Shown here piece after piece: positions 1 through 64,000 of a stretch of DNA of 64,000 nucleotides. Each line of letters starts with the position of its first letter. The stretch's first letter is position 1. The stretch lies in sequence record PZ019084.1; one strand, written 5' to 3'. Source of the stretch: a phage. The translations under genes were made by a program, and so were the position numbers. Under the pieces are notes generated by a model. That model saw nothing but the letters and a program-made list of their open reading frames with translations, was not told the origin of the DNA and searched no databases.

Positions 1-55
1 AGCTGTGAAAACACTTTCTGCTCGTGTAAAAGAACTTGAATCTAAACTTATGTAA
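1..55 (+). CDS. 37: 3' end of upstream late structural gene, probably long tail fibre distal subunit (partial)
   Basis: ORF enters from window start in frame 2 and ends ...AVKTLSARVKELESKLM* at 53-55; lies directly upstream of the adhesin gene as in T-even phages. Confidence 0.45.
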   Translation, partial: AVKTLSARVKELESKLM

Positions 56-56
56 A

Positions 57-74
57 AGAGGGCTTCGGCCCTCT
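57..74 (+). terminator. GC stem-loop (UUCG loop) followed by U-run between genes 37 and 38
   Basis: agagggcTTCGgccctct then ggattttta; hairpin plus T-run on coding strand. Confidence 0.4.
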
Positions 75-85
75 AAGGATTTTTA

Positions 86-880
86 ATGGCAATTGTAGGT
101 GTTCCTGGCTGGATTGGTGAATCTGCCGTGAATGAAACTGGACAACGTTGGATGGATGCTGCAATGAAAGCAGTTCGTGTTTCAGTTCCTGGCTGGATGA
201 GCTCAATGGCTGGGCAATCTAAAGAAGTATATTACAGTATTGGTGCTAGCAATTCTTATAATAAAGACACACTAATAAATTATCTCAAATCTCAAGGTAG
301 TACTCCTGTTGTTGTTACTATTACTGGTAACTTAGTTTCTTCATCTGCAAGGCAACCTTGCTTAGATTTTCCTAGCTCATTAACTAATGCTTATGTAACG
401 CTTATTATAAATGGCGGTGTAACAGTATACGGTCGCGGAGGACGCGGCGCGCAAGCGGGAAACCAGGCGGGTGAAGCTGGTGGTACTGCAATTAACAATG
501 GTATAGGTACTCGTCTACGAATCACTAACAATGGAGCAATCGCCGGCGGCGGAGGTGGTGGTGGCGCCCAATCAACTGATAATGGGTGGGGAGGTAAATA
601 TGTTTCTGGCGGGGGCGGCGGACGTCCTTTCGGAGCTGGTGGTAATAATGGAGCAAAAGCTCCGGGTGCATCAGCATCTTTAACATCTCCAGGCGCAGGC
701 GGAAAAATGTATTCCGGCGTTGGATACTACGGCGGTGACGGTGGTAATGTTGGTGAACGAGGTAAGGATGCGGTTAGATTGAACGGCTATTCGAACTCAC
801 CTGGCGCAGCAGGTAAAGCTGTTACTGGTAACGCACCAACTTGGACTAAAGTTGGTACAATATATGGTTCAAGAGTATAA
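86..880 (+). CDS. 38: tail fibre adhesin gp38, T2-type with glycine-rich motifs
   Basis: 264 aa; conserved N-terminal domain followed by several poly-Gly blocks (GGGGGGG, GGGGG) separated by short variable segments; position between 37 and t. Confidence 0.75.
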   Translation: MAIVGVPGWIGESAVNETGQRWMDAAMKAVRVSVPGWMSSMAGQSKEVYYSIGASNSYNKDTLINYLKSQGSTPVVVTITGNLVSSSARQPCLDFPSSLTNAYVTLIINGGVTVYGRGGRGAQAGNQAGEAGGTAINNGIGTRLRITNNGAIAGGGGGGGAQSTDNGWGGKYVSGGGGGRPFGAGGNNGAKAPGASASLTSPGAGGKMYSGVGYYGGDGGNVGERGKDAVRLNGYSNSPGAAGKAVTGNAPTWTKVGTIYGSRV

Positions 881-911
881 TTTTGAATAAATATCCTTAA
901 AAGGAGGGTCT

Positions 912-1568
912 ATGGCAGCACCTAGAATATCATTTTCGCCCTCTGATATTCTGTTGGGTGTTCTAGATCGCTTATTCAAAGATAACGCTACCGGGAAGGT
1001 TCTTGCTTCCCGAGTAGCTGTCGTAATTCTTTTATTTATGATGGCGATTGTTTGGTATAGGGGAGATAGTTTCTTTGAGTACTATAAGCAATCAAAGTAT
1101 GAAACATACAGTGAAATTATTGAAAAGGAAAGAAACGCACGCTTTGAATCTGTCGCCCTGGAACAACTCCAGATAGTTCACATATCATCTGAGGCAGACT
1201 TTAGTGCGGTGTATTCTTTCCGCCCTAAAAACTTAAACTATTTTGTTGATATTATAGCATATGAAGGAAAATTACCTTCAACAATAAGTGAAAAATCACT
1301 TGGAGGATATCCTGTTGATAAAACTATGGATGAATATACAGTTCATTTAAATGGACGTCATTATTATTCCAACTCAAAATTTGCTTTTTTACCAACTAAA
1401 AAGCCTACTCCCGAAATAAATTACATGTACAGTTGTCCATATTTTAATTTGGATAACATCTATGCTGGAACAATAACCATGTACTGGTATAGAAATGATC
1501 ATATAAGTAATGACCGCCTTGAATCAATATGTTCTCAGGCGGCCAGAATATTAGGAAGGGCTAAATAA
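912..1568 (+). CDS. t: holin
   Basis: 218 aa, same length as T4 holin T; N-terminal TM segment (VAVVILLFMMAIVWY) and large C-terminal domain; strong SD aaggaggg; position after 38. Confidence 0.85.
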   Translation: MAAPRISFSPSDILLGVLDRLFKDNATGKVLASRVAVVILLFMMAIVWYRGDSFFEYYKQSKYETYSEIIEKERNARFESVALEQLQIVHISSEADFSAVYSFRPKNLNYFVDIIAYEGKLPSTISEKSLGGYPVDKTMDEYTVHLNGRHYYSNSKFAFLPTKKPTPEINYMYSCPYFNLDNIYAGTITMYWYRNDHISNDRLESICSQAARILGRAK

Positions 1569-1841
1569 TTATTTGTTCGTATACATCTCTAGATATCGAT
1601 ATACACTCTCAAAACCCTCGTTGAATTCGTCGATGAGGGTTTTCTTATCTTCTTGGGTTAATTCAGAAACAATTTTACGGAATGAATTCTGATTTAATTT
1701 TTTACCTTCATGCGTTACTCCAATCTCATTCAGAAATGCAATAAAATTAGCACGATTCTCAACAATATCTTCTCTGGAAAATTTAATCAAAATAGACGCA
1801 ACAGTAATAATTTCACGAACTGTATCAATGTTTTTATTCAT
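1569..1841 (-). CDS. asiA: anti-sigma70 factor AsiA
   Basis: 90 aa starting MNKNIDTVREIITVASILIKFSRED, matching my recall of T4 AsiA; convergent with t as in T4. Confidence 0.9.
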   Translation of the reverse strand: MNKNIDTVREIITVASILIKFSREDIVENRANFIAFLNEIGVTHEGKKLNQNSFRKIVSELTQEDKKTLIDEFNEGFESVYRYLEMYTNK

Positions 1842-2002
1842 TAACTATACCACTCAATTAGTTGACTTTATTATAATATCATCAGACACTTGATTTGTAA
1901 ACTGGTCTGTGTTATTTTCTTCAAAAATTTTTTCTACGAATTCCTTGAACGATTCACGTTCCTGAGCTACATTATGCTCGATTACCTTTTCAAGATTATG
2001 AC

Positions 2003-2281
2003 TCATTCGAAATAATCTTCAATTTCGTAATCATGGACATAAATCATTATAGTTTTTAATACATCATCAATACTTTTTCCTGGAGCTGGAATTACGTAAA
2101 AATATCCCGCCTTTAAGTTATCTTTATAAGTTCCAACCAAGAAATCATTATTCTCGAGATGTAGTTCTTCAACTAATTCATTAACAATTGAGTGGTATAA
2201 ATTTGGTAGAAACTTATATAGCTTTTCTAGAATATCAATTTTGATTGTATATTGAACCACAGATTGAGAATCAATAATCAT
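2003..2281 (-). CDS. arn: anti-restriction nuclease Arn
   Basis: 92 aa, acidic C-terminus; length and position after asiA match T4 arn. Confidence 0.65.
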   Translation of the reverse strand: MIIDSQSVVQYTIKIDILEKLYKFLPNLYHSIVNELVEELHLENNDFLVGTYKDNLKAGYFYVIPAPGKSIDDVLKTIMIYVHDYEIEDYFE

Positions 2282-2364
2282 AGACCTTCCCCTTATGTTT
2301 CTGTTTGCGATTAGATTCTTTAAACGCTTTCTTCTTATCCTTATGGACAGAAGCTTTATTAAAA

Positions 2365-2583
2365 TTATGTTTTGCGACTAAATTGTTCATAGTGCTGAAT
2401 TACCTCTCTCAAACATTTGCATGTGAATAAAAACTTTTTAGCTACACCACATTCAAATATATGTTCTCTTAAATCACGTGTGTCAGTATATCCCATCTCA
2501 ACAATAAAATGCCGTATTAGATTTTTATCTTTATCATTGAGAGAGTTAAAATAATCGGATTTTGAATTAATTTCCCTGGCCAA
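2365..2583 (-). CDS. hypothetical protein (arn-motA interval)
   Basis: 72-aa ORF in compact minus-strand gene array. Confidence 0.45.
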   Translation of the reverse strand: MAREINSKSDYFNSLNDKDKNLIRHFIVEMGYTDTRDLREHIFECGVAKKFLFTCKCLREVIQHYEQFSRKT

Positions 2584-2863
2584 ATTGAATCACCTTCAGT
2601 TGACGTTTTAGTTCTTTTATCATCTCTTCGTTCATCGCAATATAAAGATCGCGTAAAGCAGGCTTTAGCATTCCATTTATTGGGGAACTAAATGGACATA
2701 CATAATCTTTTCCTACGAGCTTTTTAGTGAATTCCATATTACAGAACTGAAATGCCGGTTCATTGGCATAAATTCCCCATTTGGTTGACATCATTTTATT
2801 GGCATATTCCAATGCCTGGATTTGATTCATAATTCCATCAATTTGAAACTTTTTAATATTCAT
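2567..2863 (-). CDS. hypothetical protein
   Basis: 98-aa ORF; start overlaps stop of upstream gene (ATGA). Confidence 0.5.
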   Translation of the reverse strand: MNIKKFQIDGIMNQIQALEYANKMMSTKWGIYANEPAFQFCNMEFTKKLVGKDYVCPFSSPINGMLKPALRDLYIAMNEEMIKELKRQLKVIQFGQGN

Positions 2864-3324
2864 TAGTAAAGGTCCTCAGAGTAAAGTTCTTTTTCACTAC
2901 CACCACGTTCAATACGTACTTGTCCAGCGTAAGTTGCAATAATCATTGCTTCTTCACGTGTCCAATAATTACTATATTGGTCAATAAACCCTTGGTCATC
3001 ATCACAAACTTGGTGAGTAACTAATTGAGGTTTAACTACATCTAAAACTTCGGCCATATCTTTAGAATAATGACGAGCACCTGGAATAACAAGAGTTCGT
3101 CCATCTTTTAATTTAAAACGATTGGCTGCGCAAACAATTCGTCGTTGATACTTTTGGTTTTCATCCCAATACGCAGACTGCCAGCAGATTTCAGGAACTT
3201 CTTTTAAAATATCTTCTTCTGTGCATTTATAGCCATGCGCTTTAAATTTTTCAACAAGACTTTCTGGAGTTTCACGGGATAAAGGAACATTCAGCATTTT
3301 TAAACGATTAATAAATGGGTTCAT
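2863..3324 (-). CDS. hypothetical protein
   Basis: 153-aa ORF, tightly packed with neighbours. Confidence 0.55.
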
Positions 3325-3650
3325 TTAAACCATCCTTTAATACGCTGCCACAAAGTTTTCTGTTGAGCTTTGTTTACGCCAATTGAGCGAATAACTGGTT
3401 GAGATTCCTGGAATTCTTTATAATCAGCAAGGTAAATTTCATAAGCTGCATCTGTAAATGAACTTATCGCTGACATAAAATTATTGCGAATACCTACTGG
3501 AGCATCTTTACTTTCACGAATAATCATGTATTTACCAGTTTTAATCTTTACGATAGTTCCAAGATAAGCTCCGTGGTACCAGATATCCCACCCCTCTTGA
3601 GTGGGTTCTGCACAACGACGAAGTTCATTGATAATTTCTAACTTGTTCAT
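3321..3650 (-). CDS. hypothetical protein (motA.1 position)
   Basis: 109-aa ORF immediately downstream of motA on the same strand. Confidence 0.55.
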
Positions 3651-3660
3651 TATTTATTCC

Positions 3661-4296
3661 TCACAGTTTAGATGCTACGGTGATTACTGCTTCAATGTTT
3701 TCTGCCGAGCGTTTAATGTCAAGATACACATTACCGTTTTTAGCGATTTTACATGACATTCCGATATCAGTAAATTTCTGAATATGATGTTCCATCATTT
3801 TGTATCCAAAAATTCGCATATTTCCATTGTTGTTAATTTCAAAATTACGAATTCCGTGAGTGCGTTTTTCTAAAATAGCGAGATAGTTACTGCGATAAGT
3901 TTCAACCTTTTTAAGAACAAATCCATTTTCATCTAAAAGTTTTAACATGAAGTCTTTATCTTCTTCCATATCGGAAGTAATCTCACGAGCTTTACGAGTT
4001 GCTCGTTTTTTCAGCAGTTCAGGAGCATTTTCCTGTGCGTATAAAGTTGCTGCATTTGAAATAATATCCTGAGCTTCACCTGTAATGATTAATCCATCAC
4101 CAGATTTCTCCACCAGGCCTTTTTTAATCAATACCCCAATATTACTATTAACTACTGCATTACCTAAATCTGGATGCACCTCACGAACTTCTGCAGCTGT
4201 AATGAAATCTTTCTTAGCAATGGTAATTAAAATCGCAGCAGTTTTTTCATTCAGAACATCGTTAGAAGCTTTGATGATGTAAGTTACTTTAGACAT
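3661..4296 (-). CDS. motA: middle-mode transcription activator MotA
   Basis: 211 aa starting MSKVTYIIKASNDVLNEKTAAILITIAKKDF, matching T4 MotA; SD ggag upstream. Confidence 0.9.
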   Translation of the reverse strand: MSKVTYIIKASNDVLNEKTAAILITIAKKDFITAAEVREVHPDLGNAVVNSNIGVLIKKGLVEKSGDGLIITGEAQDIISNAATLYAQENAPELLKKRATRKAREITSDMEEDKDFMLKLLDENGFVLKKVETYRSNYLAILEKRTHGIRNFEINNNGNMRIFGYKMMEHHIQKFTDIGMSCKIAKNGNVYLDIKRSAENIEAVITVASKL

Positions 4297-4335
4297 TTTC
4301 TAATCTCCGTAATTCTGTATCAGTAGTTGATAGTT

Positions 4336-4390
4336 GTATAGTACCATAGTATGCTTTGGTTGTAAACCGTTTTGTGAAAAAATTTTTGAA
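4336..4390 (-). promoter_or_regulatory. T4-type early promoter upstream of motA
   Basis: minus strand reads GTTTAC (plus 4362-4367), 18-nt spacer, TACTAT (plus 4338-4343), with A/T-rich upstream element. Confidence 0.6.
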
Positions 4391-4418
4391 ATAAAAAAGG
4401 GAGAGCCGAGGCTCTCCC
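4391..4418 (-). terminator. rho-independent terminator-like hairpin
   Basis: gggagagccgaggctctccc stem-loop followed on the minus strand by a U-run (plus ataaaaaa). Confidence 0.55.
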
Positions 4419-4423
4419 TAAAA

Positions 4424-4573
4424 TTACTGCATGACTGTGATAACTGTCATGATAACACGTTGAATTCCGAACGCAAGAAGACCTCCTGCTACGGCAGGAA
4501 CAACACCTAAACCCGCCAGTAAAATGCCACCAGATACTAATGCAGCGCTTGTAATACCTATGAATGGACTCAT
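4424..4573 (-). CDS. small hydrophobic protein (~49 aa, below ORF-track cutoff)
   Basis: ATG overlaps gene 52 stop (ATGA); translation MSPFIGITSAALVSGGILLAGLGVVPAVAGGLLAFGIQRVIMTVITVMQ is one TM-like helix. Confidence 0.4.
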   Translation of the reverse strand: MSPFIGITSAALVSGGILLAGLGVVPAVAGGLLAFGIQRVIMTVITVMQ

Positions 4574-5898
4574 TTGATTTCCTCTAAATCTTTGGTGTAT
4601 TCTGTAACTACATCAGTAGTTTTCCAATATTCGTTTTCTTCTTTCTTAGCTTTAGCTTCTTCAGCAAGTTTCTTTGCTTCGTCGGAAGTCATATGAAAAA
4701 TATTCATTCCAACTAGTTTATCAACATAAGAAGAATACATATCAATTTTAGAAAGTTCTTCGGTCAGTTCTTTGCGAGTTTTACCTTGCACAACAATTTC
4801 ACCTGAAATTACTTTCTTAATGAAATGTGCCTTGGCAAAGGCTAAACGAAATGCTGATTCAGTTTCTTTGATTTTGTTATCAATTCGTTTTTGGACATAA
4901 GTTTTACGAACTTCAACGAAGTCTTTAATTAAATCAACTACGTTATCGTAAACTTGTAGTTTTCCTTTCTCATTAATAACGGTAATATTCTGGGAACGAC
5001 GCTCAATCAACCCGAAGTCTTTCATGATTTTTGCATGGCGTTCTTCTTCGTTATCACTCAAAGAGTATTCTTTGCGGAATTTAACTTTAAAGCCAAAACC
5101 ATGCTCACCACAAGCATCATCCCATGTAATGAAGCCTTTATCTTCAAGCGGGTCTAAGATTTTACTCACATAAGTTTCACGATCATACTTATACGGAATC
5201 TCAGTGATATTCATTTGAGTTCGTGAAGTAAACTTGTACGTTCCACGAATTTCATATTGACCGTCAATTTCAACGACTTCACCGCGAAATTCTGGGAATT
5301 CTACCTTCGGTTTAGTTACTTTCTTTCCTTGAAGAGCTTGTAGTACAGCTTTCTTGACAGAAGAAACACTATGAGGAAGAATGTAAGTTGCATAACCAGT
5401 TGCAATACCGGAAACACCATTAAGAAGAACGGTAGGAATAATAGGCAAATAGAAAGCAGGCGGAATGTGTTCTTTATCTTGATGTACCGGAGCATATTCA
5501 GTATCTTTATATACGTTATAGAAATTTTTACTTACACGAGCAAAAATATAACGACTTGCCGCTGCTTTTTGAACAGTACGAGAACCAAAGTTTCCTTGAC
5601 CATCTAACAAAGGAAAGTTATTATTCCAAGTATTAGCCATCAAAGCCCCCGCGTCTTGCGCAGAGTTTTCGCCATGATGATATCCAAGGTCCGCTACACC
5701 GCCTGCAATAGAAGCGAGTTTGTGAAACTTATCTTTATTTCCTCGTGCCAAATCAAGAGCTCGAGCAATAACAAATCGTTGAACTGGCTTAAATCCATCA
5801 ATCATATTTGGAATAGCACGATTTTCAACCGTGTACATAGCATAAGCCAGTGCTTCATTATCAATGATACTTTTTAAATCGCGATTGTTCAGTTGCAT
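4570..5898 (-). CDS. 52: DNA topoisomerase II medium subunit (GyrA-like)
   Basis: 442 aa with breakage-reunion domain; position motA-52 as in T4. Confidence 0.9.
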   Translation of the reverse strand: MQLNNRDLKSIIDNEALAYAMYTVENRAIPNMIDGFKPVQRFVIARALDLARGNKDKFHKLASIAGGVADLGYHHGENSAQDAGALMANTWNNNFPLLDGQGNFGSRTVQKAAASRYIFARVSKNFYNVYKDTEYAPVHQDKEHIPPAFYLPIIPTVLLNGVSGIATGYATYILPHSVSSVKKAVLQALQGKKVTKPKVEFPEFRGEVVEIDGQYEIRGTYKFTSRTQMNITEIPYKYDRETYVSKILDPLEDKGFITWDDACGEHGFGFKVKFRKEYSLSDNEEERHAKIMKDFGLIERRSQNITVINEKGKLQVYDNVVDLIKDFVEVRKTYVQKRIDNKIKETESAFRLAFAKAHFIKKVISGEIVVQGKTRKELTEELSKIDMYSSYVDKLVGMNIFHMTSDEAKKLAEEAKAKKEENEYWKTTDVVTEYTKDLEEIK

Positions 5899-5902
5899 AA
5901 AT

Positions 5903-6043
5903 TTACCATACTAGTGAATGTAGTGCCATAATAACATCAGAAATGAAAAGCACGACTTGAATTAATCCGAACATTACTCCATAATATAGTGCTATCAATA
6001 AAATAGCAAGGGCTAATGAATAGCCCAAGATTTTCTTAATCAT
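5903..6043 (-). CDS. small membrane protein (~46 aa)
   Basis: hand-translated MIKKILGYSLALAILLIALYYGVMFGLIQVVLFISDVIMALHSLVW; overlaps stop of upstream small ORF. Confidence 0.35.
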   Translation of the reverse strand: MIKKILGYSLALAILLIALYYGVMFGLIQVVLFISDVIMALHSLVW

Positions 6044-6194
6044 TAGTAGATAACAACACAAATGTTAAATATGCACACATACCCTGAGCTAAAGCTTGTG
6101 AAAACACACTGCTAGCATCAATACAGATAGTTAAAACACATGCTACTATCCAACAAATAAATGAAATAACTCCTAATAGTTTCGCAATATTCAT
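6036..6194 (-). CDS. small membrane protein (~52 aa), possibly ac-like
   Basis: hand-translated MNIAKLLGVISFICWIVACVLTICIDASSVFSQALAQGMCAYLTFVLLSTND; SD gagga 6 nt upstream; T4 has small membrane genes between 52 and ndd. Confidence 0.4.
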   Translation of the reverse strand: MNIAKLLGVISFICWIVACVLTICIDASSVFSQALAQGMCAYLTFVLLSTND

Positions 6195-6281
6195 ATTTTC
6201 CTCACTGGCGTCCGAAGACGCCTTTAGTTTTAAGATTGTTACGATAGAACTGCATCACATGTTCGTTATGGAAATTGCTCA

Positions 6282-6740
6282 TTAATATGCCTGCAAAACA
6301 AATTTAAAATTATCAGCCAACATACGGTTCATTTCTTCAAGTGTTTGATACTCAGAATGATGATTACGAGTAAACGCTAAAGCTAACTGACCTTTTCCAA
6401 ATCCAGTCGTCAGAGGTTTCATCTTAGAAGCAGGTAGATAAAATACCGTGTATGGAACATTGTTATTTGCAATAGTACGCGCAAGCTGAGATCGACATTG
6501 GCGAATATGACTTAGAACTGCACTGAATCCTTGCTTAGAGCGCTGATTACCTACATAAAATCGTGCAGACACACATGGATTACTAAATAGACGACCATCT
6601 AATTTACTTACTAAAAAGTAAAATCCAGGTTTAGATAAAATATCTTTATGTGGAACTCCCAAAAACCATTCACCGTTCTTGATTGTACCAATAACAGTTG
6701 CGCCTGCATTGTTCAAATCAGTAACAGTCATATATTTCAT
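6282..6740 (-). CDS. ndd: nucleoid disruption protein Ndd
   Basis: start set at internal ATG ([18 protein letters not shown]...) preceded by SD gagga, giving ~152 aa like T4 Ndd; ORF-track form extends to 6788. Confidence 0.75.
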
Positions 6741-6800
6741 TTTAATTTCCTCTAAATTATTTTCTACTCCAAGGCCGCATGAATACACACGGCCGATAAA

Positions 6801-7016
6801 TTAATCGTCGCAGTCGACGCTCAATTCCCAGAACTCTTCTACGGTATAAGTTTCAGTATCATTTTCAATACAGAAACGTTCATTGCTGTTATTTGCTAAA
6901 GTAGCATTAACTGTCATTTTCTCGCTAGTGCTCTTAAGAGGTGAAATACGAATTAACTGATCACCATTATCTAAGCAAAAAATTTCACCAACTTTTACAT
7001 CTTTAAAGATTTTCAT
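6801..7016 (-). CDS. hypothetical protein
   Basis: 71-aa ORF. Confidence 0.5.
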   Translation of the reverse strand: MKIFKDVKVGEIFCLDNGDQLIRISPLKSTSEKMTVNATLANNSNERFCIENDTETYTVEEFWELSVDCDD

Positions 7017-7131
7017 AATTCACCTCAAGGAGTATAAAATCCGAATGCAGTTGTTGACCATCCCATCCAATATGGGAAATTTGCACCAATGTAAAACATA
7101 AGAATATAAAACCAAATGCTTAGTAAATTCA

Positions 7132-7350
7132 TTATTTTACACCATTCCAAATTGTTTCAACCACAGATTTTAAGCCATTTTGGTGAATATCCATTCCGAC
7201 AACTGCCATCAAATAGATTCCAACTACAACTGAACCTAAGGCAAAAATCAGCATGAAAATGAATAAAGCTGGAAAAATATTATCGAAAAACCATTCAATA
7301 AATGTAAAAGCACTGCGTTTACGCTTCATATTTTCCTCACATAAATCCAA
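7132..7350 (-). CDS. small membrane protein
   Basis: 72 aa with central hydrophobic helix (FPALFIFMLIFALGSVVVGIYLMAVVG). Confidence 0.5.
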   Translation of the reverse strand: MDLCEENMKRKRSAFTFIEWFFDNIFPALFIFMLIFALGSVVVGIYLMAVVGMDIHQNGLKSVVETIWNGVK

Positions 7351-7450
7351 AGTAAGCGTTTAATACATCAATCATTAAAACGATTGGGAATATACTCAAA
7401 ACTACTAGTATTATAACTACATTCCATATAGCTTTAACAATCTTTTTCAT
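7337..7450 (-). CDS. small membrane protein (~37 aa)
   Basis: ATG at 7450 preceded by SD ggagg and an early promoter; MKKIVKAIWNVVIILVVLSIFPIVLMIDVLNAYFGFM; ORF-track form (to 7585) reads through the promoter. Confidence 0.4.
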   Translation of the reverse strand: MKKIVKAIWNVVIILVVLSIFPIVLMIDVLNAYFGFM

Positions 7451-7476
7451 TTTCTGTTCCTCCGTAGTTGATAGGG

Positions 7477-7509
7477 TAATAATACCACAGAGGAACAGTC
7501 TTGTAAACA
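7477..7509 (-). promoter_or_regulatory. T4-type early promoter
   Basis: minus strand GTTTAC (plus 7503-7508), 18-nt spacer, TATTAT; belongs to the repeated promoter/5'UTR cassette. Confidence 0.55.
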
Positions 7510-7693
7510 ACTTTTTTAAAAATATTCGTAATAAATGTGAATACCAACTACTACCGCTGAAACTTGTGCAACCCACCACGCACAAGCAATAAGTACAGAA
7601 TTCAAAATTTTCATAATAACCTCATCACAAAAGTAAATACTAAACAAATCAATGGAATACTAATTAACCAAACAAAACACCACCACAACGAAC

Positions 7694-7966
7694 TCATAGT
7701 TCAATCTCAGCGATTTTCATTTCATTACTATTAATAGCCGCTTTAAGACTATCTGAAAGAATTACATTCCAGTGGTCATTCATATGACCATTAACTAAAC
7801 GTGTAATTTCTTCGGGAGTTGAAAAATAAGGCGTATCAGACTCCCAGTGCGATAACCCTAAGCGAGTATAAATCATACCTTCATCATCGCTAGAATATTC
7901 AACTGACACAAACTCATCAGTTATTTTATGTTTAGCGTAATAAAATTTAAATTTCATTTTACTCAA
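7694..7966 (-). CDS. hypothetical protein
   Basis: 90-aa ORF. Confidence 0.5.
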   Translation of the reverse strand: MSKMKFKFYYAKHKITDEFVSVEYSSDDEGMIYTRLGLSHWESDTPYFSTPEEITRLVNGHMNDHWNVILSDSLKAAINSNEMKIAEIEL

Positions 7967-8169
7967 TAATCCGCTAAAAGATCGACGATTGCATCACGAA
8001 GACACTTATTCGCAATACGCTTAAGAGCAATTTCAGTTTCTGGAGCATTTTGAATAATCATTGAATTCAATTCAGCCTCAGCAAACTGAAGTTCTTTAAC
8101 TAATTCAGCTTTATATTTTCCTTGCCCTTTCTTAGCTTTTGCTCGTTTTAATTCAGCTGTAGTAAACAT
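7963..8169 (-). CDS. hypothetical protein (~68 aa)
   Basis: start set at ATG 8169 (MFTTAELKRAKAKKG...) downstream of early promoter and SD ggag; longer ORF-track form reads through the promoter. Confidence 0.5.
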   Translation of the reverse strand: MFTTAELKRAKAKKGQGKYKAELVKELQFAEAELNSMIIQNAPETEIALKRIANKCLRDAIVDLLADY

Positions 8170-8201
8170 TTTATTCTCCAAATCCGTATCAGTTGATAGT
8201 T

Positions 8202-8234
8202 GTATAGTACCACAGTCCTTGTGGTATGTAAACT
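8202..8234 (-). promoter_or_regulatory. T4-type early promoter
   Basis: minus strand GTTTAC (plus 8228-8233), 18-nt spacer containing inverted repeat accacag/ttgtggt, TACTAT (plus 8204-8209). Confidence 0.55.
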
Positions 8235-8249
8235 GTTTTGTGAAAATTT

Positions 8250-8807
8250 TTAAATGGAAAGATACCATCCGTTGTAGTTGCTTTTTCTTACAACCTTACG
8301 AAGGTCTTCTCTATCACCGATGAACTTCGGAGTGTACTGGATGACACCTGGATGAATTTCTTTAGTGTTGAATATAATTATACAGTCAGCGACCTGATGA
8401 TTCAGAATGGGCCCTAGATTTATTCCAGAACCGTATGGATACTCTCCGCTGCATCCGGTTGTTACCGAAATCCAGCGTGAGTCAGTTTGGTGTGTTTTGA
8501 CTTCTACACGAAGCCCGCAATATCTTGGATGCGCCAATACATCCCATGCGTATGTATACGGGTCATTAACATCCTCTTGGCCTTTGTTAACATACCCGCT
8601 CAGCCAATCTGCTACAAAAAACTCTGCATACACAGCGATACGGCATCTTTCGATGACTTCTGCTTTATCCTGATTAGGATTTTGTTTTAAAGAGTATCTT
8701 GCTGTATCAGCAATTTTGACCTTCATTTCACTAGTCAAGTCATTGTTCGATAGGGTAAATGTCGGAATCTGAAATAGTCTCTGTAAACCCGGATTCGTTT
8801 TCTGCAT
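8250..8807 (-). CDS. denB: endonuclease IV (DenB)
   Basis: 185 aa, same length as T4 DenB; position between ndd and rIIB. Confidence 0.65.
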   Translation of the reverse strand: MQKTNPGLQRLFQIPTFTLSNNDLTSEMKVKIADTARYSLKQNPNQDKAEVIERCRIAVYAEFFVADWLSGYVNKGQEDVNDPYTYAWDVLAHPRYCGLRVEVKTHQTDSRWISVTTGCSGEYPYGSGINLGPILNHQVADCIIIFNTKEIHPGVIQYTPKFIGDREDLRKVVRKSNYNGWYLSI

Positions 8808-8871
8808 TAAACTTTCCTTTTACGTCGGAATCACTGATGTTAATATAATAAATCATAGTTTCCCTTAAAAC

Positions 8872-8890
8872 AAAAGGGCCGAAGCCCTTT
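8872..8890 (-). other. GC hairpin with CGAA loop in denB upstream intergenic region
   Basis: aaagggccgaagcccttt. Confidence 0.4.
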
Positions 8891-8893
8891 ACT

Positions 8894-9088
8894 TTATTTG
8901 AATTGTGCAATTCTTTTCTCTAAACAATCTGCGTAAGATTTCATTGAGATAAACTGCGAAAGCAGTAATTCTTGCTCAACTGCATTAACCGTTGAAAACT
9001 TTTCACTTTCTAAAAATTTGCTCAGTGCATTAATTTTGAGCATTAATTGATCGTATTCTTCTTTTACTCGTGCTTGATAACCTAACAT
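8894..9088 (-). CDS. hypothetical protein
   Basis: 64-aa ORF downstream of rIIB; preceded by hairpin and SD aaggaaa. Confidence 0.5.
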   Translation of the reverse strand: MLGYQARVKEEYDQLMLKINALSKFLESEKFSTVNAVEQELLLSQFISMKSYADCLEKRIAQFK

Positions 9089-9102
9089 AATTTTCCTTAG
9101 TT

Positions 9103-9118
9103 AAGGGCCGAAGCCCTT
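9103..9118 (-). other. GC hairpin (CGAA loop) overlapping rIIB stop codon, upstream of next SD
   Basis: aagggccgaagccctt directly at rIIB stop, followed on the mRNA by aaggaaaatt ATG. Confidence 0.45.
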
Positions 9119-10055
9119 ATTTAAATTGTTCAGTAACGTCTTCAACTACTTCGTATTGGCAGGTACGCATTTTAGCATCGTTGTAATCAATCGGAATTGA
9201 TACTACATCGCGAGGATGTACTTTAACTTTTACAACTCGGCTGGTTGAACTGCCAAAGTGACGAATATAAGATTTAGAACACACATGCAGACCACGAGAA
9301 CAAGTTTGTGTATCATCGTCATTCACACGAGTACGTGGCATTTTAACTACTTTACCAGGACTGTTATCAAAAGTATTTGAATGGCAGTCAAAGTAATTGC
9401 TGCGAACTACTTTCCAGGCATAGAAGTAGCCGTCTTCTGTAATTTCAATATCGTTTGCTACCAAGAAATCAAAGAGTCGAGATACCGCTTTTTGGCTCGG
9501 GTTTTCTAACAGATTTTCCAAGAACGGAAAATAAAATTCAAAGTTTTCGCCTTTTTCCATCGAATCGAGAATACGATCAACTAAACCAGATCGCAATTCA
9601 ATATTTTGATAGAACAAGCTTCCACCTTCAATTCGAACATCACCGGAAATATATTTTTCAACAGCGCGACGAACGTTAATTTTTTGCGCCGCTTCTTCCA
9701 ATTTATCTGCAACAAGCAGATTAAGAATTTCTTGGAAGTTTGAATGAGTATTAGGAGTTGCGTTATAAGTTACACCGTCAACAGTAATTGAAATGAATTT
9801 TTTAGATGCATTCCAAATAATGTCAGATTTAGCAACTGGAGCAATAGCTGCATCGCTCTTAACTGTAACTGTAATGTCACCGCTAATGGTAACTTTGGAG
9901 CGCTCAGCTTCTTCAGCATTTTTCAAAACACGACGGATTGTGTCCACCGATACACCTTGCCAATCAGCCAATTCCTGTTGGGTGTAATTACCACTTGAAT
10001 ACAGTTTGACAATTTCAGCTTGTTCGTTTTTGGTCAGGCATTTAATATTGTACAT
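9117..10055 (-). CDS. rIIB: rapid-lysis/membrane-associated protein rIIB
   Basis: 312 aa starting MYNIKCLTKNEQAEIVKLYSSGNYTQQELADWQGVS; length and order rIIA-rIIB as in T4. Confidence 0.9.
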   Translation of the reverse strand: MYNIKCLTKNEQAEIVKLYSSGNYTQQELADWQGVSVDTIRRVLKNAEEAERSKVTISGDITVTVKSDAAIAPVAKSDIIWNASKKFISITVDGVTYNATPNTHSNFQEILNLLVADKLEEAAQKINVRRAVEKYISGDVRIEGGSLFYQNIELRSGLVDRILDSMEKGENFEFYFPFLENLLENPSQKAVSRLFDFLVANDIEITEDGYFYAWKVVRSNYFDCHSNTFDNSPGKVVKMPRTRVNDDDTQTCSRGLHVCSKSYIRHFGSSTSRVVKVKVHPRDVVSIPIDYNDAKMRTCQYEVVEDVTEQFK

Positions 10056-10066
10056 AATTTTCCTTA

Positions 10067-12244
10067 TTAGGCCGCAAGGGCCTTCATAGTTTTAGCGATT
10101 TGGGAAACTTCATCATCACTTAAAGAGTTGCGATAACCGATGAAGTCGGAAACAATACGGAATTTCTTGGTAAACTCAGCAACCATTTTATCACTGTTTT
10201 TTAAAGCATTACGTGACAATTCATCAAAAAGATTAGTTACGGTCCAGATGTCATGACCGATGGTATCTTTTCCACCATTGAAATATACACCCCGCAATGA
10301 ACTAACCATATTACCAAGGCGAGTATATTCTTCGGAAACTTCATCTGTACTGAAATATTTCATCATAAAATTAAGTTCAGGATACTTAATAATTTTATCA
10401 ATATATCGCTGAGCTGAACTTGAATAACCTACATACTTATCATAATCTACATCGTCAAAAGCATCTACATATAAATCACGTAGAGTTTCAAAAATACATT
10501 GACACTGGCCGAGTTCTTTTACCTTTTTCTGCAAAAGCGGACGAATAACATAAAATTCATTAATGCCAATAATATTAGCCATACGAGTCAAAATACTCGT
10601 AGATGGATGACAAAGCGATGTAGTACCATCCATAGAGAAAATATCAGAACGATGCATATACGCTACATAACCAGTAATTTCATCTGCTTCTGACGTAAGT
10701 GTAAACAGTTCCTCTTTTTCCCAGCGCCCGTCTTTAATTTCAAACTTAAATGCAGTAGCAGCTTTAGGACGAGGAGCTGTACTTTTTACTGCCTTTGGAA
10801 TATAACTTTTAACTAAAGCTTCAATTTCTGACAAATAATGAATGTTAACTTCATCACTTTCAAACATTGCCATAATATCAGGGAGTAAATCAATCTGCGA
10901 TTCTACTTCCGGATTAATAAACAAAAGGCGTTCATTGTGATGAATATTCAAAGTGTTATTAAATTCACTATCATCTAACGCGCGTGCTAATCCACGGACA
11001 ATATTAACACGATTTTTAGTATTATCAATAACAATATTAATTTTTGTCGTATTAATACCAAACAGACGATAGCTTGATGCAACGGCTGAAGTTTCATGAC
11101 TTTGCTTAATGCGTTTCAGTCGAGGGTCAAGATTTACTTCATACACAACCCCTGCATTGCATAACTTACTGTCAGGTTCAAACATGCTCTGCATCTTTTT
11201 ATATGACAGATTTTTAGTCGTGAATTTGACTGAATTGCTAATCATATAATCTCGAGCAGAATATCCCATCTTCATCAATTCACGGTATGTATGACGAGGA
11301 GATGTAGATTCTTTAAATCGTTTTACATCTTCATTGAATGCCTTCTCACTAAGCTCTTTAACACGCTCAATAATATTTTTACGAGTACGATCATCTAGTG
11401 AAAGAGCCTCGCGCGATGGAGCAATATCAAGTGAACCCATTGGAAACTTAATATAATTCACTTCATTGCGAATGCTTAACCAATTACGGTCTCTAATAAC
11501 ACCTTCGATAGGATAAACAATGCCGCCATAGATAGCATACAATCCACCACGATCGGGCCAGTATCTTTCTGGATTTACGCCGTAATAGTCATCAAAATCT
11601 GGAAAATAATCAATTTCGCGGTCAAGACCATTAATGATAGCCAAATCTTTGAATGGTCGCATGATATAAGAAACTTCATAAGCAAAGTTTCTAAAGTCCT
11701 TTTCTTCAACTGGAACTACAATTTCAATACCAGTTTTATCGTCTGGACCCATTTCTTTTACGAATGTAGGTTTAATTTGCGGACCATCACCATCCATGTA
11801 AGCTACATAACCACGAATTTCACCTTTATGATATGAAGTAATACTAAATGTATCAGTATAACTAAACGGAGATTTAGAACCTAAACCAAATCCACCAATG
11901 AAATCATTAGATTCAGCCTTAGATGAACTAAAGTATGAATTATACAACCCAGGAGAATTATCATCACCCTGAATATCAAAATCGCTCATACCTGGACCAA
12001 AATCTCGGCAAACAAATCGCGGATCTAATCGTCCTGGAACTTGAATGATAAATTTTTCAGGATTTCCATTAAGAGCATGGGCATCAATCATGTTGGTAAT
12101 CAATTCACGGACTACTGCGCGAATCTTGTTTGTATACAAATCAGATGACAGAATTTTGAATACTTTAGGAGATGCTGTGATGCTAAATGCCTTTGATTTA
12201 GAACCATTGCCAAGAATTGTTTCTTTTTCAGTGGTGATAATCAT
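10067..12244 (-). CDS. rIIA: rIIA protein
   Basis: 725 aa, same length as T4 rIIA; GHKL-like N-terminal region. Confidence 0.9.
10069..10083 (-). other. GC hairpin (GCAA loop) between rIIA stop and rIIB SD
   Basis: aggccgcaagggcct abutting rIIA stop, followed on the mRNA by aataaggaaaatt ATG. Confidence 0.45.
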
Positions 12245-12254
12245 AATTTCCTCA

Positions 12255-12458
12255 TTAATTCATATTGCGTTTAATAACTTCAGCAACTTCTAGTAATTCA
12301 TCTTTAGTTGCGGTGTCGGATTGAATTTTATCTCTAATATCCTTAAAGCGGTTTTTAAACTCTTCGGCTTCTCCCATATCGAAAAAGCGTTGAATGATTC
12401 TATATTCTCGATGAACTGCTTTATCAAAAAGTTCTAAATTTACTCTATATGATTTCAT
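12255..12458 (-). CDS. hypothetical protein (rIIA.1 position)
   Basis: 67-aa ORF; early promoter immediately upstream. Confidence 0.55.
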
Positions 12459-12481
12459 TTCAATATCCTCATTTGCCCAAT

Positions 12482-12514
12482 TAATTATACCACATCCTTG
12501 TGGTAAAGTAAACT
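12482..12514 (-). promoter_or_regulatory. T4-type early promoter
   Basis: minus strand GTTTAC (plus 12508-12513, overlapping gene 39 stop), 18-nt spacer, perfect TATAAT (plus 12484-12489). Confidence 0.6.
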
Positions 12515-14330
12515 ATTGGCTCATCCATTCTTTACGAAGGTCAGCATTATCTCCCATGAGCATTTCAAAAAGCTCTTTCCAGTTCTCAGGAAGTTTAACA
12601 ACATCATATACTGGGTTTTGAATCATCTCACGATATTCAGATTTTTCCAAAGAGCCAAGTCCCTTAATATAACGGATGCTATGTTTAGGTAGAGCATCCT
12701 TGACACTCTCATATTCAGCGACTGTATAAAACCATTCTTGTTTTTTACCGACCTGAGCGATGATTACAGGAGTTTTGACGAAGCGAATTCTTCCTTGATC
12801 AAACAGTTCTGGCCAATTACTAAAAAATCCGAGCAGAGAAGGATAAATGCTCCCTAGACCATCATGGTCAGCATCAGTCATAATAGCAATATTATGATAA
12901 TTCAAGTTTTCAGCTTTTTCACCAAGAACTAATCCAGTGATTGCGCAAATGTCAAACAGTTCTTTGTTTTTAAGCATATCAGCATATGACATACCCCAGC
13001 TATTAAGAACTTTACCACGCAATGGATAACCACCATGAAGTTCTTTATCACGAACATCAATAAGATATCCGATAGCGGAATCACCCTCAGTCAAGAAAAG
13101 AGTAGTGTCAGCATCTTTACCACAAAGATTCGCTTTAATATGTTTATGAACCTTAGCTTTAGAAGCCTTTTTAGCTGCTTTAGTTTCTGCTGCTTTTTCT
13201 GCCGCCAATTTACGAGCCAAGGCAGCTTCAATGATTGGCATTAAAATTGCTTCATTATTTAAAATAGCGCGTGAAATCTTTTTAGCATCAAGCTGAATAT
13301 GACTACGAATTTCACCAAAAGGAGAAGTCAAACGCTCTTTAGTCTGAGAATCAAATCGCATGTTTTTCATATCACGAACAAACATAACGATAGTCAAACA
13401 TTCTTTAACACGTGCTTTAGTTACATCAATTTTGAACTTGCGTTTGATTTGTGGAATAAGGTCTTCACAAATATCATCCATAACACAGTCAATATGATGG
13501 CCACCATTCTTAGTATGAATGTTATTGACGTATGTTAATTGACGAAAACCATCAGGTGAACGACCAACCGCAATAGAACAATTTTCTTGTTCTTGAACGA
13601 TAGCATGCTCATCATATTGGCGTGCATATTTCTTAAAATTACCCTGAACCTTTTTACCGTTAAAGGTAAATTGAATATCAGGATAAACTACTGCAAGCGT
13701 CTGGAGACGATCCAGTGTAATGTCAAGATAAACTTGAGATAGCTCATTAGTTTCAAATGACATAAAATCAGGAATGAAAGTAACACGAGTTCCTTTCCAT
13801 TTTCCAGGAATAGTTTCCCATGATTTATTTTCCATGCCATTTGAACAACGAACTACAATATTATTTTGACCGTCGCCAGTTTCACCGACAAACATCACAG
13901 AAAAAATGTTAGTTAAACTAGAACCAACACCATTCATACCGCCAGTGACGCGTTCTTTATCATCACCAAAGTTACCACCTGCTTTTGGAATAGTCCAGGC
14001 AGCAACAGGACCAGGAATTTCTTCACCAGTAGGTGTTTTAACCATCGCTTGTGGAATACCACGACCATTATCTTCAACTGTTACTTGATTGTTTTTAATA
14101 GTAACATTAATTTTATTTGCGAATTTAAACTTAGTACGAATACCTTCATCTACTGAGTTATCGATAATTTCATCAATAAGCTTAACAAGACCAGGTACAT
14201 ACTGAACACTTTCCCATTTACCAAACAGAAAGCGCTCATGCATTTCATTAGCAGAAGAGCCAATATACATGCCGCTACGCTTTTTGATATGTTCAATATC
14301 GCTCAGAATTTTAATTTCATTCTTAATCAT
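12513..14330 (-). CDS. 39: DNA topoisomerase II large subunit (GyrB-like), fused 39+60 form
   Basis: ~605 aa single ORF with ATPase N-terminus and TOPRIM C-terminus; ORF track begins one codon earlier at GTG 14333. Confidence 0.9.
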   Translation of the reverse strand: MIKNEIKILSDIEHIKKRSGMYIGSSANEMHERFLFGKWESVQYVPGLVKLIDEIIDNSVDEGIRTKFKFANKINVTIKNNQVTVEDNGRGIPQAMVKTPTGEEIPGPVAAWTIPKAGGNFGDDKERVTGGMNGVGSSLTNIFSVMFVGETGDGQNNIVVRCSNGMENKSWETIPGKWKGTRVTFIPDFMSFETNELSQVYLDITLDRLQTLAVVYPDIQFTFNGKKVQGNFKKYARQYDEHAIVQEQENCSIAVGRSPDGFRQLTYVNNIHTKNGGHHIDCVMDDICEDLIPQIKRKFKIDVTKARVKECLTIVMFVRDMKNMRFDSQTKERLTSPFGEIRSHIQLDAKKISRAILNNEAILMPIIEAALARKLAAEKAAETKAAKKASKAKVHKHIKANLCGKDADTTLFLTEGDSAIGYLIDVRDKELHGGYPLRGKVLNSWGMSYADMLKNKELFDICAITGLVLGEKAENLNYHNIAIMTDADHDGLGSIYPSLLGFFSNWPELFDQGRIRFVKTPVIIAQVGKKQEWFYTVAEYESVKDALPKHSIRYIKGLGSLEKSEYREMIQNPVYDVVKLPENWKELFEMLMGDNADLRKEWMSQ

Positions 14331-14382
14331 CACTTATCCTCGTTTGGTTTCGGGAATATTATACTCCGGTAATCATAAAGCT

Positions 14383-14400
14383 AAAGGCCCGAAGGCCTTT
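14383..14400 (-). other. GC hairpin (CGAA loop) immediately after stop of lipoprotein gene
   Basis: aaaggcccgaaggccttt. Confidence 0.4.
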
Positions 14401-14672
14401 TATTTAAAACGGATAGTCGAATCCTTGAAGAATAGACCAGAACATACAGTTCCTTCTACTTTCTGCCCGGTAGGTCCAATAGCACGAAATCCAGTATGTT
14501 GGAAATCATTTTCAGAGCAACCGAACCAATTATATCCAGTGATTTCAATATTAGTAAAACCACTTGAAGACAAAACTTTGGTTGCATTATCAGCATCAGT
14601 ACATCCTACTAAAGATACTGCTAATACTAATGCCGCGATAGAACGATTAACATATTTCATAATTTCACTCAA
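14400..14672 (-). CDS. putative lipoprotein
   Basis: 90 aa; signal peptide with lipobox LVGC (AALVLAVSLVGCTD). Confidence 0.55.
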   Translation of the reverse strand: MSEIMKYVNRSIAALVLAVSLVGCTDADNATKVLSSSGFTNIEITGYNWFGCSENDFQHTGFRAIGPTGQKVEGTVCSGLFFKDSTIRFK

Positions 14673-15036
14673 ATTTAATGGCTTGAAGAAGACTAATAAT
14701 TCTCAAGCGGCTTCTTTCATCTTTAACCGTAAAAGAAAGAGGGTCGCCAGATTTCATAGTGATGGTGCATTCAAAACTAAAATCTTCAGGAACTTCTTCG
14801 AAGAAGTCAAATTCTTCATCATATATTAGAACATTACTCTGAAAACTGTGAAGAATTTTTCCGTCATTTCCAGATGCTGTACTAATCATTGTAACATTAT
14901 TACCTTTCATATCTTCAACGATAAATTCGCTTGTAGATATTACGGCATTAATAGAACCATTCCTATAAATAGAAGAAAGCAGATATTTCTTTTCTTCACC
15001 TTCACGAACACGATATTTCTTACCGATTTTAAACAT
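14665..15036 (-). CDS. hypothetical protein
   Basis: 123-aa ORF. Confidence 0.5.
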   Translation of the reverse strand: MFKIGKKYRVREGEEKKYLLSSIYRNGSINAVISTSEFIVEDMKGNNVTMISTASGNDGKILHSFQSNVLIYDEEFDFFEEVPEDFSFECTITMKSGDPLSFTVKDERSRLRIISLLQAIKFE

Positions 15037-15038
15037 AA

Positions 15039-15215
15039 TTATCCTTTAAGTAAGTCGTAAAATCCACCATTCACATGCTTAGGAGCAGAAGGCCGACGAG
15101 TAGACAGACGATGACATTTAGGGCAAACATCATTTTCTCGTTCAGAAATCTTTTTAATTTTTTCGTATTCATGCCCGCAATCTTCGGATTGGCATTTATA
15201 ATCATACATTGGCAT
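15039..15215 (-). CDS. zinc-ribbon protein (~58 aa, below ORF-track cutoff)
   Basis: hand-translated MPMYDYKCQSEDCGHEYEKIKKISERENDVCPKCHRLSTRRPSAPKHVNGGFYDLLKG with CxxxxC...CxxC; SD aaggaa. Confidence 0.5.
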   Translation of the reverse strand: MPMYDYKCQSEDCGHEYEKIKKISERENDVCPKCHRLSTRRPSAPKHVNGGFYDLLKG

Positions 15216-15217
15216 AA

Positions 15218-15637
15218 TTATTCCTTAAAGTGTGCTTTCAACATCTGATACAAGGACCATGCCTGTTCATTATTTTCAATAGTAACTTTCATGACAGGAA
15301 ATTCTGTGAAATCTTCTATTTGTTCTTGCTCTTCCTGCTCTTGCTCTTCAGATGCCTGATATGGATTTTCAACTTCATCAAAGAACCCAGCTTCGTTAGT
15401 AGAGAGCCAGATAAAGTTTTCGTCAAGGATATCACCATGTGTTGCATATCCAACTGTGCCGGTAGATGTCACAATTTTAGTAGGACGCCCGTAATAGTCA
15501 ACATCTAAAATTTTAAAAGGTTCCATACCTAAACGTCGTGCATAGATTCCGTTATCAGTATGGTCTTTAATAAAATTTTCTTGAGCCTGTTTATTTTTAA
15601 ATTGATACCATTTATTAACTTCAAATTTAATAGCCAT
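15218..15637 (-). CDS. hypothetical acidic protein
   Basis: 139 aa with [10 protein letters not shown] acidic stretch. Confidence 0.55.
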
Positions 15638-15852
15638 TAATAAATTTCCTTCCAGTAAGTTGTACCGTCTTCAGTGATTTCACGGAATACACCATAAATC
15701 GGTTGTTTATCACCAACCTTTTCATACACATAAACCGAAGTCAAGTGAGTAAACTTAGCAGTGTGCTCCTTTTGAACTACTACCAAATCTGGATCGAATA
15801 ATACATCTTCAAATTCGTCATTAGTGCATTTCTGAACAGTTTTACGTTTCAT
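15637..15852 (-). CDS. hypothetical protein
   Basis: 71-aa ORF, ATGA overlap with downstream gene. Confidence 0.5.
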
Positions 15853-16032
15853 TACAATTTCCTCATTAATTGAACAGTGGAGCGATGCGTTTCAGAAGAG
15901 TCAGTACCTTTGGCAAATTTTCCATTTTATTCTCCAAGTTGTTTTCTATATCAGTAGTTGATATTGATATAGTACCATAATCAACTACTGATGTATATAG
16001 TTTTATGAAAAAATTTTAAGCTTTATGCAAAT

Positions 16033-16452
16033 TTATGCTAAAGCTGCTTCGCACCATTTTTTAATTTGGAATTCAGGAACTACCATGAACTGGCCTGCAA
16101 AAACAATATTGTAGAGCTTGACGCCATCTTCTACCCAACGGTCCGAAATAAAACCAGCGACTTGATTCGTTGTCCATGGAGTTCCATCTGTTGCTGCCGC
16201 AATTGTGAATTTATGGTCTTTTACAACTAAAACTGAAGAACAAAGTTTCCATTTAAACGCGCTTTCTTCTGGCTCAATGAATTGGCTTGAGACATAACCA
16301 ATGTTACCATCAGCGTCACGAACTTTAACCTCGTTACGACCAAAAACTGGATCACTTACAGAAAGAACTTCAACCAGCTTTCCTGCAACTTTAGAACGAG
16401 AAGCAACGGATACATATACGTAATCACCGGTAGATAGATTTACAATATTCAT
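16033..16452 (-). CDS. MotB-like paralog
   Basis: 139 aa; N-terminal KOW-like segment and C-terminal DRWVEDGVKLYNIVFAGQF motif shared with adjacent 162-aa ORF. Confidence 0.5.
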   Translation of the reverse strand: MNIVNLSTGDYVYVSVASRSKVAGKLVEVLSVSDPVFGRNEVKVRDADGNIGYVSSQFIEPEESAFKWKLCSSVLVVKDHKFTIAAATDGTPWTTNQVAGFISDRWVEDGVKLYNIVFAGQFMVVPEFQIKKWCEAALA

Positions 16453-16468
16453 AATAATTCCTTAAACT

Positions 16469-16957
16469 TTATGCATAGAGAGCTTTGCTATAGTGTTTAA
16501 TCCAGCTTTCAGGAATGACTTTATATGTTCCTAAAAATACCACATTATACAGCTTAACACCGTCTTCTACCCACTGGTCGGTAATGTATGCACACATAGC
16601 ACGAGTATAAACAGCCGCTCCATCATCTTTGATAAATTTAAATTCACAAGGAGCAATGAACTTAATAGCCTGACCGAGTTTCCACTTAAAGTCTACACCT
16701 ACATGCGAAGTATCAATCGTTTCAATTCCTTTAGCAGGAACAGCTTTCAAAAACGCAGACTCAAGAAATTTCGCACGAACATAGCCAAACTGAGGTTTAG
16801 ACTTTCCATCTTTAGGAATGATACGCACTTTTACTTCAGAATCTTCATCTTTAACACCGTGTTTAAGCTGAATGCTTACAATTTCAACCAATTTTCCTGC
16901 TGCTTTAGAGCGGGATTTATCAGATACACGAGCTAATTCACCAATATTAATAATCAT
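16469..16957 (-). CDS. motB: MotB-like protein
   Basis: 162 aa, same length as T4 MotB; position upstream of dexA; early promoter directly upstream. Confidence 0.55.
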   Translation of the reverse strand: MIINIGELARVSDKSRSKAAGKLVEIVSIQLKHGVKDEDSEVKVRIIPKDGKSKPQFGYVRAKFLESAFLKAVPAKGIETIDTSHVGVDFKWKLGQAIKFIAPCEFKFIKDDGAAVYTRAMCAYITDQWVEDGVKLYNVVFLGTYKVIPESWIKHYSKALYA

Positions 16958-16999
16958 AGTTATCTCTCACTTGTTAAAAAGATTTTATACTCCACAGGA

Positions 17000-17032
17000 C
17001 CATTATACTCTGGTCCCAAGAGTTTGTAAACT
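17000..17032 (-). promoter_or_regulatory. T4-type early promoter
   Basis: minus strand GTTTAC (plus 17026-17031), 18-nt spacer with inverted repeat ggacca/tggtcc, TATAAT (plus 17002-17007). Confidence 0.55.
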
Positions 17033-17054
17033 ATTAATTCAAAATAGCTACTTT

Positions 17055-17738
17055 TTATCGTTTTGTTGGAAGGGATAGAGGATCGCAATCTTCCTCTGAC
17101 GGAGCATCTTCAAGACCCATAGCATATCGTAAAGCATACTTCATCATCAGGATGTCTTTCGCACAGTCATGAATAGAATCATGTGCAACGAATCCATCTA
17201 AAGTTCCCTTTGGAAGAGGACACGTGGTCATATCACGAACAAGAAGAAGTGCTTCAATTCTGGTACGAATATCACGCTGATTCCAGAATTTACATGGTTC
17301 TAACTTAAATGTGTCAAGTTCATTCTCAGAAACGCCATTAAGACGTTGAATATCGCGAATGAGATCGACTAAAATTGGAAAATCAAATGACATTCCACGG
17401 CACCAGCCTTGAGATTTCCAAGGATCGATGTTATGCGCATTGATGTAATCATTAAATTTTGCAATACCATCGATGGTGCTTACATCTTCATCTGATGGTG
17501 CAATATTTTTTCGAGCTTCAGGAGACTGATTTTTCCACCATTCAATAGTGCTTTTAGTAAAAAGACGATGTCCTTTTTGGCTTTTTAAATCAAATTTGAT
17601 TTTAATGCCACGTGAAACTAATTCATCAAATGTTTCAACTACTTCTGGATTAGGGTCAAAGGCAATAACAGCCAAATCAATAACAGCTGCTTTTTCACCA
17701 CTTCCCATTGTTTCAAAATCTATAATAAAATCAAACAT
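17055..17738 (-). CDS. dexA: exonuclease A (DEDD family)
   Basis: 227 aa, same length as T4 DexA; N-terminal DFETMG exonuclease motif. Confidence 0.85.
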   Translation of the reverse strand: MFDFIIDFETMGSGEKAAVIDLAVIAFDPNPEVVETFDELVSRGIKIKFDLKSQKGHRLFTKSTIEWWKNQSPEARKNIAPSDEDVSTIDGIAKFNDYINAHNIDPWKSQGWCRGMSFDFPILVDLIRDIQRLNGVSENELDTFKLEPCKFWNQRDIRTRIEALLLVRDMTTCPLPKGTLDGFVAHDSIHDCAKDILMMKYALRYAMGLEDAPSEEDCDPLSLPTKR

Positions 17739-18013
17739 TAAATTTTCCTCGCTAAATCGCGAATTTGACCTACAGTATAATCTTGGATATAAACTTTATT
17801 AATGGGCTCATCAATAAATTTTGCCATAGATTCAATATCTTTTTGTATCTCTTCAAGACTGTATACTATCTTTAAAGCTTTTTCGCGAATAGTAACATTA
17901 TCAGGTCCTGAATTTTCTTGGATGACAGCTTTAACATTTGTCATAAGAGATTTAAACTGATGCAAACTTAATTCAATCATTAATAACCGCCTTATAAAGA
18001 TGGCTAATTTCAC
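17738..18013 (-). CDS. hypothetical protein (dexA.1 position)
   Basis: 91-aa ORF. Confidence 0.5.
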   Translation of the reverse strand: MKLAIFIRRLLMIELSLHQFKSLMTNVKAVIQENSGPDNVTIREKALKIVYSLEEIQKDIESMAKFIDEPINKVYIQDYTVGQIRDLARKI

Positions 18014-18218
18014 CTAAAACATAATCACTGATTGTAACAGTTTTCACTTCACCGCAAAAGAATTCTAATGCAATCAAATCTCGTTCAATTTCTTCCAATT
18101 GAAGCATTAACTTGCCTGATTCAATTTTCACGTTTTTGCGATTTTTACTATAAGCTATTTCATAAATTTCGCTCACTTTATCTTGAAGTAGATAAAACTG
18201 GTCTTTAGTTATTTCCAC
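17973..18218 (-). CDS. hypothetical protein (dexA.2 position)
   Basis: 81-aa ORF. Confidence 0.5.
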   Translation of the reverse strand: MEITKDQFYLLQDKVSEIYEIAYSKNRKNVKIESGKLMLQLEEIERDLIALEFFCGEVKTVTISDYVLGEISHLYKAVIND

Positions 18219-18239
18219 GAATAGCTTCCTCGAATTTAA

Positions 18240-19559
18240 TCATACGTAAAACACATCATAACGACCACGAGTGACACCAACATAAAGAAGCTGCTGAGCT
18301 AGTTCAGCATCTGCATAATGAATACAAGGCGTATAGATAAAAGCACGGTCTACAGACATGCCCTGAGCTTTGTGGAATGTTGATGCAGGAAGTGCTTTCA
18401 CTTTACTAAACTGTGATTTAGCATCCCAAAAATCACTCCACGGAGCTTTTCCACCTTTATTCCAATTTTTATAAGTTTCTGCCGTTTTACCTAAAAATAA
18501 GTTAAACTTATACAGCTCTTCATCAGATGAAATTATTTTAATCTTTTCACGATAATATTCATCATCGCCGTAAGTTTCTACTGTTAAATCCCAATGACGA
18601 ATTAGATATTCTCCAGGAACACCACGAGCTTTAACAAATGTTGATGTATACTCTGCTTCTATAATACGAACTAATTGTCCGTTATTAAAAATAATTTCTG
18701 ACACAGGCTTTCCATCAATTTTATATGTTTTAATTAACGGTTCCTGCATTACAATAATTTCACCGACAATAAAATCTTTATCAGTTTCAAAAATCTTTTT
18801 GCGAATAATGCTATTTAACTTATCAACAGATTTATTCGTAAATGCCATTACACGATTTTCAAACAAATCATCTAGTGATTTTACGATTGAAAAATAATTT
18901 ACCATAAAATCGCGTAAAGCGGTATCACCGGTAAATCCACGTACTCCATGCCCGTCAACAACTTTATCATAAATCCACTTACCGTTGCGAACATCAGTAG
19001 CTACATCAATAATAGGAGCATTACTACGTTTAACTTCAGTGAGTTCACACTGATAAAAATCTTTATGTGTAAAGAACGGACTGATATAAGCAGTGTTTTC
19101 TCCTGGGTCAACAGGTCTAATTTGCTTATTATCGCCTATTCCAATTATAGTACACCACGGCGGGATAGTTGAAAGCAGAATTTTAAATAGCTTTCTATCA
19201 TACATTGACACTTCGTCGCAGATTAATACTCTACATTTAGCTAAATCCGGTACTTCTTTTTGTTCAAAAAGAACGTTTTCTTCATATGTTACTGGGTTAA
19301 TTTTGAGAATACTGTGAATAGTACTCGCTTCTTTCCCTGACAGTTTTGAAAGAATCTTTTTAGCTGCATGAGTAGGAGCTGCTAAAATAATGCCAGTTTC
19401 GCCCGTAGATATTAAAGCTTCAATGATGAACTTAGTAAGAGTAGTTTTACCAGTACCAGCAGGTCCATTAATAGTTACATGATGTTTCTTTTCTTTAATA
19501 GCCCTCATAACGATGTTAAAGGCATTTTTCTGGCCTTCGGTCAAATCATCAAATGTCAT
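18240..19559 (-). CDS. dda: Dda DNA helicase (SF1)
   Basis: 439 aa, same length as T4 Dda; Walker A GPAGTGKT and DEVSM Walker B. Confidence 0.9.
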   Translation of the reverse strand: MTFDDLTEGQKNAFNIVMRAIKEKKHHVTINGPAGTGKTTLTKFIIEALISTGETGIILAAPTHAAKKILSKLSGKEASTIHSILKINPVTYEENVLFEQKEVPDLAKCRVLICDEVSMYDRKLFKILLSTIPPWCTIIGIGDNKQIRPVDPGENTAYISPFFTHKDFYQCELTEVKRSNAPIIDVATDVRNGKWIYDKVVDGHGVRGFTGDTALRDFMVNYFSIVKSLDDLFENRVMAFTNKSVDKLNSIIRKKIFETDKDFIVGEIIVMQEPLIKTYKIDGKPVSEIIFNNGQLVRIIEAEYTSTFVKARGVPGEYLIRHWDLTVETYGDDEYYREKIKIISSDEELYKFNLFLGKTAETYKNWNKGGKAPWSDFWDAKSQFSKVKALPASTFHKAQGMSVDRAFIYTPCIHYADAELAQQLLYVGVTRGRYDVFYV

Positions 19560-19867
19560 CGTAAATTCCCTGCAATTGGTATACTAACAATACGCCCAGT
19601 ATCTAAAATTCGCCGATATAATCTTTGTGTGTCTACATCAGGCTTAACATGTTTAACTTCTATTTTATTAAACCAAAACTTACGTGGAGTCTCAACTAAT
19701 CTCGGAATTCCCATACCTAAAGCTAGTCGATACTGCTCTTTAAGAGTGGTAAATACTTTATCAGCAATTTCCCTTTCAAAAAATACAGCAGGGCGGTGTT
19801 CATCAAGAGGAACAGGCACTGCAAATCCATCTTTATCTCTGTACACTATCGCATATACATAAAACAT
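19556..19867 (-). CDS. hypothetical protein (dda.1 position)
   Basis: 103-aa ORF. Confidence 0.5.
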   Translation of the reverse strand: MFYVYAIVYRDKDGFAVPVPLDEHRPAVFFEREIADKVFTTLKEQYRLALGMGIPRLVETPRKFWFNKIEVKHVKPDVDTQRLYRRILDTGRIVSIPIAGNLR

Positions 19868-19868
19868 A

Positions 19869-20615
19869 TTATCCTCGGATAAGTTTAAAAATTGAACAAT
19901 TTAGCGGGTATCCTCTTTTCAGTTTAAGTTTATCAATAAAAGACAAGTTTTGATACCGCTCTACACCTTGAATAATTTTATCACACATATCATATTGCAT
20001 TTCTGCTTCTGACAACTTTTTCACAGTTTTCCAATCAGAGCCTTTAAGAAGAACGTTCAATTTAACAACTTCAGCGCCTTCTGCTATACGAGAACCATCA
20101 ATACGAGCTTTGAGTGCTATAATCGTTAGCTTAATATCAGAGGTTTGTTTTGATTTAGAAAGCTGAGAAATGTGTTCAATTCGGTTTTCACGTTTTTTCT
20201 GTATAGCTTTAATTTGATTATAAGTCTTTTTGATTTTAGCCCATTTCTTTTCATCTAAATTTAGTTTATGAACTTTTTTCGCAGATGAACGACCAATTCG
20301 CAAAGCAAATAAATCACGCTTTTCAATCAACTCTTCTAAAGTATAATCAGAACGAAATGTATTATACTTTTTCTTTACTGCAATAACATTCCCTTTAATG
20401 TATCCAACGTTATTATCAAAACGTTCTAATGATAATTTCTCTCCTTCAATACGATTATCAAAAGGTTCTCCCGAGTAAGCGCAAACTTTCTGATCTAAAA
20501 TGTTCTTAATGTAATTGAAGTCTAAGTTAAAATCTTTAGAACGTCTTTTGGCAGATGCCTGAGTATGCTCTAGACGACGTTTAATTTTACGAATTTGATT
20601 TTTAGACAGTTTCAT
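19869..20615 (-). CDS. srd: basic protein at the srd position (possible sigma-like decoy Srd)
   Basis: 248 aa, lysine/arginine-rich; position between dda and modA. Confidence 0.45.
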   Translation of the reverse strand: MKLSKNQIRKIKRRLEHTQASAKRRSKDFNLDFNYIKNILDQKVCAYSGEPFDNRIEGEKLSLERFDNNVGYIKGNVIAVKKKYNTFRSDYTLEELIEKRDLFALRIGRSSAKKVHKLNLDEKKWAKIKKTYNQIKAIQKKRENRIEHISQLSKSKQTSDIKLTIIALKARIDGSRIAEGAEVVKLNVLLKGSDWKTVKKLSEAEMQYDMCDKIIQGVERYQNLSFIDKLKLKRGYPLNCSIFKLIRG

Positions 20616-20643
20616 ATTTTTCTCACGGACGGGTTAACTACTT

Positions 20644-20676
20644 ATACTATAACATTTTTACTTCAGCTTGTAAACA
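20644..20676 (-). promoter_or_regulatory. T4-type early promoter
   Basis: minus strand GTTTAC (plus 20670-20675), 18-nt spacer, TATAGT. Confidence 0.5.
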
Positions 20677-20731
20677 ACTTTATGAAAAATGCTTTAAAAC
20701 TTTCATGGTATAATGAATCTAAGTCCTTCCA

Positions 20732-21334
20732 TTATAGATTAAATCCTTCAAAGTCAAGAGTATAGATAGTGTATGTTGAATACTTTTTATACTCATATCT
20801 ATCCGCAATTCTAAATATACTTCCAGCTGGTATCATTACTTCCTGTTCATCTGAAACTAATTCCATATTACGATAGCGATGACTATCCGGAAACTTAAAA
20901 CTTGGACTATATTCTTTACAACGTAGAGCTTTTATAGCATACTCCTGGAAATTAAACACCATAGGAGCTTTGAATTCAAAAATAACTTGTGTGTTGTATT
21001 CTAATCCAGAAGCAAAATGTAGAGCTATATTTTTATCATATGAAGCTGATACTACTTTATCAAATGTAATAATATCAATTCCTTGATTTAACACCTGCTT
21101 AGTCTCAACTGGAACACCTCTCCAAAGAGGTTTATCGTTTGGTTCCAAACGAGATTTGATTATTTCATTTAACCAAGAATGATCGTCTGGCTTATTAGTA
21201 ATACAATGAATTAAAAGTTCAATTTCGGATAAATTAAATCCTTCAGAAAGTAATTCTTCACGAATAGAAGCACGCACCGATGCATCCATTGATTTGATTT
21301 TAAAATCTTTTAATTGCATTGCTGAATATTTCAT
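20732..21334 (-). CDS. modA: ADP-ribosyltransferase ModA
   Basis: 200 aa; R-S-E ART signature (WRGV, SASYD, EQEVMIP). Confidence 0.65.
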   Translation of the reverse strand: MKYSAMQLKDFKIKSMDASVRASIREELLSEGFNLSEIELLIHCITNKPDDHSWLNEIIKSRLEPNDKPLWRGVPVETKQVLNQGIDIITFDKVVSASYDKNIALHFASGLEYNTQVIFEFKAPMVFNFQEYAIKALRCKEYSPSFKFPDSHRYRNMELVSDEQEVMIPAGSIFRIADRYEYKKYSTYTIYTLDFEGFNL

Positions 21335-21966
21335 TCAACTACCTCAATATCATACACTTTAAATGTTCCAAATGAATCGTGTAATTTTTCTTTTGAAATA
21401 GAAGTTATTTTATACTTTCCAATTGGAATCATCCATTCTTGTTCACGTACAATCATCATTAAGTTATCAGTACGTTCTGAATCTAATCCATCAGTATCTT
21501 CATATGTATACTTAAACTCAGTATTAGGAGAAGAAAGTATAATATCGCTGATATGGTCAGAGTAATTAAAAGCTTTATCAGTTTTTAAGCGAAGTACTAT
21601 TTCAGTGAAATATTCAGCATAAGAAAAAGAACACGCTGTATGCAAACTAGTAGTAAATGAATCTACTCTGTTCGTTGAAAACACTTCTCCGACTTGTAAA
21701 TCTTTAATGAGTTCTTTTGTCGATTTTGATATACCACGATATAGCTGATAAGGCGATTTAGTTAAATGCTTTTTAATGATTTTATTCAACTGCCGATGAA
21801 GAGCTTCATTCTTTTTGGCTTCCATACATTGCCAAAGAACTGACTGTTCAAAGTCAGTAAATTTTTCACAGACCTTTTTATACATATCATATTGAAAATC
21901 GACACTTTCAGCTTTTATAGATAACTGTTCAACATCTGTAAGATTAATAATCATGATAGCCTCCAT
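21331..21966 (-). CDS. modB: ADP-ribosyltransferase ModB
   Basis: 211 aa paralog of ModA with YRGIS and EQEWMIP motifs; tandem with modA. Confidence 0.6.
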   Translation of the reverse strand: MEAIMIINLTDVEQLSIKAESVDFQYDMYKKVCEKFTDFEQSVLWQCMEAKKNEALHRQLNKIIKKHLTKSPYQLYRGISKSTKELIKDLQVGEVFSTNRVDSFTTSLHTACSFSYAEYFTEIVLRLKTDKAFNYSDHISDIILSSPNTEFKYTYEDTDGLDSERTDNLMMIVREQEWMIPIGKYKITSISKEKLHDSFGTFKVYDIEVVE

Positions 21967-22021
21967 ATACTTCAGAAGCTATCATATCATTGTTAGGAAG
22001 GAAAGTAAACAACTTTTTGAA

Positions 22022-22204
22022 TTATTTTGCCCATGGAGCCCAGGGCGGAGGGTCAAGATGGTATGAAGCTAGTTCTTCTAGAAGAGCATCTGGGGCTTCA
22101 ATTCCATAATTCTGTAATACTATACGGTACTCTTTCTTATAATCACTAGAATCATTCTGGATATTCGTAGAATGATTATCTTCTAACATCTCAAATAAAT
22201 CCAT
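22022..22204 (-). CDS. hypothetical protein
   Basis: 60-aa ORF. Confidence 0.45.
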   Translation of the reverse strand: MDLFEMLEDNHSTNIQNDSSDYKKEYRIVLQNYGIEAPDALLEELASYHLDPPPWAPWAK

Positions 22205-22212
22205 ATTAATTC

Positions 22213-22683
22213 CTAGCGATAAAAACCAAACCGACGATTAGTTTCAATAATCTTTCTTTCTTCTTCGGACATTCTCCAGCGTAGTCCAACATCAAAATGA
22301 GCCCAGACCATCTTAACAAATGCATTTATATCTTTAATATCTTCAATAATGAATGTTTTACTTTTAGAAGGTTGACTAGCTAATTTAACTTTATCGTCTT
22401 CAAACAGGTCAAAAAGACCATATTCATGAGCTCTTTTATAGCCTTTAATAGTTAAAGCTTCAGAAGAAGAAAATGGTGAATCAGTATTCTGCAAAATATC
22501 TTCAGTATGCTTTATAATTAGAATAACATTTTCTGGATATTTTCTTTCTTTTATATCTTTAATTAAAATATCCGGATTTTCTGCTAAAGGAATAATTAAT
22601 GAGCACTTTTTGTCAAGTGTATTTACCGATTTACCTTCTTTAGACATAAATTCTATTGAATAATGTTTTGCTACTTCAATCAT
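22213..22683 (-). CDS. hypothetical protein
   Basis: 156-aa ORF. Confidence 0.5.
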
Positions 22684-22836
22684 GTGATTTCCTCTTGCCT
22701 ACTAATGGGCCGTCAGGAATTTTGTTTTCCTGGATATATTTCTCATTTTCTTCCATCATTTTACTACCGACTTTAAGAAGCAAATCCAGTGCTTCATTTG
22801 CTTTAGCTTTAGCCTCTTCTAACGTCATATCTCTGT

Positions 22837-23040
22837 TCACGATTTATCCCCATAGATGTCTCTCATCAATTTAAGCGCTGAGCGTTCTAATTTCTTTTCT
22901 TTCTCAGCACTAATCATTGATTTCATCCATTCTTCTGATTCGTTTTGCATTTCTTTATTTGCCTGTTCAACCCAACCATCGTCAATGTACATTGAGTTTG
23001 GTCTACTGAACCATTCAAGCATTTTCTTCAGAACTTTCAT
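22837..23040 (-). CDS. hypothetical protein
   Basis: 67-aa ORF. Confidence 0.45.
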
Positions 23041-23512
23041 CTGTTTTACCTAAAACAACAGTAGGAGCATCATCAAATTCATGAATTTTTAGCAAATTTG
23101 GATGTAAACTATTCCATACAGAAGAAATAAAGTATGATAAAGCATCTTCGTCCACAATTATAAATTTATTTCCTTTATCTATTTTCCAACTATATACTGA
23201 ATCGTACGAATAAAAAGATAAAGGTTCATCATTATATTTTTCTGTGTTAACATTAATGTATTCTGATTTAGTAAATGCTTCAATTGCTCTAAATGGAATA
23301 TTTGGCACAGTTTCAATAATACCAATCTTTTTAAGTTTTATTTCAGCATCTTCTGGAACTGGCATTGAAACGAAATTTTCTACGAGATACATTGGGTCGC
23401 AATAACCCTTATCAATCATTACTGCTACGGTAATTGGAACATCTTTAGCAAACGACATACTATTACTGCTAATATACATTTCAAACAAAATCGCTTCCAT
23501 AATTTTCCTCAA
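23015..23512 (-). CDS. hypothetical protein
   Basis: 165-aa ORF. Confidence 0.5.
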
Positions 23513-23847
23513 TCACAAGATGTAGATGAACAACTAGAATCACAAGAACTTCCACACGAATCGCCCGTCCATACATGAACAGGAACATTAGTGTCATATG
23601 AATCAGAACTAGACTGTGTATTCTGCGTATTAGATGATGTAGGTGTTGACCAACGCCAAGGATTTTTATAATATTCTTGGGCTTCTTCATAAGTCATAGT
23701 AACTGCTTCTACTGTTCCATCTCCCATATAAACATATTCAACTACAGTTAAAGGAAGGTAATCATTTGAAATAGGAACTACACCTTCTCCGGGAGTTGTA
23801 GAGAAAAAATCTGTAAAGAAGCTTTTAAACCAATTAAAGATAAACAT
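23509..23847 (-). CDS. hypothetical protein with Ser/Cys-rich C-terminal tail
   Basis: 112 aa ending [19 protein letters not shown]. Confidence 0.5.
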
Positions 23848-24053
23848 TACAAAAAGCCTCTTTTGAATTCGACTTGCTTTTCGCCATAATCATATCGAAT
23901 CTCTGCATTAAATTCGACAGAACCATCTGCGTACATCATAAATGAATGCACAACAACTTCTGTAGACCATGGCTGCAGTTCATATTTCTTCATTACATGC
24001 CGTGAAATGATAATATCTAAATCTTCATTTGGTTTAATCCAGCGATTTAACAT
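23847..24053 (-). CDS. hypothetical protein
   Basis: 68-aa ORF. Confidence 0.5.
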   Translation of the reverse strand: MLNRWIKPNEDLDIIISRHVMKKYELQPWSTEVVVHSFMMYADGSVEFNAEIRYDYGEKQVEFKRGFL

Positions 24054-24077
24054 AGTGCTCTCCTCTATAAGATAATT

Positions 24078-24109
24078 CTATTATACCATACTCATTTTGG
24101 AAAGTAAAC
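24078..24109 (-). promoter_or_regulatory. T4-type early promoter
   Basis: minus strand GTTTAC (plus 24103-24108), 18-nt spacer, TATAAT (plus 24079-24084). Confidence 0.55.
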
Positions 24110-24118
24110 CGGTAAAAT

Positions 24119-24142
24119 GAAAAAAGGACTCCCGAAGGAGTC
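24119..24142 (-). terminator. rho-independent terminator downstream of soc
   Basis: ggactcccgaaggagtcc hairpin followed on the minus strand by a U-run (plus aaaaaa). Confidence 0.55.
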
Positions 24143-24150
24143 CTTGAATT

Positions 24151-24384
24151 TTAACCTATTTCTGTAGGCGTAAACATTGCAGCATTCTTAGTTTTCCAAG
24201 TTGCTGCATCGGAAACTACATCAGAATAAGCTGCTTTTTCTGACGGAAAGATTTGATAATGAGAATCTGCGATACGATGCTCGTTAGAATAAATTTCAAA
24301 CGGAACAGAAACTTCCATGCCTTTAACTTCTTTGCCTTCACCTGCTGGATGAGTAAAGGTCTTGATGTTAACGAAACCACCCAT
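24151..24384 (-). CDS. soc: small outer capsid protein Soc
   Basis: 77 aa with VNIKTF...YQIFPSEKAAYS resembling T4 Soc; late promoter motif upstream. Confidence 0.8.
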   Translation of the reverse strand: MGGFVNIKTFTHPAGEGKEVKGMEVSVPFEIYSNEHRIADSHYQIFPSEKAAYSDVVSDAATWKTKNAAMFTPTEIG

Positions 24385-24409
24385 AATAAACTCCTTTATT
24401 GTTTAATTA

Positions 24410-24430
24410 CAGGTGTATTTATATCAGTCT
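24410..24430 (-). promoter_or_regulatory. late promoter (TATAAATA) for soc
   Basis: plus tatttata at 24416-24423 gives TATAAATA on the minus strand about 32 nt upstream of soc ATG. Confidence 0.6.
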
Positions 24431-24597
24431 TCAATGAAAACTTGTGCTAGGAATTCGTGTTCATCATGAATTTGTTTATATAAAGCCATTACAGCATTTA
24501 TATTAGAGCTATCTACTTTAAGCTGATAAGCATACCACTCGTGTAAATTAATTAAAGCTTTTTGTCGTCTAATAAATTCTTCTTTGGATATTTTCAT
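24424..24597 (-). CDS. hypothetical small protein (~57 aa)
   Basis: ATG overlaps stop of upstream ORF (ATGA); hand-translated MKISKEEFIRRQKALINLHEWYAYQLKVDSSNINAVMALYKQIHDEHEFLAQVFIED. Confidence 0.35.
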   Translation of the reverse strand: MKISKEEFIRRQKALINLHEWYAYQLKVDSSNINAVMALYKQIHDEHEFLAQVFIED

Positions 24598-24794
24598 TTT
24601 GAATGCTCTATAATTAATTTTAAGGCTTCTTCACTGACAAAAATTTCATCAAGACCTTCTTCTACACCCCAATCAACCACACGAAGCTGATTAGATAAGA
24701 GCTCACATACGAGCTCCTTGTCATAATTTTTAAATAGCTGGTCAATACGTTTCTTGTGGGCTTTCTTAAGTTGTCGTTTATTTAAACGAGCCAT
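24594..24794 (-). CDS. hypothetical protein
   Basis: 66-aa ORF coupled to gene 56. Confidence 0.5.
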   Translation of the reverse strand: MARLNKRQLKKAHKKRIDQLFKNYDKELVCELLSNQLRVVDWGVEEGLDEIFVSEEALKLIIEHSK

Positions 24795-25312
24795 TAATAA
24801 CCTCGGTCTTGGCGAGCGAAGTTTTCAGCATTTTTCAGATAATAAAGTTTAAAGATTTCTTCAGCCGTAAGACCGAGACCTTGGAACATGTTCAGAACGA
24901 AATGAAGAATATCAATCATTTCGAATTTAATTTCCAACTGGTCTTGTGGAGACAAATCAGTAATTAAAGTTTCACGACGTTCACCATGTTGAGCTTTCCA
25001 TGGCTTCCATACAGCAGATGCATCTTTTTCACCATTGCTCATACCACCAAGAGAAGTCAGAAGTTCGCGGAATTCATCATCAATATAATCTTTTTGATTA
25101 CGCAGCCAATCAACAACTTCGCCTGCAGTAGCCAAATCATCAGGATGACGGTTATATTCAGGTTTATCTTTAGCTAAACGAACCTGCAGAGATTTCTGCA
25201 TATCAAGCATAACCTGCAGCGGGTCTTTTTCATCACCGAGAATATCCCAGTATTCATTTTGAGCTTTATCAGCGCCTTCAATCAGTTGTGAACATTCATT
25301 AAAGTATGCCAT
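24794..25312 (-). CDS. 56: dCTP pyrophosphatase (MazG-like)
   Basis: start set at ATG 25312 (MAYFNECSQLIEG...) with SD aaggaaa, giving ~172 aa like T4 gp56; upstream in-frame extension in ORF track is hydrophobic and lacks SD. Confidence 0.8.
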   Translation of the reverse strand: MAYFNECSQLIEGADKAQNEYWDILGDEKDPLQVMLDMQKSLQVRLAKDKPEYNRHPDDLATAGEVVDWLRNQKDYIDDEFRELLTSLGGMSNGEKDASAVWKPWKAQHGERRETLITDLSPQDQLEIKFEMIDILHFVLNMFQGLGLTAEEIFKLYYLKNAENFARQDRGY

Positions 25313-25383
25313 TATTTTTCCTTTCAATTCATGGGTTAGTAGATTAATTATACAATAAATATATAAAGCAATAAGGAGGACAT

Positions 25384-25584
25384 ATGGTACAAAAATTAAT
25401 GGCACTTGTTAATGCCATAAAAGGTAATAAAAAACGTATAGCTTTTACTATTTCTGCTATGGTAGGAATTTTACTCTGGAATTTTGTTTTATCGCCAATT
25501 GCTATTGCTCATGGTGTTAATATTCCAGTAATTACTCTTGATACATTCGTAGATTTAGCATTTGCTTTAGTTGGGTTAATTTAA
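25384..25584 (+). CDS. small hydrophobic protein, opposite strand to neighbours
   Basis: 66 aa, two predicted TM helices; strong SD aaggagga 5 nt upstream of ATG; fills the 56-61 gap. Confidence 0.4.
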   Translation: MVQKLMALVNAIKGNKKRIAFTISAMVGILLWNFVLSPIAIAHGVNIPVITLDTFVDLAFALVGLI

Positions 25585-26609
25585 ATCTTAGCATATTTAG
25601 ATAGCCGCATTTTAGCCATCAACCCTTGGGCAATATTATTTTTCATATATTCCATAATTTGTTCAGGGGTTGCACCTTCCTTTCTAATCATATCATTAAC
25701 ATCTTTTGATTTCCAGGGAGATTTGTCCCAAAACATAACCCTTTCTCCTGCATCAACCAATTTAGTCATTCGTTTAATAGTGTCAGGGTGACGAGGTTCA
25801 TTATCTAAAACCCACACACGTCTATCTTTAAATGGAACAATTTCTAGGTCTAATTGACCACCCGTAATAGCTATACCATTTTCAATAAAAAGTGAATCTA
25901 TAGGTCCTTCTAGAACATATACATCACCATCTTTGACTCGTTCAACTCCATAGATTTTTGTTGCCTCAGGATAAGCTTTGATGGTGATATATTTTTGAGG
26001 AGCATCTTTCTTTAATGCACGTCCTTGAAAAGACTCAGCTTTTCCATTAGCATTATAAATTGGAATAACAAGACGAGGCTCAGGTATTTCCTTTTTATAT
26101 GTTCCTGGCGCTATACTATTAACTAATTTAGGCCATTCGGTTGTAAACCAAAGATATTTCCATTTATCCTTTGGAATACAACGAGCTTTTACGTATTTTA
26201 TAATTGGATGGTCTTCCGTCAGTTTATCTAATCTAATGCATGACGGAAGAGATTTAATTATTTTCTTCTCAGGTTGTTTAGGAAGTTCTTTAGGTTTTTC
26301 TACTGGACGACTTTTACCTTTTTCTTTTCTTATTTCAAAGATATACTCACGATATAAATCAGGTTCAAACTCCTTTAAATATATTCCGATTGGTGCATGA
26401 TAGTTGCAGTTATAACAATGAATATTTCCTTCATTATTATCACCATAATACCATCCACGGGCTTTATTTTGGTCGGTTTTTGAATCTCCACAAACGGGGC
26501 ATCTAAACCGTAATTTAAAAGTTGAACTATTATTTACTTGTGCGAATTTAGGTAAATGAGCCAATGCACGGTATGCAAACTCATTATCAATCCAAGGTAT
26601 TGATGACAT
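25581..26609 (-). CDS. 61: DNA primase
   Basis: 342 aa, same length as T4 gp61; N-terminal zinc-binding CPVCGDS...CYNC and TOPRIM region. Confidence 0.9.
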   Translation of the reverse strand: MSSIPWIDNEFAYRALAHLPKFAQVNNSSTFKLRFRCPVCGDSKTDQNKARGWYYGDNNEGNIHCYNCNYHAPIGIYLKEFEPDLYREYIFEIRKEKGKSRPVEKPKELPKQPEKKIIKSLPSCIRLDKLTEDHPIIKYVKARCIPKDKWKYLWFTTEWPKLVNSIAPGTYKKEIPEPRLVIPIYNANGKAESFQGRALKKDAPQKYITIKAYPEATKIYGVERVKDGDVYVLEGPIDSLFIENGIAITGGQLDLEIVPFKDRRVWVLDNEPRHPDTIKRMTKLVDAGERVMFWDKSPWKSKDVNDMIRKEGATPEQIMEYMKNNIAQGLMAKMRLSKYAKI

Positions 26610-26612
26610 TTT

Positions 26613-26777
26613 TTACTCTTCTTTTTCTTTAGATTCCTCTTTTTTCTTTTTAGGAATCTGTTCAGGACCTTTATTTACTACAGCACCTGACGTTGTTCCA
26701 GTAGAGATATTTTCAGGATTACCACCCGAATCTCCAGCTACCATATCTTCTTTAATAAATTCTTTATATGTTTTCAT
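26613..26777 (-). CDS. hypothetical small protein (~54 aa, 61.1 position)
   Basis: hand-translated MKTYKEFIKEDMVAGDSGGNPENISTGTTSGAVVNKGPEQIPKKKKEESKEKEE; lies directly upstream of gene 61. Confidence 0.4.
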   Translation of the reverse strand: MKTYKEFIKEDMVAGDSGGNPENISTGTTSGAVVNKGPEQIPKKKKEESKEKEE

Positions 26778-26778
26778 A

Positions 26779-27405
26779 TTAACCTCTATTCATAAAAGCA
26801 TTAAAAATTTGGTCATCAATAGAAACATCTACTTTAGACTGTTTTTCTGACGGTAATTCATATCCACATATTACAATTTTGTGATCAATATCAAAATACA
26901 CAGAAGCAATATGATTAATGATGTTTTCAGTAAAGTCTAAATCAACATCAATATCTTTTTGACCACAGCCCAAAGGATAAATAATGCGAGTAATTCGATT
27001 ATCTTTAACAAAGATTCCACCGACATACTCTGTGCTGCGTTCAAAATCTACACGCCGACGAAATGAAAAATATTCAGGCTCTTTATGAGCTCTGCTCATA
27101 GGACACAACGAGTAACTAGAATAAGAGATGTCAAATCCTACGCCTTCGATATGAGCCAAAGTGTCATGATTAAACCAATTATAATCGTACGCCAAGTCCA
27201 TTAGATTATAATATGTAAAAGGCACCGGATTAACATCATTAGTCACAAGCATATAATTAGCAACTGCTATAATTTCATTGTTTTTAACGAATACAAACCG
27301 TGATTGATGCGAATGACCTGGACCCGCGTTTTCACGATTAATGATATAACACTGGGCACCTTTATATTTGTATGTATCTTTGCACTTGTGCATTTGATAG
27401 AGCAT
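26779..27405 (-). CDS. hypothetical protein (61.2 position)
   Basis: 208-aa ORF. Confidence 0.5.
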   Translation of the reverse strand: MLYQMHKCKDTYKYKGAQCYIINRENAGPGHSHQSRFVFVKNNEIIAVANYMLVTNDVNPVPFTYYNLMDLAYDYNWFNHDTLAHIEGVGFDISYSSYSLCPMSRAHKEPEYFSFRRRVDFERSTEYVGGIFVKDNRITRIIYPLGCGQKDIDVDLDFTENIINHIASVYFDIDHKIVICGYELPSEKQSKVDVSIDDQIFNAFMNRG

Positions 27406-27698
27406 TATTCACCTACCACTTCAGCGATGATATTTTTATTATTAAAGTTTTTATCGCAATACAGAACATAATTATACTGCATTACACCACCAGACTTAAG
27501 TTGTTTTTGCACTTCAGCTTTCATTTCAGGACGATCACGCTCAACGATATTCATAATATCGGCTTCAATTTGAGTTTCAACTTCAGTCTGATCTGCAGTC
27601 ATAGACCACTCACACAAATCTTTGTCATAACCCGCCATAGCAGGCTGAGCAACGCAAGAAGATAAAGCAAAAATTGCAGCAAAGATAAATTTTTTCAT
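27405..27698 (-). CDS. sp: Spackle periplasmic protein (lysozyme inhibitor, superinfection exclusion)
   Basis: 97 aa with cleavable signal peptide (MKKFIFAAIFALSSCVAQPAMA); length and position between 61 and 41 match T4 sp. Confidence 0.8.
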   Translation of the reverse strand: MKKFIFAAIFALSSCVAQPAMAGYDKDLCEWSMTADQTEVETQIEADIMNIVERDRPEMKAEVQKQLKSGGVMQYNYVLYCDKNFNNKNIIAEVVGE

Positions 27699-27724
27699 GA
27701 TAATCTCCTCAGTAGTTTATGTTT

Positions 27725-27757
27725 ATATAGTATCTCAATTTCCACTAAAAGTAAACA
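27725..27757 (-). promoter_or_regulatory. T4-type early promoter upstream of sp
   Basis: minus strand GTTTAC (plus 27751-27756), 18-nt spacer, TACTAT. Confidence 0.55.
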
Positions 27758-27758
27758 G

Positions 27759-28058
27759 TTATTTTAAAACTTCTGCATAATCACATGTTACAAACTGTTT
27801 CTCTAACTTGACGATTTTACGAAAGTATCTTTTGCATTGGCGAATCTGTCGCTTCGTAGGGCGCACAGCAAACTTAATAAATTCCACTCGACCAAATGGA
27901 GGACTTTCTTCTGCTGGAATATCTAACACCAATTCCCACGTATCTGCAATAAGTGCTTTGAATTGAGTATTTTTCCTGACGTTATACGGAGTAGGTTTAA
28001 ATAAAACGATATGCATATTATCCTCGGCAATCCACTTCACATACTTTCTTGTCATCAA
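27759..28058 (-). CDS. hypothetical protein (61.4 position)
   Basis: 99-aa ORF. Confidence 0.5.
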   Translation of the reverse strand: MMTRKYVKWIAEDNMHIVLFKPTPYNVRKNTQFKALIADTWELVLDIPAEESPPFGRVEFIKFAVRPTKRQIRQCKRYFRKIVKLEKQFVTCDYAEVLK

Positions 28059-28200
28059 TGAAAGCTTTAACTAGCGCTTTATTAACTTCAGCATATTGAG
28101 TAGTAGCCCATTGAACGTCATCTTTCATCATTGTGATTTCTTTAGTAAACATGCTTTCATTCTTAAACCACCCCATAAAAACTACCTTTACCAATTCCAT
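28018..28200 (-). CDS. dmd: Dmd antitoxin (discriminator of mRNA degradation)
   Basis: 60 aa starting MELVKVVFMGWFKNESMFTKEI, matching my recall of T4 Dmd; position next to gene 41. Confidence 0.75.
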   Translation of the reverse strand: MELVKVVFMGWFKNESMFTKEITMMKDDVQWATTQYAEVNKALVKAFIDDKKVCEVDCRG

Positions 28201-28227
28201 AAAAATCTCCTCATTTAACCAACAAGA

Positions 28228-28260
28228 CTACTATACCATAGTCTTGTCAGCTTGTAAACT
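28228..28260 (-). promoter_or_regulatory. T4-type early promoter upstream of dmd
   Basis: minus strand GTTTAC (plus 28254-28259), 18-nt spacer, TATAGT inside inverted repeat caagacta/tagtcttg. Confidence 0.55.
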
Positions 28261-29686
28261 AAAATTTTAATTCATTCGCTAAAGCATCTAACTGAGCTCG
28301 AGCGGATTCGTTTCTTTGATAACGATTCTGCTCAGCCTGAATCTGCTGTGAACCTGCTACTTCGTTCACTTCGGTTGGAGTAGAATCTTGTTCAATTTCT
28401 ACCCATTTCTGATTTCCTTTTTGAACACCCATTAAAAACTTATTCCATTTATTCTTATCACCGTATCGTGATTTGATTTGCTTAATGAGTTGTTGTTCAG
28501 CAGCTGCTAACTCCTCGGTTTCAATGACCGCAAGCATAAAATCGGCTGTTGCTGGAAGACCGGCAGATTCTGCAATATCGCTCATGTTAACATCAGAAGA
28601 ATCCCAAGCTTGCTTACCAACCTGTGCTGCAGTCCAAAGAACAGTTTCAGTTTCAACAGCCAGAGCACGCAATTCTTCTGCGATGGCTTTAACAGTTGTG
28701 TAACTATTTTCTGAGTAAACTCTGATGCGGCAAGATTTACAAATACCCAGATAGTCAACAATAATGATTGTTGGAACAAAATTCTTCTTGAGCTTTAATT
28801 CATTTAAAAGCGACCGAAATGTATTAGCGTCTGCTCCACCAGTAGGATATTGCTTAACGATTAAACGACCGAGAGTAGATTTCTCACGCCATTTTTCCAT
28901 CTTTCCTTTATACTCAGCGTAAGAAATATGCCCATCATCAATGTCATCAAGAGAAACATCAAGCATATTAGCATCAATACGCTTAGCACAGACTTCTTCT
29001 GCCATTTCCATGGAAATGTAAAGAACATTATGTCCGAGCTGCAAATAATCTGCTGCCAATGAACACAGACCTAATGACTTACCAACGTTAACACCAGCCA
29101 TTAAAACGTTCAGTGTTCCAGTTTCAGCTCCGCCTTTAGTAATTTTATTTAGAATTTTGAGTTTAAATGGAACCTTACGAGCTTTATTCATATAAGATAG
29201 CCAACGTGCTTCGTAGTCATCCATCCAATCATGACCAACGTAACTATCAAATGAAATTGATAATGCTTGGCGCATGATGTCAGGAATAGCACCTACATCT
29301 GGCATTTTCTTATTTCGTTTTTCCGGAGGAAGCTCAGCATTGGTTTGAATTTCAATTATTTTAGATGTGGCGTTAAACATCGCCCTTTGCTGAACATATT
29401 TTTCTGTTTCTTTTACTAACCAGCTGTGGTCTTCTGGAGAATCGGTTAGTTTCGAAATAAGTGTTTTTACACCAGAATATTCTGTTTCAGTAAATGAACT
29501 ATTTTCTAACGCAACATTTAACGCATTAATAGATGGAACGCTATGGTACTCATTAACATGAGATTTAATTAATTTGAATGTATTTTTAGCTGGACCACTT
29601 TCAAAATATTCTGAATCCATATATGGCCAAACTTTTGAAAAATAAGCTTGATCAAATATGAGATGAGAAAGAATAATTTCTACCAC
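28259..29686 (-). CDS. 41: replicative DNA helicase (DnaB-like)
   Basis: 475 aa, same length as T4 gp41; Walker A GVNVGKS. Confidence 0.9.
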   Translation of the reverse strand: MVEIILSHLIFDQAYFSKVWPYMDSEYFESGPAKNTFKLIKSHVNEYHSVPSINALNVALENSSFTETEYSGVKTLISKLTDSPEDHSWLVKETEKYVQQRAMFNATSKIIEIQTNAELPPEKRNKKMPDVGAIPDIMRQALSISFDSYVGHDWMDDYEARWLSYMNKARKVPFKLKILNKITKGGAETGTLNVLMAGVNVGKSLGLCSLAADYLQLGHNVLYISMEMAEEVCAKRIDANMLDVSLDDIDDGHISYAEYKGKMEKWREKSTLGRLIVKQYPTGGADANTFRSLLNELKLKKNFVPTIIIVDYLGICKSCRIRVYSENSYTTVKAIAEELRALAVETETVLWTAAQVGKQAWDSSDVNMSDIAESAGLPATADFMLAVIETEELAAAEQQLIKQIKSRYGDKNKWNKFLMGVQKGNQKWVEIEQDSTPTEVNEVAGSQQIQAEQNRYQRNESARAQLDALANELKF

Positions 29687-29695
29687 ACTTACTCC

Positions 29696-30058
29696 TTAAA
29701 AGAATTTAAATTTTTTCTTTGACCTTTTATTAAATGCATCTTGTAGTTGCATTGTAATACATTTTTCTACATGAGGAGCTAACTCAGCTTTTCTTTCTTG
29801 GTCAAGAACAGCAAAGTCCATTACGACTTTTCCATCAACCCAATCTAATTTTGTCACATACACAATGTGTGTAGAACCATCTTCTAGTTTAATGACAATC
29901 TCCTGGATAACATTTTCCATAGCGGATTTAATTATCTTAAGAGACTCATTAAAAAGACGTTCTTTTCTTTCTTCTTCCCCCTCCGAAGAGGGGGATTCAT
30001 CGATAATTTCTAGATCTAAATCTAAATCATCTTTATTCATTAAATTCTTCCATATCAC
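29696..30058 (-). CDS. 40: gp40-like protein (position between 41 and uvsX)
   Basis: 120-aa acidic ORF at the position gene 40 occupies in T4. Confidence 0.5.
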   Translation of the reverse strand: MIWKNLMNKDDLDLDLEIIDESPSSEGEEERKERLFNESLKIIKSAMENVIQEIVIKLEDGSTHIVYVTKLDWVDGKVVMDFAVLDQERKAELAPHVEKCITMQLQDAFNKRSKKKFKFF

Positions 30059-31214
30059 TTAACTGATCTAGGTCAGTTTCTAAATCAGCTGCTGATTTAC
30101 TTTTACTTTCTGGAGATTTAAATTTTTCAACCTTTGAGTTAATCAATTCATCAACTTCAGCTTCAACAATTTCATTACTATCAATAGCACCTAACTGATA
30201 AGCACGTTTAATAGCATCTCGGAATGGCTGATGCTTAAATAAAGGACCCCAGAATGTAGTGCAATTGGTATCTTTTGCGCGCCAAGATTTTTCTTCGCGA
30301 ATCATCTCGCCGGTTTCTTCGTCAAGAAATTCACGAGCATACCAGCCATTTTTAGGTTTTACTACAAATCCTAATTCAAGAGCCATATCTAACAATCCAG
30401 AATAAGGATCGATACCACCGTCAAATTTAACATCAATAAAGAATTTACTTTTTTCTTTAACGGTACGAGATTTTTCTACATTTAGAACAAATTGATACCC
30501 CTGAAGATCAGAACCATCTTTAATCTGGCGCTTGCCGATAATGAATACAGTATCAGCCGAATACATTACGCCTGTACCACCTGTCATCACGGTTTTACTA
30601 AACATTTCAATTGTTTCAATTGTATGGTTAACCGCAACACATGGAATGTTTTTAATACTAAAATAAGGAGTAACAATACGGAATAATGACTTCAGTGATT
30701 TAGCACGAGTCATATCTGCCACAGATTTTTCATTCAAGGCATCTTCCGTTTCTTTCTTAGAAGCCATATTACCAATTGAGTCGATGAATACAATAACTTT
30801 TTCGCCGCGCTCAATAGCTTCAAGCTGATTCACCATATCAATTTTCAGCTGTTCAACTGACTGGATTGGTGTATGAATTACTCGTTCAGGGTCAACTCCC
30901 ATGGATCGCAAATAAGCTGGAGTAATACCAAATTCACTATCATAAAATAGACAAACCGCGTCAGGATATTTGTTCAAATACGCCGCAACCATAGTCAAAG
31001 ACATATTTGATTTAAAGTGTTTAGAAGGACCTGCAAAAATGGTTAAACCAGACTGCATACCACCATCAATCGCACCTGAAATAGCGATATTGAGCATTGG
31101 AATTTTTGTACGGATTACATCCTTTTCATTAAAGAATTTAGATGTAGTCAGTTCAGCAGTCATTTTAGAAGTGGAAGCTTTAATCAAACGGGATTTTAAA
31201 TCTGCAATAGACAT
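30033..31214 (-). CDS. uvsX: UvsX recombinase (RecA-like)
   Basis: 393 aa, RecA fold with P-loop (GPSKHFKS), about the length of T4 UvsX. Confidence 0.9.
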   Translation of the reverse strand: MSIADLKSRLIKASTSKMTAELTTSKFFNEKDVIRTKIPMLNIAISGAIDGGMQSGLTIFAGPSKHFKSNMSLTMVAAYLNKYPDAVCLFYDSEFGITPAYLRSMGVDPERVIHTPIQSVEQLKIDMVNQLEAIERGEKVIVFIDSIGNMASKKETEDALNEKSVADMTRAKSLKSLFRIVTPYFSIKNIPCVAVNHTIETIEMFSKTVMTGGTGVMYSADTVFIIGKRQIKDGSDLQGYQFVLNVEKSRTVKEKSKFFIDVKFDGGIDPYSGLLDMALELGFVVKPKNGWYAREFLDEETGEMIREEKSWRAKDTNCTTFWGPLFKHQPFRDAIKRAYQLGAIDSNEIVEAEVDELINSKVEKFKSPESKSKSAADLETDLDQLSDMEEFNE

Positions 31215-31291
31215 TCATTTTTTCCATAGGCATCATTATATTTTCCTCACTGGTTAAAGATAGGGTAATTATAACACAATAAATTTAGGCA

Positions 31292-32140
31292 TTAATCAAC
31301 TGCTATTGGATGAATAGCATTAAACTTATGAAACGCTTCTGATTTTTCTTTGCGCGAAACACACATACGAAGAACCTTTAATGGCTCGTCTTCTTCACCT
31401 AACGATTTTCTCTTTTCAATATTCGATGTTTTCCAACGAGCTTGCTCTGGAAACTCTCTATTGATTTGCTCAAGAGCTCTATTATGTTTTGAATTACTAC
31501 GAATTGAACTACATCCACCGGGAGCCTGTGCTTTTCCAGATACAACCAGATATTTGAACAAAGCCAAATGCGGATAACCTTGATTAATTAAATTGAGAAA
31601 TGCATACATATCTTCGCATAAATCAATTTTTCCATACCCAATTTGTTCTGTTGTAAGTTTTCCAAGGTCATACCAGGTATTCGTGAATCCATATGAATTT
31701 TCACGATAATTACCCCAAGATGAAGTAATTTTAAAAATTGGTAGACGAGCATGACCATGATAATACCCACAATCCATGGCATCTTCAACGTATTGAATCA
31801 ATTCATAGAACTGTTCACGAGTTAATTGATTAATTTTATCTACGCAGCGACGATCATCTTTCTTTCGCATTGAACTCATACGAATAGTAGTATCATCATC
31901 AATCATCCAGATTCGTTGACCTGCATACATATCAGTAATTGCTTTACGAGTACCAGCAATTCCGTTAACATCATCAGGAATAGTTATAATTTTAGCTCTA
32001 GACCCGTAAGCGTCATAATAAGCTTTTTCTTCGTGTTCACGTACTACAATATGAGGTTCATAATCAGTCGGAAACATGTCAAGGGCAGAAACTGCCCCTA
32101 CGCGTTGATAGCTTGGAATTACGAATTGAATCATTTCCAC
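31292..32140 (-). CDS. putative DNA glycosyltransferase (candidate HMC-glucose-modifying enzyme)
   Basis: 282 aa with GT-A-like acidic motif (IWMIDDDTT); occupies the uvsX-42 slot where T4 has the 351-aa beta-gt. Confidence 0.45.
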   Translation of the reverse strand: MEMIQFVIPSYQRVGAVSALDMFPTDYEPHIVVREHEEKAYYDAYGSRAKIITIPDDVNGIAGTRKAITDMYAGQRIWMIDDDTTIRMSSMRKKDDRRCVDKINQLTREQFYELIQYVEDAMDCGYYHGHARLPIFKITSSWGNYRENSYGFTNTWYDLGKLTTEQIGYGKIDLCEDMYAFLNLINQGYPHLALFKYLVVSGKAQAPGGCSSIRSNSKHNRALEQINREFPEQARWKTSNIEKRKSLGEEDEPLKVLRMCVSRKEKSEAFHKFNAIHPIAVD

Positions 32141-32871
32141 TCACCATTATAATCTTTTTTCGCAATATGAGTTTCGCCAGTTTTCCACCAATGGTCAACC
32201 AAATAAAAATGACGGGAATACACATGAAGGCTCCCGACATTCCATATAATGGAACCTGCTTTATACTGACGAGTTGAATCACCTGCATTCAAATCAGATA
32301 CTAATTTATCTAGTACGTATTTTTGCCATGCATAATCATTACGGAATCCGAAGACCACGTCATTTGAACGCATGCTTACTACTGCATTGACTTTCTTATC
32401 ACGAATCAGGTACTGTACTGTATTCGTACACATGAAATCTGACATACCATCTTTATTGTAGTCAAACTGCATGGATGGACGAGTATAAATCATGATACCA
32501 CGTCGAGAATCAGGATTTTGACCAAGTTCAGCTAAACACATATCATACTGGGCATAGTTATCTTCTGACCAAATAGCCCAACCATAATTCGAGTTAATTT
32601 CGCCTTTAGAAGATGCTACCTGTTGCCAAATCTTCGGTGTTTCACCCGGAATATCTTTAACAAACAAACTTTTAGATTTATACCATTCAAGTTCACGCTG
32701 AATGTATTCATCATTAAGAGCGCCAAAAATAAAAGGTTCATCTGCTACAAATGATGCACCAATAATTTCAATAGTTTTAACCCCGGTTTTATCAATTACG
32801 AAATCTTTTTCCTTTAATGCAAGACCCAAATCAAGACGGATTTCTTCAACTGTCATATAATCGTTAATCAT
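32131..32871 (-). CDS. 42: dCMP hydroxymethylase
   Basis: 246 aa, same length as T4 gp42; thymidylate-synthase-like fold. Confidence 0.9.
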   Translation of the reverse strand: MINDYMTVEEIRLDLGLALKEKDFVIDKTGVKTIEIIGASFVADEPFIFGALNDEYIQRELEWYKSKSLFVKDIPGETPKIWQQVASSKGEINSNYGWAIWSEDNYAQYDMCLAELGQNPDSRRGIMIYTRPSMQFDYNKDGMSDFMCTNTVQYLIRDKKVNAVVSMRSNDVVFGFRNDYAWQKYVLDKLVSDLNAGDSTRQYKAGSIIWNVGSLHVYSRHFYLVDHWWKTGETHIAKKDYNGEWK

Positions 32872-32974
32872 TTAAACCTCAATTGATGCATTCATATTTA
32901 ATTTGTAACAGTAATAAACTCCAACCTATAATAAGTGGCGGAATCATAAGAGGAACTGTTACGCTATAGTATAT

Positions 32975-33005
32975 ACTTATTATAATCATCAAGATTAAAA
33001 GCAAT
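32975..33005 (-). promoter_or_regulatory. possible MotA-dependent middle promoter upstream of gene 42
   Basis: minus strand TTGCTTTT (MotA-box-like) about 12 nt upstream of TATAAT (plus attata 32979-32984). Confidence 0.35.
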
Positions 33006-33024
33006 ACTGCTAAAATTTTGCTTT

Positions 33025-33276
33025 TCATTCCTTCTCTCTGATGATAATTACTTGATTTTGCTGTACAGATTTTTTAGTTTCACCCGCAATTGACCAAATA
33101 AATGTAATAAACCAACCAATGATTGACCAGTTAAACAGTAAAGATGTGAAAAAGATTCCTACTGTCGATTTTGACCCACGCATCAAGGCGATGAACCACG
33201 GAAGCATGTATATAATAATAGCCAACACGCCTGAAACTAAAACCATAAAAATTGAACCTGCTACTAAAGTTTCCAT
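33025..33276 (-). CDS. imm: immunity protein Imm (superinfection exclusion, membrane)
   Basis: 83 aa with two TM helices; same length and position as T4 imm. Confidence 0.8.
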   Translation of the reverse strand: METLVAGSIFMVLVSGVLAIIIYMLPWFIALMRGSKSTVGIFFTSLLFNWSIIGWFITFIWSIAGETKKSVQQNQVIIIREKE

Positions 33277-33283
33277 GTTTTCC

Positions 33284-33664
33284 TCACTTAGTCAAATTTT
33301 TTACGCATGAATTGTAAGAATTTACTACATACTCCATCGGAGCATTTTTACCAGTACGCCATTGGTAATTATTAGCCCAATTAGCCCAAAGTTCAGCACA
33401 GTAGTTTTCAATTTTTTCTTCGCGTGTAATTACATCCGAATTACGATATGCTTGAGCAGATTCGTCTGGACGAATAGCTTCGTCAAAATTCGCCTGCATT
33501 TGTTCTACTGTCTGTTTTGGAGCTTCTTTATAACACTTGACGTTAGGATTATAAAATTTGCTTGAACAGTTTACAATTTTTCCTACATCAGACTGATTTA
33601 CTACTGGTCCTTGAGCTACACAACCAGTAAGACCTAATGCAATAACCAAAATAGCGATTTTCAT
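33284..33664 (-). CDS. secreted protein/lipoprotein (imm.1 position)
   Basis: 126 aa; signal peptide with lipobox LTGC. Confidence 0.6.
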   Translation of the reverse strand: MKIAILVIALGLTGCVAQGPVVNQSDVGKIVNCSSKFYNPNVKCYKEAPKQTVEQMQANFDEAIRPDESAQAYRNSDVITREEKIENYCAELWANWANNYQWRTGKNAPMEYVVNSYNSCVKNLTK

Positions 33665-33676
33665 AACAATTTCCTC

Positions 33677-33928
33677 TTAAAACTTAACAAATAATTTTAA
33701 AGCATCTTCAGTTTTAATTCCTTTTCTTACACCCATAACAGAAATTGGCTGTGACTGAAATTTTCCTTTGCCATTATAAATTTCTAACCCAGTCACCATT
33801 CCATTTTGTTCTATAATACCATAAGTATTACCTTCATTTTCGAATTCTTTAACTTTAAAGAGTTTATTAGCTTTTTCTGCATTAACAACTTTTAAATTTT
33901 GAATAAAATTAGTTTGAATGTTTTTCAT
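33677..33928 (-). CDS. hypothetical protein (~83 aa)
   Basis: start set at ATG 33928 (MKNIQTNFIQ...) after early promoter and SD ggagg; ORF-track form reads through the promoter. Confidence 0.5.
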   Translation of the reverse strand: MKNIQTNFIQNLKVVNAEKANKLFKVKEFENEGNTYGIIEQNGMVTGLEIYNGKGKFQSQPISVMGVRKGIKTEDALKLFVKF

Positions 33929-33954
33929 TTTGTGTTCCTCCGTAGTTGATAGTT

Positions 33955-33987
33955 GTATAGTACCACGGAGGAACAGTCTTGTAAACA
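33955..33987 (-). promoter_or_regulatory. T4-type early promoter (repeated cassette)
   Basis: minus strand GTTTAC (plus 33981-33986), 18-nt spacer, TACTAT (plus 33957-33962). Confidence 0.55.
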
Positions 33988-34069
33988 GTTTTGTGAAAAA
34001 ATTTTTAATGAATTTACAGGACCTAGAATCATCTATTTTTCTTAAGTATAGATTTATATTACTTGTATG

Positions 34070-34090
34070 AAAAAGGGACCCGGAGGTCCC
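34070..34090 (-). terminator. rho-independent terminator downstream of gene 43
   Basis: gggacccggaggtccc hairpin followed on the minus strand by a U-run (plus aaaaa). Confidence 0.55.
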
Positions 34091-34103
34091 TAGATTTATT
34101 CTA

Positions 34104-36800
34104 TCAGCCAAACAGGAAGTCTAACGAAGCTTTTTCTTCATAGTCCATACCCGCCGATTCACACATACCCGCAAGAGGTTTAACAAACGATTTTTGGAAC
34201 AAAGTTGAGTAGTCAATCCAAGACAGTACATCAGAACGAATTTCTTTTGGAAGTTCTGTGCCTGATGGCCAAGCAATGCACTTGTCACCAAATGGATTTC
34301 CTTCACGTAATGGAAGAACCATTACCTTATTTCCATCCAAAATTGGAGCTACACCTAAACCGCTAACAGCTCGACGATAAGTTAGCACACCACGAATATG
34401 GAACGGGCATTTAAATCCTGGCCAACCTTTATCGTCATATTTCGCTATATCGTTCGCAGTTTTTACTTCAGCAATAACTTTATAGTCAAGTTGACGATAT
34501 TCTTTCTCAAAGTTCTTGTAGTATTCTTGGACAGACTCTTCGCCTTCCTGAAGAATACGACGAATACTTTCTTCGAGAGCTTCTTGTACTGCTTTTGGCG
34601 TTGAACTCTGCTGAGTTTCCATACCCATGATTTTTAGATGCGGTTCAGCAAATCGCTTATCTTCCATATCATAAACGTTCAGAGCATAACGTTTTTTCGC
34701 TTTCCAAAATCCACCGACACCCTTTGAACCAAGCGGAGGGCAAGAAATAGCTTCACGGTCCATATGCATCAGATGCTCGCGGTTATTCATATAATCACAT
34801 AACTCACGATATGCAACATCAATCATAGGTTCCATCTTTTTCTTACCAAACTGATTCATGAATTCAACTAAATCATTTTGTTCTTTAAAGCGATCAAGAC
34901 CTACTTTTTCAATTACTTTATCTACACAAACATATACCGAATCAGTATCACCTGCTGCGATGAAATCTTCACCATTAGTTCCACATACTTTATTCAGATA
35001 TTCATTAATTTTGCGAGCAATCCACTGAATACCGACTTGACCGAAAATTGTGATAGCAGTAGCATTTCGCAAATCATAGTAACGGAAATGAATATTACCA
35101 AGAGCACCATAAAGACTGTTAATAAGAATTTTACGGTTCAGCTGATTTGTGTTAGCAAGTGTAGCAGCTTTTTCACATTCTTCAATCAGACTATTAAGAA
35201 CAGATTCAGTGTAATTCGACAATTCGTTTAAGAAATCATCACTGAACTTAACATATCGTTCAACTTCTGGTTTAGTTGGGCAAGACCCTGCACCTTTCAT
35301 AATAATCTTTTTAATAGCTTCGGCATTCATTTCTTCAGCGAACATTTTCTTTTTCCAATCTTTACGCTGGAAAAATACTTTAGCGATTTCCTTTGGAATG
35401 ATACCTTCTTGGTGCTTATCATACATCCATCCATTCGGAGAACAAGAATATTCATCACTTGGCTTAGGAGCTGTTCCTGCGATATATTCATGAATTGGAT
35501 GAACTTTAAACTGCCCGCGAATAGTCTCAGGACTAATGTTAACCTGACGAATAATGCTAGGATACAGAGACGTCAAGTCAAAACTCATAATGTATCGACG
35601 AGCAATCGGTTTAGGTTCAAACACAAATGCACCTGGAAAACTCTGTTTAACGTGCGAACCTTGTTGAGGAATAACCTTATGTTCACTTTTAAGTGAGTTA
35701 AAAATAATAGCATCCCAAGTTTTAATAGGACTCATTACACCAGAAAAAGGCATTTTAGCATAATAAGACATACTTAAAACTAGATCGATAAACCCACGAA
35801 TTTTATCAATTGCTTGAACTGATTCTACGTCAATGATGTTATAACTAATGTATCGTTGATGATTAGTCTCACGAAGTTTATTAATAGGACCATCGTACGG
35901 CAATTTACCTTTTTTGGTTTCATGCTGAGCAACTGATTCCAAAGAGAATGATGGCAAATTAGTAAATGCGAATTTCTTGTACAAATCTAAATAATCAAGA
36001 ATAGATACGCCATCAATCGAATAAATTTCTTTGCTACCGTACATATTTTGAATTAGTTTAGATTTTACTCGACCGATTGGAGAGAAGCGTTTCATACTGC
36101 GTTCACCGAGAACCATTTTAACACGATTCATGATATACGGAACGTCAAATCCCTCAATATTCCAACCGGTAAAAATAGCAGGTCGTTTCTGTTCCCAGAG
36201 ATTAATATATTCCATGAGCATATCACGCTCATTATCAAATGGCATATAAATTACTCGGTCAAGAATTTCTTGAGGAACTTCATCACCACCTTCACAGTCA
36301 AGCTTAGCAGCTAACTTTGCGTCCCATTTTGATACTGAACCGTACATTGAATTCAACAAATCAAAGACGTAAAAACGATCATCAATTGAATCATAATGAG
36401 TGATAGCATCAATTTCATATTCTGCTTTCATTGGGTCAGGAAATTTATCACCAGTAACCTCAATGTCACAGTTAGCTACACGAACAAATTTTCGGTCATA
36501 AACAATTTCTGAACCATATGTATCACTGATATAAGCGAGTTTAAAATCGTTCATACCGAGAGCTTCGAGACCGATGTCTTCCATTCGCTTCATCCAGTCT
36601 CGTGCATCTTTCATTGATGGAAATTTTTGAGGAGCACAGTTTTTACCATAAATGTCTTTGTATTTTGACTCTTCCTTACAATGTCTAAACATAGTCGGAA
36701 GATATTCTACTTCACGAGTACGTTCCTTTCCATTTTCATCAATATAACGCTCAACAATGTTATTTCCGACTGTTTCGATAGAGATATAAAATTCTTTCAT
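34104..36800 (-). CDS. 43: DNA polymerase (family B)
   Basis: 898 aa, same length as T4 gp43; exonuclease and polymerase motifs (DTDS, YGDTDS-like). Confidence 0.9.
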   Translation of the reverse strand: MKEFYISIETVGNNIVERYIDENGKERTREVEYLPTMFRHCKEESKYKDIYGKNCAPQKFPSMKDARDWMKRMEDIGLEALGMNDFKLAYISDTYGSEIVYDRKFVRVANCDIEVTGDKFPDPMKAEYEIDAITHYDSIDDRFYVFDLLNSMYGSVSKWDAKLAAKLDCEGGDEVPQEILDRVIYMPFDNERDMLMEYINLWEQKRPAIFTGWNIEGFDVPYIMNRVKMVLGERSMKRFSPIGRVKSKLIQNMYGSKEIYSIDGVSILDYLDLYKKFAFTNLPSFSLESVAQHETKKGKLPYDGPINKLRETNHQRYISYNIIDVESVQAIDKIRGFIDLVLSMSYYAKMPFSGVMSPIKTWDAIIFNSLKSEHKVIPQQGSHVKQSFPGAFVFEPKPIARRYIMSFDLTSLYPSIIRQVNISPETIRGQFKVHPIHEYIAGTAPKPSDEYSCSPNGWMYDKHQEGIIPKEIAKVFFQRKDWKKKMFAEEMNAEAIKKIIMKGAGSCPTKPEVERYVKFSDDFLNELSNYTESVLNSLIEECEKAATLANTNQLNRKILINSLYGALGNIHFRYYDLRNATAITIFGQVGIQWIARKINEYLNKVCGTNGEDFIAAGDTDSVYVCVDKVIEKVGLDRFKEQNDLVEFMNQFGKKKMEPMIDVAYRELCDYMNNREHLMHMDREAISCPPLGSKGVGGFWKAKKRYALNVYDMEDKRFAEPHLKIMGMETQQSSTPKAVQEALEESIRRILQEGEESVQEYYKNFEKEYRQLDYKVIAEVKTANDIAKYDDKGWPGFKCPFHIRGVLTYRRAVSGLGVAPILDGNKVMVLPLREGNPFGDKCIAWPSGTELPKEIRSDVLSWIDYSTLFQKSFVKPLAGMCESAGMDYEEKASLDFLFG

Positions 36801-36858
36801 AGATATTCCTTAGTTTATAGCCCGAGTTATTAGGCTCTTGATATATTATACTCCAAAT

Positions 36859-36876
36859 AAGGGGCCGAAGCCCCTT
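36859..36876 (-). other. GC hairpin (CGAA loop) between regA stop and gene 43 leader
   Basis: aaggggccgaagcccctt abutting regA stop. Confidence 0.4.
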
Positions 36877-36878
36877 GC

Positions 36879-37247
36879 TTAATTACCAATCGTATATTTA
36901 GGAACGAGTTTCCATTCGTGTTTTTGTTTAAAAGAAATAACTCGGAAGTTATTGGTTAAATCTTTCATAAAAGTTCTTTGACCAGGAACGATTTCAATCA
37001 GTCCCCAATCTTCTAACAGCCACGCAATCGAATCACGGCGAACTTCATCTTCTTCTGTCATTTCAACCTGACGGCCATCCATACGAAGCATTTCTTTAAA
37101 ATGAACGATATAGTATAGTCCTTTTTTCTGAAGAATGTGGCAGGACTGATACAGAACTTTATCTTTATTATTAGCAATTCCCATACGAGTCAAAGTTTCT
37201 TTTACTTTCAGAAAATCTTCAGGTTTTTTAAGAGTAATTTCAATCAT
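36879..37247 (-). CDS. regA: translational repressor RegA
   Basis: 122 aa, same length and position (62-regA-43) as T4 RegA. Confidence 0.8.
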   Translation of the reverse strand: MIEITLKKPEDFLKVKETLTRMGIANNKDKVLYQSCHILQKKGLYYIVHFKEMLRMDGRQVEMTEEDEVRRDSIAWLLEDWGLIEIVPGQRTFMKDLTNNFRVISFKQKHEWKLVPKYTIGN

Positions 37248-37248
37248 T

Positions 37249-37812
37249 TTACCATTCCAATGCTAGTTTTTTGAGTTGTTTCTGTTCTTTTACATTCTTA
37301 GTCACTTCTTTCAAAAAATCATCCGTGACTAAACCTTTTAGTTCTTTTAATACTAAAGGAAGTTTTCCATTTTTAGCAAGAATTGATTTATAGTTAATTG
37401 CATCATTTGTATTAACTTGATACCGCTTAGCAAGTAACTTAATAATCAATACTTCAGTAGAATCTTCGACCAGTTTTGCCCATTTACCATATCTTTTACC
37501 CCGAGGAACAGCAGCCATCAGATAATTAAAATGGGCTTCATCGCTTAAACCTGATCCAATTAAATTCATCGCATATACAGCTGGCATGCATTCAGGAAAT
37601 TGTGATAATGCATTCTCAACCATGTATTTTGAATAATCTTTTTGAGCAATAGAGCATTTAGTTTTATTATTAATAGCTCCAATTATTTCAAAAAATTCAT
37701 TTTCAGCTTTTTCCTTAAAAGAATCAGCAGCAGATTGGACAGCTGTCCAATCTTTTGAATACCAAGCAACTTGATGCTCGTTTAATTGAATATCATCTTC
37801 AAATAAGCTCAT
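37249..37812 (-). CDS. 62: clamp loader small subunit
   Basis: 187 aa, same length and position as T4 gp62. Confidence 0.8.
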
Positions 37813-37813
37813 A

Positions 37814-38788
37814 TCACTTCCACTGCATTTCGCATGCTAATTGAATGAAAAGATATGCTAAATGTAATTCCGTATTAGCCGCAATTCCATGATACTGGTT
37901 ATTTTCACCAACAATTTCATACATACGAATAATACTTTGCGGAGTTACGCGTGTATAGATTTCTTCGGCAAGTTTACCTACGAACCACGAATAATCAGCT
38001 GCATATTTTGGTGCTAAAGCTCTGAGCTGTTTAACATCTTTATTTTTGAGAGATTCAAGAACATCATCAATAGCACCACGATCGTTAGTAACCAGTGATA
38101 AAATACCAGCATCCAAAACACCTTTAGATGAATAACTATCGAGCTCACCAATAGTTTTACGAAAATCAGGAAAATTCTTTTTAACCAAAGCTGCTACAAC
38201 TTTCATATCAGCTATAGCAATTCCTTCATGCTTGCAGATTTCAGTTAATCGACGAATCATCTGCTTCATCATTTCAATTTTATCTTCATCAGTCGGTTGA
38301 CCGAACGTAATAACTCGGCAGCGTGACTGAAGCGGTTTAATAATACCATCAATATTGTTAGCAGTAATAATAATACTACAGTTTGAACTATAAGCTTCCA
38401 TAAAGGAACGAAGATGTCGCTGAGACTCTGCTAACCCTGAGCGGTCAAATTCATCAATAACGATTACTTTTTGACGACCATCAAATGAAGCTGCACTAGC
38501 AAAATTAGTCAAAGGACCACGAACGAAATCAATTTTACAGTCTGATCCATTCACAAACATCATATCAGCATTTACATCATGACACAATGCTTTTGCTACA
38601 GTCGTTTTACCTGTTCCTGGAGAAGGAGAATGAAGAATAATATGTGGAATCTTACCTTTACTTGTAATAGATTTAAAGGTTTCTTTATCAAAGGCGGGAA
38701 GAATACATTCATCGATAGTAGATGGACGATATTTCTGTTCAAGAATGTGTTCTTTTTCATTTACAGTAATCATAATTTCCTCATTCAA
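37814..38788 (-). CDS. 44: clamp loader ATPase subunit (AAA+)
   Basis: 324 aa; Walker A GTGKTT and DEFD Walker B. Confidence 0.9.
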
Positions 38789-38804
38789 GTTTTAGTGTAA
38801 ATTT

Positions 38805-38820
38805 AAGGGCCGAAGCCCTT
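38805..38820 (-). other. GC hairpin (CGAA loop) between gene 45 stop and gene 44 SD
   Basis: aagggccgaagccctt followed on the mRNA by ...gaggaaatt ATG. Confidence 0.45.
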
Positions 38821-38822
38821 TA

Positions 38823-39509
38823 TTAAAAGTCGTGGGTAGAATCAGCTTCAAGAGCTACTACATAATTCGCATGTTCACCTTCAAATTTAGCAGCGCCTTG
38901 TTTACCTTTTGCCCAGAGCAGAAGTTTATAATTTCCTGGTTGCATTTTCATATTTGCCATATTGATAATGAAATTAAATGTATTTTCACCATCATAATCA
39001 CCAAGAGTCAAAGAATATTTAACACGGGTCAAAGCAGAATCTTCCACTTTATTAAAACCGTTAATTACAATTTTACCTTCTTTTACTGTGATAGCAATTG
39101 TATCAATCTGCAGACCACGAGATACACGCAACAGCTGTTGAAGGTCTTCAGCTTTAATTTCAGTAACAACAGATGCTACCGGGAATGGAATTGGTTTATT
39201 AGGAGCAACTACTGTGCTCGGATCAGCTGCTGGCCAAAAAATTGTTGAACGGGCATCAGCAATTTTAATATTTCCATCTTCTGACTGGGAAATTTCTGCA
39301 TCGTCATTAACTAAGGACAGAATACCGAGAAAACCGTTCAAATCGTAAATCGCTACATCAAAATCAATAGTGTCAGAAATATTTGCTTCCGCATAAGTTG
39401 TACCATTAACTGCGCGAGTCATAATAAATTGACCGGATTTAAGCATAATACCGGAGTTAATAGTAGCGAAATTTTTAAGCAGAGCAGTAGTATCTTTAGA
39501 CAGTTTCAT
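38823..39509 (-). CDS. 45: sliding clamp
   Basis: 228 aa, same length and position as T4 gp45. Confidence 0.9.
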   Translation of the reverse strand: MKLSKDTTALLKNFATINSGIMLKSGQFIMTRAVNGTTYAEANISDTIDFDVAIYDLNGFLGILSLVNDDAEISQSEDGNIKIADARSTIFWPAADPSTVVAPNKPIPFPVASVVTEIKAEDLQQLLRVSRGLQIDTIAITVKEGKIVINGFNKVEDSALTRVKYSLTLGDYDGENTFNFIINMANMKMQPGNYKLLLWAKGKQGAAKFEGEHANYVVALEADSTHDF

Positions 39510-39537
39510 GTAATTTCCTTCAATTCAAATGAGATTT

Positions 39538-39566
39538 AATTTTATAACTAATTTAATAAAGCAATT
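39538..39566 (-). promoter_or_regulatory. probable MotA-dependent middle promoter for gene 45
   Basis: minus strand TTGCTTTA (MotA-box consensus, plus taaagcaa 39557-39564) about 12 nt upstream of TATAAAAT. Confidence 0.5.
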
Positions 39567-39954
39567 AACGATTAAAATCAGCAGCAATTGTTTCCGCAAC
39601 AATTTGAGCAGCAACAATTAGACGTTCATCTGCATTACCGCAATAATCATCTTCAAGGCGTTCACCACATGAAGTCATAATAAATTTAGCACCAGCATTT
39701 AGAGATTCTGCCGTATGTTTGCGCATCAGTTCAATCCATTTATCACTCACTTCACGATCGATGGCTTCATAATACGCATGACGAGCAGGTGCAGATTTAA
39801 TTTTGCTCTGAATAACTTCCATTGCGTTATCAGAAAGAGACAAAACCCATGCTCGACGAATTTTATTTTGGTTTTGTGGATTTGAATCAGAACGCACGTG
39901 TTTTGGCTGAATATCTTTTACATCAACAGTATAATTCACAGTAATTTTAGTCAT
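39565..39954 (-). CDS. rpbA: RNA polymerase-binding protein RpbA
   Basis: 129 aa; length and position upstream of gene 45 as in T4. Confidence 0.65.
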
Positions 39955-39963
39955 AATACACCT

Positions 39964-40155
39964 TTAGTCATAATAATCAGTAACAGTCCAAGCTTCATTC
40001 CTGTTGGACATTATTTTCGTATATTCTGATTTAAATGCATTCTTAAGCATAGATTCAGTAACTATATGCTCTTCATTAGAAAAATTATTTCTCAGAATAT
40101 ATCGTTTTATTTCAGGAATAGTTAATAGATGCTGTCCAGTTGAATATTCTGCCAC
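39964..40155 (-). CDS. hypothetical protein (45.2 position)
   Basis: 63-aa ORF. Confidence 0.5.
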   Translation of the reverse strand: MAEYSTGQHLLTIPEIKRYILRNNFSNEEHIVTESMLKNAFKSEYTKIMSNRNEAWTVTDYYD

Positions 40156-40165
40156 AGTTCCTCCG

Positions 40166-40173
40166 TATAAATA
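40166..40173 (+). promoter_or_regulatory. late promoter motif TATAAATA upstream of HNH endonuclease gene
   Basis: exact TATAAATA on plus strand about 33 nt upstream of ATG 40207, with SD aagga. Confidence 0.55.
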
Positions 40174-40206
40174 TGTTTATCACTCGCTGTATCAAAAGGA
40201 TATGTT

Positions 40207-40923
40207 ATGAATTATAAACTAATTTATGAAAAGTTAATCTCTAATGCTAAATCTCGAAAACTTGATTGCTATACTGAATCTCATCACATTATACCACGCT
40301 GTTTAAATGGTAGCGATGACGCTTCAAACTTAGTAGATTTAACACCAGAAGAGCACTATGTAGCTCATCAACTTTTAGTAAAAATTTATCCTTCTGAACC
40401 AAAATTAGTCTATGCTGCTAACATGATGACAGTTTCTACGAAATACGCTAAACGTAACAATAAAACTTTCGGCTGGATTCGTCGTAAACTCTGGGAAATA
40501 GAAAAGAATAAAGAGTTCTCCCAAGAGACACGAAAGAAAATGTCCGACGCAGTAGCTAATAAAGCAAGACTAACTTGTCCACATTGCGGTAAGTCTGGAT
40601 TAAGCGGGAATATGAATCGATGGCATTTTGATAACTGCCCAAATCACCCCAATCCTAAAGTTAGACCGCCAATGTCTAAAGAACACAGAAATAATATCTC
40701 AAACGGGCTTAAAGCAATCGTTCTTGAAGAAACATCATGCGAATTCTGCGGAATGATAGGCAAGAAATGCGTTATCGCAGCGCATAGAAATTTCTGCAAG
40801 AAAAATCCAAATGGACGCAAGAAAACTGAAAAGACTGGTACTTGCGTCCATTGTGGTAAAGTTACCACGTTCGGAAATTTATCAAGATGGCATAATGATA
40901 ATTGTAAATATAAACCTAGCTAA
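40207..40923 (+). mobile_element. free-standing HNH homing endonuclease gene
   Basis: 238 aa; N-terminal HNH motif (ESHHIIPRCLNGSDDASNLVDLTPEEHYVAHQ) and repeated CxxCGK...RWHxDNC zinc-ribbon modules; opposite strand to flanking genes. Confidence 0.8.
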
Positions 40924-42604
40924 TCTTAGCTAAACTAAATCTACCAACTTTTTCCATTTGAATGTGCTGACCATATTCCTGTGGGTCATGGTCTTTATGC
41001 GAAATTATGAAGAAGTTGGTATCCTTCAAACCATCTAAAATTTTAGCCACATTTTTAATACCTTCAGCATCAAATGCACCGTCATACACTTCATCAAGAA
41101 ATAAACAACTTATTTTAACACCTGAAACTTTTTCAGCAATATCACGCCAAGTAAATAAAAGAGCAATATCAATTCGTGCTTTTTCACCTTGACTAAATGA
41201 AGCATAACTAAAATCTTCACGACCACGGGATTTAATTGTCTCATTAAATTCTTCATCTAATGTAAACACATAATCCGCTTCCATTATTTTAAGATAATGA
41301 TTAATCTGCTTATTAAATAATGGAATGTACTTTTTAATAATAGCACCTTTAATACCAGAATCTTTGAGCATATCAGTCAAAATTCCTCTATGGTATTTTT
41401 CCATTACTAAATTAGTTTTTGTCTTAACAATTTTATCAAGTTCTTCTTGAAGCAGTGCTATTTCATCAGCATGGTCAATAAACTCAGATGATGCTTTTTC
41501 TATAGCTGCTTTAACTTTTTTAGCTTTATCTACAGTCGTGATTAGAGATTGCTTTTTATTGCGAATATCATTCGCCAACGTCTGCTGGGTTTTAATATTA
41601 TCTCGGTATTCATCAACGAGAACTTTTAAATTATCACGATGTGTTGAAAGCTGTTCAAACGAATGCGTGCATTCAGAAACTTTATCTTTAATTTTAGAAA
41701 CAACTTTATCACCGGAACTTAATTGTGACAAACAGGTTGGACATAATCCACCTTCGTGATACATATTAATGACTTTATTATACGAGTCAATTTTTGATTT
41801 AATTAAAAATGCTTCTTGACCGATTTTATTAAATGCATCAGTCGGGTCTTCATCCAAAACAATATTAACTAATCTTTCATTAGCTTCTTCTATTTCCGAT
41901 TTTAGCGTTCTAGCTTCTTTTGCCAAATCATCATACATATTCTGCAGACGAGTAAGGTTATCACCGGTTAATTTTTTCTGACGTTCAACGTTATCATTAT
42001 ATATTTTAATTTGTTGGATAATACTATCTTTTTTAACATCAAGCACTTGGTTTTGTGAATTTAATTCACGTATTAGTGCTTTATTAAGCTTATCCATTTC
42101 AGCTAATGTTCCTACCTCGAGTAGGTCTTCGACAAGCTTTCTTCTTGCAGGAGTGGATAAGCCCATAAAAGGGGTATATCCAGCCGTGCCGAGTACGACG
42201 ATCTGTTTGAAACTGGCGTATGACATTCCGATAAGCTGTTCAAATTCTGCTTGGAAATCTTTACTGCTGGCAGATTCATTAAGACGTGTACCGTTAACGG
42301 TGATTTCGAAAACGTTTGGTTTTTGTCCTCTTTTGATATAGTACTTTTTCTCATCATATTCCATCCACAGTTCAACTAAAAGTTCTTTCTTATTTGTACT
42401 GTTTATTAATTGGCCTTTCTTTACATCACGAAATGGCTTGCCAAAAAGCCCAAATGTGATGGCTTCTAACATAGTAGACTTACCACCGCCATTTCGCCCA
42501 GTAATAAGAGTTTTTTGAACCTTATCTAGTTGAATGTCAATAGGATTTCCACCTACTGACATTATATTTTGATACCTAACTCGGTTTAGTTTAAAATTCT
42601 TCAC
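40916..42604 (-). CDS. 46: recombination endonuclease subunit (Rad50/SbcC-like)
   Basis: 562 aa; N-terminal Walker A GRNGGGKST, coiled-coil middle with CPTC zinc hook, C-terminal signature/Walker B. Confidence 0.9.
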   Translation of the reverse strand: MKNFKLNRVRYQNIMSVGGNPIDIQLDKVQKTLITGRNGGGKSTMLEAITFGLFGKPFRDVKKGQLINSTNKKELLVELWMEYDEKKYYIKRGQKPNVFEITVNGTRLNESASSKDFQAEFEQLIGMSYASFKQIVVLGTAGYTPFMGLSTPARRKLVEDLLEVGTLAEMDKLNKALIRELNSQNQVLDVKKDSIIQQIKIYNDNVERQKKLTGDNLTRLQNMYDDLAKEARTLKSEIEEANERLVNIVLDEDPTDAFNKIGQEAFLIKSKIDSYNKVINMYHEGGLCPTCLSQLSSGDKVVSKIKDKVSECTHSFEQLSTHRDNLKVLVDEYRDNIKTQQTLANDIRNKKQSLITTVDKAKKVKAAIEKASSEFIDHADEIALLQEELDKIVKTKTNLVMEKYHRGILTDMLKDSGIKGAIIKKYIPLFNKQINHYLKIMEADYVFTLDEEFNETIKSRGREDFSYASFSQGEKARIDIALLFTWRDIAEKVSGVKISCLFLDEVYDGAFDAEGIKNVAKILDGLKDTNFFIISHKDHDPQEYGQHIQMEKVGRFSLAKIS

Positions 42605-42864
42605 AAAAGATTCCTTTTAATGTATCTTTTAGACCATTCTATCATATCATCATAATCTAAAAAGTATTCATCAAATTCAGCCATGCAAACAACACCTTGT
42701 GCTGCTTTTGATGTAATATAAATTATTCCAACATATCTAGAATCTTCTTCGGTGTAATCAATATTTGCTATGAATTCATCGTTAATGTCAAATGTCGAAA
42801 ACTTCACAGTATGCATCCTTAATACAAGATACAGCCATATCTTGTAATGATTTAGGTGTGTCAT
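42601..42864 (-). CDS. hypothetical protein (46.1 position)
   Basis: 87-aa ORF. Confidence 0.5.
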   Translation of the reverse strand: MTHLNHYKIWLYLVLRMHTVKFSTFDINDEFIANIDYTEEDSRYVGIIYITSKAAQGVVCMAEFDEYFLDYDDMIEWSKRYIKRNLL

Positions 42865-43051
42865 TATCTAAAATGTTGAAGTTAAAAGATACAGCCCAGT
42901 CAGTGCAGACCGTGACCTTTTTAATACAATTATCTTCAACCTCTAGCGGTTCAAACCAATATTCAATAATTTCTTTATGCCCAATATCATCTTTTACTTC
43001 GCATTCAAAATGCTGACTCATCATAACATTTTTAAATTCATCAAAAGTCAT
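42788..43051 (-). CDS. hypothetical protein (46.2 position)
   Basis: 87-aa ORF. Confidence 0.45.
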   Translation of the reverse strand: MTFDEFKNVMMSQHFECEVKDDIGHKEIIEYWFEPLEVEDNCIKKVTVCTDWAVSFNFNILDNDTPKSLQDMAVSCIKDAYCEVFDI

Positions 43052-44067
43052 TGTGTTGCCTCTACATATAACTGATTTGCATATTGAATAAGTGCTTCGC
43101 GGTCAGAATCAGTGATGTCTGGAATTGTATTAATGTATTCTTCCATCAACGTCTGAAGAGATTGAACTTCAACTTCTTCACTATCATCTGACTCGATAGA
43201 GTTATCAATCTTTGACACAACTCGTAATGAATGCACAACTTTTTCTAGTTCAGATTCGAACTTCGTTAGATTTTTGTCTACCTCAGTTACTATAACACGT
43301 ACTGATAGATTTGTAAAATCTTTATAGTCAATTTTTCCCTTAAATGGATACTGAATTCGACGGTGCCAAGTAGTGTTGTTTGGAATAAATTCCATTCGTT
43401 CTGTTTCTGTATCAAACATCCAGAACCCGCGAGGGTCATTCTCGTCACCTGCAGTTAGTGTCCATGGTGTCCCAATATATCTGACGTTAGCAGCCTCAGA
43501 GATAGTATGGAAGTGACCAGACCACACCTCTTTATAAGTCTTAAGGAAATCAGGTTCAAGACCGTGAGATTTCATTCCTTTATAAAAATAAAATCCATTC
43601 AGTTCCCAGTGACCAACACAAAAAGAAGCAGATGAAGTTTTGATGTGTTCAAGAATTTCACCAGTATTTTCTTCGCACATCCAAGGAATTAAATCAATCA
43701 AACATCCGTCAAAATCTACTGTAGTAGGCTTATCATATACTTTAACATTAGGATATTTAGCCAAAAGCTCAGTAGAAGCATTTGGAGTTAAAGTATTTTT
43801 AAAGTGCATATCATGGTTTCCTACAACAGTATGTAGGGTAATACCAGCATCATCAAGCATTTGAACTATTTCACGAGCGAACTCCATAGTTTTATGCGTG
43901 ATTGCTTTTCGCACATCAAAAATATCGCCGTATTGAATCCATGTAGTAATTCCGTTTTTCTTAGAATATTCTATTGCTTGTTTAATTCCATCCAACTGAA
44001 TGGATTGAACCCACTCATCATCGGCTTTAACACCTAAATGCCAATCACCTAAATTTAAAATTTTCAT
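43048..44067 (-). CDS. 47: recombination nuclease subunit (Mre11/SbcD-like)
   Basis: 339 aa; phosphoesterase motifs (GDWH, GNHD). Confidence 0.9.
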   Translation of the reverse strand: MKILNLGDWHLGVKADDEWVQSIQLDGIKQAIEYSKKNGITTWIQYGDIFDVRKAITHKTMEFAREIVQMLDDAGITLHTVVGNHDMHFKNTLTPNASTELLAKYPNVKVYDKPTTVDFDGCLIDLIPWMCEENTGEILEHIKTSSASFCVGHWELNGFYFYKGMKSHGLEPDFLKTYKEVWSGHFHTISEAANVRYIGTPWTLTAGDENDPRGFWMFDTETERMEFIPNNTTWHRRIQYPFKGKIDYKDFTNLSVRVIVTEVDKNLTKFESELEKVVHSLRVVSKIDNSIESDDSEEVEVQSLQTLMEEYINTIPDITDSDREALIQYANQLYVEATQ

Positions 44068-44227
44068 ATATCAAGAACCGTCATTGAAATGCAAAATAAA
44101 ATTATTGAAATAAATCCGTCCGGAGTGCTAAAGAACCCAATCCAACATGCTCTAGTGAATAGATAAAATGCGAGAAAAAGTATCACATATCCAAGAAATA
44201 TCATTATATCAAACTCCGTATAAAGCT

Positions 44228-44245
44228 AAAGGGCCGAAGCCCTTT
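44228..44245 (-). other. GC hairpin (CGAA loop) overlapping a-gt stop
   Basis: aaagggccgaagcccttt. Confidence 0.4.
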
Positions 44246-45446
44246 ATTTTGTAATAATGTCAAACTGTTCTTTAAAGCAGAAGCTTGAATCTTGATGCTG
44301 ATACAAAAATTCATAAGCTTTTTCGCGTTCACGGTCATAAAGAGCTCGGTCAGATGACAGTTCTTTAATACGCTCAAATGTTGATTCCATGTCATTTTCA
44401 TCAAACCAAACGATACCGCTATCATGAGAAATTAACGGAGTATTATCAACACGGAATTTTAAATTTTCGCCAGTAGATTTCCAAAATACTGGAATTGTTC
44501 CACATGCACCAAGCTCGAGATGAGTATATTCTAAAGAACGTTGTAGATATTTTTTGTCCAACTTACTCAGCTGATAACCAAATCCAGATTTACTCATGCG
44601 TTCAAGCATTTCGCTATTTACATAACGGTCAAGAATTTGCGTTGGCAAATTAGGAGCAATTTTAATTTGGTCTACTTGATGAAGACGATAATACTCGTAT
44701 GGAATTCCTTTTTCTTTAATAGGAATGAACGCTGGAGAACGTTCCAGACCTTCCATAATAGTACTTAACCCTGCAGGTTTAAGATGTTTTTCGTGAAAAT
44801 CAAACATCTGATAAAAACCTTTCCATGTAGTAGTACGACCAATCCAACGGTTGATATTCATGTTAATTTCAGAAACATCTTTCCAGTAAGTTGATCGAAC
44901 CTTCGCAATATCCATAGGAGGCTGAAAGTTGTATACAGTCGGTGCTTCTTCAATATCATCAAACAGTGAAACAGTTTCTGGATACCATTCTTTCATCAGA
45001 ACTTTATTAAAATCACCATTATCAGAATGACTAAAAATAACATCAGCTCGGCGAACAGTTTCTTCTAATCCCAAATTTCGACGCAAAGAAAGAGAAGAAT
45101 GGTCATGTTGATAAACTACAACACGAACCGAAGGTTTAATGTTATCAATAATTTTTTTATAGTTATTAATAGTGTCTTCTTCGACTGAAGTAGCAGGAAC
45201 TGAATTGATAACTAGAATATCACAATCATTTACCAGCTTAAGCGTTTTATCGTATTCTTTTGCCAATAAAACCGGAATTGAAAATGATTTATAATCATGC
45301 GCGCAATTACGTGTAAATGATTTATCTTTAGCATAAACCAAAGTTACTTCATGACCATTTTTAATAAACCAATCACGCTGCTCAAGAGAAAATTTAGTTA
45401 CGCCACAACCTTCAAGACCTCGAGCCATAAAAATGCATACTTTCAT
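44244..45446 (-). CDS. agt: alpha-glucosyltransferase
   Basis: 400 aa, same length as T4 alpha-gt; position between 47 and 55. Confidence 0.85.
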   Translation of the reverse strand: MKVCIFMARGLEGCGVTKFSLEQRDWFIKNGHEVTLVYAKDKSFTRNCAHDYKSFSIPVLLAKEYDKTLKLVNDCDILVINSVPATSVEEDTINNYKKIIDNIKPSVRVVVYQHDHSSLSLRRNLGLEETVRRADVIFSHSDNGDFNKVLMKEWYPETVSLFDDIEEAPTVYNFQPPMDIAKVRSTYWKDVSEINMNINRWIGRTTTWKGFYQMFDFHEKHLKPAGLSTIMEGLERSPAFIPIKEKGIPYEYYRLHQVDQIKIAPNLPTQILDRYVNSEMLERMSKSGFGYQLSKLDKKYLQRSLEYTHLELGACGTIPVFWKSTGENLKFRVDNTPLISHDSGIVWFDENDMESTFERIKELSSDRALYDREREKAYEFLYQHQDSSFCFKEQFDIITK

Positions 45447-45512
45447 TTAATATCCTCATTGTTTTGGTTTATTTTACCAAAAATTTATAAAGCAATATAG
45501 GAGCCGAAGCTC

Positions 45513-45686
45513 CTATCCGCATAATACGCCATACAAAGGCTCGTTAGAGCTTCTAAATTTTATGCGCTTATATGTTATAGTTCCTTCTGCTTTAGCTTTA
45601 TCGTGAGCCTCTTTAAAGCGTCTCATCATTTCTACTTTAGAGGAACGAATTTTATTATAATCTATTTCAGAAGTCTGGGTGTTCAT
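45513..45686 (-). CDS. hypothetical small protein (~57 aa)
   Basis: hand-translated MNTQTSEIDYNKIRSSKVEMMRRFKEAHDKAKAEGTITYKRIKFRSSNEPLYGVLCG; followed by hairpin ggagccgaagctcc. Confidence 0.35.
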   Translation of the reverse strand: MNTQTSEIDYNKIRSSKVEMMRRFKEAHDKAKAEGTITYKRIKFRSSNEPLYGVLCG

Positions 45687-45689
45687 CTT

Positions 45690-45896
45690 TCACAATTGCC
45701 ACCATTTTTTGACTTGATAAGAATCAACCCACACTTTCATGTTAGGGTCTGCTCTTACAATAGGAGGATTAACTTCTTTAATTGAACTATCATGGTATTC
45801 TTTTTCAGAAATTTTCACACAAAGATGACCATTCAAAGATTCAGTAAATCCTGCATTAATTTTAAGACGCTTGAATTTTACGTGTGTAAGCATCAA
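45690..45896 (-). CDS. hypothetical protein
   Basis: 68-aa ORF. Confidence 0.45.
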   Translation of the reverse strand: MMLTHVKFKRLKINAGFTESLNGHLCVKISEKEYHDSSIKEVNPPIVRADPNMKVWVDSYQVKKWWQL

Positions 45897-46179
45897 TCAT
45901 ATCCTCAATCTGCGATCTAGTAGTCTTCCAAAGAATACTAATGAGTTCATCGTTATATGGCTGTTTTAGAATATCCCGACTTTTCTTGATAGCATATTCG
46001 TATTGAGCAAAATTATTGTTTTCAGCTGCAATCTGAGCGTGCTTATAAAGACGGTTCAGTTCGCGTTTATTTTTAGACAATAACTTATTTGCTTTTCTTT
46101 CTGCTTCAAGACGGTTCTTTTCTTCAATAGAAGAAATAAGCTTTTCCACTTCATCATTAATTTCGGGTTTATCAGTCAT
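45862..46179 (-). CDS. hypothetical protein
   Basis: 105-aa ORF. Confidence 0.5.
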   Translation of the reverse strand: MTDKPEINDEVEKLISSIEEKNRLEAERKANKLLSKNKRELNRLYKHAQIAAENNNFAQYEYAIKKSRDILKQPYNDELISILWKTTRSQIEDMIDAYTRKIQAS

Positions 46180-46180
46180 A

Positions 46181-46399
46181 TTATTTCTCTAATATAAAAT
46201 AAAAATCATCATCTGTTAAATGATACCGATAGTTTAATTCTACACCATTAGATTTAAAAGCGGTATCATACGGATTTTCTGGATCAATATCAATGTCAAG
46301 AGCTAAAACTTCCCTGAGATACATTTTAAGTAAATAGGGAATAGCTTCAACTTCAGGTATTTCTTCCAAGAATCCGGAGAGGTTAATCGTTAGCCTCAT
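46181..46399 (-). CDS. hypothetical protein
   Basis: 72-aa ORF. Confidence 0.5.
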
Positions 46400-46946
46400 A
46401 TAAAAAATCCAAACTAGGAGAATCGTCTACAACACTTTTCTTTTCAGCCCCCGGTGTTCTATAGGTTGATTCTTCGTAATGCGTCATTTTATCGTAGATG
46501 TCTTGAATAAAAGTTTCATCTACTAACGCAACCATATCGTCGTCACGACTGTCATAGACATTGTGAACGAAGTAACTGTATTTCTTTGCAACTTCCTTAC
46601 GTTCTTTTTTAATACGTTGGACGAATGCATTAAAACAAGCTTGAGTTATATATGCATGTGGGTTTTTATATTTCGTTTCATCAAAATTATGAAGCCCCTT
46701 AATAGAAGCTTCTATACCATCTGCAATCATTTCTTGTTTCCAGGATTGGGTGTATCCTGAAAAGTTGAAACGTTTAGATAAGCCTTCTGCAATAAGCATA
46801 ATGGCCAATCCGATAGTATCATTCTGACGAACTACTTTATTTGGGTCTTTATTATTTGCTAATTCTGTTTTCCAATCAATAATAGCTTGTAAAAGCTCTT
46901 TATTGTTTACGTAATTATATTTAGGCTTAGTTTCTGACATTTTCAC
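46383..46946 (-). CDS. 55: late sigma factor gp55
   Basis: 187 aa, near the length of T4 gp55; sigma region-2-like segment. Confidence 0.85.
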
Positions 46947-47018
46947 CTCTTAGCTCAATTCATAGATCTATTATATCATAATATTTGAAGATCTATCTTA
47001 AAGCATAGAGGATATCAG

Positions 47019-47288
47019 TTATCTAAGTAAGCAGTATGCTTGGAACACTTTCTCCATCATCTTTTTAAATTCATGAATATCTATGTAATGACTAGTTAAA
47101 TCAGCATGATATAAAAAGTCTAAAAACTTTTCATGCGTGCTAACATATTCAATTTCATTTAATTCAGAAACATGGCTTTCCCAATATCCAACACCAGTCT
47201 TATTTGGGAAAAATGAAATTTTCATATATTGGTCAACATAGAAAATTCCATAATTTTCAATAGTAATAGAAATATTAATAAATTTCAT
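47019..47288 (-). CDS. hypothetical protein
   Basis: 89-aa ORF. Confidence 0.5.
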   Translation of the reverse strand: MKFINISITIENYGIFYVDQYMKISFFPNKTGVGYWESHVSELNEIEYVSTHEKFLDFLYHADLTSHYIDIHEFKKMMEKVFQAYCLLR

Positions 47289-47500
47289 ACATTCATCAAC
47301 TTAGCCGCTTCAAGAGCTGCATCTAGTGAATCAAATTGGTCAACGTATTCAATCAATTTGCCGTAATTAGCGTATAACCACCATTGGCTAAATTCATACT
47401 CAAGAATGAATCCATTTCCTTCAATTTGAGTTAAACCAATGCCGTTTGTATTTACTTCATATCCGGCAAGACGTAAATCGTTAATAAGAGCTTCATTCAT
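47285..47500 (-). CDS. hypothetical protein
   Basis: 71-aa ORF. Confidence 0.5.
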   Translation of the reverse strand: MNEALINDLRLAGYEVNTNGIGLTQIEGNGFILEYEFSQWWLYANYGKLIEYVDQFDSLDAALEAAKLMNV

Positions 47501-47502
47501 AA

Positions 47503-47829
47503 TTATGCCTTAGTAATTTTCAGATCAGCAAATTTTTTCTTGCGTTGATTTTTCATACGACGAATAGTTTTATCGGAAATTTCATGCTTTTGATAAGCTT
47601 TAGATTCTACACCAAAAGCTTTAACATCAAATTCTGACAAGATATATTGAACCAACAATTCACGGATAGTATTTCGTCCAATTTTTTGATCATTCTGTTT
47701 CATCGTCTGATGAAGCTCTTTTTCCCATTTATCCAAAATTTGAGGAGTTACAATATCGCCTTTTTCTAGCAGAGAAACTACTTTATCATATGCATAAGAA
47801 TTGATGGCGTTTTTAATTTGAATAGTCAT
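47503..47829 (-). CDS. hypothetical protein
   Basis: 108-aa ORF. Confidence 0.5.
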   Translation of the reverse strand: MTIQIKNAINSYAYDKVVSLLEKGDIVTPQILDKWEKELHQTMKQNDQKIGRNTIRELLVQYILSEFDVKAFGVESKAYQKHEISDKTIRRMKNQRKKKFADLKITKA

Positions 47830-47863
47830 ACATTATCCTCAATTACGTTAAAATTTTATTATC

Positions 47864-47883
47864 CAAAAAGGGCCGAAGCCCTT
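47864..47883 (-). terminator. rho-independent terminator-like hairpin
   Basis: aagggccgaagccctt followed on the minus strand by a U-rich run (plus atccaaaaa). Confidence 0.5.
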
Positions 47884-48082
47884 AGCTAAACTGTTTGGCA
47901 CCCTTCCAGCCTTCGTACATCATTGCAGCTGATATTAATATTGCTCCTGCGCATTTTGAATATTTGTGATTCCAAAACCAGTTCAGAAAAACTTCGTCAT
48001 CAATACCTTGGGCTATCATATTTTCAAAGAACTGGCGACGAGCTTCAGCAATTCGTTGCGATAATTTAGATTCAGGATTCAT
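47882..48082 (-). CDS. hypothetical protein
   Basis: 66-aa ORF. Confidence 0.5.
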   Translation of the reverse strand: MNPESKLSQRIAEARRQFFENMIAQGIDDEVFLNWFWNHKYSKCAGAILISAAMMYEGWKGAKQFS

Positions 48083-48214
48083 TTAAATTTTCCAGTTACC
48101 GTTTTCATCAATGAATTTAATCCAGTCATTTACTGACCACTTGGTGGTATCGCCTTTTGGAGCAATATTTAAAGTGTATAATCCTTGTTTAAAAAGCATG
48201 CGTTTGATATTCAT
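48083..48214 (-). CDS. hypothetical small protein (~43 aa)
   Basis: start set at ATG 48214 with SD gaggaaaat; longer ORF-track form overlaps upstream gene. Confidence 0.35.
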   Translation of the reverse strand: MNIKRMLFKQGLYTLNIAPKGDTTKWSVNDWIKFIDENGNWKI

Positions 48215-48221
48215 ATTTTCC

Positions 48222-48515
48222 TCAGCTGTAACGATAGCACTCGTTTGATTTACGCTTAGCAACTCGTTGAGAAGTATTGTAATCAAAATCATCGTCAATG
48301 TAAACTGATTTTTTCAACTTTCTTACTTCACCACGCAATTGACGATTTAGCTCATCTTTAACTTCTGAATCAATGCCTTTCATTCTACGCCATTTATCAG
48401 AGCGAAAAATGTTTTCAACCATATCTTTATGACTTACACCATCAGGAGCTTTACGCTTTCCGAAATAGTCATAATCACGAACTTTCAAGTCTTTACGACG
48501 ATACGTTTTACCCAT
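48222..48515 (-). CDS. hypothetical basic protein (~97 aa)
   Basis: start set at ATG 48515 (MGKTYRRKDLK...) with SD aaggaaa. Confidence 0.45.
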   Translation of the reverse strand: MGKTYRRKDLKVRDYDYFGKRKAPDGVSHKDMVENIFRSDKWRRMKGIDSEVKDELNRQLRGEVRKLKKSVYIDDDFDYNTSQRVAKRKSNECYRYS

Positions 48516-48690
48516 GGAGTTTAATTTCCTTAGCAACTGAACTAAATACAGCACGATCGCAAATCATCTGTTTATGTAACTTGAGTATAAGATAATAAAC
48601 TTCAAAACCGTTTACATAAGTAACACGAACAACATTACCATTAATAAAATAATATTGTCCCTTTTTAATTTCTTTATCAACCACAACCAT
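48508..48690 (-). CDS. hypothetical protein
   Basis: 60 aa; SD gagga and early promoter upstream. Confidence 0.45.
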   Translation of the reverse strand: MVVVDKEIKKGQYYFINGNVVRVTYVNGFEVYYLILKLHKQMICDRAVFSSVAKEIKLHG

Positions 48691-48718
48691 ATCAAATCCT
48701 CAAAGGCAATTCATGTGT

Positions 48719-48751
48719 TAATAATACCACAGTTTGAACTTCTTGTAAACA
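48719..48751 (-). promoter_or_regulatory. T4-type early promoter
   Basis: minus strand GTTTAC (plus 48745-48750), 18-nt spacer, TATTAT. Confidence 0.5.
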
Positions 48752-48824
48752 ACTTTGTGAAAATTATTTTAGGGAATGATAAGAAGGGAACGATAGCTTA
48801 GAATGGTAATATACAGAATGTGAG

Positions 48825-48846
48825 AAAGAAAGGCCCAGAGGGCCCG
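48825..48846 (-). terminator. GC hairpin after redoxin gene stop
   Basis: ggcccagagggcc stem-loop with A-rich plus-strand flank. Confidence 0.35.
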
Positions 48847-48848
48847 TC

Positions 48849-49157
48849 TTAGTCTTCTATGATATCTCTATCATATCCAAGTGAAATGAGAGTTTCTTTG
48901 AAGTGTTTAATGTTCTTTTGTCTAGAATCATTGATGAAAATGACTGGATAACGAATGTTAAGAGATGTGAATCCAGCGCGTTTAGCAAGAGATACAATCA
49001 GTGGACGATCATACTCAATCTTACCATTATTTGTAAGAACTTTATAGAAAGTAAAAGGAGCATTGAGCTCCTTTAGAAGTTTTGTAACTGATTGACATCC
49101 AGGACAACGACCTACTTCATCTGGAATTCCATAGACTTCAATCTTGTTTTGTTTCAC
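48849..49157 (-). CDS. glutaredoxin/thioredoxin-like redoxin (NrdH position)
   Basis: 102 aa with CPGC redox motif; position between 55 and nrdG. Confidence 0.55.
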   Translation of the reverse strand: MKQNKIEVYGIPDEVGRCPGCQSVTKLLKELNAPFTFYKVLTNNGKIEYDRPLIVSLAKRAGFTSLNIRYPVIFINDSRQKNIKHFKETLISLGYDRDIIED

Positions 49158-49159
49158 AA

Positions 49160-49372
49160 CTATTCCTTACTAAGAGCAGCATTCAGCTTGTTAGTAATTT
49201 TATCCAGACGCTCATTGAACTCGCTAGAAGATAGTCCTTTTTCTGGAGAAATTAAGCTAATCACGAAAAATATAGCAATAAAAGGAATAAGGAAAATAGC
49301 TCCAACTGCCATAAACAAAAAGAATGTTACAGTTGTAAGAAAATCAGCTAAACCTTTACGAAATTTATACAT
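49160..49372 (-). CDS. small membrane protein
   Basis: 70 aa with two hydrophobic helices. Confidence 0.5.
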   Translation of the reverse strand: MYKFRKGLADFLTTVTFFLFMAVGAIFLIPFIAIFFVISLISPEKGLSSSEFNERLDKITNKLNAALSKE

Positions 49373-49487
49373 ATTTTACCCTTAATTGATTAACCAAGCA
49401 TTGATAAGCACTAAACTATATTGCGAATAAAATTCTGGACCAAAATGAAAAATCATATCATTTATAGTGTCCATAATATAATTCAAT

Positions 49488-49958
49488 TTAATCATGTTTC
49501 CACACCCCATCGGTATTTGACCAAAGTCGCTGATTATCTGATCCTCGCCACAGCTTTTTAGTCGGAAGATTTTTCTCATACTTCCCATCAATAATAACAT
49601 CAACATATTTAAGCATTTCTAGTTGTTTAATATCTTCAAACTTGTATCCTGTCCACAACCAAATGCTTTTATTTGGATAAAGATTTTTTACCGTTTGAAC
49701 AATACAATGAACAACATCCCGGTTATCAGGATAAAGAGGGTCTCCTCCAGTTATAGTTAATCCTTCTATATAATCATTATTCAAACATTCAATTAATTGT
49801 TCTAGTGTTTCACCAGTGAATGGAACGCCATTTCTAGCATTCCATGTTGATTTATTATAACATCCTTCACATTTATGCAAACACCCCGTAACGAAAAGAA
49901 CGACCCTGCATCCAGGGCCATTCACAAAATCACAGGGATAAAATCTATCGTAATTCAT
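49488..49958 (-). CDS. nrdG: anaerobic ribonucleotide reductase activating protein (radical SAM)
   Basis: 156 aa; CxxxCxxC cluster (CLHKCEGC); coupled to nrdD. Confidence 0.85.
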   Translation of the reverse strand: MNYDRFYPCDFVNGPGCRVVLFVTGCLHKCEGCYNKSTWNARNGVPFTGETLEQLIECLNNDYIEGLTITGGDPLYPDNRDVVHCIVQTVKNLYPNKSIWLWTGYKFEDIKQLEMLKYVDVIIDGKYEKNLPTKKLWRGSDNQRLWSNTDGVWKHD

Positions 49959-51772
49959 TGGTGTTTAACCCTATGCATGATTTCTTTATTTTTGCCGAGA
50001 TTAAATCCACGTTCATTCGGATTTCCCAAATAACCACAAGTTCTTCTTATTGTGTTCATCTTTTTAGGATCAGTTTCTCCACAAATAGAACAAACAAACC
50101 CGTTTTCAGTAGGAGTCATTTCATGAGTACTTCCGCATGTAAAACATTTATCTACTGGCATATTAACACCAAAATAATCTAAATGTTGTGCAGCATAATC
50201 CCAGACAGCCTCAAGACCTTTTAGGTTATTTTTCATATCAGGAAGTTCAACATAAGAAATGTGACCACCTGTCGCAATGAAATGATATGGGGCTTCGCGA
50301 GAAATCTTTTCAAACGGGGTGATATTTTCTTCTACTGAAACGTGGAAACTGTTAGTGTACCAGCCTTTATCAGTAACATCCTTTACACTTCCATATTTCT
50401 CAGTATCAAGTTTACAGAAGCGATAGCACAGGTTTTCAGCAGGAGTAGAATACAAGCTAAAAGCAAAACCGGTTCTTTCAGTCCACTGCTTAAGACGAGC
50501 ATTCATTTTAGTTAAAATTTCCTGTCCAATATCACGACCGACAAGAATATTCAATTCGTGAATACCAATGTATCCTAGGGACACTGAACTTCTACCATTT
50601 TTAAATAACTCAATTATGTCATCATCAGGTTTAAGACGAACCCCGAATGCACCTTCTTGGTAAAGAATAGGAGCAACAGTCGCTTTAACTCCTTTTAAGG
50701 AACTAATTCTACACATCAAAGCTTCAAAACACAAATCCATTCGTTCATTGAACAATTCGGCAAATTTCTGTTCATTGAATTGTGTTCCAATATAAGAATC
50801 TAACGCAATACGAGGAAGATTCAGTGTTACAACACCAAGATTATTACGTCCATCAAGAATTTCATTACCAGTCGAATCTTTCCATACGCTCAAGAAACTG
50901 CGGCAACCCATTGGAGAAACAGGAATAGATGAACCTGTGATAGCTTTATTATTCTTAACTGAAATAATATCAGGATACATTCTTTTGCTTGCGCATTCTA
51001 GAGCAAGCTGCTTAATATCATAGTTCGGATCGTCTTTATAAAGATTGACACCCTCTTCAATGAACATAACAAGTTTAGGGAAAATAGGAGTTATCCCATC
51101 ACGACCAAGACCTTTAATACGATTTTTCAGAATTGCCTTCTGAATCATTCGTTCAGTCCAGTCAGTTCCCGTGCCAAACGTAATTGTTACAAAAGGCGTT
51201 TGTCCGTTTGAACTAAAGAGAGTATTTACTTCATATTCATAAGCTTGGAATGCATCGTATACGTCTTTTTCTGTTTTAGATTGGGCATAATTCAAAGCAT
51301 CAGCGATTTGCCATTTTTCTGCATCCTCAATATGTTTTGCATAGGTGCGTTTAACATAAGGAGAAAGTACTTTATCTACATTAGCAAAAGTCGTTCCGCC
51401 ATACTGATGTGAAGCAACCTGTGCGGTAATTTGTGCCATAATTGCAGTAGCAACACCAATCGATTTAGGCGTTTCAATTTGAGCATTACCTAGCTTAAAT
51501 CCTTTTTCAAGCATTCCTTTTAAATCTACTAAACAGCAATTAGTAAATGGAAGAGCAGGGGAATAATCAATATCATGAAAATGGATAATTCCGCTTTCAT
51601 GTGCTTTCATAATAAAAGACGGGACCATATTTTTGGCAATGTGCTTAGACACAATACCAGCCATAAGGTCCCGTTGAGTTGGAAAAACACGAGAATCTTT
51701 ATTAGCATTCTCGTTTAAAAGGTCTTTATTAGTTTTATGAATCAATCCTTCAATTTCTTTTTCAATTGTCAT
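49955..51772 (-). CDS. nrdD: anaerobic ribonucleoside-triphosphate reductase
   Basis: 605 aa continuous ORF; C-terminal glycyl-radical region and CxxC zinc site. Confidence 0.9.
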   Translation of the reverse strand: MTIEKEIEGLIHKTNKDLLNENANKDSRVFPTQRDLMAGIVSKHIAKNMVPSFIMKAHESGIIHFHDIDYSPALPFTNCCLVDLKGMLEKGFKLGNAQIETPKSIGVATAIMAQITAQVASHQYGGTTFANVDKVLSPYVKRTYAKHIEDAEKWQIADALNYAQSKTEKDVYDAFQAYEYEVNTLFSSNGQTPFVTITFGTGTDWTERMIQKAILKNRIKGLGRDGITPIFPKLVMFIEEGVNLYKDDPNYDIKQLALECASKRMYPDIISVKNNKAITGSSIPVSPMGCRSFLSVWKDSTGNEILDGRNNLGVVTLNLPRIALDSYIGTQFNEQKFAELFNERMDLCFEALMCRISSLKGVKATVAPILYQEGAFGVRLKPDDDIIELFKNGRSSVSLGYIGIHELNILVGRDIGQEILTKMNARLKQWTERTGFAFSLYSTPAENLCYRFCKLDTEKYGSVKDVTDKGWYTNSFHVSVEENITPFEKISREAPYHFIATGGHISYVELPDMKNNLKGLEAVWDYAAQHLDYFGVNMPVDKCFTCGSTHEMTPTENGFVCSICGETDPKKMNTIRRTCGYLGNPNERGFNLGKNKEIMHRVKHQ

Positions 51773-52242
51773 TTTAAACTCTTTCTAAGCTGCTTCTTAA
51801 ATGAAGCTATTAATTGTGTTTTGGTGTCAGATTCATTATATTCAAATCCTCTTTGAAGCATCTCAGCCATCATTTCCTCTTTTCCTAAACGAGAAAATTC
51901 CTTTGATTTATCTCCAACGAAGTTAGGGTGAATATTATTTTGGGTGTAATCGGATTTTAAATAAGTAAGTAAATTTTCTAACCATTCAAGATAATCAACG
52001 CCTTGTCCCTTTAAGCCAGAACGATTAAATTTGTGCTTCATTTGACCTTCTGCAGCATTACACAGATTACATAGCAACCCACGTACCTTTCCTGCTTTTG
52101 GTCCATTTAATTCATGGTCATGGTCAAGGTGATTAGCTTGAACATCAGGATTTAGTTCTCGTTGGCAAATTAAGCATTTACCGTTTTGTGCATTATAAAA
52201 TTTCTGTTTTTCTTCTTTGTATAATTTGCCAGTCAATAACAT
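51769..52242 (-). CDS. 49: endonuclease VII (Holliday junction resolvase/packaging)
   Basis: 157 aa starting MLLTGKLYKEEKQKFY with CxxC...HxxxH...CxxC; same length as T4 gp49. Confidence 0.85.
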   Translation of the reverse strand: MLLTGKLYKEEKQKFYNAQNGKCLICQRELNPDVQANHLDHDHELNGPKAGKVRGLLCNLCNAAEGQMKHKFNRSGLKGQGVDYLEWLENLLTYLKSDYTQNNIHPNFVGDKSKEFSRLGKEEMMAEMLQRGFEYNESDTKTQLIASFKKQLRKSLK

Positions 52243-52291
52243 AATAAAACCCTTACCTTGAATAGATAAGGGTATTTATTATTTTCAAGTA

Positions 52292-52756
52292 TTAAAATGC
52301 TCGGCCAGAAAAAGAATTTTGAGTTTCAAGCCATTCAATATATTCTGCTGCAGCTTGCATTAAATTTCCTTCATAGCCATCGTTATTTTCTTGTGCAGCT
52401 AATTTAGCTAATGCATATGAAATACGTTCACCTTGAAAAGCGGCTTTAGGTTTATGAATAGCTTGATCAACTCGTTCTACAACTTCTTCAATCTCGCCAT
52501 TTTCTACTGATTCAGTATTCCACAAGCACCAATACGTAATTGGCTTATCATAGATGTTAATAACCTTTCCGTCAGAAAGTTCAATTTCAATAATTCCAGT
52601 ATCAGGTTCTATATCATCTTCGCATTCTTTTGCAAGTTCACGAACTTTAAAGACAGTACCTGCACTAAGTTCCGGCCAGTAATTACACAGCCCTTTATCA
52701 GCACGATTAATTCTAAACCACTTATCTACTGTAATCATGTCCCATCTCCATATCAA
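52292..52756 (-). CDS. hypothetical protein (pin position)
   Basis: 154-aa ORF downstream of gene 49. Confidence 0.45.
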   Translation of the reverse strand: MIWRWDMITVDKWFRINRADKGLCNYWPELSAGTVFKVRELAKECEDDIEPDTGIIEIELSDGKVINIYDKPITYWCLWNTESVENGEIEEVVERVDQAIHKPKAAFQGERISYALAKLAAQENNDGYEGNLMQAAAEYIEWLETQNSFSGRAF

Positions 52757-52861
52757 TTAAGTCATTTATTGTTGGTTCATTATATACTGTTTCTTCATCA
52801 GTGTAAACCGGTTCTTCCGGCTCTGGCTCTACTGTTTCCCATCTAGCCGCCCACCAAGGTT

Positions 52862-53182
52862 TTATAGCGTAATCCATTCTCGTATTGTCTGAGTTACTAC
52901 ACGTTCACGGGGCTCGACTAGTTCAACAGTCGGAACTGCATAATACCAGTCAGAATGGTAAGAACCTGAGCGAGATTCATTTACAGACACATGAACGTTA
53001 TGTTTTGGACTAAAATAAACGCACTGCCGATATTGGCATTTGCCATCTTGTACCCAATCTTCTATTTCGACAGGTTTAAGATAATCCGAAAAATCGAAAT
53101 CATAATTTTCTGAAAATGCATCATGGTCTTCGATGATTTCACTCAGAACTGCATCAACATCTAATTTATTTTCAATAGTCAT
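52862..53182 (-). CDS. hypothetical protein
   Basis: 106-aa ORF. Confidence 0.5.
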   Translation of the reverse strand: MTIENKLDVDAVLSEIIEDHDAFSENYDFDFSDYLKPVEIEDWVQDGKCQYRQCVYFSPKHNVHVSVNESRSGSYHSDWYYAVPTVELVEPRERVVTQTIREWITL

Positions 53183-53192
53183 TTGTCACCAA

Positions 53193-53402
53193 TTAATTTC
53201 GCAATTTATTAAGTTCTTCATAATCAATCCAGGATTCTAATCCTGATGGCAAATCAGATTCAATTTCCCAAAGAAGTTCTTCAATTTTCTGAAGACGATC
53301 TAATTCTTCGGCAGGAATAGTAACCATTGACGGAGTTCTTGATACACTAATATCGTAAATCATATTTACCCCAGTTTGACCATGCAATCGCCATATTTCC
53401 AT
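53193..53402 (-). CDS. hypothetical protein
   Basis: 69-aa ORF. Confidence 0.45.
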   Translation of the reverse strand: MEIWRLHGQTGVNMIYDISVSRTPSMVTIPAEELDRLQKIEELLWEIESDLPSGLESWIDYEELNKLRN

Positions 53403-53581
53403 TTAGAAATAGACTTTTCACCGTTAGAATAATAAACTTCGAGTTTAGCACGATTATTTTTAATTTGAATAACCTTGGCTGTCATCAAAGTTCCATACCC
53501 GTAATAAACTGCAACCTCATCACCTACATATACCGCGCTTCCGCGGTAGTCATGGATATAATCAGTTCCTTCGAGCATCAT
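53366..53581 (-). CDS. hypothetical protein
   Basis: 71-aa ORF. Confidence 0.45.
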   Translation of the reverse strand: MMLEGTDYIHDYRGSAVYVGDEVAVYYGYGTLMTAKVIQIKNNRAKLEVYYSNGEKSISKWKYGDCMVKLG

Positions 53582-53841
53582 TTAAAGTATTCCCGCAATT
53601 GGTCAAATCCACCAATATGACTTCCATCAGGAGCAAATACTTGTGGCATTGTCAAACCAATTTGAGTATCACGACCTAGTTTAGTCAGAAGCTCAGCGAT
53701 TTTCTCATCATCAAAAACACCTTTTTCTGGCATAATGTTGATAAATTCAAATGGCTGTTTCTTCACAGTCAAGAGACGTTTTGCATTATCGCAATACACA
53801 CATTTATGGATGTTGCTATCATAACCATATACTTTAAACAT
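53578..53841 (-). CDS. nrdC: thioredoxin/glutaredoxin NrdC
   Basis: 87 aa starting MFKVYGYDSNIHKCVYCDNAKRLL with CVYC motif, matching T4 nrdC. Confidence 0.85.
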   Translation of the reverse strand: MFKVYGYDSNIHKCVYCDNAKRLLTVKKQPFEFINIMPEKGVFDDEKIAELLTKLGRDTQIGLTMPQVFAPDGSHIGGFDQLREYFK

Positions 53842-53842
53842 A

Positions 53843-54085
53843 TTATTCCTTAATTCCTAGTACTTGTTTAAAAGTCTCGTCGTAATCAAGACTTTGACCT
53901 GTTTGTTCTTTATGTTTGTATATAATATCACTTACTTCTGATAGCATATTTTTATATGAACGAGTTAAAGCAGATTTAAGCACGCTGTATCTATCAGGAA
54001 ATTTACCATGTTCATTATAATACGCTATTGCTAATTCACGGACTGCCCTTTCAGCAGTCTCCATATATTCTTTACGCTTTGTCAT
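53843..54085 (-). CDS. hypothetical protein
   Basis: 80-aa ORF. Confidence 0.5.
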
Positions 54086-54368
54086 TTTCTTCTCGGTTAA
54101 ATCGGTGTTTGCAATGACGGCATTTATAACGAAGATTACTAGTCTGCCAATGGACTAATTGAACCTGTTCAGTACCGCATTCAGGACAATTAGGAACGTT
54201 TTTAGAAGCCCTTTCGCGACGTTCAACCATAGCCATAATGGCATCCCAAGCTGGAGGTTTAAAATCTAAATCGTCAGTAACTAGCAGTCCTTTATCAAAC
54301 CCAGCGCATGGAGTCCATTCAGGAAAATCTGAAGCTTCGGCAATATCTTCTAATAGACGCTTTTTCAT
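54072..54368 (-). CDS. zinc-ribbon protein
   Basis: 98 aa with CPEC...CRHC pair. Confidence 0.5.
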
Positions 54369-55294
54369 TTCAATACCTCAATAGCATTACGTAAACCATT
54401 TGCTTTTGCATTAAGAGCTTTTAACAATTTAGTGTGTTCGGCAATCTGGGCTTCAACTTCAATCAAACGAGCATTGAGATATTCGCGTTCTTCGCTCAGG
54501 CTATCAACCTTTTCTACTTTAGGTTCTTTTACAATTGGCTTGTATGTATTAGGGTTCTTCAGTTTAATTAGAATGCGTGAGCTGTATAACATTGAACCAT
54601 TATCTTCGGTTTCGTCATACATTTCTACTACGTCCATGATTTTTAACATCATGCGGAGTTTATAAGACAACGAACGAATAGTTTTGTTGTGCTTATTAAT
54701 TTCTCTAGCTGTCATGGTGCCGAGATTACGTGAGTAATAATAAGGAACCTGGATATTAATTAATACTGATGAACCACCTGGCTTGTGTGTTACTTCATCA
54801 GCAATAACCCAGTCCTTAACATGAACTGTATTTGTACGGTCATCACCCGCGGTAAACAGTTTGCGAGCATGCTTAAAAAGCATATTCACTTGGTCATTGA
54901 ATTGACAAGCAAATTTATCAGCAAATTTAGTTTCAGGAATGGTAGATAACCAATCAGCCAAATGGGTCTTTTTAACATCGTTAACAATAGTAAATTCAAC
55001 CAAATCGGTTATAGATGTCGCAGATTTAATGAAGCTCGGCTTCATAAAGTTTTTAATGTTATCACTAGCTACAGTAGAAGATAACAGACGAGAACGTTTA
55101 AACCATTGAAGCAAATTGCCTAACGAATGAGAATAAGCGTTTTGAGTATCTTTACAGATATGATTTTCCTGGCCAACATATTGAAGGAAATCACGAAGAA
55201 TATTATTGATTATTGCTCTGTGCCCAATCTGATAATTACGATGTTTAGTAATAAGACTGTCAAAATAATCAATATAATGTTTACGAGTTTTCAT
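54365..55294 (-). CDS. hypothetical protein, member A of tandem paralog family with coiled-coil C-terminus
   Basis: 309 aa; N-terminus MKTRKHYIDYFDS resembles the next two ORFs; C-terminal heptad-like region. Confidence 0.55.
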   Translation of the reverse strand: MKTRKHYIDYFDSLITKHRNYQIGHRAIINNILRDFLQYVGQENHICKDTQNAYSHSLGNLLQWFKRSRLLSSTVASDNIKNFMKPSFIKSATSITDLVEFTIVNDVKKTHLADWLSTIPETKFADKFACQFNDQVNMLFKHARKLFTAGDDRTNTVHVKDWVIADEVTHKPGGSSVLINIQVPYYYSRNLGTMTAREINKHNKTIRSLSYKLRMMLKIMDVVEMYDETEDNGSMLYSSRILIKLKNPNTYKPIVKEPKVEKVDSLSEEREYLNARLIEVEAQIAEHTKLLKALNAKANGLRNAIEVLK

Positions 55295-55346
55295 GTTCTT
55301 CTCACTTGGTTAATGATTTATACTCCGAGCCATCCTTGGCTTTAAA

Positions 55347-56348
55347 TTACTTAATTAACTGTAAAGCTTGTTCAAGACGATCCAGACGATTAACAGATTC
55401 TTCCCAAATCCTTTTAGCCTGCTCATATTCTTTCTGCGCTTTATTAGAAATTTCTAGAGCTTCTTTATAAGCTTTTTCTAGTGCAATAACTTCTGGACGA
55501 ATTTCTACATGTTCAGGCGAATCATCAAGATTATCCATTAGTTCCTCAAGTGTAATTTCTTCTTTAGGAGTATTCACAATTTCATCACATTTTTGTTGGT
55601 AAATTTCTTTATCAGTCGGTAAATAAGCACATTTCACTTCACGAAGACTAACTACAATTTTATATCCTTCCCAACCGCATATATTCTTAAAAGGATACGT
55701 ATGAATATTTTCTACTGTTTCCATACAAAGTAATGCGGTTTCTAATTGACGAGTTATAGTGCTAGCAATTGAGAAAAATTTATTAATGTTCTTTTGGTTA
55801 GTTTCTGGTGTAAAAAATCCATAATTCACAAAAATAGATACTTTATTTTTATCAAGTTCATATTCTTTTATGATAATCATATCAGAAGCCAAAGGATGAA
55901 TTTGACGATAATCGCCATAACATAATTTAGAAGCTGATTTTAGAATCTGTCCTTTGAAAAGTCTGAAATTACTAATCCAACGACGAGTAAAAATATTCTC
56001 AGGGTCTTCTTTATTATTAAGATGATAAGAATTAACATCACCGAACCAATTATATCCTACTACATCTTTGGTTCGTTTAATTTCTTTCCCAAAATTACCA
56101 AGAATATCCCGATTAACCAAATATGAAAGAAGACGAGACTCTTTAAAGGTTTTCTTGATAACATCTTTATCTACACGGCTAGAAATTTTACGAATTTCAT
56201 GAATAAATTTAGTAGAAGAAACAATACCTGCATCAACACTATTGAGCCATTGATTGATAATAGAAATAACGCTATTTTGACCAAACATCGGTATAGCTTT
56301 ATCATCAATAACGCTGTTGAATGATTTGATATATTCGTTACGAGTCAT
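55347..56348 (-). CDS. hypothetical protein, member B of tandem paralog family
   Basis: start set at ATG 56348 (MTRNEYIKSFNS...) with SD gaggaga and early promoter; C-terminal coiled coil. Confidence 0.55.
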   Translation of the reverse strand: MTRNEYIKSFNSVIDDKAIPMFGQNSVISIINQWLNSVDAGIVSSTKFIHEIRKISSRVDKDVIKKTFKESRLLSYLVNRDILGNFGKEIKRTKDVVGYNWFGDVNSYHLNNKEDPENIFTRRWISNFRLFKGQILKSASKLCYGDYRQIHPLASDMIIIKEYELDKNKVSIFVNYGFFTPETNQKNINKFFSIASTITRQLETALLCMETVENIHTYPFKNICGWEGYKIVVSLREVKCAYLPTDKEIYQQKCDEIVNTPKEEITLEELMDNLDDSPEHVEIRPEVIALEKAYKEALEISNKAQKEYEQAKRIWEESVNRLDRLEQALQLIK

Positions 56349-56376
56349 AATAATCTCCTCAGTAGAAAGTAAGAAC

Positions 56377-56406
56377 ATTATACCACATCCTTGTGGCGAA
56401 GTAAAC
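56377..56406 (-). promoter_or_regulatory. T4-type early promoter
   Basis: minus strand GTTTAC (plus 56401-56406), 18-nt spacer with ccacatccttgtgg inverted repeat, TATAAT. Confidence 0.55.
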
Positions 56407-57434
56407 TAGTTTAGTGCATTTAGTGCATTGTTTAGTTTAGAACGTTGCTTCGTGAGATTTTTGACTTTTTCTTGAGCTTTTTCTAGCATCTTTTCAGCTT
56501 CTAACACTTCATTAGTTGCTTTAACGAGTTCATCATCTACTGCCTTGATAGACTTCTCAATCGCATCGGCATGCCATTTTTCAACAGGTTTAAGACTCGG
56601 ATTTTCAACAGGAAGAAAATTCACTTTATTGAATTTCCATGCATCATTATTACCTGAACTATACATCCAAAATTTAGGATCGTTTGATGAGTAATTGGAT
56701 AAATTTAAATTTAAGTTATCTTGCACTTCTTGCTTTTTCTCTTGTGTAACTTCGTCCTTTCTCAAAAATTCATATTTAAATGAAACGATCATATCAAGTT
56801 CATACGTTGTTGTATGTTCCCAATTTCGCTCAAAACGAGGTAAAATCTTAGACTGAACTGCAGCAACAACATCCATATACTTAAATGCTTCTGTCAACTG
56901 CGATTTAAGGCATTCGCAAATTGAAAGAGAATTTTTTGTATTAGGTTTAAAGCTAATTCGTGCAGTTCTGTTATTTTCTTTTAATGGTCTTACTTCCATC
57001 TGAAGAGTATAACCATCAAATTTCAGATTCTTTAAGTTAATATCAGAACCTTTTAATCGACTCGCAGTTGATAAAATTTGCTTTAATTGTCTACGGAACA
57101 GAGCAATAAATCTCCATTCAATACGATAATGATTTGGATTGAAAAATCCAGATAATAAATCGACCTTACTTTGACCAACGCCTTGAACAAATAGAGGATT
57201 TTTATAATCAATAGTTTTACAGAAATCTGTGAGCTGCTCACGAGCCGTCATTTGTGTAATATACCCCGCTTTACTAAAATTACTCACCCATTCACTGCTA
57301 TTTAGATATTTAAAATGATGAATAGCACGATTAACTTTATCAGGGTCTAAATTATTTTGACACAAAAATGTCATAACATCACGAGTATAGCTGGCATTAC
57401 GAACCATATCTTCAATTTGAGAACGAGTTTTCAT
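56406..57434 (-). CDS. hypothetical protein, member C of tandem paralog family
   Basis: 342 aa; N-terminus MKTRSQIEDMVRN; C-terminal coiled coil. Confidence 0.55.
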   Translation of the reverse strand: MKTRSQIEDMVRNASYTRDVMTFLCQNNLDPDKVNRAIHHFKYLNSSEWVSNFSKAGYITQMTAREQLTDFCKTIDYKNPLFVQGVGQSKVDLLSGFFNPNHYRIEWRFIALFRRQLKQILSTASRLKGSDINLKNLKFDGYTLQMEVRPLKENNRTARISFKPNTKNSLSICECLKSQLTEAFKYMDVVAAVQSKILPRFERNWEHTTTYELDMIVSFKYEFLRKDEVTQEKKQEVQDNLNLNLSNYSSNDPKFWMYSSGNNDAWKFNKVNFLPVENPSLKPVEKWHADAIEKSIKAVDDELVKATNEVLEAEKMLEKAQEKVKNLTKQRSKLNNALNALN

Positions 57435-57442
57435 GGTGTTCC

Positions 57443-58354
57443 TTAAGATTTAAGTAAATCAACAATTTTAATTAACTTTTCACGCTCAGATTTAGCTTTA
57501 CTACTCAATCCAGATAGTCTGAAAATTTCATCGTCATATTGTTGAATAGAAATATTCAGCTCTTCAATCTGCTTATTAAAATAATCAATTTGTTCAGAAT
57601 GTTTTTCGTTACTACGAACTGGTACAGGTTTTGTAGGCAATGTAGTTGAACTGGATTCATCCGGGCGATAAATTAAAATACAGCTTGAACCAATAGGGCA
57701 TTTTTCACCAGATGAATATTCTAATGTTCCAGCTTCTTTTAAAACTTCAAAAGCTAAACAGAGATGATGACCCATATTAACATAATCTGTAGAGTGAGCT
57801 CTGATGTAATAATCATCTCCACGAATACTAAATTTAAAGCATTTAAGGTCTTCTGTATTATTGGTCTTAAAAATCATTTGTTTATCTAGACCTTTAGCTA
57901 ATCGAGCGCCTAATGCTAATAGTCGTCGTTGATTTTCCCACAAATCTGCGATCATTTGATCGAATGATAATTTTGGCATCAGTCGACCATAAAGGTCATA
58001 TCCTTTATTGTAATTACGAAGAATTTCACTCGCGTTAATACGAGACAATGCTCCAATTTTATTAAGGGCTTTCATAATGCGATTAGATAAACTCATTCCA
58101 GACCCATTTGTTCGCTGTAAATGTTTTTCTAATCCAAATCCAATATCAACTTTAAACTTATCTAAAATTTCTGCATGAACATCTCTGTCGATAACATTCA
58201 AATCCAAAGTTGAGTTAAATCTATGAAAAAATTTATCTGGCTCTCCACGACGAAGTACAGTCCATTCATTCATCATTTTTTTATTAACTAAAGATTTAAT
58301 TACTGCATTGACATTATTAATTACTACTGACATATTTTCCTCACTCAATTTCAA
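57443..58354 (-). CDS. hypothetical protein, member D (more divergent) with coiled-coil C-terminus
   Basis: 303-aa ORF contiguous with A-C. Confidence 0.5.
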   Translation of the reverse strand: MKLSEENMSVVINNVNAVIKSLVNKKMMNEWTVLRRGEPDKFFHRFNSTLDLNVIDRDVHAEILDKFKVDIGFGLEKHLQRTNGSGMSLSNRIMKALNKIGALSRINASEILRNYNKGYDLYGRLMPKLSFDQMIADLWENQRRLLALGARLAKGLDKQMIFKTNNTEDLKCFKFSIRGDDYYIRAHSTDYVNMGHHLCLAFEVLKEAGTLEYSSGEKCPIGSSCILIYRPDESSSTTLPTKPVPVRSNEKHSEQIDYFNKQIEELNISIQQYDDEIFRLSGLSSKAKSEREKLIKIVDLLKS

Positions 58355-58748
58355 TTTTACTAAATATACAGAATAAGATGGAACAGACTATATAAGCACC
58401 ACACACAGATTGAACTAATACCATTCCAAAGAACCAAACAATATTATCAAACAATGTCTGTTTTACGTCGAAAGGACGTAAACTTACAGTAATATTATCA
58501 CCTTTTTCTATTGAAGAATACATCTCTGGGGAAATATATTCACTAAATCTATAACCATCTTTGAGTTCATATACGGCAATAAACGATAAACTAGACCCTT
58601 TTCCTTGTGTTCCTGTAATGGTATTAACTACAGTAACATCATAATCTTTATAATGCATATAATCATTAATTGCGTAATAACCATATGCAACTACTACACA
58701 TAAACAACATATCAATAAATTCAATCTTTTAATTATCAACTGTTTCAT
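58341..58748 (-). CDS. membrane protein
   Basis: 135 aa with N- and C-terminal TM helices. Confidence 0.5.
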   Translation of the reverse strand: MKQLIIKRLNLLICCLCVVVAYGYYAINDYMHYKDYDVTVVNTITGTQGKGSSLSFIAVYELKDGYRFSEYISPEMYSSIEKGDNITVSLRPFDVKQTLFDNIVWFFGMVLVQSVCGAYIVCSILFCIFSKIEIE

Positions 58749-58803
58749 AATAATCTCAATTAAAAGGGCTTAGAACCATTATACCATCCTTGGTATAAAG
58801 CGG

Positions 58804-59331
58804 TTATGCGAGTACCGTCTTTAACCGTTCTTCAAACTTCCGAAGAGTATTTTGGCGTTCAGCTCTTTGCTTTTTGTAAGTTTCAATACGCTCTGAAATG
58901 AGAGTGTATCGTTCATTTACTGATTCTTTCATAAAATCAGGAATTTCACGAGAAGCTTTAATCTCGTCAAATTTATCAATAACAGCTTGCTCTTCAGCAA
59001 TTAAGTTATCATACATTAAAATATCTTTCTTGATGAACTCAATATCTTCTTGAGTTACACGAGATAATTTAGATGCTTTATCCTTTTTGTACTGTTCATT
59101 AGTATCACGAGACCAGTGTAATGTACGATTTTTATTCGTATTTTTGTAAATTTCTACAATACCAATCTCATCAATAATAACGATCCAATTCCAACGGGAT
59201 TTGTAAATTTGTCCTCCATCAACAGTGATTTCACCTCCGATTGAGATGTCGTTAAAGAACTTGCTTTGTGCTTCAGATTTAAATTTACCATCGTTGTAAT
59301 TTACCAAGTTGAAAATATCTTTAGCGTTCAT
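58804..59331 (-). CDS. hypothetical protein
   Basis: 175 aa; start follows early promoter cassette and SD ggagg. Confidence 0.55.
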   Translation of the reverse strand: MNAKDIFNLVNYNDGKFKSEAQSKFFNDISIGGEITVDGGQIYKSRWNWIVIIDEIGIVEIYKNTNKNRTLHWSRDTNEQYKKDKASKLSRVTQEDIEFIKKDILMYDNLIAEEQAVIDKFDEIKASREIPDFMKESVNERYTLISERIETYKKQRAERQNTLRKFEERLKTVLA

Positions 59332-59357
59332 TTTGTGTTCCTCCGTAGTTGATAGTT

Positions 59358-59390
59358 GTATAGTACCACAGAGGAACAGTCTTGTAAACT
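59358..59390 (-). promoter_or_regulatory. T4-type early promoter (repeated cassette)
   Basis: minus strand GTTTAC (plus 59384-59389), 18-nt spacer, TACTAT; about 60 nt nearly identical to 33928-33987. Confidence 0.55.
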
Positions 59391-59391
59391 A

Positions 59392-59706
59392 CTAAAAGAA
59401 ACTTCTTTCACAATTTTTTCCACTGAACCATGCGCTCACTACTTTCTTAGTCTCAGGAGCAGTGTTATCCATAAACCATTCAAAGGCAGCCTTTTTATGA
59501 TTCTGGAGGGCTTCTCGGGCTTTAATCTGCTCGCGGTCTATTAACACTAACATATGAGCCTTTCTTGTCACCATGGGCTTCTTATGATTTTTTGAATACT
59601 CCCAGTCATTTGTCCATCGCATTGTCGTTGCGAACTGAAATACTGCTTCTTTAATTTTAGTTTCGTAAATTTCACGAGCCTTTGAGTATAACATCACTAC
59701 CTCCAT
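59392..59706 (-). CDS. hypothetical protein
   Basis: 104-aa ORF. Confidence 0.5.
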   Translation of the reverse strand: MEVVMLYSKAREIYETKIKEAVFQFATTMRWTNDWEYSKNHKKPMVTRKAHMLVLIDREQIKAREALQNHKKAAFEWFMDNTAPETKKVVSAWFSGKNCERSFF

Positions 59707-59795
59707 TCACCAGTTTAATTCTAGTCATCTTTTTAATGGCAGTCCATATAATCTATTTCTGAACTGCCTTTTTGTCATAGAAGTCCTCTTATGAA

Positions 59796-60764
59796 TTATT
59801 TCAGAAGAGTAACCTCAGCGATTTCTTCCCAACCGTTTTTATCGGTCATAATAAAGTCAGCAAGATAAAGAGCAGTACGCAGTGAAACATTGCGTAAACG
59901 ATTAACATTAACTTTCATCCATGATAATGCTTTATAAGTTTCTTCATCAGAAAGACCGCGCTTTTGCATCATGTCAGTTGAAAGAATAACATCTTCAACC
60001 CTGACCATAATTTCTTCATTAGTGTGAACACCCAAATCCAAATAAACCGAGCGGGACACTAATGCTTGTAAATGTGGAGCAAGTTTAGTACCACGGTCTA
60101 ATTCGCGGTCAATGTCAACGTTTGTGATAAAAACAATCGTTCCTTTAAATTCAAACTCACGGTCAATGCCTTTTTCTTCTAAGTAAGAAGACGCAGTGCT
60201 CCAGCAGACTTTACGGGTCTCTCCAGTGTCCAGAGCGGCTTTTAGAAGATTAAGAATGTCCATATCAGAGAAAACATCCACATCATCAATCAAAAGGACA
60301 GAATTCTCTTCACGATTATTCCAAAGCTGCTCATAAAGACCAATACCAGAGATTTTACCATTAATACTTTTATATTCAATGTATCCAATATCATTTGCTT
60401 TATTTAAAGCTTTATCTAAAGAATACGTTTTACCAATACCTGCTGCGCCAGAGATAATCAATGAACGAATATTTCCGTTAATAATACCATTCGTCATCAT
60501 TCCCATAACATTAAATCTTTTATTAATGCGGGTTTTCATATCTTCATACGATTCTTTAACTTCCTCAACTTTTACACCATCATATGAAATATCTGATTTG
60601 TAAACCCAAACACCGCGACGTTTACCGTCAATTTCAACAAAAACTTTACCATCTCCTTGTGCATCTACCGGAGCATTATCTGGGAACCATTCGCCTAAGA
60701 GCTCAAAAGTTCCAGAGATTTCTTTACCGAAGTAGATACCCTTATTGATAGTTACAGTTTTCAT
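59796..60764 (-). CDS. P-loop NTPase (AAA-like ATPase) of unknown function
   Basis: start set at ATG 60764 (MKTVTINKG...); Walker A GAAGIGKT and Walker B VLLIDDVD; ORF-track form reads through the promoter. Confidence 0.6.
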   Translation of the reverse strand: MKTVTINKGIYFGKEISGTFELLGEWFPDNAPVDAQGDGKVFVEIDGKRRGVWVYKSDISYDGVKVEEVKESYEDMKTRINKRFNVMGMMTNGIINGNIRSLIISGAAGIGKTYSLDKALNKANDIGYIEYKSINGKISGIGLYEQLWNNREENSVLLIDDVDVFSDMDILNLLKAALDTGETRKVCWSTASSYLEEKGIDREFEFKGTIVFITNVDIDRELDRGTKLAPHLQALVSRSVYLDLGVHTNEEIMVRVEDVILSTDMMQKRGLSDEETYKALSWMKVNVNRLRNVSLRTALYLADFIMTDKNGWEEIAEVTLLK

Positions 60765-60796
60765 TTTATTCTCCAAATCCGTATCAGTTGATAGTT

Positions 60797-60829
60797 GTAT
60801 AGTACCATAAAGCTTTATGCTTGTAAACC
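60797..60829 (-). promoter_or_regulatory. T4-type early promoter
   Basis: minus strand GTTTAC (plus 60823-60828), 18-nt spacer, TACTAT; cassette nearly identical to the motA promoter region. Confidence 0.55.
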
Positions 60830-60852
60830 GTTTTGTGAAAAAATTTTGAAAT

Positions 60853-60877
60853 AAAAAAAGGGAGCCCGAAGGCTCCC
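60853..60877 (-). terminator. rho-independent terminator after nucleotidyltransferase gene
   Basis: gggagcccgaaggctccc hairpin 3 nt after stop, followed on the minus strand by a U-run (plus aaaaaaa). Confidence 0.55.
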
Positions 60878-60879
60878 TA

Positions 60880-61893
60880 TCATTTATAATAACTTCGGTG
60901 GTTTTCAAGATAAACCCTCTCAAGGAAGTCATCCCAGAAACCCATGTCTACTTTTTGCTGCATACCGTTCTTAGAAGCTTCAATGGATGCTGCTTCTACT
61001 TGATCGACCACATCTTCCAAAAACTCTTGAACAGTTTTAAATGGATGTTTACCCAGCTTCACGTCGAGAATAAATGGAGCGTCTTGAAGTGGATAGACTA
61101 AGTCACCAGTTTTGTAAATTTCCAATAGTTGGAGTCCACCACGACAAGCATGACTCAGAGCTTTCCAGTCAATGCCCTCATTCGCTTCAGCCTTACGAGC
61201 ACGTTCGCCATATTCAGCATCTAATTTATTCAGTGACTGTTTAAGCTCGATAAGAGAAAGCGTTGTTTGATATTTACGACCCAACACAGTGTAGAACGTT
61301 TGTGGGCCTGTTTTCTCATGATTATGGAATACCCATTCACAGAATTCGTTCTCTGGAAGACGATGCTTAATATCTTCAACTTTAGTTCGACGAAGTCTAT
61401 CAGGGATTCCTTCTTGATAATCAACCCACTGATCGGGGATTTGATTAACTACTTTCAATACATCACGCAATGCGGCCAAACGAGAACCCTTGACGCCGTA
61501 TTTAGAAGCTTGCTTGCGAACATATCCTAAATAGGATTTCATGTTAGTCGTATAAAAACGAGAACGATTGTCTTGAATAAACTTCCATACATCAGGCAAA
61601 TCAGATTTAACTACCAGTTCAGGTGGAGTGTGAAGCATATCCAATGCTACAGTTTCACCATCTGCTGCTAATTTAAAGAAATATTTAAGACTATATAGTT
61701 CATGGTCAATATCATCTTTAGTGTTTTTAGATGATGTATTGTTAGTGTTTTTGCTCATATGCTCTTTAACATTTCCGATAAGAATATCGCGAGCAGGAGG
61801 AACAAAGATTTCTTTAAAATCTACATCAGATTCTGGAGTAGAAGTTCCATAAAGATGACTACCAAAATAGCTTTTCATTACTGTTTTCATCAT
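60880..61893 (-). CDS. pol-beta superfamily nucleotidyltransferase-like protein
   Basis: 337 aa; N-terminal GS-x10-DVD motif (FGSHLYGTSTPESDVDF) and downstream acidic residue (ALDMLH region); helical C-terminal domain. Confidence 0.55.
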   Translation of the reverse strand: MMKTVMKSYFGSHLYGTSTPESDVDFKEIFVPPARDILIGNVKEHMSKNTNNTSSKNTKDDIDHELYSLKYFFKLAADGETVALDMLHTPPELVVKSDLPDVWKFIQDNRSRFYTTNMKSYLGYVRKQASKYGVKGSRLAALRDVLKVVNQIPDQWVDYQEGIPDRLRRTKVEDIKHRLPENEFCEWVFHNHEKTGPQTFYTVLGRKYQTTLSLIELKQSLNKLDAEYGERARKAEANEGIDWKALSHACRGGLQLLEIYKTGDLVYPLQDAPFILDVKLGKHPFKTVQEFLEDVVDQVEAASIEASKNGMQQKVDMGFWDDFLERVYLENHRSYYK

Positions 61894-62351
61894 TCAGCCT
61901 TATATTCAATAACAGGACATACTTTAGCTTTACGCGCTTTTAAAAATTCGACGATAATAGATTTCTTGGGTTGAATAGGAGGTAAACCCTTATACGCCCT
62001 ATCAATATTTTCTACATGTAAAGCATAATCCTTTTTCCATTTATAATCTTTATATTTTTCATGCAGTTGTGCAGGAATAACAAATGAACCAATAATAAGT
62101 AAAACAAGCAAAATGGCAAGTATAAATGCTGATGGAATAAGAGTCCATAAACTACCAAAAATAAGCCATTTCTGTATGATTTCTGCGCAGATAATAGTTA
62201 GACCTGCGAGCATAGTACATCCGAATAAAGAAACGAAAAATGTAGGGATAACAATAGACCAAAAATACGCGCACAGTGTCTTAGGTCGTTTCCATTCGTC
62301 GTTAAACATTTTGAATAATTTATAATGCCAAGAGTTTTCATTAATAATCAT
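61890..62351 (-). CDS. membrane protein (3 predicted TM helices)
   Basis: 153 aa; stop overlaps nucleotidyltransferase start (ATGA). Confidence 0.5.
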   Translation of the reverse strand: MIINENSWHYKLFKMFNDEWKRPKTLCAYFWSIVIPTFFVSLFGCTMLAGLTIICAEIIQKWLIFGSLWTLIPSAFILAILLVLLIIGSFVIPAQLHEKYKDYKWKKDYALHVENIDRAYKGLPPIQPKKSIIVEFLKARKAKVCPVIEYKAE

Positions 62352-62353
62352 AA

Positions 62354-62875
62354 TTATCCTTTCATTGAAGGTGTAACAGTTGTTAAATACTTAATCATAG
62401 CTTCAGCTTCTGATTTTGATAATGAAATTTCTCCACTGTTTTGACGAATAGAAATAAAATCCGGATGACGGTCACCACCAGCTTTTAAAACACACATATA
62501 AGTATCAGTTTCATCTTCAATATCTGAAATGATTGAAGCAGTTCCGCATGAATGCGGTTTTTGATAAATCAATGCAGCTTTTCTTCCACCGTTTGACTGT
62601 TCATAAACTTTTAACACATCAAACAAATCACTTCTTTTATCAATAGCTAAGATGTTGTTTTCATCTTCAATGTTAAATCCTTCGGATACTTCATAAAGTG
62701 TCACCCATAAATCACCTATATCGATAGTAGCATTTACTTTTCCATGGCTTTCAAGAGCATGACAAATTTTCTTGATTTCGTCATAACTCATTTTAATAAT
62801 ATCATCTCCTTGAATAAGGAAGATGTCATTTTTAAATTCAACACGAATTAAACCACTTTCACTTGAAATAAACAT
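62354..62875 (-). CDS. hypothetical protein, tandem paralog 1
   Basis: 173 aa; C-terminal motif SEAEAMIKYLTTVTPSM shared with adjacent ORF. Confidence 0.5.
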   Translation of the reverse strand: MFISSESGLIRVEFKNDIFLIQGDDIIKMSYDEIKKICHALESHGKVNATIDIGDLWVTLYEVSEGFNIEDENNILAIDKRSDLFDVLKVYEQSNGGRKAALIYQKPHSCGTASIISDIEDETDTYMCVLKAGGDRHPDFISIRQNSGEISLSKSEAEAMIKYLTTVTPSMKG

Positions 62876-62881
62876 ATTTCC

Positions 62882-63439
62882 TCACTTTGAAATCATAGTT
62901 GGAATGACAGAATCAAGATAAGTCTTTAGCGCAATAGCTTCGTCTTTGGTAAATGTGACAATATGTGATCGAAAATCGTCAATTTGGCGAATAGTTAAGA
63001 CATCTCCCTCTTCATAACATTTTGATACATTTAAAAGAGTTTCATCATTCTGATTGCAAGCGTTAGTAATAATAGCATTGCAATTTTTGAGCCATTTTAA
63101 ACTATGTTTTCTTTCATTAGAATAATAAAAATATTTAATCTTAGCTATAAAACTATCCCAATGGATAACTGATAAACACATTGACTCACTGTTAATATTA
63201 AATCCTGGGCATGAAGAATAAAAATGAATTTTGTGCTCATCATTGATGCTTACTATTTTATCAGTATAAGGATATTCAATTTGGGTTAAATGAATGATTT
63301 CACTAGGCGTAAAATATAGCATATCGTCTTCTTGCGTCAAACGATACATGTTATTTACTTTTTCTATAGCCAATTCACCAAAAAGTGGACTAACTTCTAA
63401 TACCAATCGTTTCATATTGATTCTCTTCGACTCACTCAC
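62882..63439 (-). CDS. hypothetical protein, tandem paralog 2
   Basis: 185 aa; C-terminal motif DEAIALKTYLDSVIPTM. Confidence 0.5.
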   Translation of the reverse strand: MSESKRINMKRLVLEVSPLFGELAIEKVNNMYRLTQEDDMLYFTPSEIIHLTQIEYPYTDKIVSINDEHKIHFYSSCPGFNINSESMCLSVIHWDSFIAKIKYFYYSNERKHSLKWLKNCNAIITNACNQNDETLLNVSKCYEEGDVLTIRQIDDFRSHIVTFTKDEAIALKTYLDSVIPTMISK

Positions 63440-63572
63440 AATTACATACTCCTTTGAATAGTATCAATAATGTTGTTCACCAGATTATAAGTAAACATTG
63501 GATAATTATATTGAATCATCACATACACAACAAACAAAACTTTCATTCTCTTCTCCTTGGCAGTTGACAAGA

Positions 63573-63605
63573 TTACTATACCATAACCTTGCCAACTTGT
63601 AAACA
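63573..63605 (-). promoter_or_regulatory. T4-type early promoter
   Basis: minus strand GTTTAC (plus 63599-63604), 18-nt spacer, TATAGT. Confidence 0.5.
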
Positions 63606-63606
63606 A

Positions 63607-63780
63607 TTAAATGACGTTTTCAATAAAATTCTGAAGCTTTGTGTGAGCATCAACCATGATTTTCATTTCTTCCTTTGCGAAAGCTGTACCTCTTTCTCGA
63701 GCAGAATACTCATAGTCAGAAACTGCATTAGCATATTCTTCAATTAGCTTCATTAAAAACATCTGCTTTTCAGTTTTCAT
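63607..63780 (-). CDS. hypothetical small protein (~57 aa)
   Basis: hand-translated MKTEKQMFLMKLIEEYANAVSDYEYSAREGTAFAKEEMKIMVDAHTKLQNFIENVI-like ORF overlapping stop of upstream gene. Confidence 0.3.
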   Translation of the reverse strand: MKTEKQMFLMKLIEEYANAVSDYEYSARERGTAFAKEEMKIMVDAHTKLQNFIENVI

Positions 63781-63964
63781 TATTCCACCTAATCATTTCA
63801 AGATATTGAACTAACTTAGCTTTGGATTTATCCAAATCCTTTTTAGCTGCTTCTATACCATCGTACGAATATCCTTCACAGTGCTCAACTGCCAATTGGT
63901 ATGAATCTATTTCAATATCACGTGCTAATTTAATGATTTTTTCAAACTGTTCACGTGTTAGCAT
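63770..63964 (-). CDS. hypothetical protein
   Basis: 64-aa ORF. Confidence 0.45.
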   Translation of the reverse strand: MLTREQFEKIIKLARDIEIDSYQLAVEHCEGYSYDGIEAAKKDLDKSKAKLVQYLEMIRWNNEN

Positions 63965-64000
63965 ACTTAAACTCTCGTATTATGATCGATAATTTCATCA

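Follow-up and report, generated by a model that had tools for sequence, protein, structure and literature searches.

Side by side on the minus strand of a T4-like phage genome stand four consecutive ORFs of 309, 343, 342 and 303 aa (54365-58354), which raises the question of whether they are diverged copies of one ancestral gene and, if so, what such copies do for the phage. An earlier note, made from the sequence alone, had described them as tandem diverged paralogs sharing one architecture, and had taken this to suggest arms-race diversification, for example into variant inhibitors of different host targets or defence systems. The window analysed here is the whole stretch of 64,000 nucleotides (PZ019084.1) that carries them; its source genome is that of a Tequatrovirus, with 97.6% identity to Tequatrovirus genomes. 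In the T4 annotation this region is marked by nrdC.2, nrdC.5 and nrdC.8, which places the four genes of the array at the positions of nrdC.3 to nrdC.6. Their order is that of T4, between nrdC.2 and nrdC.7, and the flanking nrdC, nrdC.1, nrdC.2, nrdC.7, nrdC.8, nrdC.10 and nrdC.11 were all found in the window. Judged by sequence and genomic slot, genes 1 to 4 are the orthologs of T4 nrdC.3, nrdC.4, nrdC.5 and nrdC.6, respectively (Table 1).

Identity to the T4 protein is 95.6% for gene 2 (NrdC.4), 93.9% for gene 3 (NrdC.5, full length and in the same genomic slot) and 97.6% for gene 4 (NrdC.6). Gene 1 is a divergent allele, 60% identical to T4 NrdC.3 and 76.5% to NrdC.3 of Mosigvirus JS09. Each protein belongs clearly to one existing family: genes 1 and 2 to PF26897 (Phage_T4_Y04OP)/phrog_1435 (phrog_1435 E 1e-115 and 1e-166, whole profile covered in both cases), gene 3 to PF23882 (DUF7235)/phrog_2351 (PF23882, 427.5 bits for a cut-off of 30, profile positions 1-307 of 307) and gene 4 to PF26899 (Phage_T4_Y05B)/phrog_2257 (phrog_2257 E 1e-151; PF26899 on 105/105 homologs). 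PF26897 is assigned from precomputed annotations of gene 2 homologs and of a fusion protein with the nrdC.3 C-terminal part. The usual GenBank label of these genes, thioredoxin or glutaredoxin, was rejected: none of the four proteins has a thioredoxin or glutaredoxin match in Pfam or NCBIfam and their translations contain no CxxC. The label appears to have been propagated from the gene name nrdC.

Table 1. Positions in the window of the four genes, their shared motifs and a promoter-like site
Feature	Positions	Strand	Basis or remark
Gene 1, nrdC.3 ortholog, 309 aa	54365-55294	-	ORF; slot between nrdC.2 and nrdC.4
Gene 2, nrdC.4 ortholog, 333 aa	55347-56348	-	mechanical ORF 55347-56378, 343 aa
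Gene 3, nrdC.5 ortholog, 342 aa	56406-57434	-	PF23882 DUF7235, E 4e-128
Gene 4, nrdC.6 ortholog, 296 aa	57443-58333	-	TTG ORF 57443-58354, 303 aa
Motif 1, gene 1 residues 61-84	55043-55114	-	collinear in every pairwise profile alignment and in the 43-sequence alignment
Motif 1, equivalents	gene 2 56088-56162; gene 3 57219-57293; gene 4 58007-58081	-	
Motif 2 (R/K-rich middle, long helix), gene 1 residues 128-151	54842-54913	-	
Motif 2, equivalents	gene 2 55911-55979; gene 3 57042-57110; gene 4 57884-57955	-	
Motif 3 (helix inside the beta-beta-alpha-beta-beta unit, L..AL..Md.V), gene 1 residues 209-226	54617-54670	-	
Motif 3, equivalents	gene 2 55704-55757; gene 3 56856-56909; gene 4 57722-57775	-	
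C-terminal coiled-coil tail, gene 1 residues 267-309	54368-54496	-	heptad score, AF2 helices, alignment
Coiled-coil tail, equivalents	gene 2 55350-55499; gene 3 56409-56576; gene 4 57446-57604	-	
Putative Sigma-70/T4 early-type promoter-like site, nrdC.5-nrdC.4 gap	56377-56405	-	consensus match only

Two of the starts differ from those of the mechanical ORFs. Gene 2 most likely begins at the ATG at 56348 (333 aa), since a GAGGAG Shine-Dalgarno precedes it and the orthologs are 333 aa long; the upstream ATG falls within an early-type promoter-like sequence (TTTACT-N17-TGgTATAAT, 56405-56377). In a consensus scan this putative promoter matched 10/12 consensus positions plus the extended TG, and promoter-like sites in the region were no more numerous than in shuffled sequence. 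For gene 4 the most likely start is the ATG at 58333 (296 aa), which follows GAGGA, and not the TTG at 58354. With these starts three of the genes open with M(K)TR (MKTRK, MTRNE and MKTRS), as had been noticed earlier.

The relationship between the four proteins was examined by pairwise and profile comparison. By BLASTP the sole link is that between genes 1 and 2 (24% identity over 318 aa, E 1e-6), which are also grouped by Pfam and by phrog_1435. The nrdC.3+nrdC.4 profile in turn matched the nrdC.5 profile with 94.3% probability (E 1.1e-7), the score of 60.6 comparing with 19.8 +/- 3.0 for the block-shuffle null (z about 13), in an alignment that lies in the globular region, outside the coiled coil. 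Direct profile comparison of nrdC.6 with nrdC.5 (score 22.7, null 16.2 +/- 2.6) and with nrdC.3+nrdC.4 (score 22.6, null 20.7 +/- 4.2) was not significant. A bridging profile made of the single-copy homologs from Karamvirus and Tegunavirus phages matched nrdC.3+nrdC.4 (95.8% probability, E 8e-9, z 16.9), nrdC.5 (95.0%, E 3.9e-8, z 10.3) and nrdC.6 (95.2%, E 2.6e-8, z 13.6); a repeat run gave 94.7% for nrdC.6, 89.4% for nrdC.5 and 48.7% for nrdC.4 only. The match of the bridging family to the nrdC.6 family extends over 201-203 columns, most of them outside the coiled coil (about E 3e-8 to 6e-8). The two genera merged in the bridging profile are weakly linked to each other (41.6% probability), and a profile from Karamvirus only gave z 8-10 against all three families. 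With the unrelated neighbours NrdC.10 and NrdC.11 as profile controls, E was at least 0.06. When the window's 58 ORFs of 120 aa or more were compared, the array genes were mutually the best cross-family HMM match in most comparisons, and no further family member was detected.

Because the bridging family matches all three families, we hold with strong confidence, from these sequence comparisons, that all four proteins are ancient paralogs of one superfamily, which upholds the reading as tandem diverged paralogs. NrdC.6 is joined by transitivity only: as it has no significant direct similarity to the others, its membership is founded on the bridging family and on the shared architecture. The superfamily was seen here only in T4-like phages (Straboviridae). 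The genes, the three Pfam families and the phenotype of nrdC.5 were already known. What is new is the joining, through the Karamvirus and Tegunavirus homologs, of what Pfam and PHROGs keep as three separate families annotated without function.

Pairwise profile alignments and a superfamily alignment of 43 sequences revealed four motifs, collinear across all four proteins. One architecture is common to the four. It opens with a helical N-terminal segment that varies, continues with a conserved pair of helices, a long basic helix and a small beta-beta-alpha-beta-beta unit, and then leads through a linker, variable and disordered, to a C-terminal coiled coil some 45-55 residues long. Motif 1 (LLQWFKRSRLLSSTVASDNIKNFM in gene 1) has the consensus h...h....hLs...A...L..h. 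Motif 2, which the earlier note had picked out as R/K-rich, is a real conserved and positively charged helix in 4/4 proteins (FACQFNDQVNMLFKHARKLF, WISNFRLFKGQILKSASKL, FIALFRRQLKQILSTASRLK and MIADLWENQRRLLALGARLAKG), predicted helical in both AF2 models (gene 3 residues 100-126; gene 4 residues 124-133 plus 135-145). The heptad-rich tail that had been claimed for all four is found again in genes 1, 3 and 4, whose C-terminal periodicity exceeds that of shuffled sequence (p 0.005, <0.005 and 0.04, respectively), but for gene 2 the same crude score was not significant against shuffles. Long C-terminal helices are predicted in gene 3 (residues 283-341) and gene 4 (residues 243-272 plus 278-295), and the tails of all four proteins end in +L...h..LK; few parts are as similar between the families as these extreme C-termini. 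The AlphaFold2 models of NrdC.6 (pLDDT 79) and NrdC.5 (poor, pLDDT 52.9) agree in the order of their secondary-structure elements and, the latter model being weak, are equivalent at that level only. With the NrdC.6 model as query, Foldseek matched, over the full length, proteins about 300-335 aa long that are encoded by seven further T4-like phages (E 6e-7 to 3e-3); beyond NrdC.6's own family, none of these matches was assignable to the other array families.

Copy number among the relatives examined is 1 in Karamvirus and Tegunavirus, whose phages appear to hold a single copy each, 3 in Mosigvirus, Gaprivervirus and Dhakavirus, and 4 in Tequatrovirus. The Karamvirus homolog lies immediately upstream of nrdC.2, where T4 has nrdC.3. 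Tequatrovirus, Mosigvirus, Gaprivervirus and Dhakavirus all have the order nrdC.6 - nrdC.5 - nrdC.4/3. The division into three families is old, and its order is shared by these four multi-copy genera; only the nrdC.3/nrdC.4 duplication and the replacement of nrdC.3 alleles, which have been exchanged across genera, look comparatively recent. Members are also lost in nature: phage ACG-C40 retains nrdC.6 plus a 71-aa remnant, and one isolate with an nrdC.5-nrdC.3 fusion has no nrdC.4.

The array genes evolve faster than most flanking genes and are still under purifying selection. Pooled dN/dS over 6 genomes was 0.35 for nrdC.3, 0.22 for nrdC.4, 0.16 for nrdC.5 and 0.11 for nrdC.6, roughly 3-10 times the values of most flanking genes (0.01-0.08, except nrdC.7 at 0.19), yet not above 1. 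Within the genus, variation is concentrated around residues 20-60 in the 3/3 proteins examined. NrdC.5 has a second variable region at residues 180-280 and a nearly invariant core at residues 60-180; the coiled-coil tails are more constant than the N-terminal segment or, for NrdC.5, than the linker. The arms-race part of the earlier note thus fares less well than its paralogy: the elevated dN/dS agrees with it, but the values below 1, the old split and the gene order fixed across four genera speak against it, and the genes do not look like products of a rapid arms race.

As to function, one member has a published phenotype. T4 nrdC.5 belongs to the early genes and, supplied in trans, suffices to overcome the sirtuin defence Dsr1 (PMC9391042): with the gene on a plasmid, a deletion mutant of T4 plates again on E. 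coli MG1655 with dsr1 (Srikant et al. 2022, eLife, PMC9391042), and an evolved T4 clone without nrdC.5 plated on MG1655 and on ECOR17 lacking dsr1, failing only with Dsr1 (PMC9391042). Dsr1 itself is a SIR2 NADase with a TPR domain as its sensor, and it is the major capsid protein that triggers this domain. It is likely that gene 3, too, acts against Dsr1; the papers searched contained no test of the window's own allele, the published phenotype being that of T4 nrdC.5. For nrdC.3, nrdC.4 and nrdC.6 an anti-defence role, extended to them by homology, is conceivable and falls just short of probable. The idea of variant inhibitors of host targets or defence systems is in this way anchored for nrdC.5 by its T4 ortholog and reaches the other three through kinship. 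Given that one of the copies is known to switch off Dsr1, each of the remaining three is a specific candidate for acting against some other bacterial defence.

In the mechanism that we propose, the proteins would appear early in infection, oligomerise through the C-terminal coiled coil and, with their globular part, bind a host immune protein in stoichiometric amounts and so hold it inactive. NrdC.5 would neutralise Dsr1, putatively by direct binding, the capsid-protein trigger of Dsr1 coming later in infection; the products of nrdC.3, nrdC.4 and nrdC.6 would each neutralise a different host system. Direct binding is a tentative element, more doubtful than not, and no biochemistry of NrdC.5 with Dsr1 was found in the literature searched. 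The Dsr1 phenotype of nrdC.5 could be indirect and, given that the proteins are mostly basic, the target may be a nucleic acid or host machinery.

The latter thought can be carried further. The family might serve general host takeover or a nucleic-acid-related role, for example by binding a host protein, RNA or DNA via the basic helix, with the anti-Dsr1 effect as an indirect consequence. The pI of 9.0-9.4 in three of the four proteins (6.6 for gene 2), the positive charge of motif 2 and the overall purifying selection are compatible with this, as are neighbours of nucleotide-metabolism and RNA-repair-like type (nrdC, the AAA-type ATPase NrdC.10 and the RlaP nucleotidyltransferase NrdC.11). 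We nevertheless consider it unlikely: the T4 clone lacking nrdC.5 failed only where Dsr1 was present (PMC9391042), some members are missing from natural isolates, evolution is faster than in most neighbours with nrdC.3 alleles crossing genera, and the array proteins have no nucleic-acid-binding family match in Pfam, NCBIfam or PDB.

It is also improbable that the paralogs assemble into one hetero-oligomeric complex in which their C-terminal coiled coils pair with one another, so that the array would be a single machine and not a set of independent inhibitors. The constant order of the trio in four genera would suit such a complex, and so would the +L...h..LK ends shared across families and the comparatively low within-genus variability of the tails, but nrdC.5 by itself, given in trans, was enough to rescue the T4 deletion mutant on cells with Dsr1 (a mutant that may retain other paralogs), Karamvirus and Tegunavirus phages appear single-copy, and isolates without some members (ACG-C40 and that with the fusion) are viable. 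That nrdC.6 at least is unrelated, its helical N-terminal part and coiled-coil tail having arisen by convergence, would agree with its non-significant direct comparisons and with the three separate Pfam and PHROGs families, but is very improbable in view of the bridging profile that matches it as well as the other two families, the collinear motifs, the common order of secondary-structure elements in the two models and the Karamvirus homolog in the nrdC.3 slot. Ancient paralogs with a counter-defence function remain the best explanation overall, one to which we give an even chance.

Among known systems, T4 NrdC.5 (Y05A in the UniProt style, DUF7235) is the ortholog of gene 3 and a distant paralog of genes 1, 2 and 4; its description (PMC9391042) gives a genetic phenotype only, without mechanism, structure or a link to nrdC.3, nrdC.4 and nrdC.6. 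A precedent comes from DSAD1, a small phage protein that counteracts the sirtuin DSR2, which, like Dsr1, is a SIR2 NADase and is switched on by a structural protein of the phage. Comparison of DSAD1 with the array proteins detected no sequence or fold similarity, and its likeness to NrdC.5 is a functional analogy. The T4 counter-defence genes dmd, tifA and adfA (a proposed anti-TA island) and those of the internal proteins IPI and IPIII are likewise non-essential accessory genes, readily lost by deletion (PMC9391042). Unlike the array genes, dmd, tifA and adfA are neighbours with separate targets that are not presented as paralogs (PMC9391042). The array is likened to them by function only: together with IPI and IPIII, they widen the host range by neutralising specific host systems (PMC9391042).

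The window comes from a T4-like phage. The 3,990 bases holding a tandem array of four minus-strand genes matched 657 phage records, nearly all Tequatrovirus, at up to 97.6% identity. In the T4 annotation this slot has nrdC.2 on one side and nrdC.7 on the other, and the CDS labelled NrdC.5 matches the third gene, so that the array corresponds to nrdC.3, nrdC.4, nrdC.5 and nrdC.6. Their products are respectively 60%, 95.6%, 93.9% and 97.6% identical to those of T4. The surroundings comprise endonuclease VII, pin, nrdC (glutaredoxin), nrdC.1 and nrdC.2, and further nrdC.7 (membrane protein), nrdC.8, nrdC.10 (AAA-type ATPase) and nrdC.11 (RlaP-family nucleotidyltransferase). The four ORFs lie where the earlier note had placed them. 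The nrdC.4 start is most likely the ATG downstream of a GAGGAG ribosome-binding site; most orthologs are annotated at 333 aa, and an alternative ATG upstream falls within an early-type promoter-like site, TTTACT-N17-TGgTATAAT. For nrdC.6 the most likely start is an ATG preceded by GAGGA. With both starts corrected, the M(K)TR N-terminus described earlier is found in three proteins, and the basic middle motif and heptad-rich tail are both real.

Coordinates of the array, its neighbours and features of the compared loci (L numbers denote those loci)
Feature	Location	Remark
nrdC.3	54365-55294	minus strand
nrdC.4	55347-56348	minus strand
nrdC.5	56406-57434	minus strand
nrdC.6	57443-58333	minus strand
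Divergent allele segment	54072-55294	versus T4; nrdC.2 and nrdC.3
nrdC.3 N-terminal helices	55037-55204	residues about 31-86
nrdC.4 ATG, most likely start	56348	
nrdC.4 ATG, alternative	56378	
nrdC.6 ATG, most likely start	58333	
nrdC.8	58804-59331	175 aa
nrdC.10 and nrdC.11	59796-61893	
Terminator-like hairpin	60859-60878	nrdC.10/nrdC.11 gap
Small ORF between nrdC.6 and nrdC.5	L005:4838-5050, L006:3766-3981, L007:3603-3791, L004:5777-5992	62-71 aa
Rearranged region, ACG-C40	L003:5805-6216	
nrdC.7, Mosigvirus JS09	L002:9253-9666	adjoins nrdC.2
nrdC.7, Karamvirus CC31	L008:17365-17793	adjoins nrdC.2
phiR1-RT g098	L009:11224-12210	328 aa

Several neighbours have features of their own. NrdC.8 also carries a heptad-rich C-terminal tail (score 0.76, reached by 0 of 200 shuffles), and no profile similarity to the four-gene family was found. 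NrdC.11, present in 1,518 phage records from many T4-like genera, matches the RlaP 'RNA repair pathway' nucleotidyltransferase family (E 3e-11), while NrdC.10 gives weak AAA/STAND-type NTPase matches; the gap between their genes holds a strong terminator-like hairpin, an 8-bp GC-rich stem followed by a T-run.

Existing labels divide the array into three families. Both nrdC.3 and nrdC.4 fall in phrog_1435 (PHROGs) and in the newer Pfam PF26897 "Y04OP", named after both; nrdC.5 is Pfam DUF7235 and nrdC.6 is PF26899/phrog_2257. Several hundred GenBank records call some or all of the four genes 'thioredoxin', a label spread from nrdC.1 to nrdC.11 in many records and apparently propagated from the gene name nrdC. 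It is a mis-annotation: a thioredoxin domain and a CxxC motif are both missing from all four proteins. We also rejected the 'tail sheath stabilizer and completion protein' label given to nrdC.5 in one T6 record, and a DNA-mimic role, since the array proteins range from near neutral to basic. Nothing of relevance came from PDB sequence searches, NCBIfam or PADLOC. The N-terminal helices of nrdC.3 show a weak, sub-threshold likeness to the tyrosine recombinase N-terminal SAM-like domain (Pfam Phage_int_SAM_1, E 0.075; NCBIfam tyrosine recombinase/XerD models, E 0.0017-0.024), probably by chance.

The earlier note had proposed that the four genes are diverged paralogs. In pairwise BLASTP of all four proteins, nrdC.3 and nrdC.4, whose kinship was known before, share 24% identity over 318 residues; the remaining pairs gave E values of at least 0.26, none significant. 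Non-redundant family alignments were then built from database matches to each array family. First-round profile comparisons of these shallow families were marginal (nrdC.4 with nrdC.5, 49%; nrdC.3 with nrdC.6, 31%; nrdC.5 with nrdC.6, 5%), and scores rose only once the alignments had been enlarged with orthologs from Mosigvirus JS09, Gaprivervirus VR25, Dhakavirus Bp7, phage NC-G and a metagenome contig. The combined nrdC.3 and nrdC.4 profile then matched that of nrdC.5 with 94.3% probability (E 1.1e-7) over 143 columns of the globular part, scoring 60.6 against 19.8 +/- 3.0 for block-shuffled controls and 15.0 for a reversed profile.

Even with these enlarged alignments, the nrdC.6 profile reached no direct significance with nrdC.3 and nrdC.4 or with nrdC.5. 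In Foldseek, the NrdC.6 model aligned over its full length with uncharacterised proteins, 300-335 residues long, of seven further T4-like phages. We took the region downstream of nrdC.11 from Karamvirus CC31, Tegunavirus phiR1-RT and one Acinetobacter phage, in which the nrdC.6 HMM retrieved CC31p082 (E 6e-8), directly upstream of nrdC.2 in the slot of nrdC.3 in T4, and phiR1-RT g087 (E 4e-5). A bridging profile of five such single-copy homologs from Karamvirus and Tegunavirus matched nrdC.3 and nrdC.4 (95.8%, E 8e-9, z 16.9 versus shuffles), nrdC.5 (95.0%, E 3.9e-8, z 10.3) and nrdC.6 (95.2%, E 2.6e-8, z 13.6). A Karamvirus-only profile gave z of 8-10 against each of the three families, and a repeat in hhalign with other alignments gave 94.7% for nrdC.6, 89.4% for nrdC.5 and 48.7% for an alignment of nrdC.4 alone; the unrelated neighbours NrdC.10 and NrdC.11 stayed at E of at least 0.06 with the bridging family. 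Because the bridging profile matches all three families, and because the alignments are collinear, with four landmarks in one order in every profile alignment, we assign the four genes, on profile similarity, to a single superfamily. The proposed paralogy is thus borne out directly for nrdC.3, nrdC.4 and nrdC.5, and for nrdC.6 transitively, through the bridging family; that nrdC.6 is not homologous to the others, as its lack of direct matches might suggest, is unlikely given this bridge.

AlphaFold2 models were obtained for NrdC.6 (pLDDT 79, pTM 0.66) and, from a shallow alignment, for NrdC.5 (pLDDT 52.9, a poor model). They agree in the order of elements: N-terminal helices, a helix pair (motif 1), a long basic helix (motif 2), two strands, a helix (motif 3), two strands, a low-confidence linker, and one long or two C-terminal helices. 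In Foldseek, residues about 140-220 of the NrdC.5 model matched many phage tail completion or tail terminator proteins over about 90-140 columns, as well as two comparably long proteins from T4-like phages (Salmonella phage Melville, Erwinia phage Cronus). These matches are unreliable because the model is poor, and were not built upon; the NrdC.6 model gave no tail completion or terminator matches.

Copy number varies between genera. An exhaustive nrdC.5-family HMM search of 1.8 billion representative proteins returned 13 matches, one a spurious repeat protein, and added just two divergent relatives to this tiny family. With tblastn, the window alleles turned up in no genus besides Tequatrovirus, Mosigvirus, Gaprivervirus and Dhakavirus. 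Tequatrovirus has four members; Mosigvirus has three, in the order nrdC.6-like, nrdC.5-like, nrdC.3-like; Gaprivervirus, Dhakavirus, NC-G and the metagenome contig have nrdC.6, nrdC.5 and nrdC.4, in that order, a small ORF separating the first two. This ORF is absent from the window, where that gap is 8 bases. Karamvirus and Tegunavirus appear to have one member each. Of the remaining ORFs of medium size around nrdC.11 in CC31, CkP1, phiR1-RT and Acinetobacter phage DLP2, none was a detectable member except phiR1-RT g098, which aligns marginally but collinearly with the bridging family over 115 columns (E 3e-3) and may be a second, very divergent Tegunavirus member.

Members are also lost and fused. 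Phage ACG-C40 carries a deletion that keeps nrdC.6, cuts nrdC.5 to a 71-aa remnant and leaves the nrdC.3 tail, and in the 299-aa database protein P0056 the middle part of nrdC.5 is fused to the C-terminal part of nrdC.3 (...KFNKVN|MLFKHARK...), nrdC.4 being removed. In the NrdC.6 homolog of Shigella phage Sf25 (P0122, 378 aa) a stretch of about 82 residues (IRAHSTDY...NKQIEEL) is duplicated in tandem within the protein; it takes in the latter half of the central unit together with the linker and the beginning of the coiled coil. The Sf25 nrdC.5 match is likewise about 250 bases longer, and an assembly artefact is an alternative here. nrdC.7 lies next to nrdC.2 in JS09 and CC31 but after nrdC.6 in the window and T4, a shift showing that the genera differ by rearrangement of the array region.

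Alleles appear to be exchanged as well. The window nrdC.3 is 76.5% identical to that of Mosigvirus JS09 versus 60% to T4. Against T4, dS is about 1.1 for nrdC.3, 0.57 for nrdC.2 and 0.1-0.3 for most other genes of the region, and the nrdC.2 protein is 78% identical where neighbouring genes reach 92-100%. The high dS and greater closeness to Mosigvirus indicate allele replacement of nrdC.3 and part of nrdC.2, and suggest that nrdC.3 alleles are exchanged between genera. Pooled dN/dS over six Tequatrovirus genomes was 0.35, 0.22, 0.16 and 0.11 for nrdC.3 to nrdC.6, compared with 0.01-0.08 for endoVII, nrdC, nrdC.1, nrdC.8 and nrdC.10, and 0.19 for nrdC.7. Within-genus variation clusters around residues 20-60 in the three array proteins examined; NrdC.5 has a second hot region at residues 180-280 and an almost invariant core at 60-180. 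The family therefore outpaces most surrounding genes, yet is under purifying selection overall. The arms race suggested in the earlier note would fit the faster evolution; the ratios themselves are those of purifying selection.

In the literature searched, experimental information on array genes came only from Srikant et al. 2022 (PMC9391042). There, a T4 clone evolved by deletion and lacking nrdC.5 fails to plate on ECOR17 and on MG1655 carrying ECOR17 dsr1, which encodes a SIR2 sirtuin NADase defence; T4 nrdC.5 supplied from a plasmid restores plating on MG1655 with dsr1. Their homology to nrdC.5 makes nrdC.3, nrdC.4 and nrdC.6 candidates for comparable roles, directed at other targets. Plating of the clone lacking nrdC.5 on standard hosts without Dsr1, viable natural isolates without some members, and fast evolution of the variable segments all fit such candidates. 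The idea of variant inhibitors is thus partly supported: it has published backing for nrdC.5 and extends to its three relatives as candidates. The family could instead have a general host-directed or nucleic-acid-related role, the Dsr1 effect being indirect; basic pI and purifying selection would agree with this, but the plating defect is Dsr1-specific and no nucleic-acid-related domain was found in Pfam, NCBIfam or the PDB. The proteins could also form one hetero-oligomeric complex, as the fixed gene order and similar C-terminal ends would allow; against it stand the single-copy genera, the natural losses and the rescue by nrdC.5 alone, although the evo 3 deletion clone may still have carried its paralogs.

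Earlier knowledge covered the genes, the three families in databases, the kinship of nrdC.3 and nrdC.4, and the phenotype of nrdC.5. Joining those families in a single superfamily, extending it to single-copy homologs of other T4-like genera and predicting a function for the three T4 ORFs had no precedent in the literature and libraries searched. T4 is the reference phage, many of whose genes are still without assigned function. Through homology to the counter-defence member nrdC.5, nrdC.3, nrdC.4 and nrdC.6 turn from anonymous ORFs into specific candidates, and the same holds for their relatives in Karamvirus and Tegunavirus, and probably in further T4-like genera. It is a prediction open to direct testing in the phage studied best of all, and the conserved core and variable regions offer a guide to how NrdC.5 stops Dsr1.

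Returning to counter-defence, a broader reading, which we consider rather improbable, would make nrdC.3-6 a Straboviridae-wide set of early, coiled-coil-oligomerised sensor blockers. Each would target a different pattern-recognition protein of bacteria, one that senses late phage structural proteins (Dsr1, Avs-like or others), by filling its ligand-binding repeat domain, the N-terminal variable segment and central unit setting specificity. If true, T4 alone would have three more uncharacterised inhibitors of E. coli defences. 

For NrdC.5 itself there are known systems to compare. The sensor of Dsr1 is reported to be a TPR domain common to Avs7, which in co-expression screens is triggered by a phage major capsid protein (2026 preprint, PMC12803255). 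For DSR2, a related system, a phage protein, DSAD1, is reported to counteract the sirtuin. By analogy, the most economical model would be that NrdC.5, made early, binds Dsr1 and holds it off ahead of the capsid protein, the coiled coil possibly giving oligomerisation and avidity.
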